Part shown: positions 1-64,000 of the stretch, piece after piece
Layout: every line of letters starts with the position of its first letter
How positions within the stretch are numbered: the stretch's first letter is position 1
DNA from: Mobula hypostoma
Lineage: Eukaryota
Direction of reading: 5' to 3'
Assembly: GCF_963921235.1 (NCBI RefSeq)
Contig: NW_026948187.1
Location: forward strand, 2,604,001 to 2,668,000
DNA: 64,000 bases
The notes under the pieces: model-generated
Databases searched by the model: none
Told to the model about the DNA's origin: nothing
The model's input: only the letters and a program-made list of their open reading frames with translations
Translations under genes and position numbers: made by a program

Positions 1-189
1 ATGAAAGATAATGAAGCACATTAACAATAAAAAGAAGCAAACATTTCTGCCTAATGTTACTAAGAACAAAACTCACTGAAAATGAAACATTGAAGGCAGA
101 TATAATGATCTCAGTGAACAATCTTCTATTGTCCCTCACACGTCACAAAACGACATGGGATAAGAAGGAGCCATCATTCAGTCATGGTA

Positions 190-680
190 AGACATAAGAC
201 ACAGGAACAGAATTAGGTGATTCGATCCATCTGGTCTGCCCCACCACTCAACCATGGCTGATTTTTATTCCAACACTATATTCATGCCTTCCACCTGTAA
301 CCCTGAAGCTACTTCGTAATCATGAATACATTAATCTCTGTCATAAATATACACAAATGGCAGCCTCAACCAACCTCTGCGGCAACAAATTCCACAGATC
401 AGACATCTTTTGGTCAAATTTTGTTCTCATCTCCGTTTTAAAGGGAAGCATCTTTATTCTGAGACTGCTGTCAGACCACAGATGCTCCATCTAATGGAAA
501 TATCCTCTCCATGTCCACTGTATCCAGGCTTTTCAACATTCAGTAGGTTTAATTAACCATATGTTCCTCCACCACCCCCACCATCCCTCTGAACTCCACT
601 GAGCACAGGTCCGGAACCATCAAATGCTCCTCATACATAAAGCTGATCATTCCTGAGATTATTCTTGTAAACCTCGTTAG
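190..680 (-). mobile_element. Degenerate CR1-type LINE 3' fragment
   Basis: Reverse-strand CR1 3'-end phrases (taagacataagac tail, aaattccacaga, tccaggcttttcaac). Boundaries approximate. Confidence 0.55.
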
Positions 681-2224
681 CAACAACTGTACTGAACACA
701 TTACCAGGAATAACAGACAAATTGGTACCAGGATAATTTACAGGGAAAAGTTGTGCTTTCTTTACTGTTCTACTATCACAGAATGAGCCATTTCCATTCC
801 CAGCTTAAAACAGGTCCATTTCAGGAAATATAAACCAGTTCAGGGTGAATGTAATAAAAATAAATTGGAATTACCAGAAATGCTCAGGAGGCAAGGAACA
901 ACTGTGGGGAGAGGAACAAACTTTACAATTCAGGTTAATAACGTTTTGTCAGAATGACTGCAAACATTTTCAGCTTTTAGTGCAGATCTTCAGCAACTTG
1001 AGATTCTGCTTGATTTCCACCGAGTCACAGAGAGGTGACAGTGAGTTGTGGGGGCGGGGGGGGGGGGAGTTGCAAACACAGTTTGAACACCAAACTCATG
1101 GGTCTATTTCTACTGTTGTAAACATCGAATAGCCCATTTACTCATGGACTCTCCCTTTGAGGATGGAATGGGAACTCATCCTCTTCTCAGATTAGCTGTC
1201 ATTGCTTCCAAAGGATCTCCAGAAACAAGCATCAGATCCCAGACCAGAAATACTCGCTCAACACCTCATAAGCCCAAGCAGCTCGATCCCCAGTCCATTT
1301 TACCTGGAACAAAAACTGTGATATCCCAGGACCCAACCTCACAGAGTCACACAGCTGAACCTGCCACTCAGTGACCCTGAAAGTCTCACACATCGTCCCT
1401 GCATCTCACACTGGGTAGCGCAATCTCGGATTTCCCTACAACCAATGTCCAGCTGCTCGAAATTTCTGCTCCACTGCAGAAAGAGGACCATCCAGCCCCA
1501 TCTGTAGAAGCACTAACCAAAGTCAAAACCAAAACACCGACAGTTCCATATGCCTGGAAAGCTGATCACAGGATTATAGCCCAAGCACCAACTCTCCCAG
1601 TACTCCTTGCTGCCAGTAAAATTCTGCAGTGTGTCAGCCAGTCACAGTTCAAACACTAGCACCTCCACACCAATGCACAACAGAACTGGTACCTGATGAC
1701 CCTCTGGCATTCCAGCTAACAAAAACTGATTCTGGAAGTAACTCATCAAGCCCAAATGTGCAAAGGAACACTTCACAATCAAGACAAAGGTTAGAAGAAA
1801 GATTGCTGATATATAACACTGAGGAGGTGGGACACAGGGTGGACTGAGGTTGATCCAGATGGTTGATGCATATCACTGAACCGGGGCAGGTGGGGTTAGC
1901 AGACTGGACAGAGGTTGAACAAGATGGGCAGGAATGTGCAGATGGAACCAGGTGGGAGAAGGGATCAAGGACAATCAATGATGGTCCTCCAGCAATACAC
2001 AGATACTGAATGAATAGCACAAGAGATTCTAAAATAACAAAGCTGGAACAAACAACAGGAACTTTGCCATATATACTTTGACCCTCATCAAATTTTTATC
2101 AACACACCATAGAAAATTTCCCATCCGGACACTTCTCCCTTTTGCATGGTAACTACTCTGCCCGTGTCTGCGAGGAACTGCAGAGATCTTTGGATACAGA
2201 TCTTGTCTTGTGCATACTGCACCA

Positions 2225-2370
2225 ACCACCGTCGCTGGGCTCCTAACGTGCAGGAGCAATGTGTGGTTAAGTGCCTTGTTCACGGACACAACACGCTGCC
2301 TGAACTGAGACTCGAACTCACGACCTTCAGATTGCTAGTTCAACAGCTTAACCACTTGGCCATGTGCACA
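2225..2370 (-). mobile_element. tRNA-derived CORE-type SINE, 5' part
   Basis: Reverse complement reads gtgcacatggccaagtggttaag (A box)...ggtcgtgagttcgagtc (B box)...tgtgtccgtgaacaaggcacttaacc. Same family as 55575-55887. Confidence 0.75.
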
Positions 2371-2799
2371 TCACAGAAACCATTTTCCCCCCTGGACTTC
2401 CCAGTCCCTTGGTAAACCAGGCAGTGAAATCAAAGATCCCCATAACCTGGGACATACTCCTTTCTCACCCACCCCATTCGGAGAGAAGACACAACAGCCA
2501 GAAAGCTCAGGAACAAATGCGAGGAGCCTCAGGAAGTGAGGCGAGTTGGGGGAAGTTAACGGGACTCAGTGGCCAACATCATATTTCCCAACACAATATG
2601 GAGGAAGCATCACCACCCATCTGGGGATTCTATGATAGACAGATAGATAGATATACTTTATTGATCCCGAGGGAAATTGGGTTTCGTTACAGCCGCACCA
2701 ACCAAGAATAGACTATAGGTATAGCAATACAAAAACCACAAACAATCAAACAACAAAATGCAAACTATGCCAGATGGAAAATAAGTCCAGGACCAGCCT

Positions 2800-3360
2800 A
2801 TCGGCTCAGGGTGTCTGAGTACACACCACGTGATCTTGCGTCACAAAGCGGAGGGCGGGGCAGATCTGCGGCACACAGTCTCACGTGACCTGCTGGCGGG
2901 ACTTCCATTTCAATTCTGCGGAAACAGACAGCCTGGGCTCCTGGTTTGGATCGTTCAATGAAGATTAAGTGAAGTCTACGCATTTCTGACGAGCCCAGAT
3001 AACTCGAAAATAAACGAGTAATTGGCCCTCAGTTCGGGACTCACGGACAACATCAGATCTCCCCGCTCGGGATCGGTCTCAATACTCACTGATAGGAAAG
3101 TGATACCTTCGGCCCGCAGAAGTGATCCCCACTCAGGATGCGAGGACACCCTACCCGATCCCGCAGACGATCGGCTTCAGCACTGAGCGGAATGGAAAAC
3201 ACCGCCCACCCAGACACTGTGAGCATGCGCGAAGTGAGTGTTACATCATCCGGAGGGCGGGGCCTTGGAAAAGACGCGCAGATGCTGCCCAGCTGTGGTT
3301 GGGGGTGGGGGTGGGGGTGGGGGTGGGGGTGGGGGGGGCAAACGCGATCACGTGACAATG
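2800..3360 (-). promoter_or_regulatory. CpG-rich promoter with probable non-coding first exon of a leftward transcript
   Basis: CACGTG E-boxes at about 2826, 2882 and 3348, GC boxes (gggcggg), gcatgcgc at about 3223, and a minus-strand donor GTGAGT (actcac) at about 3083-3088. Confidence 0.55.
3301..3338 (+). repeat. (GGGGGT)5 G8 microsatellite, potential G-quadruplex
   Basis: Six G-runs of at least 5 G separated by single T, read directly. Confidence 0.9.
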
Positions 3361-3494
3361 GGGTCTACCACCCAGGCAGGGACTCCAGCTACCAACTACT
3401 CACCTTAAATGTATTCGACACTTTAACCCCAGGGAAAATATATCATCTGTCAACTCTGCCTATTCCTCTCGTAATCTTATAAACGTCTACAGGA

Positions 3495-3755
3495 GGAATT
3501 CTGCAGATGCTGAAATTCAAGCAACACACATCAAAGTTGCAGGCCAGGCAGCATCTCTAGGAAAAGGTACAGTCGAAGTTTCAGGCCGAGACCCTTCGTC
3601 AGGACAAACTGAAGGAAGAGTTAGTAAGAGATTTGAAAGTTGGCGGGGGGGGGGGGGTGTTCCAAAATGATAGGAGAAGACAGGAGGGGGAGGGATGGAG
3701 CCAAGAGCTGGACAGGTGATTGGCAAAAGGCATATGACAGGATCATGATGGGACA
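3495..3755 (-). mobile_element. Penelope-like element terminal repeat with hammerhead-like motif
   Basis: Reverse complement contains gtc-CTGACGA-agggtctcggcct-GAAAC-ttc-gactg. Homologous to 23690-23860. Confidence 0.75.
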
Positions 3756-3942
3756 GGTCACACCAGCCTGCGCCGCTCTGGAGAAGACAACCTCTCGTTA
3801 TGGCTCATACCCTCTAATCCAGGCAGTGTCCTGGTAAACCTCCTCTGCGCCCTCTCCAAAGCCCCGACATCCTTCCGAGAGTGGGGGCGACCAGAAATGT
3901 GTGAAACACTCCAGATGTGGTCTAACTAGTTTTATAAAGCTG

Positions 3943-5085
3943 TGTTACAAACTGTAACGTTTTAGAAACGAACCAGCAGCTGGAGTCTGGTTTTGATGTT
4001 AAAACCACTATCTTTATTAGTATCTACTTATTATATAGTAACTTAACGATCTAAAGGAAAGTTAACAGTGTTATGTGTGTATATATGTGTAAATATAACA
4101 GCCAAACTTGCCGCTCACATCTCCTCTCACCTTAACTGTATGAGACATTTCAACCCCCAGTAAAATATATATCGTCTATCCACTCTATCTATACCTCTCG
4201 TAATCTTATAAACGGCAAGTTTATTTCTTTGCACAGAGTGGTGGTTAGCTGGAGTCCCTGCCTCGGGTGGGAGACTGAGGGAACAAAGCTTTGAGTCTTG
4301 AGATAATAAAGTAGGAAAATTCAGTAATCCACGGAATAAATGATGGGGGAGAGATATTTGTAATCCAGAGTGAAACGTAAAGAAAAGGCCGTTACATCAA
4401 AATAACTGTCGTCGAAGTTCTTATCCGTTGAATCCGTCCACATACGAGTTATCAGCGAAAGTGACGAGTCACAGGAATACCGTCTTCCAGGGGTTACTAT
4501 ACAACACACCCAGGCAAGGGTTAACACAAGCGGTCCCCCAAGATATTCCAAAATTCACTCCTATGGATTATACAAAGTGATAGCCACATACATTCGTTGT
4601 GGTTCCGTGTACCGATGATCAACCCACTCTTGTGGGCATAGGAGAGTTCCAAGCCTCAGCTGCGACAAACTGAAGCTATCAGNNNNNNNNNNNNNNNNNN
4701 NNNNNNNNNNNNNNNNNNNNNNNNNNNNNNNNNNNNNNNNNNNNNNNNNNNNNNNNNNNNNNNNNNNNNNNNNNNNNNNNNNNNNNNNNNNNNNNNNNNN
4801 NNNNNNNNNNNNNNNNNNNNNNNNNNNNNNNNNNNNNNNNNNNNNNNNNNNNNNNNNNNNNNNNNNNNNNNNNNNNNNNNNNNNNNNNNNNNNNNNNNNN
4901 NNNNNNNNNNNNNNNNNNNNNNNNNNNNNNNNNNNNNNNNNNNNNNNNNNNNNGCAGATCGCTCTCTCTCTCTTATGGTTAAATCCACAGTCAGCGCCGT
5001 CAGCCTGTGACTGACGTCATAGTCCCGCCTCCTCACTCCGGCGCTCTTAAAGACACAGTCACAGTCCGACCGCAGGCTCGCAACA
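3943..5085 (-). mobile_element. Solo LTR related to the Gypsy LTR at 44992-45779, inserted in a CR1 fragment; spans the assembly gap
   Basis: TGTTAC...CAACA termini, gctg/gccg 4-bp flanks, clear similarity to 44992-45560, minus-strand AATAAA at 4013-4018. 4110-4270 looks like a nested CR1 piece. Confidence 0.75.
4683..4953. other. Assembly gap (271 N)
   Basis: Run of n. Confidence 1.
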
Positions 5086-5579
5086 GCCGCAACACAACTT
5101 CCCGACTTTTCAACTCAGTGCTTCAACTAATAAACACAACCACGCCATTTGCCTTCTTAACCATCCGATCAATCTGTGCAGTCTCTTTCAGGGAGTGATG
5201 GATTTGGAGTCAAAGATCCCTCTGATCATCAACACTGTTCAGGGTTTTACATTTAACAGTGTACTGTCTCATACATTCGACCTACCGAGCTGCCAAGATG
5301 ATCATCACTAATCAAATCTCACTGAGATTTCTCAGGTCCTGTTGAATTTATTGCCAAGTGCACAAGTACGGGAAGGTGCAGGTACAGAGAAACACTGACT
5401 TGTGGCAGCATCACAGGCAAGTACATTCAGATAACACACGGAACACAAATTATACGATTCTCTGTCAGTCACAATCTATAAATATGTTTTATGTCATTAA
5501 CAATATATAAAATACATTGTCCTGATCAATATTAAAATATGCATTTTGTGTCAATAACTGACTTGGAAATGTTGAATTT

Positions 5580-6445
5580 GGTCCCTGTCTCCATTCCTCC
5601 TGTAGTCCCCAACCAGCTCCTTTTTTTTTTTGTCACCATGAGGGAGAGATTGTTTTCTTGACACCACTGTGTCGGGGTGATGACTTCTCCTTATTATTTG
5701 AGATTAGGCCAATCAATGTGGTGTCGTCAGCAAATTTGATTAGCAGATTGGAGCTGTGGATGGCGACACAGTCATGGGTGCACAGAAAATAAAGGAGGGG
5801 GCCAAGGAGACAACCCTGTGGGGTATGAGTGCTGAGGGTCAGAGAGACAGAGGTGAGGGAGCCCACTCTTACCACCTGCCGGCGATCTGACAGGATGCCC
5901 AGGATCCAGCTACACAAGGCAGGGTGAAAGCAGAGGTCTCTGTGCTTCTTGTCGATACTTCACGCCTTCATATGGCTACTGCTCTGCCCATGACTGCAAG
6001 GAACTGCAGAGAACTTTGGAGAGCAGAGAACATCAGAAAAACAATCCTCCCCTCCGTTGACTCTTCCTACACTTCCCTTGCATTGGAAAAGCAGGCCATG
6101 CACTCAAAGATCCTCACAACCTGGACATTATTGCTGCAAACCCGCTCCCCCATCGGGGAAGAGATACAAAAGTCTTAAAGCCCGTACCACCAGGCTTAAG
6201 GACGGCCTCCTGTCTGCGGTTGTAAGCCAAATGAATGACAAAATGGACTCGACCTCACAATGTAACCCGACGTGACCCCGCACCATATGTCTATCTGCGC
6301 TGCACTTTCTCTGCAGTGATAATGCTTTGTTACAGTTATCGTTTTGTTGTATATCAGCTCAATGTACTGTCGTAATGTATTGATCTGTGTGGATGGTACG
6401 TCAGGCAAGATTTTCACTGTAGCTCAGTACGTGATAAAAATAAAG
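5580..6445. mobile_element. Rex1/Babar-like LINE fragments (RT part on -, 3' part on +)
   Basis: ORF 5633-5917 has PQGCLLGPLLY...KFADDTTLIGLI. The + part encodes a PSGKRYKSLKARTTRLKD-type C-terminus. Inverted paralogue at about 39060-39850. Confidence 0.75.
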
Positions 6446-6954
6446 AAATTCTCCATTTTAATAGTGTGGAAATATTAAACAGACTGAGCTTCTGCTCTGG
6501 AACCTCAGAAGGAAAGTTAACTGAACGATTGTCATTTCTGAGGAATGCAGATAAATAGAAAAGGCTTCAATCTCGCATTACGATCTGCGGTAACTGGGAT
6601 CAGGTGACCGGTGGTGGGTCTCCCATACCAATTATCAGAATCAGGTTTAATAGCACCGGCATATGTCATGAAATTTGTAGTTTCTGCGGCAGCAGTAGAA
6701 CCTAATTCATAACAATAGAGTTTAACAACTACGAATTACAATAATGTACATATTGAATAGTTAAATTATATAAGTAGTGCAAAACTAAAAATTTAAAAAT
6801 GTAATAAACTCTTTTAATTGTGTGGAAATTCTGGAACAAAGCTTAACTAAACTCAACATATTTATAAGAAGATCAGAAAAATAGAGAAGGCTAAATTCTC
6901 AAATGAATGCCTCTGTGTTCTCCGTGGGATAGGAGATTTCCCTTGAATTTCATG

Positions 6955-7315
6955 GAATCATAGAAATCTACGGCACATTACAGACCCTTTGGCCCAAAAT
7001 GATGTGACGACCATGTAACTTACTCAAGAAACTGTCTAGAATTACCCTACCGCATAGCCCTCTATTTTCCTAATCTCCATGTACCTATCTAAGAGTCTCT
7101 TAAAATACCCTATTGTATCCGCCTCTACCACCGTCACTGGCAGTGCATTCCGCACACACACCACACTTTGTTTATAAAACTTAGCTCTTACTTCTCCTCT
7201 GTACCTACTTCCAAGCAACTTAAACCTATGCCCCCTCGTGTTAAACGTTTCAGTCCTGGGAAAAAGCCTCTGCCAATCCACACGGCCAATGCCTCTCATC
7301 ATCCTATACACCTGC
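6955..7315 (-). mobile_element. CR1 LINE 3' end
   Basis: ORF 7042-7365: VYRMMRGIGRVD..LFP...TRGH...FKRLLDRYM. Confidence 0.85.
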
Positions 7316-8139
7316 ATGAATTTCCTGCATGCTTCTCTCCAGGCTGAATAAGACGATGAGCACACTGTGGTTTTAACGTTCTTCAGGGCTCTGGACTATG
7401 ATGGTTAAGCTCCTTCTTCCCTGCTCTTTTGAACGTTTTGTGTCATTTTCACTCATTTCAAAGGACTGTGCCTCAGACAGCTGGGTTGTTGCAATGCGCC
7501 TCTAAAGTCTGACAGCAGACTAGCGAGTGAATCTTCGATGGCGCAGAGTCTGAAACTAAGGAGTTGCCAGCCTGAATCAGGGCTTTGGGGCTCCAGAAAG
7601 AGATGGGAAATAGAGTTTACAAGGAGGAGGAGGGAGAGGAATCAGACCAGCAGGATGTGGCCACAAATTAATGATCAGAAACATTTTGAAACTGTTTGAT
7701 TGAAAAAAAAAGGTGGTTAATTTGTGCAAAATACTGGAGGAAAACAGATCAGGACACACATGTGGAGAGGAATAAATAGACAACGTTTAGGCCGAGTCCC
7801 TTCAGCATGCCTATACTTTGTACTCCTCTGCTTAGTTGCAGCCTGAACTGCAGAGTTCCTCCAGCATTTTGTGTGCATGTGTCTACATTTCCACCAACAG
7901 CAGAATCCCTTGTGTTTTATATCTGCATTTGTAAGAAGGTTCTACTTCGGCATTAAACACGCGGAAAGTTTGCTGATATTAAGTGCATTGTTTATGAAAG
8001 CTGCTTTCTACATTGAAAGAGCTGCTGAATTCCCCCCCCGTCCCAAAAAAAAACTGAGGTGTGGACATGGAACCGGTGCTTGCAGAAATGTTTAATGGCA
8101 CCGTGATTACCCAGAAAGCTCTGCGTAAGATTTTTCGCT

Positions 8140-8480
8140 GTCGCTGAAGCGCCGATCGAATGCGCATGCGTCAGGGTTGCGGATTGTCCCGAATAACGCG
8201 CATGCGCGCAGTACATAAAGGCCTCGGAAAATCGGCTCCAGGTAGGAGATATTCCCCGGTTGCGGGATTGGGGACAATCGCTGTGAGCTCCGGACACCGT
8301 GGCCCGCAATCCCGGGACGCTCCTGCTCTCTTCCCTGTCTCTCAGACCCACGATCCGTCCACGGGCCCCGGGGAGCTTCCGGCTGATGAGGGAATGGGAA
8401 CCGATGGATCTCTCAGACAGAGCTGAGCTCCAGCTGTCTAAATGCAAGGATTGGGAACTCGGAGAAAGGGAACAAAATCT
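8140..8480 (+). promoter_or_regulatory. CpG promoter / 5' region of ZNF gene 1
   Basis: NRF1-like tgcgcatgcg (8161) and cgcgcatgcgcgca (about 8198), ETS-like cttccgg (about 8376), possible donor cag|gtagga at about 8242. Present upstream of all three ZNF arrays in matching orientation. Confidence 0.7.
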
Positions 8481-8799
8481 TTTACATCAGCTGTTGGAGA
8501 AAATTACCTTTGTTCTGCCTCCAGTCACAAACAAGAGATAATCTGCAGATGTTGAAAATCCAAGCAACACACACAAAATGCTGGAGGAACTCAGCATTAG
8601 TACTCTTTTCCATAGATGCTGCCTGGCCTGCTGATTATCCTCCAGCATTTTGTGTGTGTTGCTTGTTCTACCTCCTCTTGTTCTGGACCTTTCTCCCCGT
8701 GGGAACATGTTTTGACCCATTCTTTCTGAGTACATACTGATATCAAACACCTTTGTCCTGAGCAACAAGTGCCAGACTGCAATGAGACAGACCACTGCC

Positions 8800-9200
8800 C
8801 TTCCCTTCATATTCATTGGCCGTCAGTCACCTGGGGGAGGGTTCAGGGGAAATATTTATGTACAATACAGAAACTGGTGTTACCTGTGTGTATTGTGACG
8901 ATGCACAAATCGTTGGAGAATTTGTAAGTGGGAGGAAGTGGAGTGATATTTGGAAATCTGACTTTTTAAAGCATCATTTAGCAAGCAAATCAGATATGGA
9001 CGGTGTGCAAAAGCTGGAGTGAGAAAATCCTTCATAACCCTCTACAAGCCTGCTACGTAGATTGTGTGAGAGTGCAGATGAACTTGATCAAACCCAGACG
9101 ATATCAAAGTTCTTATTAACAGTGTTCTGCTAGCTGTTAAAATAAATACCTCTCTATTTAAAATTCAGTGTGCACATGTTGTTGTTACTGGGTAAAAATT
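8800..9200 (+). mobile_element. hAT-type transposase N-terminal fragment (TTF/ZNF862-like zinc finger); paralogues at about 26030-26420 and 56690-56990 (-)
   Basis: Translated GVTCVYC...DFLKHHLASK(S/P)H pattern. Confidence 0.5.
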
Positions 9201-9269
9201 GCACAGCACAAGATTTTTCAGCACACTGGTCATTACAAATTAGAGAGGACATTGGTGGGAAGGTGGGGA

Positions 9270-11340
9270 GACCTCCAGTGGCCCTGATGCCCTCACCTGC
9301 AAGATGTGCATCCAGCTGCAGCTTGTAACCCCGCACTTTAAGGAGCTGGATCTGGAAATGGATGAATTCCATATCATCCAGGAGTTGGATGGGGTGATAG
9401 ATATGACATAAAGACAGGTGATTTAAACCAAAATGCAGGACAGAAGAAACTGGGTGACAGTCAGGTAGGGGAATGAGGTTAAATAGTCATCGCAGAGTAC
9501 TCCTGTGGTCATTCCACACAACAACAGGTAGACCACTTCAGACACAGTTATGGAGGATTACCTAGCAGAGGAATGTCAAAAGGTTGATAGGGGATTTGTT
9601 AGTTAGGGAATTAAAACTATCAGAGATCTAATATCCTAGTGGTAAGGCTTGCTAATGCTAGTGTGTGGTGCGGGAGGGTGGAGGTTAAACTCAAGTTGCA
9701 GGGGGAATTGCAGTCAGAATGCCAGAACAGATAGGAAGGAGGTCCCAGTGCAGGAAGTTACATTAGACAGCCTGAATGTTTTTTCACCATTGACTAGCTG
9801 GGCCCCTGTTTCTGTACTGAACTTCTCCAAGTTTGGATACTGTTGGTGTGGACGACCTACCAGAGACAAGTTGTAGTGGTTGAGTGTCTGACACTGAGAC
9901 TGGACACTCAGCTCAGAAAGGAAGGAGTGAAAAGAGGAGAGCAGTAGTGATAGGGGATTTGATGCTATGGCATGAGTTGGTGAGGAAGGACAGGCAGGGG
10001 ACAAAACATTAATGTAGCCAGTTAAAGGGGTTGAAGTCTGTCTATTTCAATGCTAGGAGTGTTAGGCATAAAGGGGATGAACTTGGAGCATGGATCAGTA
10101 CATGGAACGATGACGTTGTGGCCGTTACTGAAACTTGGCTGGAGGAAGGGCAGGATCGGCTGATGCAGGTACCGGGGTTTAGGTGTTTTATAAGGAATAG
10201 GATGGGAGGTAGAAAAGGCAGGGGAGTAGCATTACTGGTCAGGGATAGTATCGCATCTATAGAGAGGGAGGATGCTGCAGAGGGAGTGCCCACTGAGTCG
10301 GTGTGGGTGGAAGTCAGAAATAGGAGGGGATCAATCACTGTGCTGGGAGTAGTCTATAGGCCCCCAAATAGCCCTTGGGACACCGAGGAGCAGATAAGCA
10401 GACAGAGTTTAGAATGGTGCAGATTTGTAGTTATGGGTGATTTCAACTTCCCTCGTATTGACTGGCACCTCCTGACTGCAAGGGGGAGAGGTGGGGCTGA
10501 ATTTGTCAGGTGCATTCAAGAAGGATTCCTGACACAGTATGTGGACCGGCCGATGAGAGGAGAGGCCATACTAGATCTAGTTCTGGGTAATGAACCTGGT
10601 CAGGTGGCAGACCTCTTGGTGAGGGAGCATTTTGGTGAGTGACCACAACTCCCTTAGCTTCAGCATAGCTATGGAAAAGGATAAAAACAGACAAAATGGG
10701 AAAGTGCTTAACTGGGGAAGGACTAACTATGAAGGGATGAGGCAGGAACTAGCGAGAGTAAATTGGAAACAGATGTTCAAGGGTGAAAGCACAGCAGTAA
10801 TGTGGAGGAAGTGTAGGGACCACTTGTGCTGGGTTCAGGATAGGTTTTGTCCCACTGAGACAAGGAAAAAATGGGAGGAAAAGGGAACCGTGGCTGACGA
10901 AACACATGAGGCAACTCATCAAGAGGAGGAAGGAAGCATATGTTAGATATAAGAAGCAGGAAGCAGGAGGGGCTCGTGAGAAATATAGGGTAGCCAGGAA
11001 GGAGCTTAAGGACTTAGGAGAGCTCGAAGGGGGCATGAGAAGGCCTTGGCATGTGGGATTAAGGAGAACCCCAAGGCGTTTCATGCGAATGTGAAGAACA
11101 GAAGGATGGCAAGAATGAAGGTGGGGCTGCTAAAGGATAAAGAAGACAACATGTGCCTGGAGATGGGGGAGGTTGGGGAGGTCCTAAATGAATACTTTGC
11201 TTCAGTATTTACAATTGAAAAGGATCTTGATCAGAGTGAGTTCTAGATAGAACAGGCCTGTGTGCTGGGCAAGGTGGAGATTAAGGAAGAAGAAGTGTTG
11301 GATCTTCTTAAAAGCATCAGTAAAGAGCTTTACCAAATGT
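9270..11340 (+). mobile_element. Degenerate CR1 LINE (ORF1 remnants + APE endonuclease part of ORF2)
   Basis: ORF 10031-10642: YFNARS...ETWL...YRPP...GDFN...LDL, followed by SDH. Frameshifted. Confidence 0.9.
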
Positions 11341-11624
11341 TCCCTTTAAATTTTCACTTCCCCACTTACCCATGACCTCTGGTTGTCTGTCATCCCACCC
11401 AACCTCAGTGGAAAAAGCTGCTTGCATTTACTCTATCTATACCCTCATAATTTTGTATACTTCTAACAAATCCTCAAAGCAATGTATAATTTCCTTGTTT
11501 ATGTTTAGAATCTTTTTTAGATGTATGAGATGATGAGGGGCATTGGTAGTGTAGATAGCCAGAGGTCTTTTTTTTCCCCAGGGCTGAAGTGGCTAACACA
11601 AGGGGGCATAGTTTTAAGGTGCTT

Positions 11625-11980
11625 TGAAATACTTTATTGTTGCCAAACAATTGGAACTAGAACGTACAATCATCACAGCGATATTTGATTCTGCGCTTCA
11701 CTCTCCCTGGATTACAAATATTAAATATTAAATATAGTTAAAATTAGTAAATATTAAAACTTTAAATTATAAATCATAAATAGAAAATAGAAAAATGGAA
11801 AGTAACGTAGTGCAAAAAAACCGAGAGGCAGGTCCAGATAATTGGAGGGTACGGCCCAGATCCAGGTCAGGATCTGTTCGGCAGTCTTATCATAATTGGA
11901 AAGAAGCTGCTCCCAAACCTGGCCATAGAAGTCTTCAAACTCCTGAATCTTCTTCTGGAGGGAAGAGAGACAAAAAGTCT
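11625..11980 (-). mobile_element. Rex/Babar-like LINE 3' end inserted into a CR1 fragment (absent from unit 2)
   Basis: Reverse complement encodes an LPSRRRFRSLKT..ARFGSSFFP-like end. Empty site at about 29270. Confidence 0.6.
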
Positions 11981-12706
11981 ACCGAGGGGATGTCAAGGGT
12001 AAGTTTTTTACACAGAGAGTGGTGGGTGTGTGGAATACACTGCCGGCTATTTGTGTGAGAGTGTTTCAGTTACTGTGGGGCCAGGAACCCATGCAGCTCA
12101 GTGGGAACAGGGAATAATACCAATGGAGAGAGTCAAACTGAGCCAGGTCACAGACTGGAGATGGCAGAAATGTCCCATTCTTATAGAGACAGGAAGAGCA
12201 TCAGAGAGTTTGATGGTCATTCCAGATACCAGCACTGTGCCCAGTTAGAAGATGATTTCTCTCTCCAACTTGGGTTGAACTTCACTGTAACAGTGTGATG
12301 TCAGATCACACCTTGACAACTCAAGTGATCTCATCTGAAATGTTGTCCTACACCCATTGATGGATTTTGTAACTCTTTTTACAGGTTAAAAATGACAAGG
12401 AATTTGTCTACGGAAGTCTAGAATACAACACACCAGTTTTGCTGTCTCTGTCCAGATATTTAAGAAGTGGAGCAAAGGATTCACTCAATCATCCTTCCTG
12501 CTCAGACAGTGGGAATGGATTCAGTCGGTCGTTTCAACTGAAGGTACATCAGCAAGTTCACACTGGAAAGGCCATTCATCTGTTCTGTATGTGAGAAGGG
12601 ATTCAGTCAGTCTTCCCACCAGTGGACACACCAGTCAGTTCTCACTGGGCAGAGGCTGGTCATCTGCTGAATTTGTGGGGTAGGATTCACTCGGTCATCT
12701 GACCTA

Positions 12707-13882
12707 ATGGCTCACCAGCGAGTTCACACCAGGAAGCAGCCATTCACCTGCTCAGACTGTGGGAAGGGATTCACTTACCCATCTAAACTGAAGGTACATC
12801 AGCAAATTCACACTGGGGAGAGGCCGTTCACCTGCTCAGACTGTGGGAAGGGATTCACTCGGTCATCTTACCTAATGGTACACCAGCGAATTCACACAGG
12901 ACAGTGGCCGTTCTCCTGCTCAGATTGTGGGAAGGGATTCACTTGGTCATCTCAACTGAAGGTACATCATCGACTTCACACTGGTGAGAGGCCGTTCACC
13001 TGCTCAGACTGTGGGAAGGGATTCACTTCGTCATCTCAACTGAAGGTTCATCAGCGAGTTCACACTGGAGAGAGGCCATTCACCTGCTCAGCCTGTGGGA
13101 TGGGATTCACTCAGTCATCTGAACTAATGGCTCACCAGCGAGTTCACACTGGGGAGCGGCCATTCACCTGCTTGGACTGTGGGAAGGGATTCACTTGCTC
13201 ATCTCACCTGAAGGTACATCAACGAGTTCACACCGGGGAACGGCCATTCACCTGCTCAGACTGTGGGAAGAGATTCACTATGTCATCTGATCTACTGAAA
13301 CACCAGTCAGTTCACACCAGAGAGAGGCCATTCACCTGCTCAGACTGTGGGAAGGGGTTCACTCGGTCATCTTACCTAATGGTACACCAGCGAATTCACA
13401 CTGGACAGTGGCCGTTCTCCTGCTCAGATTGTGGGAAGGGATTCACTTGGTCATCTCAACTGAAGGTACATCAGCGACTTCACACTGGTGAGAGGCCATT
13501 CACCTGCTCAGACTGTGGGAAGGGATTCACTCTATCATCTCATCTGAAGGAACATCAGCGAGTTCATACTGGAGAGAGGCCATTCACCTGCTCAGACTGC
13601 GGGAAGGGATTCGCTTCGTCATCTCCACTGAAGGTACATCAGCGACTTCACACTGGCGAGAGGCCATTCACCTGCTCAGTGTGTGGGAAGAGATTCACTT
13701 TGTCAACTGATCTACTGAGACACCAGTCAGTTCACACCAGAGAGTGGCCATTCACCTGCTCAGACTGTGGGAAGGGATTCACTTCGTCATCTAATCTGAA
13801 GGTACACCAGCGAGTTCACACTGGGGAGAGGCATTTTTCTGCTCAGACTGTGAGAAGGGATTCACATCGACATCTAAAGTGA
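12707..13882 (+). CDS. Tandem C2H2 zinc-finger protein, 13 complete fingers, no KRAB/SCAN/BTB domain
   Basis: Repeated CxxCGKGFxxxSxLxxHxxxH with TGERPF linkers. Degenerate fingers on both sides. Candidate acceptor ttttacag at about 12384 and AATAAA at 14830. Confidence 0.9.
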
Positions 13883-13896
13883 AGGTACATCAGTGA

Positions 13897-13992
<96 letters not shown>

Positions 13993-14134
13993 TAGAGACC
14001 GATCACCTGCTCAGACTTTGATAAGAGATTCTCTCAGCCAAATCAACCAAATGAGCATCACTGAGTTCACACTGGGGAGAGGCCGTTCACCTGCTCTGAA
14101 TGTGGGAAGTGAGTCACTCAGTAATCTAACCTTA

Positions 14135-14589
14135 TGTAACTCTCGCTTCGGCTAGCAGCTTAATATAGGGGGTGATAGCCCCCCCAGCCCGGGAAAACTT
14201 AAGATATCGCATTTGGATGGATGCTGCGTGATGTGTCCCCTGTTAAAAATCAGCACCCCAAAATAACAAACAGTACACAATATGTGATTAAACGATTCAA
14301 CTTTATAATTCTTACTTTGACTATATTGTTAGTGAAGAAAACAAAGAAAAAGAAAAGGGGCCCACTCTCTCCATTCACGTCTTCTCATCTCTCCCCAGCA
14401 AAAGACCATGAAATCTCTCTTCCAGACTCACGAGGAAGAACATTTCTGTCATTCGATAGCCCCGCACTCCAAAACCCTGTTATCTCTCATCATTACCTAA
14501 ACATTGCTGCTACAGAGAAATCGTTACCTCAGCTGTGAAACATTAGAGAAAGGCCATTACATGAGCAGTGAAACCTACAGCGTGTTACA
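14135..14589. mobile_element. Solo LTR in a degenerate terminal finger of ZNF gene 1
   Basis: TGTAAC...GTTACA termini, ctta/cttg 4-bp flanks. Finger sequence resumes after it. Confidence 0.8.
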
Positions 14590-15479
14590 CTTGTGACACA
14601 TTACTGGGTTCACACTGGGGAGAAAGTTTCAACAAGCTGCATGCTCGATATTTGTCCATCATTGTTTCGAAAGCAATTTTGAGAGTGACTGTCAGTGCTG
14701 AACTCTGCAATTATTGCTGCTGCTCACCACACCCAGTCCTGCACCCTGATCACTGGGCATGGGAGGAGTTTCTTCTGCTGCATATTCACCTTTAATGGGA
14801 CTGGAGTTTAATATTCTGGATCTGAGACAAATAAATCAGTTCTATTTTAAACTCTGTCTCTAGTACTTAATTAATTTATAACATACCTCGTGTACAGTAG
14901 AGAGTCAACTCAGGCCGGTTGGACCCTGCCAGCGATTCAGTTCCACAACAGTCCATTTAAATCCTCCCCTGTTGTTCCCCTCTCGCTCTCCCTGTGGTGA
15001 TGGGTTCCAAACAGTCACCACTCTGTGAGTTAAGAGGTTTCCCTTGAATTTTCTGCAGACTGAAGAAGTCAAGCTGACTGCAGTTCTGTCTGAGATATTC
15101 TTCGCCCCTCTAATCTCTGGGCTGAGGAAGAATGACATTGGTAGTTAACCTCCTTAATCATGACTCATTTCCACATTATCGGTCATTTTCCCTGCTTGTA
15201 AAGGGTTGTTAGAAAACACCACTGTCCTTTAAAGACATGGGAACAGAATGGGAAACCATCAGTTGGATGTTCAACGAAGCAGGGTCAGAAACCGGAGGCG
15301 GGTCTGCACAGGGCAGAGTTTGAGGCTGTGGACGATGGTCAGGGTAAGAACGTATGATGAGGAGAAGGGAATCAGCAGCGGGGCTTGGCAATGTATGTCA
15401 GAGTAACAACATTTGGAAGCTGATTGACAGGGAAAATAATTTGTTTGTCTGACTGATGACACAAACAATGATTATGGTG

Positions 15480-16490
15480 AGGTGCTCCACTAGTTGAGGA
15501 ACATGAGTGTGTTGGGAATGATTGTATCTACTGAGGGAGTTGGTCCTGCTTGTTTATCCTGTAATATTATATCCGGATGGTTATTATGGATTGTCCTATT
15601 AGTAGTTATGTATTGATTATCATACAATTTGTAAGATTTTGACTCTAAAACTGGATCAGGCTTGAATTTATTGTGCCTTTATGATGTTACAGTGGTCATT
15701 CATGAGTTTGTATTTTAAAGCAAGATTTTGGTGAATGATATTTGTCACTTGATTGTACCTACTTAAGTAATCAGATTGAGTTAAATTGCTGCAGGACTGT
15801 GTCTGATTTCTCTTGGCATTTTCTGCATTTATTGCCCTTTTTGTTTGCCTTTAATGTAGTTTTTATATTTTAAAATGTTAACTACCTTGTCCTGTATTTC
15901 CCCAAGGAACCCCTGTTTCTGGGAAGAGGTCTCCAACTCTGAGTCAGGCTCGCAATGCTTCCCTGTTACCAGCTAGTGCTCAGATCATTGGGATGTCTCC
16001 CATGGAGGGTCACACTCATTCCACTGGTCAATATTTTCTTCCATAGTGATGATTCATTTTTCTGAGTTGGTCTCTCATTTAAGTTTTCTGGTCTGTATTT
16101 CTTATCAGAATTGTATATACTCGCATGGACTGCTAAATCCTGTTTATTTTTGATGAAAATATATACTTTAGAAATCTTATCAGACTGTTGAGTGATTTTT
16201 TTTTAATGTCTGTTATAGCTCTTCCTCCTTCTGTCCTCAGTAGTGTTAATCTAAGTGTGTTTGAGTGTAATTAGTCTTTTCTGAATTTGTCATTTCAGTT
16301 CTTATTTTTCTTTGTAAAGTTTCCAGATCAGAATGGAACCAAGATATTTTGCCAAGGGAATATGTTAATATGGGAATAATGGGACAGTTTATTGCCTTTG
16401 TTGTATTTGCTATACCACGGAAATATGTTAGGCAAATGTTCTTAAGCCTTGAAGTAAATTTTGAAACATGTTTTTGCTTTTTCACACTAC
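15480..16490 (-). mobile_element. R4/Dong-like non-LTR element fragment; paralogue at about 32360-33790
   Basis: Reverse complement gives LHGRHP...GDLFPETGVP.. and HNQV motifs. Homologous to 19800-20600. Confidence 0.65.
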
Positions 16491-16699
16491 TTTCTATTTT
16501 CTCTGCTTGTTAATATTCCAGATACCTCTGTATCAAGTGATCTGATGAAGGGTCTTGGCCCAAAATTTTGATTCCCAACCTTAGATGCTGCCTGACCTGC
16601 TGATCTCCTCCAGCACATTGTGTGTATTGCTCTAGATTCCCAGCACCTGCAGGGTCTCATGTGTCCCATATACTTGTATGTTTCTTGAATAGGACACAC

Positions 16700-18760
16700 A
16701 GGTAGGCAGAGAAGGTTGTATGGTTCTGTTGGTAAAAAATAAAATCAAATCATTAGAAAGAGTCGGAATGTGTTGAGTCATTGTGGGTAGAACAGAGGAA
16801 TCGCAAGAGTGAAAAGACACTGATGGGATTTTTATAGAGACCCCCCCCCTGCCCCCATCAGTAGTATGTATATGTTCCACAAATTACAGCGGGAGAGGGA
16901 AAATGCATGTCAAAACAGCAATATTGCAGTATTCATGGGAGATAGTCATGCAGATATATTGGGAAAATCAGGGAGGTGCTGTATCCCAAGAGCGTGATTT
17001 CCTAGAATTCCCACAAGATGGCTTTTTAGAACAGCTCCTGGTGGAGCCCAGCTGGGGATCAGCCATTCTTGATTGGGTGTTGTGCAATGAACAGGAATTA
17101 ATTACAGAACTTAAGGCAAAAGAACCCAGAGGGGGTAGTGGTCTTAATATAATAGAATTCACCCTGAAATGTGAGAAGGAGAAGCTAACGTGAAATATAT
17201 CAGTATAACTGTAAAATAAAGATAATTACAGAGGCATGAGAGAAGAATTGGCCTAAATTAGTAAGTAAGGAACACTGGAATGGATGACGACAGAATGGCT
17301 GGAATTTCTGTAAGTAATTCGGAAGACACAGGATTTATAAGAACCAAAGAGGAAGAAGTATTTCAAAGACAAGATGATACAACTGTGGTGAATAGGAAGG
17401 CAAAGCCAACATAGACACCAAAGAGAAGGCATATATTGGAGCAAAAATGGTGGGAAGTCAGAGGATTGGGAAGCTTTTAAAAACCAACAGGAGGCAACTA
17501 AAAAAATAATTAAGGAAAATATGGAATACAACGGTAAGCTAGCCAATAAAGAGGATACTAAATGTTTTTTCAGTTGCATAAATTGTAAAGGAGAGGTGAG
17601 AGTGCATATTAGGCCAATGGAAAATGATGCTGGAGGGGTGGTAATAGAGGCAAGGAGCTCGCGGATGAACTGAGAAAGTATTTTGCATCATTCTTCACTA
17701 TGGAAGACACCAGCAGGATGGTGGAATCCAGATGTCAGTGGTCAGAAATGTTTATAGTACTTTGCTCAGGAGCAGGGTTCTTGGGAAACAGAAATGTCTG
17801 AAGGTAAGCAGGCCACCCAGAGTTCTCAAAGAGGTGACTGAAGAGATTGTGAAGGGATTAGTAATGATGTTTCAATAATCAATTGAATCTGGCATGGTTC
17901 CGTACGACTGAAAATTTGGAAGTATCACTCCACTCTTCAAGAAGGGAGGGATGCAGATGACTGGAAATTATAGGCCAGTTAGTCTCATTTCACTCTTTGG
18001 GAAGGTATTGGAGTGGGATGTTAAGGATGTGTTTTCAGGGTATTTGGGGCACATGAAAAAATCAACCGTTTTCAGCAAGGGAAAAGCTTGCCTGACAAGT
18101 ATGTTGTAAGTATTTGAATTCATTGAAGAAGTGACAAGCAAGATAGACAAAGGAGATTCGGCTGATGATGTGTACCTGGAGTTTCAGAAAGTCCTTGACA
18201 AGATGCCACACATGAGGCTGCTTATCAAGTTATGAGCCCATGTTGCAGGAAAGATTCTCGTATGGATAAAGCAGTGGCTGATTGACAGGAGGCAAAGAAT
18301 AGTAATAAAGGGAACCTTTTCTGATTGGCTGCTGGTGATCAGTGGTGTTCCACAGGGATCTGTGTTGGGACTGATTCTTTTATGTTATATGGCAGTGACT
18401 TGGATGACAGAATTGATGAGTTTGTTGCAAAGATGCAGATGATACTAAGTCATTTGGAGGGACAGAAGTTTTGAGGAAATTGAGAAGCTACAAGAGGACA
18501 GACAGATTAGGGAAACTTACTTTAGTCAAAGGATGGTAAATGTGTGGAATTTTTTGCCATGAGTGGCTGTGGAGGCCAAGTCATTGGCTGTGTTTAAGGC
18601 AGAGATGGATAGTTTCTTGATTAGTCAGAGCATCAATGGGTATGGGGTGAAAATAGGTGAGTGGGGATGACTGGAAGAATTGGAGCAGCCCATCGTTGAA
18701 TGGCGGAGCAGACTTGATGGGCCGAATGGCCCACTTCTGTCCCTATATCTTATGGTCTTA
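16700..18760 (+). mobile_element. Highly degenerate CR1 ORF2 and 3' tail
   Basis: SAILDWVLCNE, NYRPVSL, GVPQGSVLG remnants; (tcttatgg) tail at about 18750. Confidence 0.85.
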
Positions 18761-18799
18761 TGATTTGAAGGCGGTGAAGCCTGGAATTCTAATCCTGCT

Positions 18800-19779
18800 A
18801 AGAAATAGATACTGCAGAAATTGCGTCTTTAAAATGTTACATACCTGGAGTATTGTTTTATTCCACTTCCATCAGATCAGCGACGCCCAACATGTCTTAT
18901 TTGTATTACTGAATTGTCTAATAAAACAACGAAACCATCAAGATTGCAGCAACACTTTCATAAAAGACACACTGAAAAAGCTACTTATGGTTTTACTCAG
19001 TTCCGGGAGACAAAACAAGCATTTGAAAAGCGTTGCACACTCGAGTCATTTGGAAAGAAAGCTACAAATGACTTTGATCGTGCTCTCACTGCTTCTCATA
19101 ACATTTCCAAAATGATAGCAAAAGTCTGCAAGATCTCGTACAATTACTGAAAGATTAATAAGGCCTGCCGTATCATTCCTCTGAGTATCAACTCTTTAGC
19201 TCGTCATATTGATGAAACGAGTAAAGACATTGAGTATCACTATGCACAGAGCTACAAGAAAAACAAAATTTGGGAGTCAACTGTGCGAGACAGCAAGGCA
19301 TTGATAATGGCATATGAACAGTTCATCAAAACTGGAAAAATTGATCAAAAGATTCTCAATTGTAATAAGTTGAAAATGGATGTCAACGGAGAATCAGTCC
19401 ACGACGAGCTCAAAGTGAAATTGATAACACAATTATTCTGACTAGGAACATGATTTCTTACGCAACGGACAGAGCACCATATATGACAGGACGCCATGCT
19501 GGTTTAGTGGAATTTATGAAAATAAAATTGCAAGTTTATTGTGTCATTTATCGTCAACATCCCGCAGCTACTGTGCAGCAGGCAGGTGCTGTGAAATCTA
19601 GATTTAAAGGTAAGTAAGAAGTTAAAGCAGAATATTTTTCTCATGTTAGCATATGGTAGCCATGTTTTTACACTATGGGGGCGACGCAAAGTATATTGGG
19701 CCTAAGAGGGGCGTCGCAAAGTATGAAGGTGCTTCGGGAGAGTATGTGGGTGTTGGGTTAAAAAGGTTGGCAAACACTG
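18800..19779 (+). mobile_element. hAT Charlie/Buster-type transposon relic with right TIR
   Basis: KPSRLQQHFHKRH...ALTASHNISKMIAK, TDRAPYMTG and CVIYRQH remnants. Ends aaaaaggttggcaaacactg (CAGTGTTTGCCAACC TIR). Confidence 0.75.
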
Positions 19780-19799
19780 CTGTAGAAGAAAGAGTTAGC

Positions 19800-20610
19800 C
19801 AACAGATGAGCCTAACCGTGCATGGTGAAATCCCTGCGATCTGAGCAGACGAGGTGTCAACGAGAAAGCGTCCAAAGACTGGCTCAAAGTTGGAGACGTC
19901 TTCCCAGAAACAGAATGTTTCCTTGTCGCAATGCAGGACCAGGTGCTTAAGACAAAGACATCAAAAAATTGGCAGTAAAAAACTAACAAATTCAAGACGG
20001 TAAAAGTAGAATATATCATGTGAAACCAGAAAATATCCCACACATTACAGTATCCTGCAACAGTTTAATTCAATCTTACACAGGTACAATCAAGTGACAA
20101 ACATCTTTCACCAAAATATTGCTTTAACATACAAAATCATGAAACATTCTATGGGTTATTATAAATACAATCCTAATCCAGTTTTGGAGTCTATTACGAC
20201 CAATCCATGATTAGAGATGTGGCAACACCTGGAACCCGTCCGGAATTAATATTACAGGATAATAGGTCTGGCCATTCCGAACACACACAACACATGAAAA
20301 TCAATAAATGAGAAACAGCAGAAATATGCTAACCTTAAAGAGGAAAATGAACGACTATGGTACACGAGCAGGGTATACATTGTCCCATTTGTAATATACA
20401 CGACTGGCATCATTCCAAAGTCACCACACAACAGCATTAAACAATTCGACCCGCACGACAATATTTATATAAATCTCCAGACAGCCACAATACGCAACAC
20501 CATCAGAATCGGCCGAGAGTTCCAAGCGATTGAGAAATCAGTGGGCTTGTCCGTGTCCATACCGCGATTTTTATCAGTTTGAGCTGAGATAAAAAATAAA
20601 AATAAACACG
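19800..20610 (+). mobile_element. R4/Dong-like LINE 3' part (CCHC + restriction-like endonuclease region)
   Basis: WLKVGDVFPETECFLVAMQDQVL; LAIPNTHN..EKQQKYANLKEE..LW...IVPFVI..TGIIPK; A-rich tail. Confidence 0.7.
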
Positions 20611-21201
20611 CGATTCCACTGGAGTGAATGCAGAGGAGAGTCAACACGCAATTTGATCGGATGGAATTTTATTAGAAATCAGGAAGTGAGATGACATTAT
20701 TTTCCTTGAAGCAGAGTAGGCACCGGAGGTTTCCGGAACAATTTGCACAATTATGCGTGGGTTCTGTGGTGTTAAACTTTCCTTCGTAACATCGTTGTCT
20801 AATGCGATGGACAAGTACAAGCTTTACTGTAAATTCGTGCAGACCGTTGACTTTTTTTTTTCCATTTCATTCTTATGCAAAAGACGAAAGTAACTAATGA
20901 GTTGCATTTTTGCCGATTTGGTCCTGAATGTCCCCAGAACCTGTCTCGCTTTCTCAGACCGAGAAGGGTCTGGCGGTGACGAGTGCGGGAATATAGTGAA
21001 AAACTGAAAATAAAAGGTAGGATGAGTTTAATAATCGGTGGGAGTGGAGGTCGCGGGATGCGGGTGTCGGAGAGTCTGTTCCTGGGCTGTGTTTCTCTTC
21101 GACTCTAAACCAGATTTACTCTCCCCTCTGCCACTTTCTCCGATGATCATTGGTTCTGTAGAGTCAAGATCGAAAACATTGCAACCGCCGCCGAGAAGAG
21201 C

Positions 21202-22113
21202 TCAGATATTTTGTTTATTAATTTGTTGAATAATTGACGTGAGCGGATATTTCGCTGCGCTGATGAACTGCTCTCTGAACTTGGACTGAGTTACCCCATA
21301 AATAAACGTGTGTGTGCAACAACTGAATATCATCAGCATGTCTCTGGTGTGTTGAAAACTGTATTCAGAATCGTTGTAATTATTCTGATCCAGTCCGGCG
21401 ATGGTGTTATAAAGGAATTCGGCAACACTCACCGACCACAGGATGATGGAAGCTTCCGGAGATGGTGAGAAGTAAGATCACAGACCTCCTCCTGCTCTCC
21501 ATCTCCGGGTCACTGCGGTTCTCCGCCTTGCTCTGACCCCTCAGCCCCTTACGGACGCGACTAGTCACTAAAATGTGTCTGACTGTCAGAGCGTTGAACA
21601 GCAGTATTAACACGAACGGGAGTGATGGCGTTAGGACGGGAGAAAGCCGGTCATATCCCACCCACCCGGGATCCGTATAGTAACCCCGTGTTGCAATACA
21701 GTCCCGGGGTATATTGTCAACCACATTCACAGGATGATATATAATAAATTCGGGCACATTAATAAAACAGAGCAGAACGCCGGTTGTTGTCAGAACCACA
21801 GCCGCAGTTTTCCCGGTGCAATATTTTATTTTCCGCTTCTGACAACAAAAGGCGACAAACCGATCAAATGTAAAAGTGACGGTGAACCAGACAGAACAGT
21901 CTGTGGCTGCCTCTCCCAGGACAGAGATCACACTGCACACGGGGGTGATGTCCAGGAAAGTCCCGGGGAAGTAATAATAACCGACCCGCCACAATATCAC
22001 CGCAAACACGATGGTCAGTAGATCCGCCGCTGCCGTGGCCACCAGGTAGCGAGTGGTGTGGGTGGAGAGGCCGCACTTTCCCCGGGACAGGATCACCGTC
22101 GCCACTAAATTCA
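21202..22113 (-). pseudogene. GPR139/GPR142-like class A GPCR, main exon with +1 frameshift in TM6; first exon not found
   Basis: Acceptor ttcccag|TGAAT, then NLVATVILSRGKCGLS, YLVA...ADL, FTFDRFVA, P.LP, TM6 and FIYGVTQSKFREQ. An extra C at about 21448 splits ORFs 21407-22204 and 21202-21432. Confidence 0.8.
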
Positions 22114-22349
22114 CTGGGAAACAACAGAGAGAGCGAGTAAGTTGCTGTCTGTCCGCTCCGTGGGTCTCGGGGCAGGGAGATGCTGGAAATGGAGAGCAGC
22201 TCATTCCCGGAAGTTTAAAACGCGGAAGGCGGCGATCGCCGGTGCCTCAAAGGTGCAGATGCCGAGAGAAACGTTCCGGTCCGGGGCGCTGCACGGAGAG
22301 CAGGGTTCGGGAAGGAGGCCGGGAACACTTTGGAAAATCAGTGTAACTC

Positions 22350-22512
22350 TCTGTCCTTTTTGGATCTCCCCCTCCCCCTCTAACTTTCAAATCCCTTACT
22401 CACTCTTCCTTCAGTTAGTCCTGACGAAGGGTCTCGGCCAGGAACGTCAACTGCACCTCTTCCTACAGATGCTGCTTGGCCTGCTGCGTTCACCAGCAAC
22501 TTTGATGTATGT
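22350..22512 (+). mobile_element. Penelope-like terminal repeat fragment with mutated hammerhead motif
   Basis: agtc-CTGACGA-agggtctcggcca-GGAAC-gtc-aact. Confidence 0.7.
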
Positions 22513-23269
22513 AACTCTCTGTCCATCGGGTTTCTGACTGATATGCAAAGCCAGGAAAGCCTCGGCAACTTTCTCAGCGACAATGATTCCCGCGATCCGG
22601 TCACATCTGTTCACACTGTCCGGTCCCGCTCAGCCCCGCTGTCTCCGACTTTGTCCACGGACAGTTTCCAAAGCTCGTTGCAGATTTACTTCTCCCGTTC
22701 GCAGGCATCGATCTCCTCCTCGGCTTCCGCCCACACGGGCCCGGCTCGGCTCGCTTATTTGAAATTCTGCAACTACTCTTCGCCGCGGTTCCTTCACACT
22801 CTGTCAGGGGATCGGATCAGAAAGTTCCCGTGTTGGTTTTATTTAATATTCTCCCTGACCTGCTCCGAATTACTGCGGCGTTACTCTAAATGCTCCGGTG
22901 TTGATGGTCCCGGAGCGGAGTGTCGCCTGTAACTTACCCCGTCTGACCTGTATCGGACCCCGCTGTGTCGGCTCCGAACTCCCGCTTCACTCCATCGATA
23001 TCAGGGCGTGGAAACAAACCCCGGGAAACAAAAACCCACAGACACCCTTATTTAATTTTTCCAAACTCCCGAAACCCTCGGGATCTAATATACAGTTGGT
23101 GTCATTTACAGGATATAAATATACATTTTTTTTGTGAATAGTAGACTGAGGAATATTTATTTGGTCCCTCAGCCAAATTGTTGACACAGTTTGGGAACAA
23201 CTGGGCTCCAAGCACCGGCCCCTACAACACCGACTGGGACATCCTGCAGGCCCAAGAAGGGTCGTGTTA

Positions 23270-23862
23270 TTCCAGTGGCCACACATTTTAATTCCACCTC
23301 CCATTCCCATTCTGATATGTCTATCCACGGCCTTCTCTACTGTCAAGATGAAGCCACACTCAGGTTGCAGGAACAACACCTTATATTCCGTCTGGGTAGC
23401 CTCCAACCCTATGGCATGTATATTGACCACTCTAACTTCCGTTCATGCTCCTCTTCCCCTTCACACCCCATCCGTTATTTATGTTTTTAAAATATATTTG
23501 TTATTTTCCCCCTTTTTTCTCTCTCTCGTTTTTCTCCCTCTCACTATAACTCCTTACCTGCTCTCCACCCTCCGGGCTCCCCTCCCGCCTTCTCTCTCCC
23601 CAGGCTTCCCCTCCCAAGATCCTCTCCCTCCTCCAGCCTCGTATCCCTTTTGCCAATCAACTTTCCAGCTCTTTGATTCACCCCTCCCCTCCTGTCTTCT
23701 CCTGTCATTTTGGATCTTCCCTCTCTCCCTCCTACTTTCAAATCTCTTACTATCTCTTCTTTCAGTTTCTCCTGACGAAGGTCTCGGCCCGAAACGTCGA
23801 CTGTACCTCTTCCTATAGATTCTGCCTGGCCTGCTGCGTTCCACCAGCGTTTTTTGTGTGTG
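23270..23862 (+). mobile_element. Penelope-like element 3' end: GIY-YIG endonuclease C-terminus, pyrimidine-rich UTR and terminal repeat
   Basis: PVATHFNSTSHSHSDMSIHGL...EQHLIFRLGSLQPYGMYID is typical of PLE ORF ends. Hammerhead-like core at 23772-23803. Confidence 0.85.
23768..23803 (+). ncRNA. Minimal type I hammerhead ribozyme-like motif (Penelope-associated)
   Basis: CTGACGA-a-GG tctcggc CC-GAAAC-GTC|GACTG. Core boxes intact, stem I partly mismatched in this copy. Confidence 0.6.
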
Positions 23863-23929
23863 TTTCTTGTTCCTCCGAAATGTTTTCAGCTGTGAAATTG
23901 TTTTTATCAGAAATAACCATGGAGACTGA

Positions 23930-24460
23930 AATTTTCTAAGTTGAAATGTTGTCCTACACCCACTGACGTGCTTTGTAAACTTTTAACTGTGTAGTAAAGA
24001 CAAAGGATTTGTGTATGGGAATCACAAACACAACATCACGTTCGTTCCGCTGTATCTGTCAGTTCACCAGCGCTTGAATGCCGCCGATCCTTGAATGTGG
24101 AGGTGGAGATGCTGGAGAAGTCAGCGTCCCACTCGCTACAAGGAGAGCCCGATCACGTGTCCATGTCCGTGATCTGATTGGATACATCGCCATGACGTTG
24201 ATAGCAGTGTGACGTCATTCACTGGCTCTCATTTTGGAAGGGATTCAGTCGCCATCGCAGATACACCAACAGCTTCGCACTGGGAAGCGGCCGTTCACCT
24301 GCTCCGTGTGTGTGAAGAGACTCATTCAGTTAACCCACCTTGTGATGCTCCGGTGAGTTCACAATAAATAGAGGCCACATTTCTGTCCGGAGTGAGCAAA
24401 GAGTTTTACTCAATCATCCAAGCTGCTGCAACACCAGCAACTTCACATCAGGGAGGAAAA
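23930..24460 (+). pseudogene. Degenerate C2H2 ZNF remnant; inverted paralogue at about 58230-58820
   Basis: cactgggaagcggccgttcacctgctccgtgtgt and similar broken fingers. Shares the gaaatgttgtcctacaccca pre-exon motif with the intact ZNF genes. Confidence 0.7.
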
Positions 24461-25339
24461 TCAGTCCTGGGAAAAGCCTCTAGCTATCCACACGACCAAT
24501 GCCTCTCATCATCTTGTACACCTGTATAAATTTCCTGCATGATTTTCTCCAGACGGAATTAGACGATGAGCTCACTGTGGTTTTCACGTTCTTCAGGCCT
24601 CCGGACTAAAGTGGTTAAACACTTCCTTCCCTGCTCTTTTCAACTTTTGGTGTCATTTTCACTAATTTCAAAGGACTGTGCCTCAGACAGCTGAGTTGTT
24701 GTAATGCATCTCTAAAGTTTGACAGCAGACAAGTGAGTGAATCTTCGATGGAGCAGAGTCAGAAACCAAAGAGTTACCAGCCTGAGTCAGGGGTTTGGGG
24801 CTCCGGAAAGAGCTGGGAACTAGAGTTTACAAGGAGGAGGAGGAAGAGGAATCAGATCAGCAGGATGCGGCTAAAAATGAAAGATCAAAAACATTTGGAA
24901 ACTGGTTGATCGAAAAATGTGGTTAATTTCTGCAAAATACCGGTGGAAATCAACAGATCAGGCGGTCAATGTGGAGAAGAATAAATAGACAACGTGTAGG
25001 CCGAGCCCCTTCAGCATGCATTGGCTGTGTGATCCTCTGCTTAGTTGCTGCCTGAACTGCAGAGTTCCTCCAGCAGTTTATGTGTATGTGTCTACATCTC
25101 CAGCAAAAGCAGAATCTCTTGTGTTTTATATCTGCATTTGTAAGAATGTTCTACTTTGGCATTAAACACGCGGAAAGTTTGCTGATATTAAGTGTATTGT
25201 TTTATGGGAGCTGCTTTCTGCGTTAAAAGAGGTGCTGAGTTTTCTACACAAAAAGAAAATGAGGTATGTACTTGAACCGGTGCTTGCAGAAACTTTCAAT
25301 GGCACCGGGATTAACTTGAAAGCTCTTTAACAATTCTCG

Positions 25340-25690
25340 CTGTCGCTCAAGCACCGACCGAATGCGCAGGCGTCAGGGTTGCGGCTGGTCCGAATATCAC
25401 GCATGCGCAGTACACAAAGGGCCTCGGATATCGCTGCCGGTGAGTGTTTCTCCGTGAGACCGTTTTCACTACCGACTGAGGGGCAATTGCTGTGACTCCG
25501 GAAACTGTGACCCGCAATCCCGGGATAGTCCTGTTTTCTTCCCTCTCTCTTAGCCCCACGATCCCTGCACGGACCCCGGGGAGCTTCCGGCTGATGAGGG
25601 AATGGGAACCGATGGATCTCTCAGACAGAGCTGAGCTCCAGCTGTCTAAATGCAAGGATTGGGAACTCGGAGAAAGGGAACAAAATATTT
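25340..25690 (+). promoter_or_regulatory. CpG promoter / 5' region of ZNF gene 2
   Basis: tgcgcaggcg and cgcatgcgca NRF1-like sites, candidate donor ccg|gtgagt at 25440, and the invariant block 25574-25686. Confidence 0.7.
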
Positions 25691-26974
25691 TACATCAGCT
25701 GTTGAGAAAATCACCTCCAATCACAAACGAGAAAATCTGCAGATGATGGAAATCCAAGCAACACACACAAAATGCCGGAATTCAGCATTAGTTCACTTTT
25801 CCATAGATGCTGCCTGGCCTGCTGAGCTCCTGAAGCATTTTGTGTGTGTTGCTTGTTCTACCTCCTCTTGCTCTGCACCTTTCTACCCGTGAGGACATGT
25901 TTTGACCCATTCACTCTGTGAAGATAATGATATCAAACACCTTTGCCCTGGGCAACAAATAGCTTTCACATCACAAATGTGCCAGACTCCAGTGGGACAG
26001 AATACTGCGTTTCCCTTTATATTCATTGGCATTGCCATCAATGAGTTCACCACAGTCAGTCACCTGGGGGAGGGTTCAGGGGAAATACTTATGTACATTA
26101 CAGAAACTGGTGTTACCTGTGTGTATTGCGGTGATGCAAAAGTTGCTGGAGAATTTGCAAGTGGGAAGAAGTGGAGTGATATTTTGAAATCTGACTTTTT
26201 AAAGAATAATTTAGCAAGCAAACCACATATGGACAATGTGCAAAAGCTCTGGTGAGAAAATCCTTCATTACCTGTTACAAGCCTGCTACATAGGTTGTGT
26301 GAGAGTGTAGATGAACTTGATCATACCCAGATGAGATTACAGTTCCTATGGACAGTGATTTGCTAGTTGTTAAAATGAATACCTCTCCTATATAAATTTA
26401 CTGTGAACATCTTGTCACTGGGTAAAAAATGCACAGTACAAGATTAATGTGCACACTGGTCATTACAAGTTAGAGGGGACATTGGTGGGAAGGTGGGGAG
26501 ACCTCCAGTGTCCCTGATGCCCTCACCTACAAGATGTGCATCCAGCTGCAGCTTGTAATCCTGCACTCAAGGAGTTGAACTTGAAATGGATGAATTCCCG
26601 ATCATCCAGGAGTTGGAGGGGTGATAGATATGACATGAAGAGAGGTGAGTTACACCCAAGGTGCAGGACACCGGAAACTGGGTGAGAGTCAGGAAGGGGA
26701 ATGAGGTTAAATAGCCATCGCAGAGAACTCTTGTTGCTATCCCGCACAACAGGTGGACCACTTTAGAAAATGGTGGCGGGGGGATTACCTGGCAGAGGAA
26801 AGTCAAAGGGGTGACAGGGGATTCATTAGTTAGGGGAACAGAACAAGAGGGGACTAATATCCTAGTGCAGGGGTAAGACTTGCTCGTGCTATTTTGGGGG
26901 GAGAGGTGATGTGGTTGAAATAAGTTGTAGGGGGAATGGGAGCCCAAATGACAGAACAGATACTGGAGAAGGTG

Positions 26975-27735
26975 ATTTGAATTGAATTGACTTTATTACA
27001 TACATCCTTCATATACATGAGGAGTAGAAATCTTTACGTTACGTCTCTGTCTAAATGTGCAATGTGTAATTTATAGTAATTTATAATAAATAATTTGTAC
27101 ATAGGGCAGTCAATATAACACAGAAGTGCAATTGTATCAGCATGAGTTAATCAGTCTGATGGCCTGGTGGAAGATGATGAAGATGATGTCCCGGAGCCTG
27201 TTGGTCCTTTTGCTGTGGTACTGTTTCCTGGATGGTAGCAGGAGGAACAGTTTGTGGTTGTGGTGAATGGGGTCCCCAGTATCCTTTGGGCCCATTTTAC
27301 ACACCTGTCTCTGTAAATGTCCTGAATAGTGGGAAGTTCACATCTACAGATGTGCTGGGCTGTCCGCACCACTCTCTGCAGGGTCCTGCGATTGAGGGAA
27401 GTACAGTTCCCATACCAGGCAGTGATGCAGCCAGTCAGGATGCCCTCAATTGTGTCCCTATGGAAAGTCCTTAGGATTTGGGTCCCTATCCCAAACCTCT
27501 TCAACCGTCTGAGGTGAAAGAGGAGCTGTTGTGCTCTTTTCACAACACAGCCGGTATGTACAGACCATGTGAGATCCTCGGTGATGTTTATGCCGAGGAA
27601 TTTAAAGCTGTTCACCCTCTCAACCCCAGATCGATTGATGTCAATAGGGGTCAGCCCGTCTCCATTCCTCCTGTCGTCCACAATCAGCTCCTTTGTTTTT
27701 GTGACAATGAGGGAGAGTTTGTTTCCTTGACACCA
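26975..27735 (-). mobile_element. Rex1/Babar-like LINE 3' end
   Basis: ORF 27151-27681: VERVNSFKFLGINITEDLTWS..KRAQQ.LFHLRRLKRF..CITAWYGN; (ttgaa)n tail. Confidence 0.85.
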
Positions 27736-30043
27736 GTCAGATGTTGTTCAGACCTCAGATAGAGTCAGCAATCAAATGATTGAGCATGGTGCGATGAATG
27801 TGCTGAGCTGTGTATATCACAATGCAAGAAGCATCGTAGGAATGCCGGATGAGCTCAGGATAGGGAATTATGATGTTGTAGCCATTATTGGGACTTGGTT
27901 GTACACAACAGTCTGAGGGATTTAGAGGAACAAATTTGTAGAGAGATCGCAGAGCATGCCAATAAACAAAGGTTGATTCAGTAACTGATTTTAATTTTCC
28001 ATATATTGACTGGGACTCCCATACTGTAAAAGGACTAAATGGGGTAGAGTTTGTCAAATGTGCCCTTAATCAGTACGTAGAATTCCCGACGTAGAAGTGT
28101 GCAATAAACTGTTAGGAAATGATCCAGGGCTGGAGACAGAAATCAGTGACTTTGGACCACGGGTTGAGATTCTAAATTGGGGAAAGGTCAATTTTGATGG
28201 TATCAGAAAGGATCTGACAAGTGTGGTTTTGGGCAGGCTGTTTTCTGGCAAAGGAGTACTTGGTAAGTGGGAGGCCTTCAGAAGTGAAAGTTTGAGGGTG
28301 TAGAGTTTGTATGAGCCTGCAAAAATAAAAGTTGAAAGGTAACTGGTGCAGGGAACCTTGGTTTTCAAGAGATATTGAGACCCCGGATATTTTGTTCCTC
28401 TAAATGCCTCAGACTGTTGGGTGCTACCAAGACTCATTAATGACTACAATATCATCATTTCATGCCCTGAGCTCATCCGACTTTTTTTTTTAGTGGTCTT
28501 CAGTAGGTTTCTAAAAGTTTCCCAATAGATTTTGCTCTTTTGTTTGCCCTCTCTTTGGCTTTGATGTTGGCTTTGGTTTCTCATTTCAGCCACGGTTGTG
28601 TCCTCCTGCCTTTCCACTGCTTCCACTTCTTTGGGATGTATCGATCACTCAGCTCCCGAATTGCTCCCAGAAACTCCAGACATTGCTGCTCCATTGTCAC
28701 TCCTATCTTTCCCTTCCAAACAAGTTTGGCCAGCTTCTCTGTCATAGAAACATGGAGAAGTTCAGTAAGGAAACAGGCTATTTGGCCCATCTAGTCAATG
28801 CCAAAAAAAACATTTAAGCTGTCTAATGCACCAATCTGCACTGGGACTATCACCCTCCATACCCCTGCCATCCAGACCCCCATCTGAACTTCTTTGAAAT
28901 GGTGAAACTGAGCTCATATTCACCACTTGTGCTGGCATCTCATTCCACACTCTCACGGCCATTTCAGTAAACAGCTTTTCCACATGTTCCTGTTAAATTT
29001 TCACCTTCCCCACTTACCCATGACCTCTGGTTGTCATCCCACCCAATCTCCGTGGAAAAAGCTGCTTGCATTTACCCTATCTATACCCTCATAATTTTGT
29101 ATACTTCGAACAAATCCTCAAAGCAATGTATAACTTCCTTGATTATGTTTGGAGCCTTTTTTAGGTGTATAAGATGATGAGGGGCATTGATCGTGTGGAT
29201 AGCCAGAGTTTTTTTTTCCCCAGGGCTGAAATGGGTAACACAAGGGGGCATGGTTTTGAGGTATTTGGAAATAGATACCGAGGGGATGTCAAGGGTAAGT
29301 TTTTTACACAGAGAGTGGTGGGTGTGTGGAATGCACTGCCGACTATTTGTGTGAGAGTGTTTCAGATACTGTGGGGCCAGGAACCCCCCATGCAGCTCAG
29401 TGGGAACAGGGAATAATACCAGTGGAGAGAGTCAGACTGAGCCAGGTCACAGATTGGCTATGGCAGAAATGCCCCATTCATTCAGGAAGAGCATCAGAAT
29501 TTGATGGTCATTCCAGATACCAGCACTGTGCCCATTTAGAAGATGATTTCTCTCTCTAACTTGGGTTGAACCTCACAGTAACAGTGTGATATCAGTTCAC
29601 ACCTTGACAAATCAAGTGATCTCATCTGAAATGTTGTCCTATACCCATTGATCGGTTTTGTAAATCTTTTTTGCAGGTTAAAAATGACGAGGAATTTGTT
29701 TCCGGGAATCTCGAACACAACACACCAGTTTTGCTGTCTCTATCCAGACATTTAATAAGTGGAGCAAGAGATTCACTCGATCATCTGACCTGCTGGCATG
29801 CCTGTCATTTTACACAGGGGGGAACCCATTCATTTGCTCAGACAGTAGGAATGGATCAGTCGGTCATCTCCACTGAAGGTACATCAGCAAGTTCACACTG
29901 GGACAAGGACATTCACCTGTTTTGTGTGTGAGAAGGGATTCAGTCGGTCTTCCCACCTGTGGACACACCAGTCAGTTCACACTGGGCAGACGCTGGTTAT
30001 ATGCTGAATTTTTGGGGAAGGATTCACTCAGTCATGTGACCTA

Positions 30044-30997
30044 ATGGCACACCAGCGAGTTCACACTGGGGAGAGGCCGTTCACCTGCTCGGACTGTGGG
30101 AAGGGATTCACTCAGTCATCCCACCTGCTGAGACACCGGTCAGTTCACACAGGGGAGAGGATGTTCACTTGCTCTGACTGCGGGAAGGGATTCACGGAAT
30201 CATCTCAACTGAAGGTACATCAGCGAGCTCATACTGGGGAGAGGCCATTCACTTGCTCAGACTGTGGGAAGACCTTCACTCGGTCATCCCAACTGAAGAT
30301 ACATCAGCATGTTCACACCGGAGAGAGGCCGTTTACCTGCTCAGACTGTGGGAAGGGATTCTCTTTGTCATCTCAGTTACTGAGACACCAGTCAGTTCAC
30401 ACCGGAGAGTGGCCATTCACCTGCTCGGACTGTGGGAAGGGATTCACTAAATCTTCTCACCTACTGAGACACTGGTCAGTTCACACTGGGGAGAGGCCAT
30501 TCACCTGCTCAGACTGTGGGAAGGGATTCACTGAATTATCTCAACTGAAGGTACATCAGCGAGTTCACACTGGGGAGAGGCCATTCACCTGCTCAGACTG
30601 TGGGAAGGGATTCACTGAATTATCTCAACTGAAGGTACATCAGCGAGTTCACACTGGGGAGAGGCCATTCACCTGCTCAACCTGTGGGAAAGGATTCACT
30701 TCGTCATCTCATCTGAAGGTACATCAGCGAGTTCACACTGGGGAGAGGCCATTCACCTGCTCAGAGTGTGGGAAGGGGTTCACACAGTTAGCTAGCCTAC
30801 AAGCACACCAGTCAGTTCACACCAGGGAGAGGCCGTTCACCTGCTCAGACTGTGGGAAGGGATTCACTCGGTCATCTCGCCTACTGACACACCTGTCAGT
30901 TCACATTAGGGAGAGGCCATTCACCTGCTCAGTGTGTGGGAAGGGATTCACTCGGTCATCTCGCCTACAGAGACACCAGCAAGTTCACACTGGGTAG
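30044..30997 (+). CDS. Tandem C2H2 zinc-finger protein, 11 fingers, no effector domain
   Basis: C2H2 repeats with TGERPF linkers; fingers 6 and 7 identical. Candidate acceptor ttttgcag at about 29676 and AATAAA at 31723. Confidence 0.9.
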
Positions 30998-31052
30998 AGG
31001 CCGATCACCTGCTGTGAATGTGGGAAGCGATTCACTCAGTAATGTAGCCTTA

Positions 31053-31482
31053 TGTAACTCTCACTTCGGCTAACAGCGCAATATAGGGGCTGATAGCCCA
31101 CCAGCCAGGCGAAATGTATGAAATCTCATTTTGGTGGATGCTGTGTGATGTGTCCTCTGTTACAAATCAGTACCCCGAAATAACAAACAGTACACAATAT
31201 GTGATTAAATGAATGAGATTTAAAATTCTTACTTTGACTGTAGAGTTAGTAAAGAAAACAAAAAAAAAAATTCTTCTCATTTCTCCCCAGCAAAAGATCA
31301 CGAAAATCCCTCTTCCAGACTCACAAGGAAGAATATTTCTGTCATTGGATAGCCCCGCACAACAAAACCCTGTTATCTCTAGTCATAACCTAAACATTGC
31401 TGCTACAGAGAAACCATTACCTCAGCAGTGAAACACTGCACAGAGGACGTTACATGAGCAGTGAACCTTACAGCGTGTTACA
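31053..31482. mobile_element. Solo LTR in a degenerate terminal finger of ZNF gene 2 (same insertion as 14135-14589)
   Basis: TGTAAC...GTTACA with perfect CTTA 4-bp TSD. Confidence 0.85.
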
Positions 31483-33023
31483 CTTATGACACACTACTCG
31501 GTTCACACTGGGGAGAAAGTTTGATTAAGCTGCTTGCTGGATATTTGTCCATCACCGTGCTGAATGCAATTCCGAGAGTGACTGCCGGTGCTGAAATCTG
31601 CAATAATTGCTGCTGCTCACCACACCCAGTTCTGCACCCTGGTCACTGGGCATGGGAGGAGTTTCTTCTGCCGCATATTCACCTTTAATGGGACTGGAGT
31701 TCAATATTTTGGATCTGAGACAAATAAATCATTTCTATTTTAAACTCTGTCTCCGGTACTTGGTGAATTTATAATACACCTAGTGTACAGTAGAGAGTCA
31801 ACTCAGGCCGGCTGGACCCTGCCAGTGATTCAGTTCCACGACGGTCCTTTGAAATCCTGCCCTGTTGTTCATCTCTCGCTCTCCCTGTGCTTATGGGTTC
31901 CAAACAGTCACCACTCTGTGGGTGAAGAGGTTTCCCTTGAATTTTCTGCAGACTGAAGAAGTTGAGCTGACTGCAGTTCTGTTTGAGATGTACTTCGCCC
32001 CTCTTATCTCTGGGCTGAGGAAGAATGACATTGGTAGTTAACCTCCTTATTGGTGGCTCATTTCCACATTATGGGTCATTTTCCCTGCTTATAAAGGGTT
32101 GTAAGGAAACACCACTGTCCTCTAAAGACTGAAATCAGAATGGGAAACCATCAGTTGGATGTTCAATGGAGCAGGGTCAGAAACCAGATGCAGGTCTGCA
32201 CAGGGCAGAGTTTGGGGCTCTGGACGATGGTCGGGGTGAGAACGTATGATGAGGAGAAGGGAATCAGCAGCGGGGCCTGGCAACGAATGACAGAGTAACA
32301 ACACTTGGAAGCTGATTGACAGGGAAAATCTTTGGGTTCTCTGACTGATGACACAATACCCGTGCTGAGGGTGTGTTGGGAATGGTTTCATCTATTGAGG
32401 GAGTTGTTCCTGCTTGTTTATCCTGTAATATTATATCTGGATGGTTATTATGGATTGTCCTATCTGAAATAATGTATTGATTATCATATAATTTGTCAGA
32501 TTTTCTGGATCTGGCTTGAATTTATGGTACCTTCACGAATTGATGGAGGGCGTTCATGAGTTTGTATTTTAAAGCAAGATTTTGCTGAATGATATTTACC
32601 ACTTGATTGTACCTTTGTAAGTAATTAGATTGAGTTAAACTGCTGCAGAATCCTGAAATGTGTTGGATTGTGTCTGGTTTCTCTTGGCATTTTCTGCACT
32701 TGCTGCCTTGTTTGTTTATATTTCATGTGTTTTTGATTTTTTTTTTTTCCGTTTTGGAACCACCTTGTCCTGTATTTCTGGAAGGAACCCCTCTGTTTCT
32801 GGGAAGAGGTCTCCAGTTCTCAGTCAGGTGCTCAATGCTTCCTTGTCACCATCTCGTCTGCTCAGATCGTTGGGATGTCTCCCATGGAGGGTCATACTTC
32901 CATAGTGATGATTCATTTTTCTGATTTGACCTCTCATTTAAGTTTTCTGGTCTGTATTTCTTACACGATTGCATATACACACAGGGAGTGCTGAATCCTG
33001 TTCATTTTTGATGAAAATATATA

Positions 33024-33456
33024 TGAGGGGTGATTGATATGTTCGTGGCCCCGGGTAGGAGTCAATTTTAGAAAACCAAGCACATTTATTTTTCAACATA
33101 GTCCCCTCCTACACGCTTAGTCCAGCTTTAATGGAGCATACGGATCTTGGACCTCCAGAAAGTGTCCACAGATGGGTGATTAATGAGTTCATGGCCCAAG
33201 TTAGAAGGAGATGAGTTATAAAGCTCTCGTTACATGCACATGCAGGTCAGCTCTTTGAGTGATTATGCGGAAAGTTTGAAGTTAATAACTCATTTCCTTC
33301 TACCTTGGGCACAAACCTATCAATTACCCCTGATGAGTTCTTAACTTCAAACTTTCTGCATAATCACTCAAAAGAGTTGAACTGCATGTGCATGTAACGA
33401 GGGCTGTATAACTCATCTCCTTCTACCTTAGGCCATGAATTTATCAATCACCCTCG
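33024..33456. mobile_element. Mariner-type MITE
   Basis: TA|tgaggggtgattgata...tatcaatcaccctcg|TA termini with internal inverted repeats. Empty site in unit 1 at about 16163. Confidence 0.8.
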
Positions 33457-34623
33457 TACTTAGAAGTTTTATCTGACTGTTGTGTGATTTTGTTTTAATG
33501 TGTGTTATTTCACTTCCTTCTTCTGTCCAAGGTAGTGTTAATCTAAGTGGGTTTGAGTGTAAATAGTCTTTTCTAAAGTTTTCCAAAGTTCTTATTTATC
33601 TTTATAAATTTTACTGATTGAAATGGGACGAAGATATTTTCACTTGAAAAAAGCCAATGTTGGTATTGATGAAAGTGTTTATTGCCTTCGTTGTATTTGT
33701 TAACTATTGAGCTCTGTTTGGCAGGTTTTTTTAAGCCTTGAACTAAACTTTGTTAAAGGTTTTCCCTATTTCACACTACTTTCTATTTTCTTTCCTTATT
33801 GTTATTCCAGATACGTGGGCATCAAGAGTCCCAGTGAAGGGTCTTGGCCCAAAATGTTGATTCCCATCCATAAATGCTGCCTGACATGCTGAGCTCCTCC
33901 AGCACTTTGTGTGTAGTTCTCTAGATTTCTAGCATCTGCAGATCCTCTTGTTTCCCAGATACTTATATGTTTCTTGAAAGAACAAGCCAAGAACAAGCTG
34001 GTAGTGGGGTTGTGTGGATCTGTTGGTAAAATATTAAATAAAATCATTAGAAAGAGGTGGCATAGGGTTGGAAGGTGTAGAATCTGTGAGTCGAATTAAG
34101 GAACAGCAAATGTCAAAAAAAATCCCTAAGGGGAATTGTATAGAGACCCCCAAACAGTAGTAAGTATCTGGTCCACAAATTACAATGGGAGATAGAAAAT
34201 GTGTGTGAAAAGGGCAATGTTACAATAGTCATGGGGGATTGTCATGCGGGTGATTAGGAAAATTAGGACAGTGTTGGTCTCAAGAGAAGGAATTCCTGGA
34301 ATGCCAACAAGATGCTTTTTTAGAGCAGCTCGTGGTTGAGACCACTTGGGGATCAGTTATTCTGGATTGGGTGTTGTGATGAAGCAGAATTAATTAGGTC
34401 ACTTAAATTCAAAGAACCCTTCGGGGCAAGGGATCTTTAGATGATCATATTCACCCTGACATTGGAGAAGGAGAAGCTAAAGTCAGATGAGGAATAAAGA
34501 GAATTAGAGAGGCATAAGAGATAAACTGGTCAAAATTGATTTTCAAAGAACGCGGGCAGGGATAAAAACAGAGCAGCAATGGCAGGAATTTCTGGAAGCA
34601 ATTCGGAAGGCACAGGATATATA

Positions 34624-34930
34624 CAGTGGCATGTAAATGTCTGGGCACCCCGGTCAAAGTTTCTGTTACTGTGAATAGCTAAGCGAGTAAAAGATGACCT
34701 GATTTCCAAAAGGCACAAAGTTAAATATGGCACATTTCTTTAATATTTTAAGCAGGATTACATTTTTATTTCCATCTTTTACAGTTTCAAAATAGCAAAA
34801 AGGAAAAGGGCCCATAGTAAAAGTTTGGGCAAGCTGCATGGTCAGTGCTTAGTAACACCCCCCTTGACAAGTATCACAGCTTGTAAATGCTTTCTGTAGC
34901 CAGCTAAGAGCCTTTCAGTTCTTGTTTGGG
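34624..34930 (+). mobile_element. Tc1-like transposon left-end fragment
   Basis: TA|cagtggcatgtaaatgtctgggcacccc terminus; inner repeat aaagtttgggca at about 34820. Confidence 0.65.
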
Positions 34931-35729
34931 TACATTTCTGGGTTCAGTCATTAGCAGCAAAGCACTGACTGTGGAAATTACAGATCAGAATATTATTAGA
35001 GTCACAGAGCGCAGCAACACTGAAACAGGCCGTTCGGCCCTTCTAGTCATTGCTGACCTGTTTGTTTTTACTGCCCAGTTCCAACTACGTGCACCATAGC
35101 CTCCATACACCTGCCATCCATCTCATCACCCAAATTTCTCTTTAGTGTCTCAATTGAACACATCCACCACTTTCACTGGCAGATCATTCCACACTCCCAC
35201 CAACCTCTGAGTGAAGAATTCCCCTTCAGACTCCCGTCAAAGAATTCACTTTCACCCTGAACTTATGTCCAATGTGGGGGTGAGAGGGAGGACGGGGTGG
35301 AGAGGGATGACAGTAAGGGGACAGTAATGTTGCCTCCTTACAACAAAACTAACCCTCTCACTGTGTCAGAATCAATGATTAAATCCAGCCCCAACCACTG
35401 TGTTTTCATTCCTGCACATTGTAACTTGAACCATCGCACTGAGGGTCTGATGGAGACACAACCCCTGCCCTCTGCACATATGATTACAAACCCCTTGCTT
35501 CTGACATTTCAAATACCCTCAGAATGGTTTTCTGATTCAGTCTGAAGGTTATGGTACATTCAGCTCATCGTCAGACCTGACAAGCCATGTCTTCCCACAG
35601 CTGATTCCACCTGTTGGTGTGTCCTCTTTCCTCCACCTCCAGGGAAGCTGCATCTCCACACAAACCCCTCACTTGAGACGACTGTCTGTACCCGTGACAC
35701 AGGAAATCACATCACTGTCACTCTCCTGA

Positions 35730-35978
35730 TACCATCCGGGAAGCGGTACCGCAACATAAAAGCCAGGACCAACAGGCTCCGGGACAGCTTCTTCCACCAG
35801 GCTGTCAGACTGATGAACTCACGCTGATCTGAGTGTACTCTATATTACATTGTCTGTTTTATTTATTATAAACTATTATAAATTACTATGATTGCACATT
35901 GCATATTTAGATGGAGACGTAATGTGAAGATTTTTACTCCTGATGGATGTAAGAAATAAAGTCAATTCAATTCAATTC
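35730..35978 (+). mobile_element. Rex/Babar-like LINE 3' end
   Basis: PSGKRYRNIKARTNRLRDSFFHQAVRLMN; (caatt)n tail. Confidence 0.85.
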
Positions 35979-36439
35979 CTGATTCCGTGTCTGAGCTGTT
36001 CGCCTCCGGGTATCCTCCGTCAACAAGCTTCTTCCTCAGTCACCATCTGTCAGATTATAAAAAACAATTAAAACGATCTATCAGACAGCTCCTGTACCCC
36101 TCCACCCCTGAACAGGTTCCCCTGTTAAAACTCTCTGCTCAGCCCCTTCCCTATTCCCTTTCCCTTTCAGACTCCCGATGTGCCAGCAGATCCGAATTCA
36201 CCGTGTGGACATTTCTACCCCACAGGAGGCTGTACAAACCCGTGTCCTCTGATGCACAGCTCAGTGACCCCAATCCCTGTCTGCACTCGCAGCCCATGAC
36301 GGTGACAGCTGTCCTAGACTCTGTAACTCACAATCTTGTAACACAGAATCTTGTTCACAGCAAGTTTAGACAGTCATTAATATGAAGAGAGAATTGTTGT
36401 TTCCTGAAAGGACAGGCGAGCGAAGCTGTCTGATCCAAT

Positions 36440-37400
36440 TCACCAGATGGTCCGGTGTTTACAAGTTAATTTGTCCCGGGACCCACACCCACACCCACTC
36501 ATAACCCCGACCCACACAGACAGACAGACTGTCCCTTCGCCCCAAACCCCCTGCACAACCACAAGGAATTGATCCACGGCCCGGGCTCGGTGGCAAAGTG
36601 AAAACCGGGGGTGAGGAGAGCCCGGAGACAAACACCCCGCTGCCCACTCCACCAACAACACGGCACAGCCGGACACATCTCACAACACCGGATCCGGTCC
36701 CGATGAAACCCGAATTTAATTTTGTTGTTCCAGATCGGACCCAACAAAAGGTGTTTTAAATTGAAGCGCTCCCCCTCACGTGACGTCACACAGCAGACCC
36801 CCCCCTCGCCTGACGTCACCCATGGTCTCCCCGTATCTGCTTCTGCTGTCACGAGCACGGTGCCTTACGTCACACACGCGCTGCTGTGCTCGAGCTTTTT
36901 CGGTTTAACGGCTGAGCTACTGAGCAAGAGCCACGCCCTCCGCCCCCCGGACAGTCAGCAGAGGAATTGCATTGATTGCAGAGCTGCGCTATTTCCATTG
37001 GTGCGAAGCGATGTCAATCACAGGTTACAACCAATAGTGGAGACGGACCAGCCGAGAGGGCGTTACCCCGTCTCCTGCTGCAAATCCGAAAGTAAATGTC
37101 CGCTTTCTGATTTATTTCCATTTCCCTCCGAGGGAAGTTGGGGCGTTTGTGAAGCGTCTCCTGCGGCCGGAGTCTGATGTATCGCTGAGAGGTAGGAGGA
37201 GACCGCTCGGCCCGTCGGTTTGATGCCGGTTCCCCGGGGAGGGAGAGGGGGATTTTATTGAAAGGATGAAGACGGTGAGAGAGGGGGCGGACAGGATGTT
37301 TGTCCCGGTGGGGACAGGAGGGGCTCATCTGTGGAAATGTCTGAGCCCACGGTGGTGGCGATTCACCACATTGGGGGGCAAACACCGGCAGACTGTTGCC
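36440..37400. promoter_or_regulatory. CpG island, probably a bidirectional promoter
   Basis: TGACGTCA at 36781 and 36811, CACGTG at 36777, CCAAT boxes at 36997 and 37031, + strand donor gag|gtagga at 37192, candidate downstream acceptor ttttcccgcag at about 38369. Confidence 0.65.
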
Positions 37401-38509
37401 CTGCAAGCGGGGCCAATGGTCCGGGAAAAGTGACAATTATTTGTGCTTTGTTGAGATTGTACCGGGAATATGGTGTAAAATCCCGCTCCCCACACTAACA
37501 CGGGTTATACAGACCAAAGAACAAACTGCCGGAGGAACTCAGTGGGTCGGGCAGCATCTGTGGAGGGAAATGGACCGTCAACATTTCGGGCCGAGACCCT
37601 CCCTCTGGACTGAGAGTGGACGGGAATTAGTCAGAGAAAAGAGGTGAGGGGTGGGGATGGGGCAAGAGCTGGGGAGTGAGAGGTGGATCCAGGTGAGGGG
37701 GAGGTGGGAAGGTGGAAATAGTGACAGGGGTGGGAGGTGAGTGGTTGGGGCAACACGGGGCTGCAGAAGATGGAAATTAATTCCATAGAGGATTAATAAA
37801 GAGATTAGAGAGTATTTGTTATACAGAGTGCAATGAAGATTCACCAGACTGATCCCTGGAGTGGTGGGGTCATCATATGAAGGAAGATCAAATGTGATAA
37901 CCCTTTCATTTCGAGAATGCGGATCGGGCAGAAACATGTGGCTGAGATGGGAGAGCAGCCGTCATCTTGTTGATGGTTAGAGGGGCTGAATGGCCACCTC
38001 CTGCTGTTTTTCACTTGATGTTTCAGTGTTCCTGTCCAGTGAGGCTGGAGGAATGTGAATGTGAATGAGTGTTTATAAACATGGACTGATTTAAATGAAA
38101 CCTGCACATTTCCGGTTTGGGTCTGAATTGTGTGTTGGACCGGGATGGGAATCGAGTCCGTGACTCTGTGACCTGGAGGTGGAGGGAAAGGGACAGAGAA
38201 GGTATGGCGAGAAAAGGTGACTATGTATTTGTTGTAAATATGTAATAATGTGGGAAATTCAGTGGATGGGTCGGGCAGCGTGTGAGGGGCGAGGAGCAGA
38301 GTCACCGGTTCGGGTGGGAGACCGTCCACCCATCACCTGATCCCGTTTCCTGTTCACGTTTTCCCGCAGAACTGCGGCGTCTGCCGGTCACTGCTCTACG
38401 TGTCCGTGTAGCTTCATCTTTCGCCCATTCAGACAAGGCAGTGAGATCCGGATCTGTCACATCCTCTCGTTGTGGGTGAACAATATGTTTTTATCTGCAA
38501 TATTTTCAT

Positions 38510-39850
38510 CATGTTTCATTCCACTGGTTTTACCTGCGGAAATGCAGCCAATGTTTCTGGATGTATGACCCATTTATGTGAGAATTTTGCCTTTTCTATT
38601 TATCTGAGCTTCTCATAAATGTGTACAGTTTAGTTAAGCTTCACTCCAGAATTTCCAAGGCAACAACCCAGTCAGTCAAATAGTTCCACACAATTAAAAT
38701 AGTTTATTACGTCTTTTATTTTTTAAAATTTTGTATTACAAAGTTTGTACTTACGTAATTTAACTATTTAATATGTATATTCTTATTTTATATCACAAAT
38801 GTTAAAATCTATTGTTATGAATTAGGTTCTACTGCTGCCGCAGAGACAACAAATTTCATGACATATGCCGGTGCTATTAAACCTGATTCTGATAATCGGT
38901 GTGGGGGACCCACTACTGGTCACCTGATCCCAGTTACTGCAGATCGTAAAGCGAGATTGAAGCCTTTTCTATTTGTTTGCATTCTTCAGAAATGACAATA
39001 GTTCAGTTAAGTTTCCTTCCGAGGTTCAAAAGCAGAAGCTCAGTCTGACTAATATTTGCACACAATTAAAATGGAGAATTTGTTTGTTATCATCACGTAC
39101 TGAGCTACAATGAAAATCTTGCCTGACGTACCATCCACACAGATCTACACGTTACAACAGTACATTGAGCTGATATACGACAAAACAATAACTGTAACAA
39201 AGCATTACGGCTGCAGAGAAAGTGCAGTGCAGATAGACATATGGTGCAGGGTCACGTCGGGTTACATTGTGAGGTCGAGTCCATTTTATTGGACTGGAGA
39301 CCATTCATTTGGTTTATAGCCACAGACAGGAAGCCGTCCTTAAGCCCGGTGTTACGCGCTCTAAGGCTTTTGTATCTCTTCCCTGATGGGGGAGCGGGTT
39401 TGCAGCAAGAATGTCCGGGTTGTGAGGATCTTTGAGTACATGGCCTGCTTTTCCGACGCAGGGGGAGTGTAGGAAGAGTCCATGGAGGGGAGGCTCGTTT
39501 CTCTGATGTTCTCTGCTCTCCAAAGCTCTCTGTTGTTCCTTGCAGTCATGGGCAGAGCAGTAGCCATACGAAGGCATGAAGTATCGACAAGAAGCTCAGA
39601 GACCTCGGCCTTCACCCTGCCGTGTGTAGCTGGATCCTGGACTTCCTGTCAGATCGCCGGCAGGTGGTAAGAGTGGGCTCCCTCACCTCTGTCTCTCTGA
39701 CCCTCAGCACACATACTCCACAGGGTTGTCTCCTTGGCCCCCTCCTTTACTCTCTTTATACCCATGACTTGTGTCATCACCCATAGCTCCAATCTACTAA
39801 TTAAATTTGCTAACGACATTACATTGATTGGCCTAATCTCAAATAACAAC
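38510..39850 (-). repeat. Inverted duplicate of about 5690-6960
   Basis: Reverse-complement similarity across unique and Rex-derived sequence (ORF pairs 5924/39361 and 6196/39110). Confidence 0.85.
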
Positions 39851-40129
39851 TTTCAATCGATCAAATGCCTCCTGACAAGGCTCGGTCCAAACAAACTTTT
39901 CACCCTTCTTCAGGAGATTAGTCAGAGGAAGAGCAATTTCAGCAAAGTTCTTACAGAACTTACGATAATATCCAGCCATTCCCAGAAACCTTCTCAGAGC
40001 CTTCTTACCAGTCAGAATAGGAACTTCAGAAATTGCCTGGACTTTCGCCTGAACAAGAGCCAACTTGCCTTGACCTACAACACAGCCAAGGTAGATCACA
40101 GTGGTATGGCCAAGTTCACTCTTAGCCAA

Positions 40130-41010
40130 GGCTATATCCACACTAGACCGGATAAATCCGTAACAGAAGCCTTTTCTCTTTGTTTTGACCCTCCGTCCAC
40201 ATTGAAACGGCACTTTTCTCCCCCGGAAATGCAGCTTTTCAGAAACGCACTCCAGAGTGAATAAATCTGAAAACACCTAATATCCACTGTACTGTGTACG
40301 GGGTAACCGGCTATTTTGAAAACCTCTGTCATGACATGCCCGAACAAATGGTGGCATCAGTGCTGTATTTCATTGTTTTCTTGAACGCAACCTCCAACTC
40401 CACCACAATATCTGACAATAGATGTGTAACAGCCTAATGTAACATTGTATGGAAAAACAAGGTAACACTGATGCAGACATGTTTTACACATTTAACAAGG
40501 TGCTTTATTAACGTATTGCTTGTGCAAACATTCAATAGGTGCACTTGTCACTTGTGCCCAGTAACTTGTTTTATTGCACATGTTAAACACAGCAAAATAA
40601 TACACAAAGACATGGCAAAAGTAAAGGCAAACAAATGAGGTAACAGCAAATTTCACTTTTGCCCAGTAACAAGCCTTATTGCATTTAGTTGTAGCTGTCG
40701 TCCCTTTCAGTGGTGAAGAAACTATGGCTGTAGGAGATATTGCTGGACAAACTTGCACCAAGTCTTTCATTTGGCAACTTCCTTTTAAGTTTTTCTGGTC
40801 TGTAACTGGACAAATGCACACCAAGTATACCATTTCCTCTTCGCTTGTTTTCTGTACATGTGTCCTGCGCATGCCCAGTAGGAAGAGATTTGCCCAAATA
40901 TCTGTTTTAATGTGGACTGAGATAGTTTCAAAAACGCCTGGTGTGGATGCCTATCGTTTTTACGCAAAACCGGTGTTTTCAAAATTATCCGGTTTAGTGT
41001 GGACGTAGCC
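40130..41010. mobile_element. Non-autonomous PIF/Harbinger-like DNA transposon nested in the Gypsy RT
   Basis: TIRs ggctatatccacactagaccggataa / ttatccggtttagtgtggacgtagcc with 3-bp TSD CAA. Removal restores the RT frame LTVNL-AKSE. Confidence 0.85.
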
Positions 41011-43981
41011 CAAGTTAACTGTAAGGTTGGCCTGGGAAAGCCTGTCAAACAGCTTTTCTACTGCAGAGATATGCTCTTCCCAAATGTCACTCCCTGTGAC
41101 TAAGTCATCAATATAGGCATCTGTGTGTTCTAACCCTCGAATTACAGAATCAATCATTCTCTGGAATGTTCCTGGAGCATTTTTCATTCCAAACAGCAAG
41201 ACATTGTATTCATACAACCCAGAAGGTGTCACAAATGCAGAAAATTCTCTACCTCTGTCCGTCAATGGAACACACCAATACCCTTTCAACAGATCAATCT
41301 TTGTCAGAAATTTAGCTTTTCCAACCTTATCGATGCAATCATCCACCCTAGGGATAAGATAGGCATCTGTTTTTGTTACTGCATTCACCTTCCTATAATC
41401 AGTGCAAAATTTAACACTACCATCAGGTTTGAGCACAATAATGCAGGGTGAGCTCCAATCTGATGTTGAAGGCCTAATAATACCATTTTCAGCATATATC
41501 CAATTTCTTGCTCAGCCAATTTACACTTTTCTATGTTCATGCAATATGGGTGTTGTTTAATCAGTTTGGCTTGAGCAATATCTACGTCATGTACTGTGAC
41601 CGTGGTTTGCTTGGGAACATCGGGAAATAAATCTTTAAATTTCAGAATTAATTCCTCAGCTGTTGCTGTTGTTTTGGCTGCAGATGAGCCAACTTGTTAT
41701 CAATGTTTTCTAAAACAACCGAGTTCATTACCCTAACTGGGACCATGTTTGCCTTGTGAAAAGTCTCAGCTGAGTCAATTGTTTCATTCTCAGGGTTGTC
41801 AGATTCATATGTTTGACAACAACACTCACAGATGGTGTCAGCTTGTCAAAATAAGGCTTTATCATATTTATGTGTGCCACCTGTGTTGGTTTATGTCGGT
41901 CGGGTGTTTTAATAACATAATTCACATCATTAATTTGAGAGACTATTTCATATGGTCCATTGAATTTCGCCTGAAGTGGATTCGTCAACATTGGAAATAA
42001 GGCAAGTACCTTATCCCCCACCTGGTATTTTCTTTCGCAAGCCAGCTTATCAAATTAACACTTCATTTTGTTTTGAGAAATCTTTAAGCTTTGTCTCGCT
42101 AGGCTACAGGCCTGGTATAGTTTATTTTTGAACTTCAAAACATAGTCTAACAAGTTAACATGTACATCCCCATCAATCCACTGTTCCTTTAACAAGGGCA
42201 AAGATCCCCTCACTCTATGACCAAATACAAGTTCAAAAGGACTAAAGCCCAGTGATTCCTGTACCGACTCTTACTGCCACTCTTCCTTCATCCCAGTCTT
42301 TTCCATTTTCAACACAGTATGTCTTAATCATTGTTTCGAGAGTAGAATGAAATCTTTCTAAAGCCCCTTGTGATTCCGGATGGTACTCAGACAATGTAAT
42401 TTGTTTAGCTCCCAGTTCATGAACTACCTGCTGGAATAATCCGGATGTAAAATTACTTCCTTGTTCAGACTGGATTTCTTTAGGCAAACCAAATAAAGTA
42501 AAAAAAAAAAAGAAACTTGGTAAAGGCCTTCACCACAGTTTTAGCTTTAACATTTCTGAGAGGTATTGCCTCTGGAAATCTGAATACAGTACACATAATA
42601 GTTAGCAAATACTGATGGCCAGCTTTAGTCTTTGGCAATGGGCCAACACAATCCACTATAACTTTGGAAAAAGGTCACCAAATGCAGGTATACGCCGGAG
42701 TGAGGCCACTGGGGTGACCTGATTAGGTTTACGAACAAATTGATAAGTGTGACAGGTTCTGTGAAAGGTCACAATATCTGTCCTCAAATTAGGACAGTAA
42801 CATTCTTTCATAATCCTGTTTACGGTTTTATTCACTCCAGAATGGCCACCTAAGGCATACTGTGGGCCAAAGTTAAAATTTCAGTCCTATAAACTTTAGG
42901 GACTACAACTTGGTGAACAATTGCCCATTCCTCACTCACAGGTATAGCAGGTGGCCTCCACTTCCTCATTAACACTCCATCCTTGAGATAATACCCTACT
43001 GGCACTTTCTTATTCTCATTGTCTGAGAGAGCTGTTTCTTTTAAAGCTTCAATCTCAGGGTCTCTGTTCTGTTCTGCTATAAACTCCTTCCTAGACAGGG
43101 ATAAATCTTTCTCACCAGACTTACTACCTGAATCCTGTTGAAACAATGAAGGTAGAACAGTCCCTGACAAGTCATCACAACCTGAATCCTGATTTTGGCC
43201 ATCATGGGTATCAGAATCATGCTGCACAGAACTGTCTGCGTTGGCAGACTTTTTAGCCATACTTCGAGTTACTGCGCAGGAAGGATAAATGTTAAAATCC
43301 ATCTGTGGGTCGTCGGTGGTTGGCTTAGTTGTCAACTGCACTGCAGGAACAACTTTACCACCTGCCAGGTCATTCCCTAATAGCAAAGTAACATCTTTCA
43401 CTGGTAAACTGGAGCATAATCCAATCTTAACAGGTCCCGAAACCAAACCTGAATGTAAAGTTACCTTGTGCAATGGCACAGAAACCATGCTGCCCCCAAT
43501 GCCTTTAATAAGATTTACCTCACTAGTGTTAAGTCTCATCACCAAACTTTAGAACACTGTCTAATATAAGTGACTGAGAAGCCTCAGTATCTCGATGAAT
43601 TTTCACTGGTAATGGGGTTGACCTTCTTTTACTAATACAAGCCCATCTGACATAAAATGGTCGAATCCCTTCTTCACTCGGTCAGACCTCTCAGTCCTTA
43701 ACTGAGCCTCAACAGAATGTTCAGAACCCTGTGGGTTTATCGGTGCTTCATCATACCGATCACAGGCACTTGGGACTGCCTCCTTTTTCTTTTTCTTCTT
43801 CAGGATGGAACAATTAGCCATCATATGACCAGCTTTCTTACAACAGTAACAAGTAATACCAGAATATTTCTCCTTCAACTGCTTCCCTTCATCTTTACTT
43901 TTGTTATTAGTTCCAGCATTAACTTCTGGTTTACCCTGGTTATCCCTGCTACTCTCTTGGAAGCTCTTATTGGGGGTAAAC

Positions 43982-44326
43982 TCACGAGTTATGAGTTAAA
44001 GCAAACTCATCTGCGAATCGAGCAGACTCCTGCAAACTGGCAGAATCCTTTTCATCTAAATATATCTTTATGTCATCAGGGACGCACCTTTTGAATTCTT
44101 CAATTAAAACCAACTCTTTCAAGCTGTGAAAATCATCATTTACATTTTTATACGTGCACCAGCGGTCAAAACACACAAACATCTCATAAGCAAATTCCAT
44201 ACAAGTCTGGTTCAGAGATCTCCTCAAATTTCTAAACTTTTGCCTGTATGCTTCTGGGACCAACTCGTAAGCTTTGAGCACAGCCTGTTTCACAATGTCA
44301 AAATCAGCTCCTTTATCAACTGTCAA
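43982..44326 (-). pseudogene. Gag capsid C-terminal (SCAN-like) segment of the Gmr1-like element
   Basis: ELVPEAYRQKFRNL...W...ELVLIEEFKRCVP..IKIYL....SLQESARFADEF resembles the SCAN consensus. Confidence 0.75.
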
Positions 44327-44991
44327 AGCAGAATAGGCTTGCTGAGTCTCCCCTTTAATTACAGTTTGTCAGAGAATTGGCCAACCCTCTTTTGGCCACT
44401 TTAAACTCTGAGCAAACTTCTCAAATGCAAAGTAATTATCAACCTCTGCTTAATCAAATGATGGTACCAATTTAACTTCCTGACTGGCCTCAAACATCAC
44501 CAAAGTCTAAGGCTAGACTCCTTTTCTGTGATCGCTCTATCATTTCTAACTCGAACAGCCTCTGTCTTTCTGTTTCATCCCTCTGTCTTTCTGCTTCCGC
44601 CTCTTCAGCCTCAAACTGCCTTTGTCTTTCCGCAGCCTCCATCTTTAATTTTTCTAACTTGTACGGGAGCTCAAGCTCACTCACCTCCAACTCTTCCACT
44701 TTAAACACATCCTCAGATACATAATGCTCAGCTGTTATCCTCTGCATCTGTGACCTCCTTAGTGTCGATTTCACCTTAGTAAGTTTTAACGTTTTAGCAA
44801 TACTCAACAACCCAATCCTTCTGGCGTCCTCTCATGCCTCAGAGGTTGGCGCTTGCAAAAATCTATCAACGTCCATTGCAGCTGATTTTCCACACACAAA
44901 TAAATCAAAAGGGATTTCCTCAATCAAATCAACAAGTAATCAATCAATAAGCCCCCAAATTTGTTCATATCCCAGATGCAGGCCCCAAATC

Positions 44992-45779
44992 TGTTACGAA
45001 CTGTAACACTTTCGAAAAGAGCCAGCACCAAAGACTACACCTGGAGTCTGGTTTTGACGTTAAAACACTATCTCCATTAGTATCTACTTATAATACAGTA
45101 ACTTAAGCAAGATAAATGAAAGTTAAAAGTATTATGTGTATATATCTATGTAAATATAACTCCCAAACTATTGAGCTTGGGGAAATCAAGGCTTAGGGTC
45201 TTGAGATGGTGAAGTATGAAAGTTCAGTTCATCCATGGAATAGGTGATGAGAGAGAGATATTTGTAATCCAGGGTAAATGTCGAGAGAAGGTAATACGTT
45301 GAATACCACAGGTTTCATGATGGTAAAACGAGAGAACAGTCGCTGTAGATTTTATCCATAGTTGCTCCAAATCCACATACGAATTATAACCGAAAGTGAC
45401 TTGTCACAAGGGGTATCATCTTCAAGTGAATAACCACACCCACACCCAGGCAAGGGTTAACACATAAGTGGTCTTCACAGGATACCCCAAATCCGATCCA
45501 CTCCTATGGATCAAACGAGGTGACAACCACACATTCGATGTTCACTGAATCGATAATCAACCCATCCTTGTGGAGTTCCAAACAGTGACCCTTGGCCACT
45601 AGCTTCCTTGCCTCAGTCCTTTCGTTCTCCTTGTTTGTCGCCTTCTGAGTGTGAGTGTCTGTATCCTCGCTTAAAGCTAAACAAGCTGTGAGCAAAACAG
45701 ACAGATCTGTCTCCTTAATCTCTCTCTCTCTCTCTTAAAATGACAGTCCACAGCAAACAAAACCTAGGGATTCATAACA
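44992..45779 (-). mobile_element. 5' LTR of the Gmr1-like element, followed by a degenerate tRNA-Pro-like PBS (about 44969-44988)
   Basis: TGTTATGAA...CGTAACA on minus, then ttggggcctgcatctgggat (compare TGGGGGCTCGTCCGGGAT). Confidence 0.8.
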
Positions 45780-46759
45780 CCACGTTCTGAGCAGGAGAAT
45801 GGCTTCTTCCCAGTGTGAATTCGCTGATGACTCTGTAGGTTGGATAACTGAGTGAATCCCTTCCCACAGACTGAGCAGGTGAAAGGCCTCTCTCCAGTGT
45901 GAACTCGCTGATGTACCTTCAGTTGGGATGACTGAGTGAATCCCTTCCCACAGTCTGAGCAAGTGAATGGCCTCTCCCCAGTGTGAACTCGCTGATGTAC
46001 CTTCAGTTTAGAGGAGCAAGTGAATCTCTTCCCACAGTCTGAGCAGGTGAATAACTTCACCGCAGTGTGAACTCGCTGATGACCCTGTAGGTTGGATGAC
46101 AAAGTGAATCCCTTCCCACAGTCTGGGCAGGTGAATGGGTTCTCCCCAGTGTGAGCTCGCTGATGACTTAGTAGGTTGGATAACTGAGTGAATTTCTTCA
46201 CACAGACTGAGCAGGTGAACGGCCTCTCCCCGGTGTGAATTCGCTGATGACTCTGTAGGTTGGATGACTGAGTGAATCTCTTCCCACAAACTGAGCAGCT
46301 GAACGGCTTCTCCCCAGTGTGAACTCGATGGTGTCTCTGTAGGGTGGAAGAGTGAGTGAATCTCTTCTCACAGACTGAGCAGGTGAATGGCCACTCCCCT
46401 GTGTGAACTGACATGTGTACCAGTAGGTCAGATGACCGAGTGAATCTCTTCCCGCATTCTGAGCAGGTGAACCCCTTCTCCCTAGTGTGAACTTGCTGGT
46501 GTCTCTGTAGGGTAGATGACTGAGTGAATCCCTTCCCACAGACTGAGCAGGTGAATGGCTTCTCCCCGGTGTGAACTCGCTGATGACTCTGTAGGGTGGA
46601 TGACTGAGTGAATCTCTTCCCACAGACTGAGCAGGTGAACGGCCTCTCCCCAGTGTGAACTCGCTGGTGTACCTCCAGTTTAGATGAGCAAGTAAATCCC
46701 TTACCGCAGTATGAACAGGTGAATGACTGCTCCCCAGTGTGAACTCGCTGGTGAGCCAT
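45764..46759 (-). CDS. Tandem C2H2 zinc-finger protein, 11 complete fingers; 12th finger cut by the LTR, which supplies the stop codon
   Basis: C2H2 repeats; ends [11 protein letters not shown] with the last codons inside the LTR. Confidence 0.85.
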
Positions 46760-46912
46760 TAGGCCTGATGACCGAGTGAATCCTTCCCCAAAAATTCAGC
46801 AGATAACCAGCCTCTGCCCAGTGTGAACACACTGGTGTGTCCACAGCTAAGAAGACCGACTGAATCCCCTCTCACACACAGAACAGGTGAATGGCCTTGT
46901 CCCAGTGTGAAC

Positions 46913-47263
46913 TTACTGATGTAACTTCAGGTGAGATGACCGACTGAATCCATTCCCACTGTCTGAGCAGGTGAACGGCCTCTCTCCAGTGTGAACTTGC
47001 TGGTGTCTCTGTAGGGTAGATGACTGAGTGAATCCCTTCCCACAGACTGAGCAGGTGAATGGCTTCTCCCCGGTGTGAACTCGCTGATGACTCTGTAGGG
47101 TGGATGACTGAGTGAATCTCTTCCCACAGACTGAGCAGGTGAACGGCCTCTCCCCAGTGTGAACTCGCTGGTGTACCTCCAGTTTAGATGAGCAAGTAAA
47201 TCCCTTACCGCAGTATGAACAGGTGAATGACTGCTCCCCAGTGTGAACTCGCTGGTGAGCCAT
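46913..47263 (-). CDS. Short ZNF ORF (3 intact fingers + 1 broken) produced by a 504-bp tandem duplication
   Basis: N-terminus identical to ORF 45764-46759 at an offset of exactly 504 nt. Confidence 0.5.
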
Positions 47264-48049
47264 TAGGCCTGATGACCGAGTGAATCCTTCCCCAAAAATT
47301 CAGCAGATAACCAGCCTCTGCCCAGTGTGAACACACTGGTGTGTCCACAGCTAAGAAGACTGACTGAATCCCCTCTCACACACAGAACAGGTGAATGGCC
47401 TTGTCCCAGTGTGAACTTACTGATGTAACTTCAGGTGAGATGACCGACTGAATCCATTCCCACTGTCTGAGCAGGTGATTGGCCCCTCCCCATGTGTAAA
47501 ATGACAGGCGTGCCAGTCGGTCAGATGACTGGGTGAATCCCTCCCCACAGTCTGAGCTGGAAGGATGATCGATTGAATCATTTGCTCCACTTCTTAAATG
47601 TCTGGACAGAGACAGAAAAACTGGCGTGTTGTGTTCAAGATTCCTGTAGACAAATTCCTTGTCATTTTTAACCTGTAAAGAGATTTATAAAATTCATCAA
47701 TGGGCGAAGGACAACAGTTCAGTTTAGTCACCAAGGTGTGATCTGAAATCACACTGTTACAGTGAGGGTCAACCTAAATTGGAGACGGAAATCATCTTCT
47801 AACTGGGCACAGTGCTGGTATCTGGAATTAAATGATATCTGGTATCTGGAATCAAACTCTCTGATGCTCTTCCTGTCGCTATATGAATGGGGCATCTCTG
47901 CCGTCTCCAATCTGTGACCTGGCTCAGTTTGACTCTCTCCATTGGTATTATTCCCTGTTCCCACTGAGCTGCATGGGTCATTGGCTCCACAGTAACTGAA
48001 ACACACTCACACAAATAGCCTTTGTTGACCCGCTGCTGGGATTTTCTTG

Positions 48050-51000
48050 TATGTGGTGTGACGTAGCGCGCCAAGGTTTAAAAAGAGAAATTTTCAACGG
48101 TTCTTGTTTCAGTCGAAGCAAGCAGCTAAGGAGTGGAAGAAATCAGGTAGAAAAAGTAATTTTTTTTCTAAACACTGCTCGGGGAGAAGGGTCTGCACTA
48201 AGCAGACCACCTTAGACAGCGGCCATCGTCGGAGTGGACTGAGTCAGAGTGGGACGGCTTTGGCTCAACAGGCAAAGGCCAGGGTAGGTTCCGGTAAGTT
48301 TTCTGTTCAGGTTCTTTAGAGTAGAGAGAATGCAAGGCAGGATGTTGGAATGCTCCTCTTGCAGGATGTGGGAAGTCAGGGAGCCCTCTGGTGTCCCTGA
48401 CAACGACACCTGCAGGAAGTGCATCCAGCTGCAGCTCCTGACAAACTGCGTTAGGGAACTGGAGCAGGAGCTGGATGACCTGCGGATCATTCGGGAGAAT
48501 GAGGAGATTATAGATAGCAGCTGCAGGGAGGTAGTTACGCCAAAGGAGCAGAGGACAGGAAATTTGGTCACTGTCAGGCGAGGGAAGAGGAAAGGGCAGG
48601 CAGAGCAGGGTTCCCCTGTGGCCATTCCCCTCAACAACAAGTATACCACATTGGATACTGTTGGGGGGGATGACTTACCTGGGACAAGCTGCAGTAGCCG
48701 GATCTCTGGCACTGGGTGTGGCTCTGCAGTGCAGAAGGGAGGATGGAAGAAGATGAGAGCAGAAGTGATAGGGGATTCGATAGTTAGAGGTGCAGATAGG
48801 AGGTTCTGTGGTCATGACAGAGAATCCAGGATGGTTTGTTGCCTCCCAGGTGCCAGGGTCAAGGATGTCTCTGATCGATTGCATGACATTCTGAAGTGGG
48901 AGGGTGACCAGCCAGATGTCGTGGTGCACATCAGTACCAATGACATAGCAAGGAAGAGTGAGGAGGTCCTGGACCGTGGGTATAGAGAGCTTGGTAGGAA
49001 GTTGAAAAGCAGGACGTCAAGGGTGGTAATCTCAGGATTGCTACCTGTGCTAGGTGCCAGTGAGGAGGATGCTCTGGAGGAGGAACAAGTGGCTGAGGAC
49101 CTGGTGTAGGGGGGCAGGGTTTCAGATTTCAGGATCATTGGGACCTCTTCTGGGGCAGGTGGGACCTGTCCATGAGGGACGGGTTACACTTGAACTACAG
49201 GGGGACCAATATCCTTTCAGGGAGGTTTGTTAGTGCTATTGGGGAGGCTTTAAACTAGATTTTCAGGGGGATGGGAACCTGAGTGCCAGAGCTGACAGTG
49301 CGGCTGGGGTGAAAATAAATGATGTTGAAAGTGGAAGCAAATCCGCTGATAGAAAGGTTGTGAGTGGTGGCAAAAATCTTCTGAGGTGTATATATTTCAA
49401 TGCTAGGAGTATTGCGGGGAAGGCGGATGAGTTGAGGGTGTGGATTGACACGTGGAATTATGACGTTATAGCAATTAGTGAAACTTGGCTACAGGAGGGG
49501 CAGGACTGGCAGCTTAATATTCCGGGGTTCCGATGTTTCAGATGTGATCGAGGCAGAGGAATGAAAGGTGGGAGAGTAGCATTGCTTTTTAGGGAAAATA
49601 TTACAGCAGTGCTCAGGCAGGACAGATTAGAGGGCTTGTCTACTGAGTCCTTGTGGGTGGAGATGAGAAACAGGAAAGGTATGGCCACAGTAGTGGGATT
49701 GTATTACAGACCACCCAATAGTCAACGAGACTTGGAAGAGCAAATCTGCAGAAAGATAGCAGGCAACTGCAGGAAACATAAAGTTGTGGTGGTAGGGGAT
49801 TTTAATTTTCCATACATTGATTGGACTCCCATACTGTTAGGGGTCTAGATGGTTTAGAGTTTGTAAAATGTGTTCAGGAAAGTTTTCTAAATCAATATAT
49901 AGAGGGACCAACTGGAGGGGATGCAATATTGGATCTCCTGTTAGGTAACGAATTAGGGCAAGTGACAGAAGTCTGTGTAGGGGAGCACTTTGGTTCCAGT
50001 GATCATAATACCATTAGTTTCAATTTGATCATGGACAAGGATAGATCTGGTCCTAGGGTTGAGGTTCTGAACTGGAAGAAGGCCAAATTTGAAGAAATGA
50101 GAAAGGATCTAAAATGCGTGGATTGGGACAGGTTGTTCTCTGGCAAAGATGTGTTTGGTAGGTGGGAAGCCTTCAACGGGGAAATTTTGAGAGTGCAGAG
50201 TTTGTATGTTCCTGTCAGGATTAAAGTCAAATTGAATAGGAATAAGGAACCTTGGTTGTCAAGGGATATTGCAACTCTGATAAAGAAGAAGAGGGAGTTG
50301 TATGAAATGTATAGGAAACAGGGAGTAAATCAGGTGCTTGAGGAGTATAAGAAGTGCAAGAAAATACTTAAGAAAGAAATCAAGAGGGCTAAAAGAAGAC
50401 ATGAGGTTGCCTTGGCAGTCAAAGTGAAGGATAATCCAAAGAGCTTTTACAAGTATATTAAGAGCAAAAAGATTGTAAGGGATAAAATTGGTCCTCTTGA
50501 AGATCAGAGTGGTCGGCTATGTGTGGAACCGAAGGAAATGGGGGAGATCTTAAATAGGTTTTTTGCATCTGTATTTACTAAGGAAACTGGCATGAAGTCT
50601 ATGGAATTGAGGGAATCCAGTAGTGAGATCATGGAAACTGTATAGATTGAAAAGGAGAAGGTGCTTGCTGTCTTGAGGAAAATTAAAGAGAATAAATTCC
50701 CGGGACCTGACAGCGTGTTCCCTCGGACCTTAAAGGAGAGTAGTGTTGAAATTGCGGGGGCCCTGGCAGAAATATTTAAAATGTCGCTGTCTACGGGTGA
50801 AGTGCCGGAGGATGGGAGAATGGCTCATGTTGTTCCGTTGTTTAAAAAAGGATGGAAAAGTAATCCAGGAAATTATTGGCCGGTGAGTTTAATGTCGGTA
50901 GTAGGTAAGTTATTGGAGGGAGTACTAAGAGACAGAATCTACAAGCATTTGGATAGACAGGAACTTATTAGGGAGCATGAACATGGCTTTGTGCGTGGTA

Positions 51001-52258
51001 GGTCATGTTTGACCAATCTATTGGAGTTTTTCGAGGAGGTTACCAGGAAAGTGGATGAAGGGAAGGCAGTGGATATTGTCTACATGGACTTCAGTAAGGC
51101 CTTTGACAAGGTCCCGCATGGGAGGTTAGTTAGGAAAATTCAGTCGCTAGGTATACATGGACAGGTGGTAAATTGGATTAGACATTGGCTCGATGGAAGA
51201 AGCCAGAGAGTGCTGGTAGAGATTGCTTCTCCGAGTGGAGGCCTGTGACTAGTGGTGTGCCACAGGGATCAGTGCTAGGTCCATTGTTATTTGTCATCTA
51301 TATCAATGATCTGGATGATAATGTGGTAAATTGGATCAGCAAGTTTGCTGATGATATAAAGATTGGAGGTGTAGTAGACAGTGAGGAAGGTTTTCAGAGC
51401 CTGCAGAGGGACTTGGACCAGCTGGAAAAATGGGCTGAAAAATGGCAGATGGAGTTTAATACTGACAAGTGTGAGGTATTGCACGTTGGATGGACAAACC
51501 AATGTAGAACATACAGGGTTAATGGTAAGGCACTGAGGGGTGCAGTGGAACAGAAGGATCTGGGAATACAGATACAAAATTCCCTAAAAGTGTCGTCACA
51601 GGTAGATAGGCTCGTAAAGAGAGCTTTTGGTACATTGGCCTTTATTAATCAAAGTATTAAGTATAAGAGCTGGAATGTTATGATGAGGTTGTATAAGGCA
51701 TTGGTGAGGCCGAATGTGGAGTATCGTGTTCAGTTTTGGTCACCAAATTACAGGAAGGATATAAATAAGGTTGAAAGAGTGCAGAGAAGGTTTACAAGGA
51801 TGTTGCCGGGACTTGAGAAACTCAGTTACAGAGAAAGGTTGAATAGGTTAGGACTTTATTCCCTGGAGCGTAGAAGAATGAGGGGAGATCTCATAGAGGT
51901 ATATAAAATTATGATGGGTATAGATAGAGTGAATGCAAGCAGGCTTTTTCCACTAAGGCAAGGGGAGAAAAAAACCAGAGGACATGGGTTAAGGGTGAGG
52001 GGGGAAAAGTTTAAAGGGAACATTAGGGGGGGCTTCTTCACACAGAGTGGTGGGAGTATGGAATGAGCTGCCAGACGAGGTGGTAAATGCAGGTTCTTTT
52101 TTGACATTTAAGAATAAATTGGACAGATACATGGATGGGAGGTGTATGGAGGGATATGGTCTGTGTGCAGGTCAGTGGGACTAGGCAGAAGATGGTTTGG
52201 CACAGCCAAGAAGGGCCAAAAGGCCTGTTTCTGTGCTATAGTTTCTATGGTTTCTATG
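48050..52258 (+). mobile_element. Near full-length CR1 LINE, antisense within the presumed intron of ZNF gene 3
   Basis: ORF1 48330 to about 49258 (CxxC..CxxC, coiled coil, GDS esterase motif VIGDSIVRG). ORF2 49309 to about 52184 (APE + RT with PQGSVLGP, KFADD), broken by about 3 frameshifts and one stop. (tttctatg) tail. 5' boundary approximate. Confidence 0.95.
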
Positions 52259-52379
52259 TACTGTTAATTTAAAGTGCCACAGTTTAAACGCCGTATAAAA
52301 ATTTGCTGCTGAGATGAATGGTTGGTCTGTTAAAAGGAATTAGAGTGAATATTAGTATTATTTCAGGTTCTTGTCACAG

Positions 52380-55260
52380 TCATAGAAAAGTACAACACAG
52401 AAAGAGACCCTTCTGCCTATCTAGTTTGTGCTGAAACTATTTAAACTTTCTACTCCCATATCCCTACCATCCAGGTACCTACTCATACCTATTAAGTGTT
52501 GAAATTGAGCTCACATTCACCATTTGTGCTAGCTGCTCATTCCACACCTGAATGACCATCTGTGTGAAGAAGTTTCCCCTCATGTTCCCCTTAACATTTC
52601 ACCTTTCACCCTTGACGCATGGCCTCTGGTTGTAGTCCCATCCAATCTCAGTGGTAAAAGCCACCCCTCATAATTTTGGTGCACCTCCATCAAATCTCCC
52701 CCCAATCTTCTACGTTCCAACAAATAAAGGCCTGATCTGTTCAATCTTTCCTTATAATCAAAGTCTCCAGACGTGGCAACATCCTTGCAAATTTTCTCTG
52801 AACTCTTTCAACCTCTTTTACATCTTTCCTGTAGGTAGGTGACCAAAACGGTATACAATAGTGCAAATTAGGCCTCACCGATTTCTTATACAACGTCAAC
52901 ATAACATCCATCTCCTGTACTCAGTACTTTGGTTTATGAAGGCCAATGTGCCACAATCTTTCTTTCCGTCCCTATCCCACTGGGGCACCACTGTCAGTGA
53001 ACTATGGACCTGCGTTCCCAGATCCCTTCCTTCTACATCATTCCTCAGAGCCCTACCAGTCACTGTGTAAGAGCTTGGTCCTACCAACATTCAACACTTC
53101 ACACTTGTCTGCATTAAATTCCTTTTTCCGTTTTTCAACGCGTTTTTCCAGCTGGTCCAGATCACACTGCAAGCTATGATAGTCTTCCTCACTGTCCACT
53201 ACACCCCCAGCTTTGGCGTCTGTCGCAAATTTCCTGATACAGCTGACCATGTTATCATCCAGATATCTGACATAGTTGACAAACAGCAACAGATCCAGTA
53301 CTGATCCCTATTGCACACCACTAGTCACAGGCTTCCAGTCAGAGAGGCAACCATCTGCTACCACAGTCTGGCTTCTCCCAAAGACAGTGTCTCATCCAGT
53401 TTACTATCTCATCTTGAATGCTGAGTGACTGAACCTTCTTGACCAACCTCCCATATGAGACTTTGTCAAGTGCCTTGCTAAAGTCCATGTAGACAACATC
53501 CACTACCTTGCCTTCATCCACTTTCCTGATAACTTCCTCGAGAGACTCTATAAGATTGGTTAGACATGACCTAATGTGCACAAAGCCATGCTCTCTATCC
53601 TTAATCAGTCCACATCTATCTAAGTACTTATATATCTGGTTCCTGCACATACTCACCAATGTCCTCTGCAAAGTCAACATAACATCCATCTCCAGTACTC
53701 AGTACTTCGGTTTATGAAGACCAATGTGCCAAAATCTTTCTTTCCGTCCCTATCGAACCGTGTCACCATTTTCAGTGAAATATAACCCTGTATACCTGAT
53801 AGAGGTATACAAGATATTAAGAGGAATAGATGGAGTGGACAGCCAACGCCTCTTCCCCAGGGCACCACTGCTCAATACAAGAGGACATGGCTTTAAGGTA
53901 AGGAGTGGGAAGTTCAAGGGGGTATTAGCAGAAGGTTTTTTTACTCAAAGAGTGGTTGGTGTGTGGCATGCACTGCCTGAGTCAGTGGTGGATGCAGATA
54001 CACTAGTGAAATTTAAGGGACTACTAGACAGGTATATGGAAGAATTTAAGATGGGGGGTTATATTGGAAGAAGGGTTTAAGGGTCGGCACAACATTGTGG
54101 GTCGAAGGGCTTGTACTGTGCTGTACTATTCTATGTTCTATGTATTCCCAGATTCATTTCTTCTCCAACACATCTCAGTGCCCTATCAGTCCCTGTGTAA
54201 GACCTACCCTAGTAGGTTCTACCAATGCACAACACCTCGCACTTGTCTGCATTAACTTCCATTTTCCATTCCTCAACACATTTTTCCAGCGGGTCCAGAT
54301 CGCATTCCAAGCCATGTAGTCTTCCTCGCTGTCCACTACACCACCAATCTTGGTGCCATCCACAACTTTGCTGATCCAGTTAACCACACTATCATCCAGA
54401 TTACTGATATAGATGACAAACAACAACAGGTCCAACACTGATCCCTATTGCACACCACTAGTCACAGGCTTCCAGTCAGAGAGGCAACCATCTGCTACCA
54501 CAGTCTGGCTTCTCCCAAAGACAGTGTCTCATTCAATTTACTATCTCATCTTGAATGCTGAATGACTGAACCTTCTTGACCAACCTCCCATATGAGACTC
54601 TGTCAAGTGCCTTGATAAAGTCCATGTAGACAACATCCACTGCCTTGCCTTCATCCACTTTCCTGATAACTTCCTCGAGAGGCTCTCGTTGGTTAGACAT
54701 TTGTTAGACATGAACTACCATGCACAAAGCCATGTTGCCTATCCTTCATCAGTCAACATCTATCCAAATACTTACATATCCGGTTCCTGCACATAAACTT
54801 CCAATAAGCTTTCCCCTACTGATGTCAAGCTCACCAACGTACAATTTCTTAGTTTACTTTCAGAGCCTTTCTTGAACAGCAGAGCAACATTGGCTGTCCT
54901 ACAATCCTCCAGTAGCTCACCTGTCACTGAGGATGATTTAAATATCTGTGCTTGCACCCTTACGATTTCTGCATTTTTCTTCCACAGGGTCCCAGGGAAC
55001 AACTTGCCAGGCCCTGGTGATTTTTCCATGGTAATTTGCCTTAAGACAACAAACACCTCCACCTCTGTAATCTGTACAGGGTCCACGGAGTTGATGCTGC
55101 TTTGCCTCACTTCTATAGACCCTGTGACCATCTCCTGTGTATATACAGATACAAAAATACTATCTAAAGTCTTCCCCCATCTATTTTGTCTCCTCATGTA
55201 GATTACCATTCTGATCATCCAGAGTGGGCATGTTTCTGTACTGACCATCTCCATGTTTCT
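52380..55260 (-). mobile_element. Degenerate CR1 fragments with an internal tandem duplication and a nested + strand CR1 3' end (about 53790-54142)
   Basis: 52890-53660 recurs at 53670-54790. RT motifs in ORFs 53339, 54175 and 54772; ORF 53724 has LIEVYKILRGIDGVD. Confidence 0.8.
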
Positions 55261-55574
55261 ATGACAGAGAAGCTGGCCAAAGTTGATTGGAAGGGGAAAT
55301 TGGTAGGAATGACGACACAGCAGCAATGGCTGGAGTTTCTGGGAGCAATTTCAGGAGCTGAGTGATAGATACATCCCAAAGAAGTGGAAGCATTGGAAAG
55401 GCAGGAGGACACAACCGTGGCTGAAATGAGAAGCCAAAGCCAACGTAAAAACCAAAGAGAGGGCAAACAAAAGAGCACAAACCATTGGGAAGCTTTTAGA
55501 AACCAACAGAAGACAACTAAAAAAAATGTCAGATGAGCTCAGAGTGTGGAATTATGATATTATAGTCACTCATG

Positions 55575-55887
55575 TGTGGGCACGTGGCCAAATGGTTAAG
55601 GCATTGGACTAGCAACCTGAAGGTCGTGAGTTTAACCCCAGCCAAGGCAACGTGTTGTGTCCTTGAGCAAGGCACTTAATCACACATTGCTCTGTGACGA
55701 CACTGGTGCCAAGCTGTATGGGTCCTAATGCCCTTCCCTTGGACAACATTGGTGTCGTGGAGAGGGGAGACTTGCAGCATGAGCAACTGCTGGTCTTCCA
55801 TACAACCTTGCCCAGGCCTGCGCCCTGGAGAGTGAAGACTTTCCAGGCGTAGATCCATGGTCTCGCAAGACTAACGGATGCCTTATT
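55575..55887 (+). mobile_element. Full-length tRNA-derived CORE-type SINE with 12-bp TSD
   Basis: A box tggccaaatgg, B-box-like gagtttaaccc, CORE-like tgtgtccttgagcaaggcacttaa; TSD tagtcactcatg at 55563 and 55888. Confidence 0.85.
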
Positions 55888-57319
55888 TAGTCACTCATGA
55901 GACTTGGTAGCACCCAACAGCCTGAGACATATAGAGAAACAAAATCTCTGGGGCCTTAATATCTCTGGAAAATCAAGGTTCCCTGCACCAGTTACCATTT
56001 AACTTTTATTATTTTGGCAGGCACATACAAACTCTGCACATTTAAAATTTCACTTCTGAAGAACTCTCACTCACCAAGTACTCCTTTGCCGGAAATATCC
56101 TGTCCCAATTCACACTTGTCAGACCATCAAAATTGACCTTTCTCCAAGTTAGAGTCTCAACCTGTGGTCCAGACCTCTCTTTGTCCATATTTACTTGGAT
56201 TCTCATGGTATTATGATCACTAGGTGCAAAATGTTCTCATACACAAATTTCTGTCACTATCCCTGGATCATTTCTTAATAGCGTATTGCACACTTCTACT
56301 TTGGGAATTTTACTGATTGAGGGCACATTTGACAAACTCTACCCCACCTAGTCCTTTTACAGTCAATATATGGGAAGTTAAAAACACTTACTTTATCAAT
56401 CTTTGTTTCTTGGCATAGTCTGTGATCTCTCTGTAAATTTGTTCCTCTCAATCTCTCAGACCGTTAGGTGCAATGAACTCCCAGTAATGGTAACAATACC
56501 ATAATTCAATGCACTGAGATCATCTGGCTTTCCTATGATGCTTCCTGCATTTGATAAACACAGCTCAGCATATTCATCGCATCATGCACAACCTTTTGAT
56601 TGCTGACTTTGTCTGAAGTCTGAACAACATCTGACTGGTGTCAAGAAAACAAATATTTCCTCAATGTCACAGTGATCTCCTCTGGGTTTGATGAAGTTCA
56701 TCTGCACTCTCACACAACCTATGTAGCAGGCCTGTACCAAGTAACACAGGATTTTCTCACCAGAGCATTTGCACACCGTCCATGTGATATACTTGCTAAG
56801 TGACACTTTAAAAAGTCAGATTTCCAAATACCACTTCACTTCTTCCCACTTGCAAATTCTCCAGCAACTTTTGCATCACCACAATACACACAGGTAACAC
56901 CAGTTTCTGTATTGTACATAAATATTTCTCCTGAACTCTTCCCCCAAATGACTGACGGCGGTGAACTCAGTGATGGCAATTCCAATGAATATGAAAGGAA
57001 GGGCAATAGTCTGTCTCGTTGGAGTCTGGCACATTTGTGTTGTGAATGCTACTTGTTGCCCAGGACAAAGGTGTTTGATATCATTATGTACCCAGAGAGA
57101 ATTAGTCAAAACATGTTCTCATGGGTAGAAATGTTTAGAACAGGAGGAGGTGGAACAAGTAACACACGCAAAATGCTGGCGGAACTCAGCAGGCCTGGCA
57201 GCATCTATGGAAAAGAGTACTAATGCTGAGTTCCTCCAGGATTCTGTGTGTGTTGCTTGGGTTTCCAGCATCTGCGGATTTTCTAGTTTGTGATTAAAGG
57301 TGATTTTCTCAACGGGTGA

Positions 57320-57700
57320 TGTAAAAGATTTTGTTCCCTTTCTCCGAGTTCCCAATCCTTGCATTTAGACAGCTGGAGCTCAGCTCTGTCTGAGAGATCC
57401 ATCGGTTCCCATTCCCTCATCAGCCGGAAGCTCCCCGGGGCCCGTGTACGGAACCTGGGGCTGAGAGAGAGGGAAGAGAGCAGGACTGTACCGGGATTGC
57501 GGGCCACGGTGTCCGGAGCTCTCTGCAATTGTCCTGAATTCGGTGTTGAAATAAATCGCCCGGAGAGTTTTTCTTCCCTCCTGCCATTCCTCTGAAGTCT
57601 TTTGTGTACTGCGCGCATGCGTGATATTCGAAACGTCATCAATATTGACGCCTGCGCATATAATCGGTGCTTCAGAGACAGCGATAATTTTAACACAAGG
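57320..57700 (-). promoter_or_regulatory. CpG promoter / 5' region of ZNF gene 3
   Basis: Inverted paralogue of 8140-8480: NRF1-like tgcgcgcatgcg at about 57610 and invariant block 57328-57440. Confidence 0.7.
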
Positions 57701-58014
57701 ATTTATGGGTAAGCCCGGTGCCATTACATCTTTCTGCAAGCACCGGTTCCATGTCCATACCTCAGTTTTTTTGTGAGTATAGAACATTTAGCAGATGTTT
57801 TAACGCAGAAAACGGCTGCCATAAATCTCCTATCTTACGGAGTGGCGACTAGTTGCAACCTGTCATCGCAGGGAGAGTGAGGGGGGAACGGCAGGGAAAG
57901 ATTTTTATATACTGATATGGAACAGAAACATGGGCAGGGATCAGATAGTCTGAGTGGCCTCTTTAGTGTACATTGTGAGTGTGGTAGAGACAGTGTGTAC
58001 CTGAGACACGGGAT

Positions 58015-58820
58015 TTGATTCAGAACTGATTTATCTTTCACAGATCCACAATATTAAACATCAATCTAGTTTAAGGCTAACATCAGCAGAACGGACTCCC
58101 CCAATGCTCAGTGACCAGGGTTCAGTCCTGGGTGCGATGAGCAGCCGCAAGAACGGCAGAATCTGACAGTAACAGTCCCTCATGAACCTGCAGCTTCCTT
58201 CAGTCACCGTGATGGTTAAACATTTAACACAGAGCTGATTTGAACTTCCTCCCCGATGTGAAGTTGCTGGTGTTGCAGCAGTTGGGATGGTTTAGTAAAA
58301 CTCTTTGCTCACTCCGGACAGAAATGTGGCCTCTATTTATTGTGAACTCACCGGAGCATCACAAGGTGGGTTAACTGAATGAGTCTCTTCGCACACACGG
58401 ATCAGGTGAACGGCCGCTTCCCAGTGCGAAGCTGTTGGTGTATCTGCGATGGCGACTGAATTCCTTCCAAAATGAGAGCCAGTGAATGACATCACACTGC
58501 TATCAACGTCATGGCGATGTATCCAATCAGATCACGGACATGGACACGTGATCGGGCTCTCCTTGTAGCGAGTGGGGCGCTGTCTTCTCCAGCATCTCCA
58601 CCTCCACATTCAAGGATCGGCGGCATTCAAGCGCTGGTGAACTGACAGATACAGCGGAACTAACGTGCTTGAGATTCGCGTACACAAATCTTTTACCTTT
58701 CCACCCTGTTAAAAGTTTGCAAAGCATGGCCAGTTGGTGAAGGACAACATTTCAGATGAGATAATTTTGGTTTCCATGGTGATGTCTGATACAAACTCTG
58801 TCACAGCTTCAAATAATTTG
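58015..58820 (-). pseudogene. Degenerate ZNF terminal exon with its 3' UTR
   Basis: Inverted copy of 23870-24460 plus a 3' segment homologous to ZNF1/2 3' UTRs (14700-14850). Confidence 0.7.
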
Positions 58821-59869
58821 GAGGAACAACACCTCATCTTCTAACTGGCCATAGTTCAGGCATTCGGGCACAATATCAAACTCTCTGCAAAGCAAAGAAA
58901 AAAAAGACAACCGTACACCAAATTTGCAGAGAGAAAACTATCGTGCAAACAAATACAGTGTACGAGCGTCCACAGCCACAAGGCAGTCATCACTGTTGTC
59001 TTAGTTCAGCGCAGAAACGAGGAAACTGGAGAGGGGTTCAGGGGAGCGAGAGAGTGACGAACGGGCTAAGGCGTGCCAGGAGGGGAGGGGATAACGGAGA
59101 GTGGAAACTGTTTAGGGGAAGTAGGGAGTTCTCGGAGACGGTGTGGCGTAGGAGAGGATGAGGGTGACGGAGATGGAGAGGTTTGTGGAGGCGGGTAGAG
59201 GATGTGGGAAGTCGAGAAGGGGTGGTAGAAATGGTGAGGACCGACCAAGGAATGTCCATCTCTCACCGACTCTCCTCCCCTCTCTGCTCTAGAGGTCGAT
59301 ATCACACACTGACACAAGTACTTCCAACTTGAAATGTTTGTTCCGTTTTGTGGAGACTCGCTGTTGATCGCATTGAAAGGAAACTACATGGGGAACGATT
59401 GTCTGGTTCCCCTCGTCTGGAGAGAGTGAGGACTCACCACACACTCCCCAACACTTCCGCCTCGCTCTGCTTCCACCCACCCAATTCCCAACGAACCTTT
59501 GAACCTTTTTTTAACATTTGAACCGGTTTCCCACGTACCTCGATTATTTAAAGGTGTCTCTGCGTTGACTATTTGCGCTGCAGCGGGATCCTTGTGTTTG
59601 GGAGAAATCCTTTCCTCGCGCTGCCGCATAGTCCTGCCTCCGCTGTCTGCTTGTATTCCTTTGTCTGACCTCTGGTTTCTGTCTCTACGGAGGAATCTGC
59701 CATTTCCCCGCTTCTGCGTTGAGTCGGTGTCCCCGCTCGCCGTGACAAAGTCTGTCATTTCTCCAATGTCCCGCCAGCGACCACAGTGACGCTACCTGCC
59801 TTTCACCCTGCACTCTTCAATTCCCCGCTATGCAGAAATTTGCCCGTGTCTAAAACACACGCAGCCTTT

Positions 59870-60258
59870 GGTACACCTGTATACCGGTTCGTTAATGCAA
59901 ATATCGAATCAGTCAATCATGCGGCAGCACCTTAAGACATTACAGTTATGCAGACATGATCAAGGTGTTCCTGTTAGGACCAAACGTCAGACAAGGGAAG
60001 AAATGTGATTGAACTGACGTTGAGCATGGGATAGTTATTGCTGTCAGACGGAATTATTTGAGAATTTCTCAAGCGACTAATCTTCTGGGATTTTCACTCA
60101 CATCAGTGAATCAAATAAACGCTCGTTGCCACAGCGGCGGCCGGAAGAGCATCTCTGAACGCACCGCACGTCGAACCTTGTAGTGGCTGGGCTGCAGCAG
60201 AGAAAGGCCGCACCGGCTTCCACTCCTGTACCTGACAACCCGGCCACTGACTGCGTAT
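59870..60258 (+). mobile_element. Internally deleted Tc1-like element
   Basis: ggtacacc...aatgcaaatatc, a GKKCD-type ORF-start remnant and the terminal ctcctgtacctgacaacccggccactgactgcgta. Confidence 0.6.
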
Positions 60259-60953
60259 TTACTGAAGTAGCCTCAACTACAGAGGAGTCAACAGGTTCAT
60301 TTGATACATTTCCGACCGAACCCCTCTCTTTCTTCTGGATTACGGTCAGTTTACTCCCAGGAGATTCATGGGGTTAACCCCGTCATCTCCACAATCAATT
60401 CCCCGGCACTATCTCCAGAGCCAGTCCATTTCCCGTGACGTAACGCTGCAGGTCTACAAACCAATTGTGATAGAGCACACTTAGAGTACTGTGCTCAGTC
60501 CTGAACGTAGCACACTGAACATACAACACTGCAGCAAAGCAACCGGCCACTCCAATGGGGGCGAATTCACAGAGAATAATGATTATCAGGAATTTGATAG
60601 CAATCTCTATCCTCATTATTATAAAATTAATTCTTAAAAAGCACATTTTAATGACGACGGGCAATGAATCGTAGAATTAGAGAATAAGACATATCGTGTT
60701 GCAACTGCGGGCGTTAATGTTACCAGCATTGAAAACTCTTATTCATAAGCAACCCCGTGACTAATGTCGTTAGAGTGGCAAAGTTACAGCAATAAAACAA
60801 TTTATTCCATTTGGTTAGAATGTTTTTTTCTCTTCAATACTGCGAATTCTCTCAATATACATTACTAGATTTATGGAATGCTAACGAAATTAATGAAGGC
60901 TTTGGGATATTTATTTGCAATTTCCACCATGTTCTAGTCGGATATTATTTATG

Positions 60954-61851
60954 TTATTTACATAGCAACCCATTTAATGTCAACACATATTTCACGCCAT
61001 TGCTCAGCTCCTCTCTGAACTTCCTCTGCGTCAGCCCATAGATGCAAGTGTTGGTGCAGGTACTGAGAGACGTCAGCATAATAGCACATGTTTGAAAGAT
61101 GAAAATTGGAGTATTCAGATATTTGTCTGTGAAGGAGTAATTCACCGCTTGCCAGTTCATAAGTGTATTATGTAGGGCATCCACAGTAAAATGAAATTAC
61201 CTGACAGAGCAAACAACAAAATAATAGACTTTCTCCGGTTCTCCACTTCTGGGTCTTTTTGATATTCACTGTTACTCCGGAGTCCCTTGTGGACTCTATT
61301 TGCTGCTATAATGTGTCTCGCTGTTAAACCGTTACACAGAAGGATTAAACAAATTGGTAGTATCGGTGTGGTGATGCTGTCAATCAATTCGTAGGCCTTC
61401 CACACTGGAGAAGTGGAGTATTCAGGTATGAAGACACAACGCCACGGTACTTTGTTAATTATTACATGAGGCTCCACTACAAAGTAAAACGGGATGCACC
61501 TCACAAAACCCACAACCCCCACTATTACTGTGACGACGGTCGCTACTCTCTCTGTACAGTATCGTTTCCGAAGGTTTTGACAGCAGATCGCAACGAAGCG
61601 ATCGAATGTGACAGCCACTGTGAGCCAAACGGAGAAATCCAAGCTTGCAACTGTAAGCACAAGCGTTAGAGCGCAAACCGGAGTGACGAGCAAGAAGTTC
61701 ACGTACATGTAGAGATTAGTGATATCCTTCACAATAAATACAATGACAACGACAGTGAGATCTGCCGCAGCCATTCCCACCAGGAAGCGTGTGACACATC
61801 TAGAGAGTCCACATTTTCCACGGGACAGGATCACAACCGCAATTAAATTCA
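60954..61851 (-). pseudogene. GPR139/GPR142-like GPCR exon 2 with a 1-nt deletion after TM6 (pseudogene or sequencing error)
   Basis: Acceptor tatcgcag|TGAAT, then NLIAVVILSRGKCGLS, MAAADL, TFDRFVAIC, PILP, LSGNFILLWMP and STCTNTCIYGLTQRKFREE. Frame break at about 61162. Confidence 0.85.
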
Positions 61852-63910
61852 CTGCGATATAAAGAGAAAGCAGAGGTTAATTGAGCGAATTTCAGACGAA
61901 CCATTTCCCCCTGATTAACAAATAAGAAAGATGCTGATTGCACTGAGCACACGCCAGTACCCGTATCGTCATCTGCTTTATCGGCGAACTTGTGCTCAAG
62001 AATTCAGGATGCAAATATCAGACTTGACTAATGCTTCGTAAGGTGGAGATGTAATGCACGTGGAGGAATATGCTGGGGTGCATCGGACACGAAAATATTG
62101 CAGATGTCCAATACGAAATATTGAAAACAGAAGCAAATGTTTAACTGGTCACGGGAAAGATGTGGAAATAAACGGTTGATGATGCAAGTCGATAAATCCT
62201 TCAGTAAAACTAGAAATGAAGGAAAACGTATTGTTGTGTTTCAGCGGGACTGGGGTGAGATAAAGACAAGAAATGGATCGTGTTCGACACCGGGACTCTT
62301 ACGCTGCAGTAGCGCTAAGCAGCTTTATCTGGTGCATTCAATGGACTGTCAATTTAATCCTAAGAACAAGTTGCTTTTATACCAATGTGTTAAAACGCTG
62401 TGAATGCTAAATTTTGAAAATGCAGACTGCCAGAGCTTCACGGCATAGATCTGACAAATCGCCTGTTGCCGACTTTGCGCTGATAGATAAAGAAAAGAAA
62501 AACGGTTTCACTGTCGTAGGACGGGGTGGTGAGGTACAGTCGGAAGGGCGGAATACCGGAAATTGGAGACTGGATATTCATGACTGAAGTCTGCAGTGTG
62601 TCTCGTGTGGAGGAGTTGGTGTGGTTCAGGTTTGCGCTGAGCTTCGCTCAGAAGGGCCATGGCACCACAGACGGAGATTTTCAAAAATGGAATGAGACTG
62701 AACATAATACCGAAAAGGTTATTACTATCCAGATTCTTCTCGAAACGCTCATCCAATTTTCTTTGGTTACTACTCTGCAGCGAGTTGTTTCATTCTCCAT
62801 CTGATCGCACTGACCAGTCATCTACCTGTGACCCTGACCCAGTCATCCGCTCCGGTCTGACAGGGGCATATGATGCAGCTCTGCATCTCACAATCTTTAC
62901 ATTCATCTAACAGTGCTCTCACTCTCGAACTGTACAATATGCTTGATGTTATGTAATTAAATCAAAGTTACCCGCTCTCTCGAAGACTCGGTGAACACAG
63001 TATCACGTACAGTCGCCCCGGTGTCTTTCTAGTGCGGATATACAGTTTCATATATCTTCATCTCCGGGAAACAAATTTCTCGCTTGACCAGTGCCCATGA
63101 CGAGTTTACGATCCCAAACGCTATGTCTGCTTTTCTTTTCACAGAAGTGGTTTACCCTGCTTTCTCCTTCCTAAATCATTTGTTTCCTCAATTGTTCTCG
63201 CTCTTCCTTGTGTTTGCATTCGCACTGTTCTGACTGTCATTTATAAAGCAACGGAGTGACTCTCATCACTCTGATCACCCAAAATGAGAACCAAGTCAGA
63301 TTGGTCGGTTTGGTCACCTTCATGCCTGTGGAAGATTGACACTTCGTGCAGGTCAAATCAATCTTTTACTGCGGCTTTTCAGGGAAGAGTAACATACTGA
63401 TTTGTGTCCAGAGCAGTCCACATCTCAGTTGTTTCATCACGAACAGAGCAGAGAGCTCGGAATGTGTCTGATGGATGGGCACATGGACCATGGACCATTC
63501 TGAACCCACAATGGGGTAGCTTGGAAGAAAAGTGTCAACCTAACAGAAATTTAATTCGCTCTTACGTAGTTTTGTGATGGCGATGAAATTCGTTGTGTTG
63601 TGGATGATATATCCAGACCTCCGCAATTCACGGCAAATCAGTTTGGAAGAGCTGCTGCAGCTCCAAATGAAGGCTTTGCCCCGATAAGAACATTTGTTTC
63701 GATGTAAATATACGAACTCAGGCAGAAGAAATGCATTCCAAAGATTCTTCGATTTTCAAGTAGTGTTAGCAGTCGGAAAAAAAAAAACAGCATTACCACC
63801 AACTAAAATGGTAAAATTGGAGACTAGACAGGACCCAGGTCAGTTTGCTGTAATTGCCACAAGCATTAGGAAGACGAAGCCACTCAAATAACAACCGATG
63901 TGTGCCCTAC

Positions 63911-63980
63911 CCGGAATTCCGGCCGCTGCCAGGATCGGATAACAGATGCGGGCTACGTGGTAAATAGTTACATATCCCAT
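63911..63980 (-). CDS. Coding exon 1 of the GPCR at 60954-61851
   Basis: aagATGG start; encodes MGYVTIYHVARICYPILAAAGIP + G, donor gtaggg. The phase-1 join gives GTG (V)-NLIAVVIL and completes TM1. Confidence 0.85.
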
Positions 63981-64000
63981 CTTCAGTAACGCGCTGCGAG

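What the first reader, a model, noticed from the sequence alone, without database searches (positions are those of the whole stretch)
8366..8478. 113-bp block identical in all three ZNF promoter paralogues while its flanks are strongly diverged
Seen: 8366-8478 (+), 25574-25686 (+) and 57328-57440 (-) match base for base (ccccggggagcttccggctgatgagggaatggg...gaacaaaat). The 70 nt just upstream differ at about 12 positions between copies 1 and 2, and the finger arrays differ extensively. The block lies about 150-270 nt downstream of paired NRF1-like sites. It contains an ETS-like CTTCCGG, a hairpin (AGAC-AG-AGCTG/agctc/CAGCT-GTCT), a GGAGC...GCTCC pairing around TGATGA...CTGA, and an open frame MREWEPMDLSDRAELQLSKCKDWELGEREQN. 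Inference: the absence of even synonymous changes points to nucleotide-level constraint. Candidates are a family-wide cis element, a structured 5' leader or small RNA, or an uORF/effector exon that co-regulates this KRAB-less ZNF family. Localised gene conversion is the alternative. I do not recognise it as a described element, and it is the best candidate here for an undescribed system.
Basis: partly seen in the sequence, partly recalled or inferred. Interest (0 to 1): 0.82.

Follow-up and report, generated by a model that had tools for sequence, protein, structure and literature searches.

The report
Conserved leader exon of zinc-finger family
The 113-base block is the best-kept part of a non-coding first exon shared by several hundred zinc-finger genes of this (reportedly stingray) genome; it evolves about three times more slowly than its surroundings but is not invariant, so it is an ordinary conserved control or leader sequence, not a new system.

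Summary
8366-8478(+), 25574-25686(+) and 57328-57440(-) are identical over 113 columns, and the next longest three-way identical run in the shared 1.2-kb module is 30.

The block is not a special feature of these three copies. It gives at least 270 candidate copies in the genome, always inside the same promoter / exon 1 / intron module.

One RNA-run contig joins about 8489 to about 12382. This fits a first exon spliced onto the zinc-finger exon about 3.9 kb downstream.

In 33 copies chosen by their flanks, the block differs from the canonical sequence at 0-9 of 113 sites. Its substitution rate is 2.4-3.8 times lower than that of the flanks, and its divergence rises with flank divergence.

The variants show no codon pattern. 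A TGG>TAG stop is found in a third of these copies, and some have lost the ATG. The exon-1 reading frame ends 11-25 codons into exon 2, before the zinc-finger ORF. There is no RNA-folding signal, no compensatory change and no Rfam match.

The words of the canonical block also occur in runs labelled as other organisms.

Verdict: this is a nucleotide-level constrained 5' leader / promoter-proximal module of a KRAB-less ZNF family. The peptide and structured-RNA readings are not supported. Block-specific gene conversion is not supported, but it is not excluded.

The parts
8040..8260 (+). Shared promoter module of copy 1, with two GCGCATGCG (NRF1-like) palindromes at 8162 and 8198
   Evidence: 174 first-look candidates in the genome, the best at 81-87% identity. 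Motif positions. The function as a promoter is inferred.
8280..8492 (+). Exon 1 (non-coding leader) of ZNF gene copy 1. The 5' end is not mapped. The 3' end is set by the only GT nearby (8493).
   Evidence: Contig depth of RNA-labelled runs rises from about 8220-8320 and peaks on 8383-8543. A contig of run X19 covers 8280-8489. An X1 contig joins 8489 to 12382.
8366..8478 (+). The 113-nt block: the conserved core of exon 1
   Evidence: identity of the three copies. (270 candidates, best 40 at 99-100%). (0.58-0.61 steps/site against 1.2-2.2 in the flanks).
8386..8492 (+). First AUG of the transcript and its open frame. It continues in phase 2 into exon 2 and stops after 11-25 codons, giving a uORF of 47-61 codons that is not under peptide selection.
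   Evidence: No ATG in 8230-8385. Frames. Variant pattern.
8493..12384 (+). Intron 1 (GT...AG). It carries a MITE-like inverted repeat at 8546-8680 and a LINE endonuclease fragment from 10031.
   Evidence: Joint. Weak miRNA-like Rfam hits on the inverted repeat. Exo_endo_phos hit at E 3.5e-14.
12385..12706 (+). Exon 2 leader: decayed, frame-shifted fingers with three more upstream ATGs and a TGA shared by all three copies
   Evidence: 574 candidates in the genome, the best at 92-94%.
12707..13882 (+). C2H2 zinc-finger ORF of copy 1 (391 aa, starts MAHQRVHT). The array continues, frame-shifted, to about 14200.
   Evidence: Pfam zf-C2H2 E 5e-83.
25574..25686 (+). Block of copy 2. Exon 2 starts at 29677 and the ZNF ORF is 30044-30997.
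57328..57440 (-). Block of copy 3. Exon 2 starts at 47672 (minus strand) and the ZNF ORFs are 47263-46913 and 46759-45764.

Best explanation
The block is the conserved core of a non-coding first exon (5' leader). This exon is shared by a clustered, KRAB-less C2H2 zinc-finger family with at least 270 block copies and 574 exon-2 leader candidates. Each unit has the same layout. An NRF1-type promoter comes first, then exon 1 (about 210-245 nt, with the block at roughly +90 to +230). An intron of 3.9-9.6 kb follows, and then one large exon whose zinc-finger ORF begins only after about 320 nt of decayed fingers. The block is kept by purifying selection on the nucleotides themselves, at about one third of the flank rate. 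I think it most likely acts as a promoter-proximal platform of transcription-factor sites just downstream of the start site: ETS-like CTTCCGG, a CAGCTG E-box and three TGGGAAC-type repeats. Such a platform would give the whole family a common expression programme. Shown: the position, the copy number, the splice joint, the reduced rate, the lack of a coding signature and the lack of a structure signature. Inferred: that the cause is selection, and that it acts on DNA rather than on the transcribed leader.
For: Linkage to ZNF genes: in all three window copies the block lies 3.9-9.6 kb upstream of, and on the same strand as, a ZNF array. Elsewhere, block/promoter hits and exon-2 hits pair up 3.5-13.5 kb apart on the same strand on C180, C157, C9, C167 and C116.

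Exon status: a depth step and the 8489>12382 joint.

Reduced rate in 33 flank-selected distinct copies: 0.58-0.61 Fitch steps/site, against 1.2-1.5 in the intron and 2.0-2.2 upstream, on trees built from the other flank.

Vertical pattern: block divergence rises with flank divergence (0.016, 0.027, 0.027, 0.045, 0.066). Block distances correlate with the adjacent segments (0.40, 0.54) as well as the flank segments correlate with each other (0.39, 0.45). Homoplasy per allele-frequency class is the same as in the flanks.

The left edge of conservation is sharp and common to the copies, at about 8366. The right edge, at 8479-8495, lies before or at the donor.

Cross-species: DNA-labelled runs of organisms B, G, J and I and a skin metagenome hold 0.30-0.33 of the words of 8200-8560, which is about the block's share. 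Organism A holds 0.53-0.60. In four organisms no position of the block shows a majority difference, whereas 8319-8359 do.

Not coding and not structured.
Against: The constraint is moderate, and a third of the copies carry the same 8453 G>A change. That change needs 6 steps on the flank tree and also sits in a 98%-identical recent duplicate of copy 1, L033. This points to a hotspot or to some conversion. For very recent duplicates the block is no better kept than the flanks (n=7).

Three canonical copies in one window are unlikely under one uniform reduced rate (my estimate is about 1e-5 to 1e-3). So either rates differ between live and dead copies, or local conversion helps.

The ETS core itself is hit in 6 of 33 copies.

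No TSS data, no chromatin data and no motif library were available. The splice joint rests on one contig of a run whose RNA nature is only guessed, and that contig has one letter more than copy 1 predicts. The evolutionary distance of the other organisms is unknown.
Confidence: 0.42

Rival explanations
1. Same conserved leader, but the constraint acts on the RNA. The first 5' UTR exon would be a binding platform for a protein or a complementary RNA, and together with its uORF it would control translation or stability of all family mRNAs at once.
For: The block is transcribed. Conservation starts 20 nt before the first AUG of the transcript, and there is no ATG in 8230-8385. The main ORF lies behind five upstream AUGs, so translation must be regulated or inefficient. 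A contiguous ~110-nt constraint without a codon or structure signature fits base pairing with, or binding by, a trans factor.
Against: There is no fold stability, no compensatory change and no Rfam match. The AUGs are lost as often as other sites change (5 and 3 of 33). The 14 nt before the donor are less well conserved. There is nothing to pair with in the data at hand.
Confidence: 0.2
2. Concerted evolution. Ectopic gene conversion or unequal crossing-over between paralogues homogenises this stretch, without any function of its own.
For: Mosaic pairs exist, for example L031/L033 (upstream 2.5%, downstream 7.8%) and L037/L039 (12.5% against 2.6%). The common variants 8453A and 8436A are scattered over the flank tree, needing 6 and 5 steps. 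Block divergence has a non-zero floor for close pairs. The three window copies are neighbours in one cluster.
Against: The block's history is no more decoupled from its flanks than the flanks are from each other. Its divergence grows with flank divergence. The edges of identity coincide between unrelated pairs (8360-8366 and 8479-8495) instead of varying as conversion tracts would. The same canonical words are found in runs labelled as other organisms. The GC- and CpG-rich promoter next door, which I would expect to be the likelier recombination hotspot, is the least conserved part.
Confidence: 0.2
3. The block is, or recently was, a coding first exon. It would hold the start codon and about 36 residues of an N-terminal domain of the functional family members, and the copies studied here would be largely pseudogenes.
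For: An open frame runs from the first AUG to the exon end in 38 of 59 distinct copies. The spliced X1 contig has one letter more than copy 1, which would put the frame into the open exon-2 frame 1 (69-100 codons open in all three copies). The analogy is the zebrafish FiNZ first exon (PMC10547256).
Against: There is no third-position excess (11/16/14), and synonymous changes are 21% against 18% expected by chance. The stop variant is common and some ATGs are lost. In all three canonical window copies the frame is phase 2 and stops early, and exon-2 frame 1 also stops before the ZNF ORF. phmmer against 1.84 billion representatives found only two spurious CRISPR-array translations. There is no Pfam match.
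Confidence: 0.1
4. The block hosts a C/D-box-like small RNA (TGATGA ... CTGA flanked by GGAGC/GCTCC) or another processed small RNA.
Against: The 5' stem arm is 6 nt away from the C box. The stem is broken in 5 cells and kept in 1, with no compensation. Conservation extends 50 nt beyond the D-like box. The position is exonic. There is no Rfam hit even at E<=1 and no fold signal.
Confidence: 0.03

Closest known systems
First exon of zebrafish FiNZ zinc-finger genes (Wells et al. 2023, PMC10547256)
   Same: Both are lineage-specific, clustered poly-ZNF families with hundreds of members whose first exon is nearly identical at the nucleotide level. In zebrafish one morpholino designed on the aligned first exons is predicted to hit 447 of 684 genes.
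   Different: The FiNZ exon encodes the start codon and an N-terminal domain. Here the exon shows no coding signature and its frame is not joined to the fingers. There is no sequence similarity to any known protein.
Shared promoter architecture of zebrafish chromosome-4 znf genes (Hadzhiev et al., bioRxiv 10.1101/2021.08.09.455629)
   Same: A family of znf genes is co-activated because the paralogues share promoter features. The present block would be the analogous family-wide cis module.
   Different: The zebrafish feature is a TATA box with sharp initiation. Here the promoter is of the NRF1-palindrome/CpG-rich type and the conserved part is downstream of the start site. Co-expression is not shown here.
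KRAB-ZNF clusters of tetrapods (5' exons better conserved than finger arrays; birth-and-death evolution)
   Same: Tandem clusters with fast-changing finger arrays, a slow 5' part and many decayed copies.
   Different: There is no KRAB, SCAN or BTB domain (Pfam). The conserved 5' part is non-coding.
C/D box snoRNA
   Same: TGATGA and CTGA motifs with a 5-bp flanking complement.
   Different: Wrong spacing, exonic position, no covariation and no Rfam match.

Membership tests
Shared first exon of an expanded poly-ZNF gene family | Lies upstream of, and on the same strand as, a C2H2 array in each copy | tested here: met
   Three of three window copies. Coordinate pairs on five other contigs.
Shared first exon of an expanded poly-ZNF gene family | Is transcribed and spliced onto the finger exon | tested here: met
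   Depth step and the 8489>12382 joint in X1. This is a single contig, the run is only guessed to be RNA, and the exact junction is off by one letter.
Shared first exon of an expanded poly-ZNF gene family | More conserved among paralogues than intron and promoter | tested here: met
   0.58-0.61 against 1.2-2.2 steps/site
Coding N-terminal exon / conserved uORF peptide (FiNZ-like) | Excess of third-position and synonymous change; stops and frameshifts avoided | tested here: not met
   Codon positions 11/16/14; 10 synonymous: 36 non-synonymous: 1 stop; the stop is in 11 of 33 copies; gaps of 2, 3 and 8 nt
Coding N-terminal exon / conserved uORF peptide (FiNZ-like) | Frame continues into the zinc-finger ORF | tested here: not met
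   The phase-2 frame stops 11-25 codons into exon 2 in all three copies
Structured cis-RNA / Rfam family | Fold more stable than shuffles; compensatory changes; covariance-model match | tested here: not met
   z +0.22 / +1.37; 0 compensatory changes and 92 broken pairs; no Rfam hit on the block at E<=1
C/D box snoRNA | C and D boxes directly enclosed by a terminal stem; intronic host position; guide complementarity | tested here: not met
   6-nt offset of the stem, exonic position, stem not maintained. Guide targets were not tested.
Transposable element | Dispersed copies in unrelated contexts, with own termini | tested here: not met
   84 of 90 fetched loci carry the block inside the same promoter/intron module. 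Copies sit in a few clusters (C116, C9 at 204 Mb, C12 at 161 Mb, C58 at 77 Mb, small contigs).
Gene-conversion tract | History of the tract decoupled from its flanks; variable tract ends | tested here: inconclusive
   No extra decoupling or homoplasy relative to the flanks, and the ends are common to unrelated pairs. But there are mosaic pairs and a scattered 8453A variant.

The most novel reading that the evidence does not exclude
The block is a family-wide RNA 'handle'. This would be a ~110-nt unstructured leader kept identical so that one trans-acting factor can switch several hundred zinc-finger mRNAs on or off together, for example in the germ line or early embryo. The factor could be a complementary RNA or an RNA-binding protein. 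The handle would be conserved across batoid species.
Probability: 0.12. Interest if true: 0.6.

Novelty: new member of a known kind. Interest (0 to 1): 0.27.

Why it matters
The block gives a handle on a large ZNF family that, as far as my literature searches show, has not been described in the stingray. One probe, morpholino or guide against it would address many of its members at once: about a quarter of flank-selected copies differ from the canonical 113 nt at no more than one site. The zebrafish FiNZ first exon has been used in the same way. The block also marks where a reporter dissection of family-wide co-regulation should start. It does not reveal a new kind of element.

Tried and rejected
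1. phmmer of the exon-1 peptide against 1.84 billion representatives gave only two hits, and both are translations of CRISPR arrays.
2. Pfam found nothing for the exon-1 frame, the exon-2 leader or the conserved intron ORF 8816-9022.
3. A word-indexed protein search with the 391-aa ZNF ORF was swamped by generic ZNFs and said nothing about N-termini.
4. Exact look-ups of the copy 1 and copy 2 ZNF ORFs in public assemblies, meant to recover a spliced transcript, found nothing on record.
5. An exact 32-mer of the block in metagenome contigs gave 0 hits.
6. Family-wide analysis of exon 2 (acceptor, frame, ORF integrity against block state) could not be done.
7. Literature searches for a description of a stingray or elasmobranch ZNF leader found nothing relevant.
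8. The idea that the intron segment 8801-9020 is an independent TE (1455 candidates) was not resolved. Its best 30 copies almost all carry the block upstream.
9. The three earlier-findings searches that could have shown a previous note on this block found none.

Full report
**1. Observation**

The first 33 nt of the block occur exactly three times in the window, at 8366(+), 25574(+) and 57408-57440(-). None are expected in shuffles.

A three-way alignment of 1.6 kb around each copy has one invariant run of 113 columns, exactly 8366-8478. The next longest runs are 30, 19 and 19.

The flanks are 74-77% identical upstream and 81-87% downstream. The 70 nt upstream differ at 13, 8 and 12 positions between the pairs.

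**2. What surrounds the block**

The three copies share a 1.1-1.4-kb module (about 8044-9106 in all three; 7900-9298 between copies 1 and 2), and there are no further copies of it in the window. In copy 1 coordinates the layout is:
- a CpG-rich promoter with two GCGCATGCG palindromes at 8162 and 8198;
- the block;
- a MITE-like inverted repeat at 8546-8680, which gives only weak miRNA-like Rfam hits;
- about 500 nt of further shared sequence.

C2H2 arrays with an 84-nt period lie on the same strand, 3.9 kb (copies 1 and 2) and 9.6 kb (copy 3) downstream. Copies 1 and 2 are part of a 17.2-kb tandem duplication. The intron of copy 1 carries a LINE endonuclease fragment.

**3. Transcript evidence**

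Runs labelled with nine different organism codes, guessed to be RNA, hold about a third of the 31-mers of 8200-8560. That is about the block's share.

I laid contigs of four of these runs on 7900-12700. The results were:
- Depth is low before about 8220, rises through 8320-8360 and is highest on 8383-8543.
- A contig of run X19 covers 8280-8489.
- An X1 contig joins 8489 to 12382 with one extra letter.
- The only GT nearby is at 8493, and 12383-12384 is the AG of a ...tttttacag| acceptor conserved in all three copies.

I read this as exon 1 (about 8280-8492) spliced onto the large finger exon, which starts at 12385.

Caveats: this is one contig, the library type is not on record, and the junction has one letter more than copy 1 predicts. 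The contig therefore comes from a paralogue.

**4. Is exon 1 coding?**

There is no ATG in 8230-8385, so 8386 is the first AUG of the transcript. Its frame leaves exon 1 in phase 2 and stops 11-25 codons into exon 2 in all three copies.

The long finger ORFs all begin at the same internal ATG (MAHQRVHT...: 12707, 30044, 46759 and 47263). This ATG follows decayed, frame-shifted fingers and a TGA shared by all copies. Three further upstream ATGs lie in between.

Among 59 distinct family copies, variable sites fall 11/16/14 on the three codon positions. Variants are 10 synonymous, 36 non-synonymous and 1 stop, so synonymous changes make up 21% against 18% expected by chance. TGG>TAG is frequent, ATG is lost in several copies, and there are 2-, 3- and 8-nt gaps. 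The same three-way partition of sites serves all six frames, so no frame on either strand shows a coding signature.

phmmer of the 35-residue peptide against 1.84 billion representatives found only two CRISPR-array translations. Pfam found nothing. The peptide / effector-exon reading is therefore disfavoured.

**5. Is it a structured or small RNA?**

- The fold of 8366-8492 is no more stable than shuffles (z +0.22; reverse strand +1.37).
- On the MFE structure, family variants give 0 compensatory changes, 12 wobble-kept cells and 92 broken cells.
- GGAGC/GCTCC gives 5 broken cells against 1 kept.
- Rfam has no match on the block at E<=1.

**6. Family-wide conservation without ascertainment bias**

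The block itself gives 270 first-look candidates in the genome, and the best 40 are 99-100% identical. Those copies were chosen by the block, so they cannot be used to measure its rate.

I therefore fetched copies by the promoter (8040-8260; 174 candidates) and by the intron (8801-9020; 1455 candidates). In promoter-selected loci the block is 104-113/113 identical to copy 1. The promoter is about 84% identical and the intron about 88-90%.

Results for the 33 distinct flank-selected loci:
- Differences from the canonical block (number of differences: loci) are 0:4, 1:5, 2:7, 3:5, 4:6, 5:1, 6:3, 8:1, 9:1.
- Fitch steps per site are 0.58-0.61 for the block, 1.2-1.5 for the intron and 2.0-2.2 upstream. 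This holds also on trees built only from the opposite flank.
- The block is therefore 2.4-3.8 times slower than its flanks. It is not frozen.
- The least variable stretches are 8409-8428 and 8456-8476. The ETS core is hit in 6 of 33 copies.
- Conservation starts sharply at about 8366 and fades at 8479-8495, before or at the donor.

With about 27% of copies at no more than one difference, 40 of 40 best hits at 99% or above is what one expects.

**7. Selection or conversion?**

Evidence for vertical descent at a reduced rate:
- Block divergence rises with flank divergence (0.016, 0.027, 0.027, 0.045, 0.066 over five flank bins).
- Block distances correlate with the adjacent segments (0.40, 0.54) as well as flank segments correlate with each other (0.39, 0.45).
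- Homoplasy per allele-frequency class equals that of the flanks.
- The edges of identity coincide between unrelated pairs.

These results do not point to block-specific homogenisation.

Evidence that some ectopic exchange occurs in these units:
- A few pairs are mosaics.
- The 8453A variant is scattered over the tree. It also occurs in L033, whose upstream flank is 98% identical to copy 1.

Three canonical copies in one window are unlikely under one uniform reduced rate. My estimate is about 1e-5 to 1e-3, from a flank tree length of about 0.25 and a rate ratio of 0.26-0.4. Either the constraint differs between live and decaying copies, or local conversion contributes. The look-elsewhere effect of a scan over more than a thousand windows also applies.

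**8. Other organisms**

DNA-labelled runs of organism A hold 0.53-0.60 of the words of 8200-8560; it is probably the source species. Organisms B, G, J and I and a skin metagenome hold 0.30-0.33, which is about the block's share. Among the RNA-labelled runs the share falls from 0.33 to 0.13 across organisms.

In all four laid runs the majority letter equals the canonical block at every position. At 8319, 8320, 8337, 8346 and 8359 the majority differs from copy 1, so those are private changes of copy 1. That table is truncated, so minority variants cannot be excluded.

The identity and distance of these organisms are hidden from me. This supports persistence of the canonical sequence beyond one species, but it does not date it.

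**9. Conclusion and comparison**

The block is the conserved core of a non-coding leader exon of a large KRAB-less C2H2 family, under moderate nucleotide-level constraint.

The mechanism I commit to is a promoter-proximal cluster of factor-binding sites just downstream of the start site, which gives the paralogues a common expression programme (0.42). The rivals are:
- an RNA-level leader function (0.20);
- concerted evolution (0.20);
- a coding or formerly coding N-terminal exon (0.10);
- a small RNA (0.03).

The closest known cases are in zebrafish. The FiNZ-ZNF first exon is similar enough among paralogues for one morpholino to be predicted to hit 447 of 684 genes (PMC10547256). The chromosome-4 znf genes share a promoter architecture (10.1101/2021.08.09.455629). 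The present case differs in that the conserved exon is non-coding and has no sequence relatives. It is a new member of a known kind and of modest interest.

Noticed in passing
window 8546-8680 (also 16579-16631, 23803-23872): MITE-like inverted-repeat element in intron 1. It has very high contig depth in all four laid runs (6,000-140,000) and weak sub-threshold miRNA-precursor Rfam hits (mir-578, MIR6024).
   Followed up: partly
window 12640-12706, 29980-30043, 46760-46830(-), 47264-47330(-): All ZNF ORFs start at the same internal ATG (MAHQRVHT). The ATG follows a TGA that sits between the two cysteines of a decayed finger and is shared by all copies. The family seems to encode finger-only proteins behind a ~530-nt leader with five upstream AUGs.
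   Followed up: partly
window 8453 (and L033 = G000:C116:1400478-1403697): The G>A change (TGG>TAG in the exon-1 frame) is present in 11 of 33 flank-selected copies and needs 6 steps on the flank tree. It also occurs in a copy whose upstream flank is 98% identical to copy 1. T>C at 8452, next to it, is the commonest variant among the block-selected copies. This is either a mutation hotspot or ectopic conversion.
   Followed up: partly
window 8801-9020: This intron segment gives 1455 first-look candidates in the genome, five times more than the block (270) or the promoter (174). It contains a 68-codon open frame (8816-9022) with a C..C...H..H-like pattern and no Pfam match. It may be an older repeat built into the module.
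   Followed up: partly
window 7259-9300 vs 24469-26530: Copies 1 and 2 belong to a 17.2-kb tandem duplication at about 87-88% identity. Near-identical (98%) duplicates of the copy 1 unit lie about 209 kb and 1.2 Mb away on the same contig (C116:2402966 and C116:1401978).
   Followed up: no
window 10031-11250: LINE fragment (endonuclease domain, Exo_endo_phos E 3.5e-14, followed by RT-like frames) in intron 1 of copy 1. Contigs of all four organisms match the LINE consensus better than this copy does.
   Followed up: no
L034-L036 (G000:C96, 6.3-7.0 Mb): Three copies keep the promoter and only the first ~65 nt of the block. Homology then ends, so these are truncated or interrupted units.
   Followed up: no
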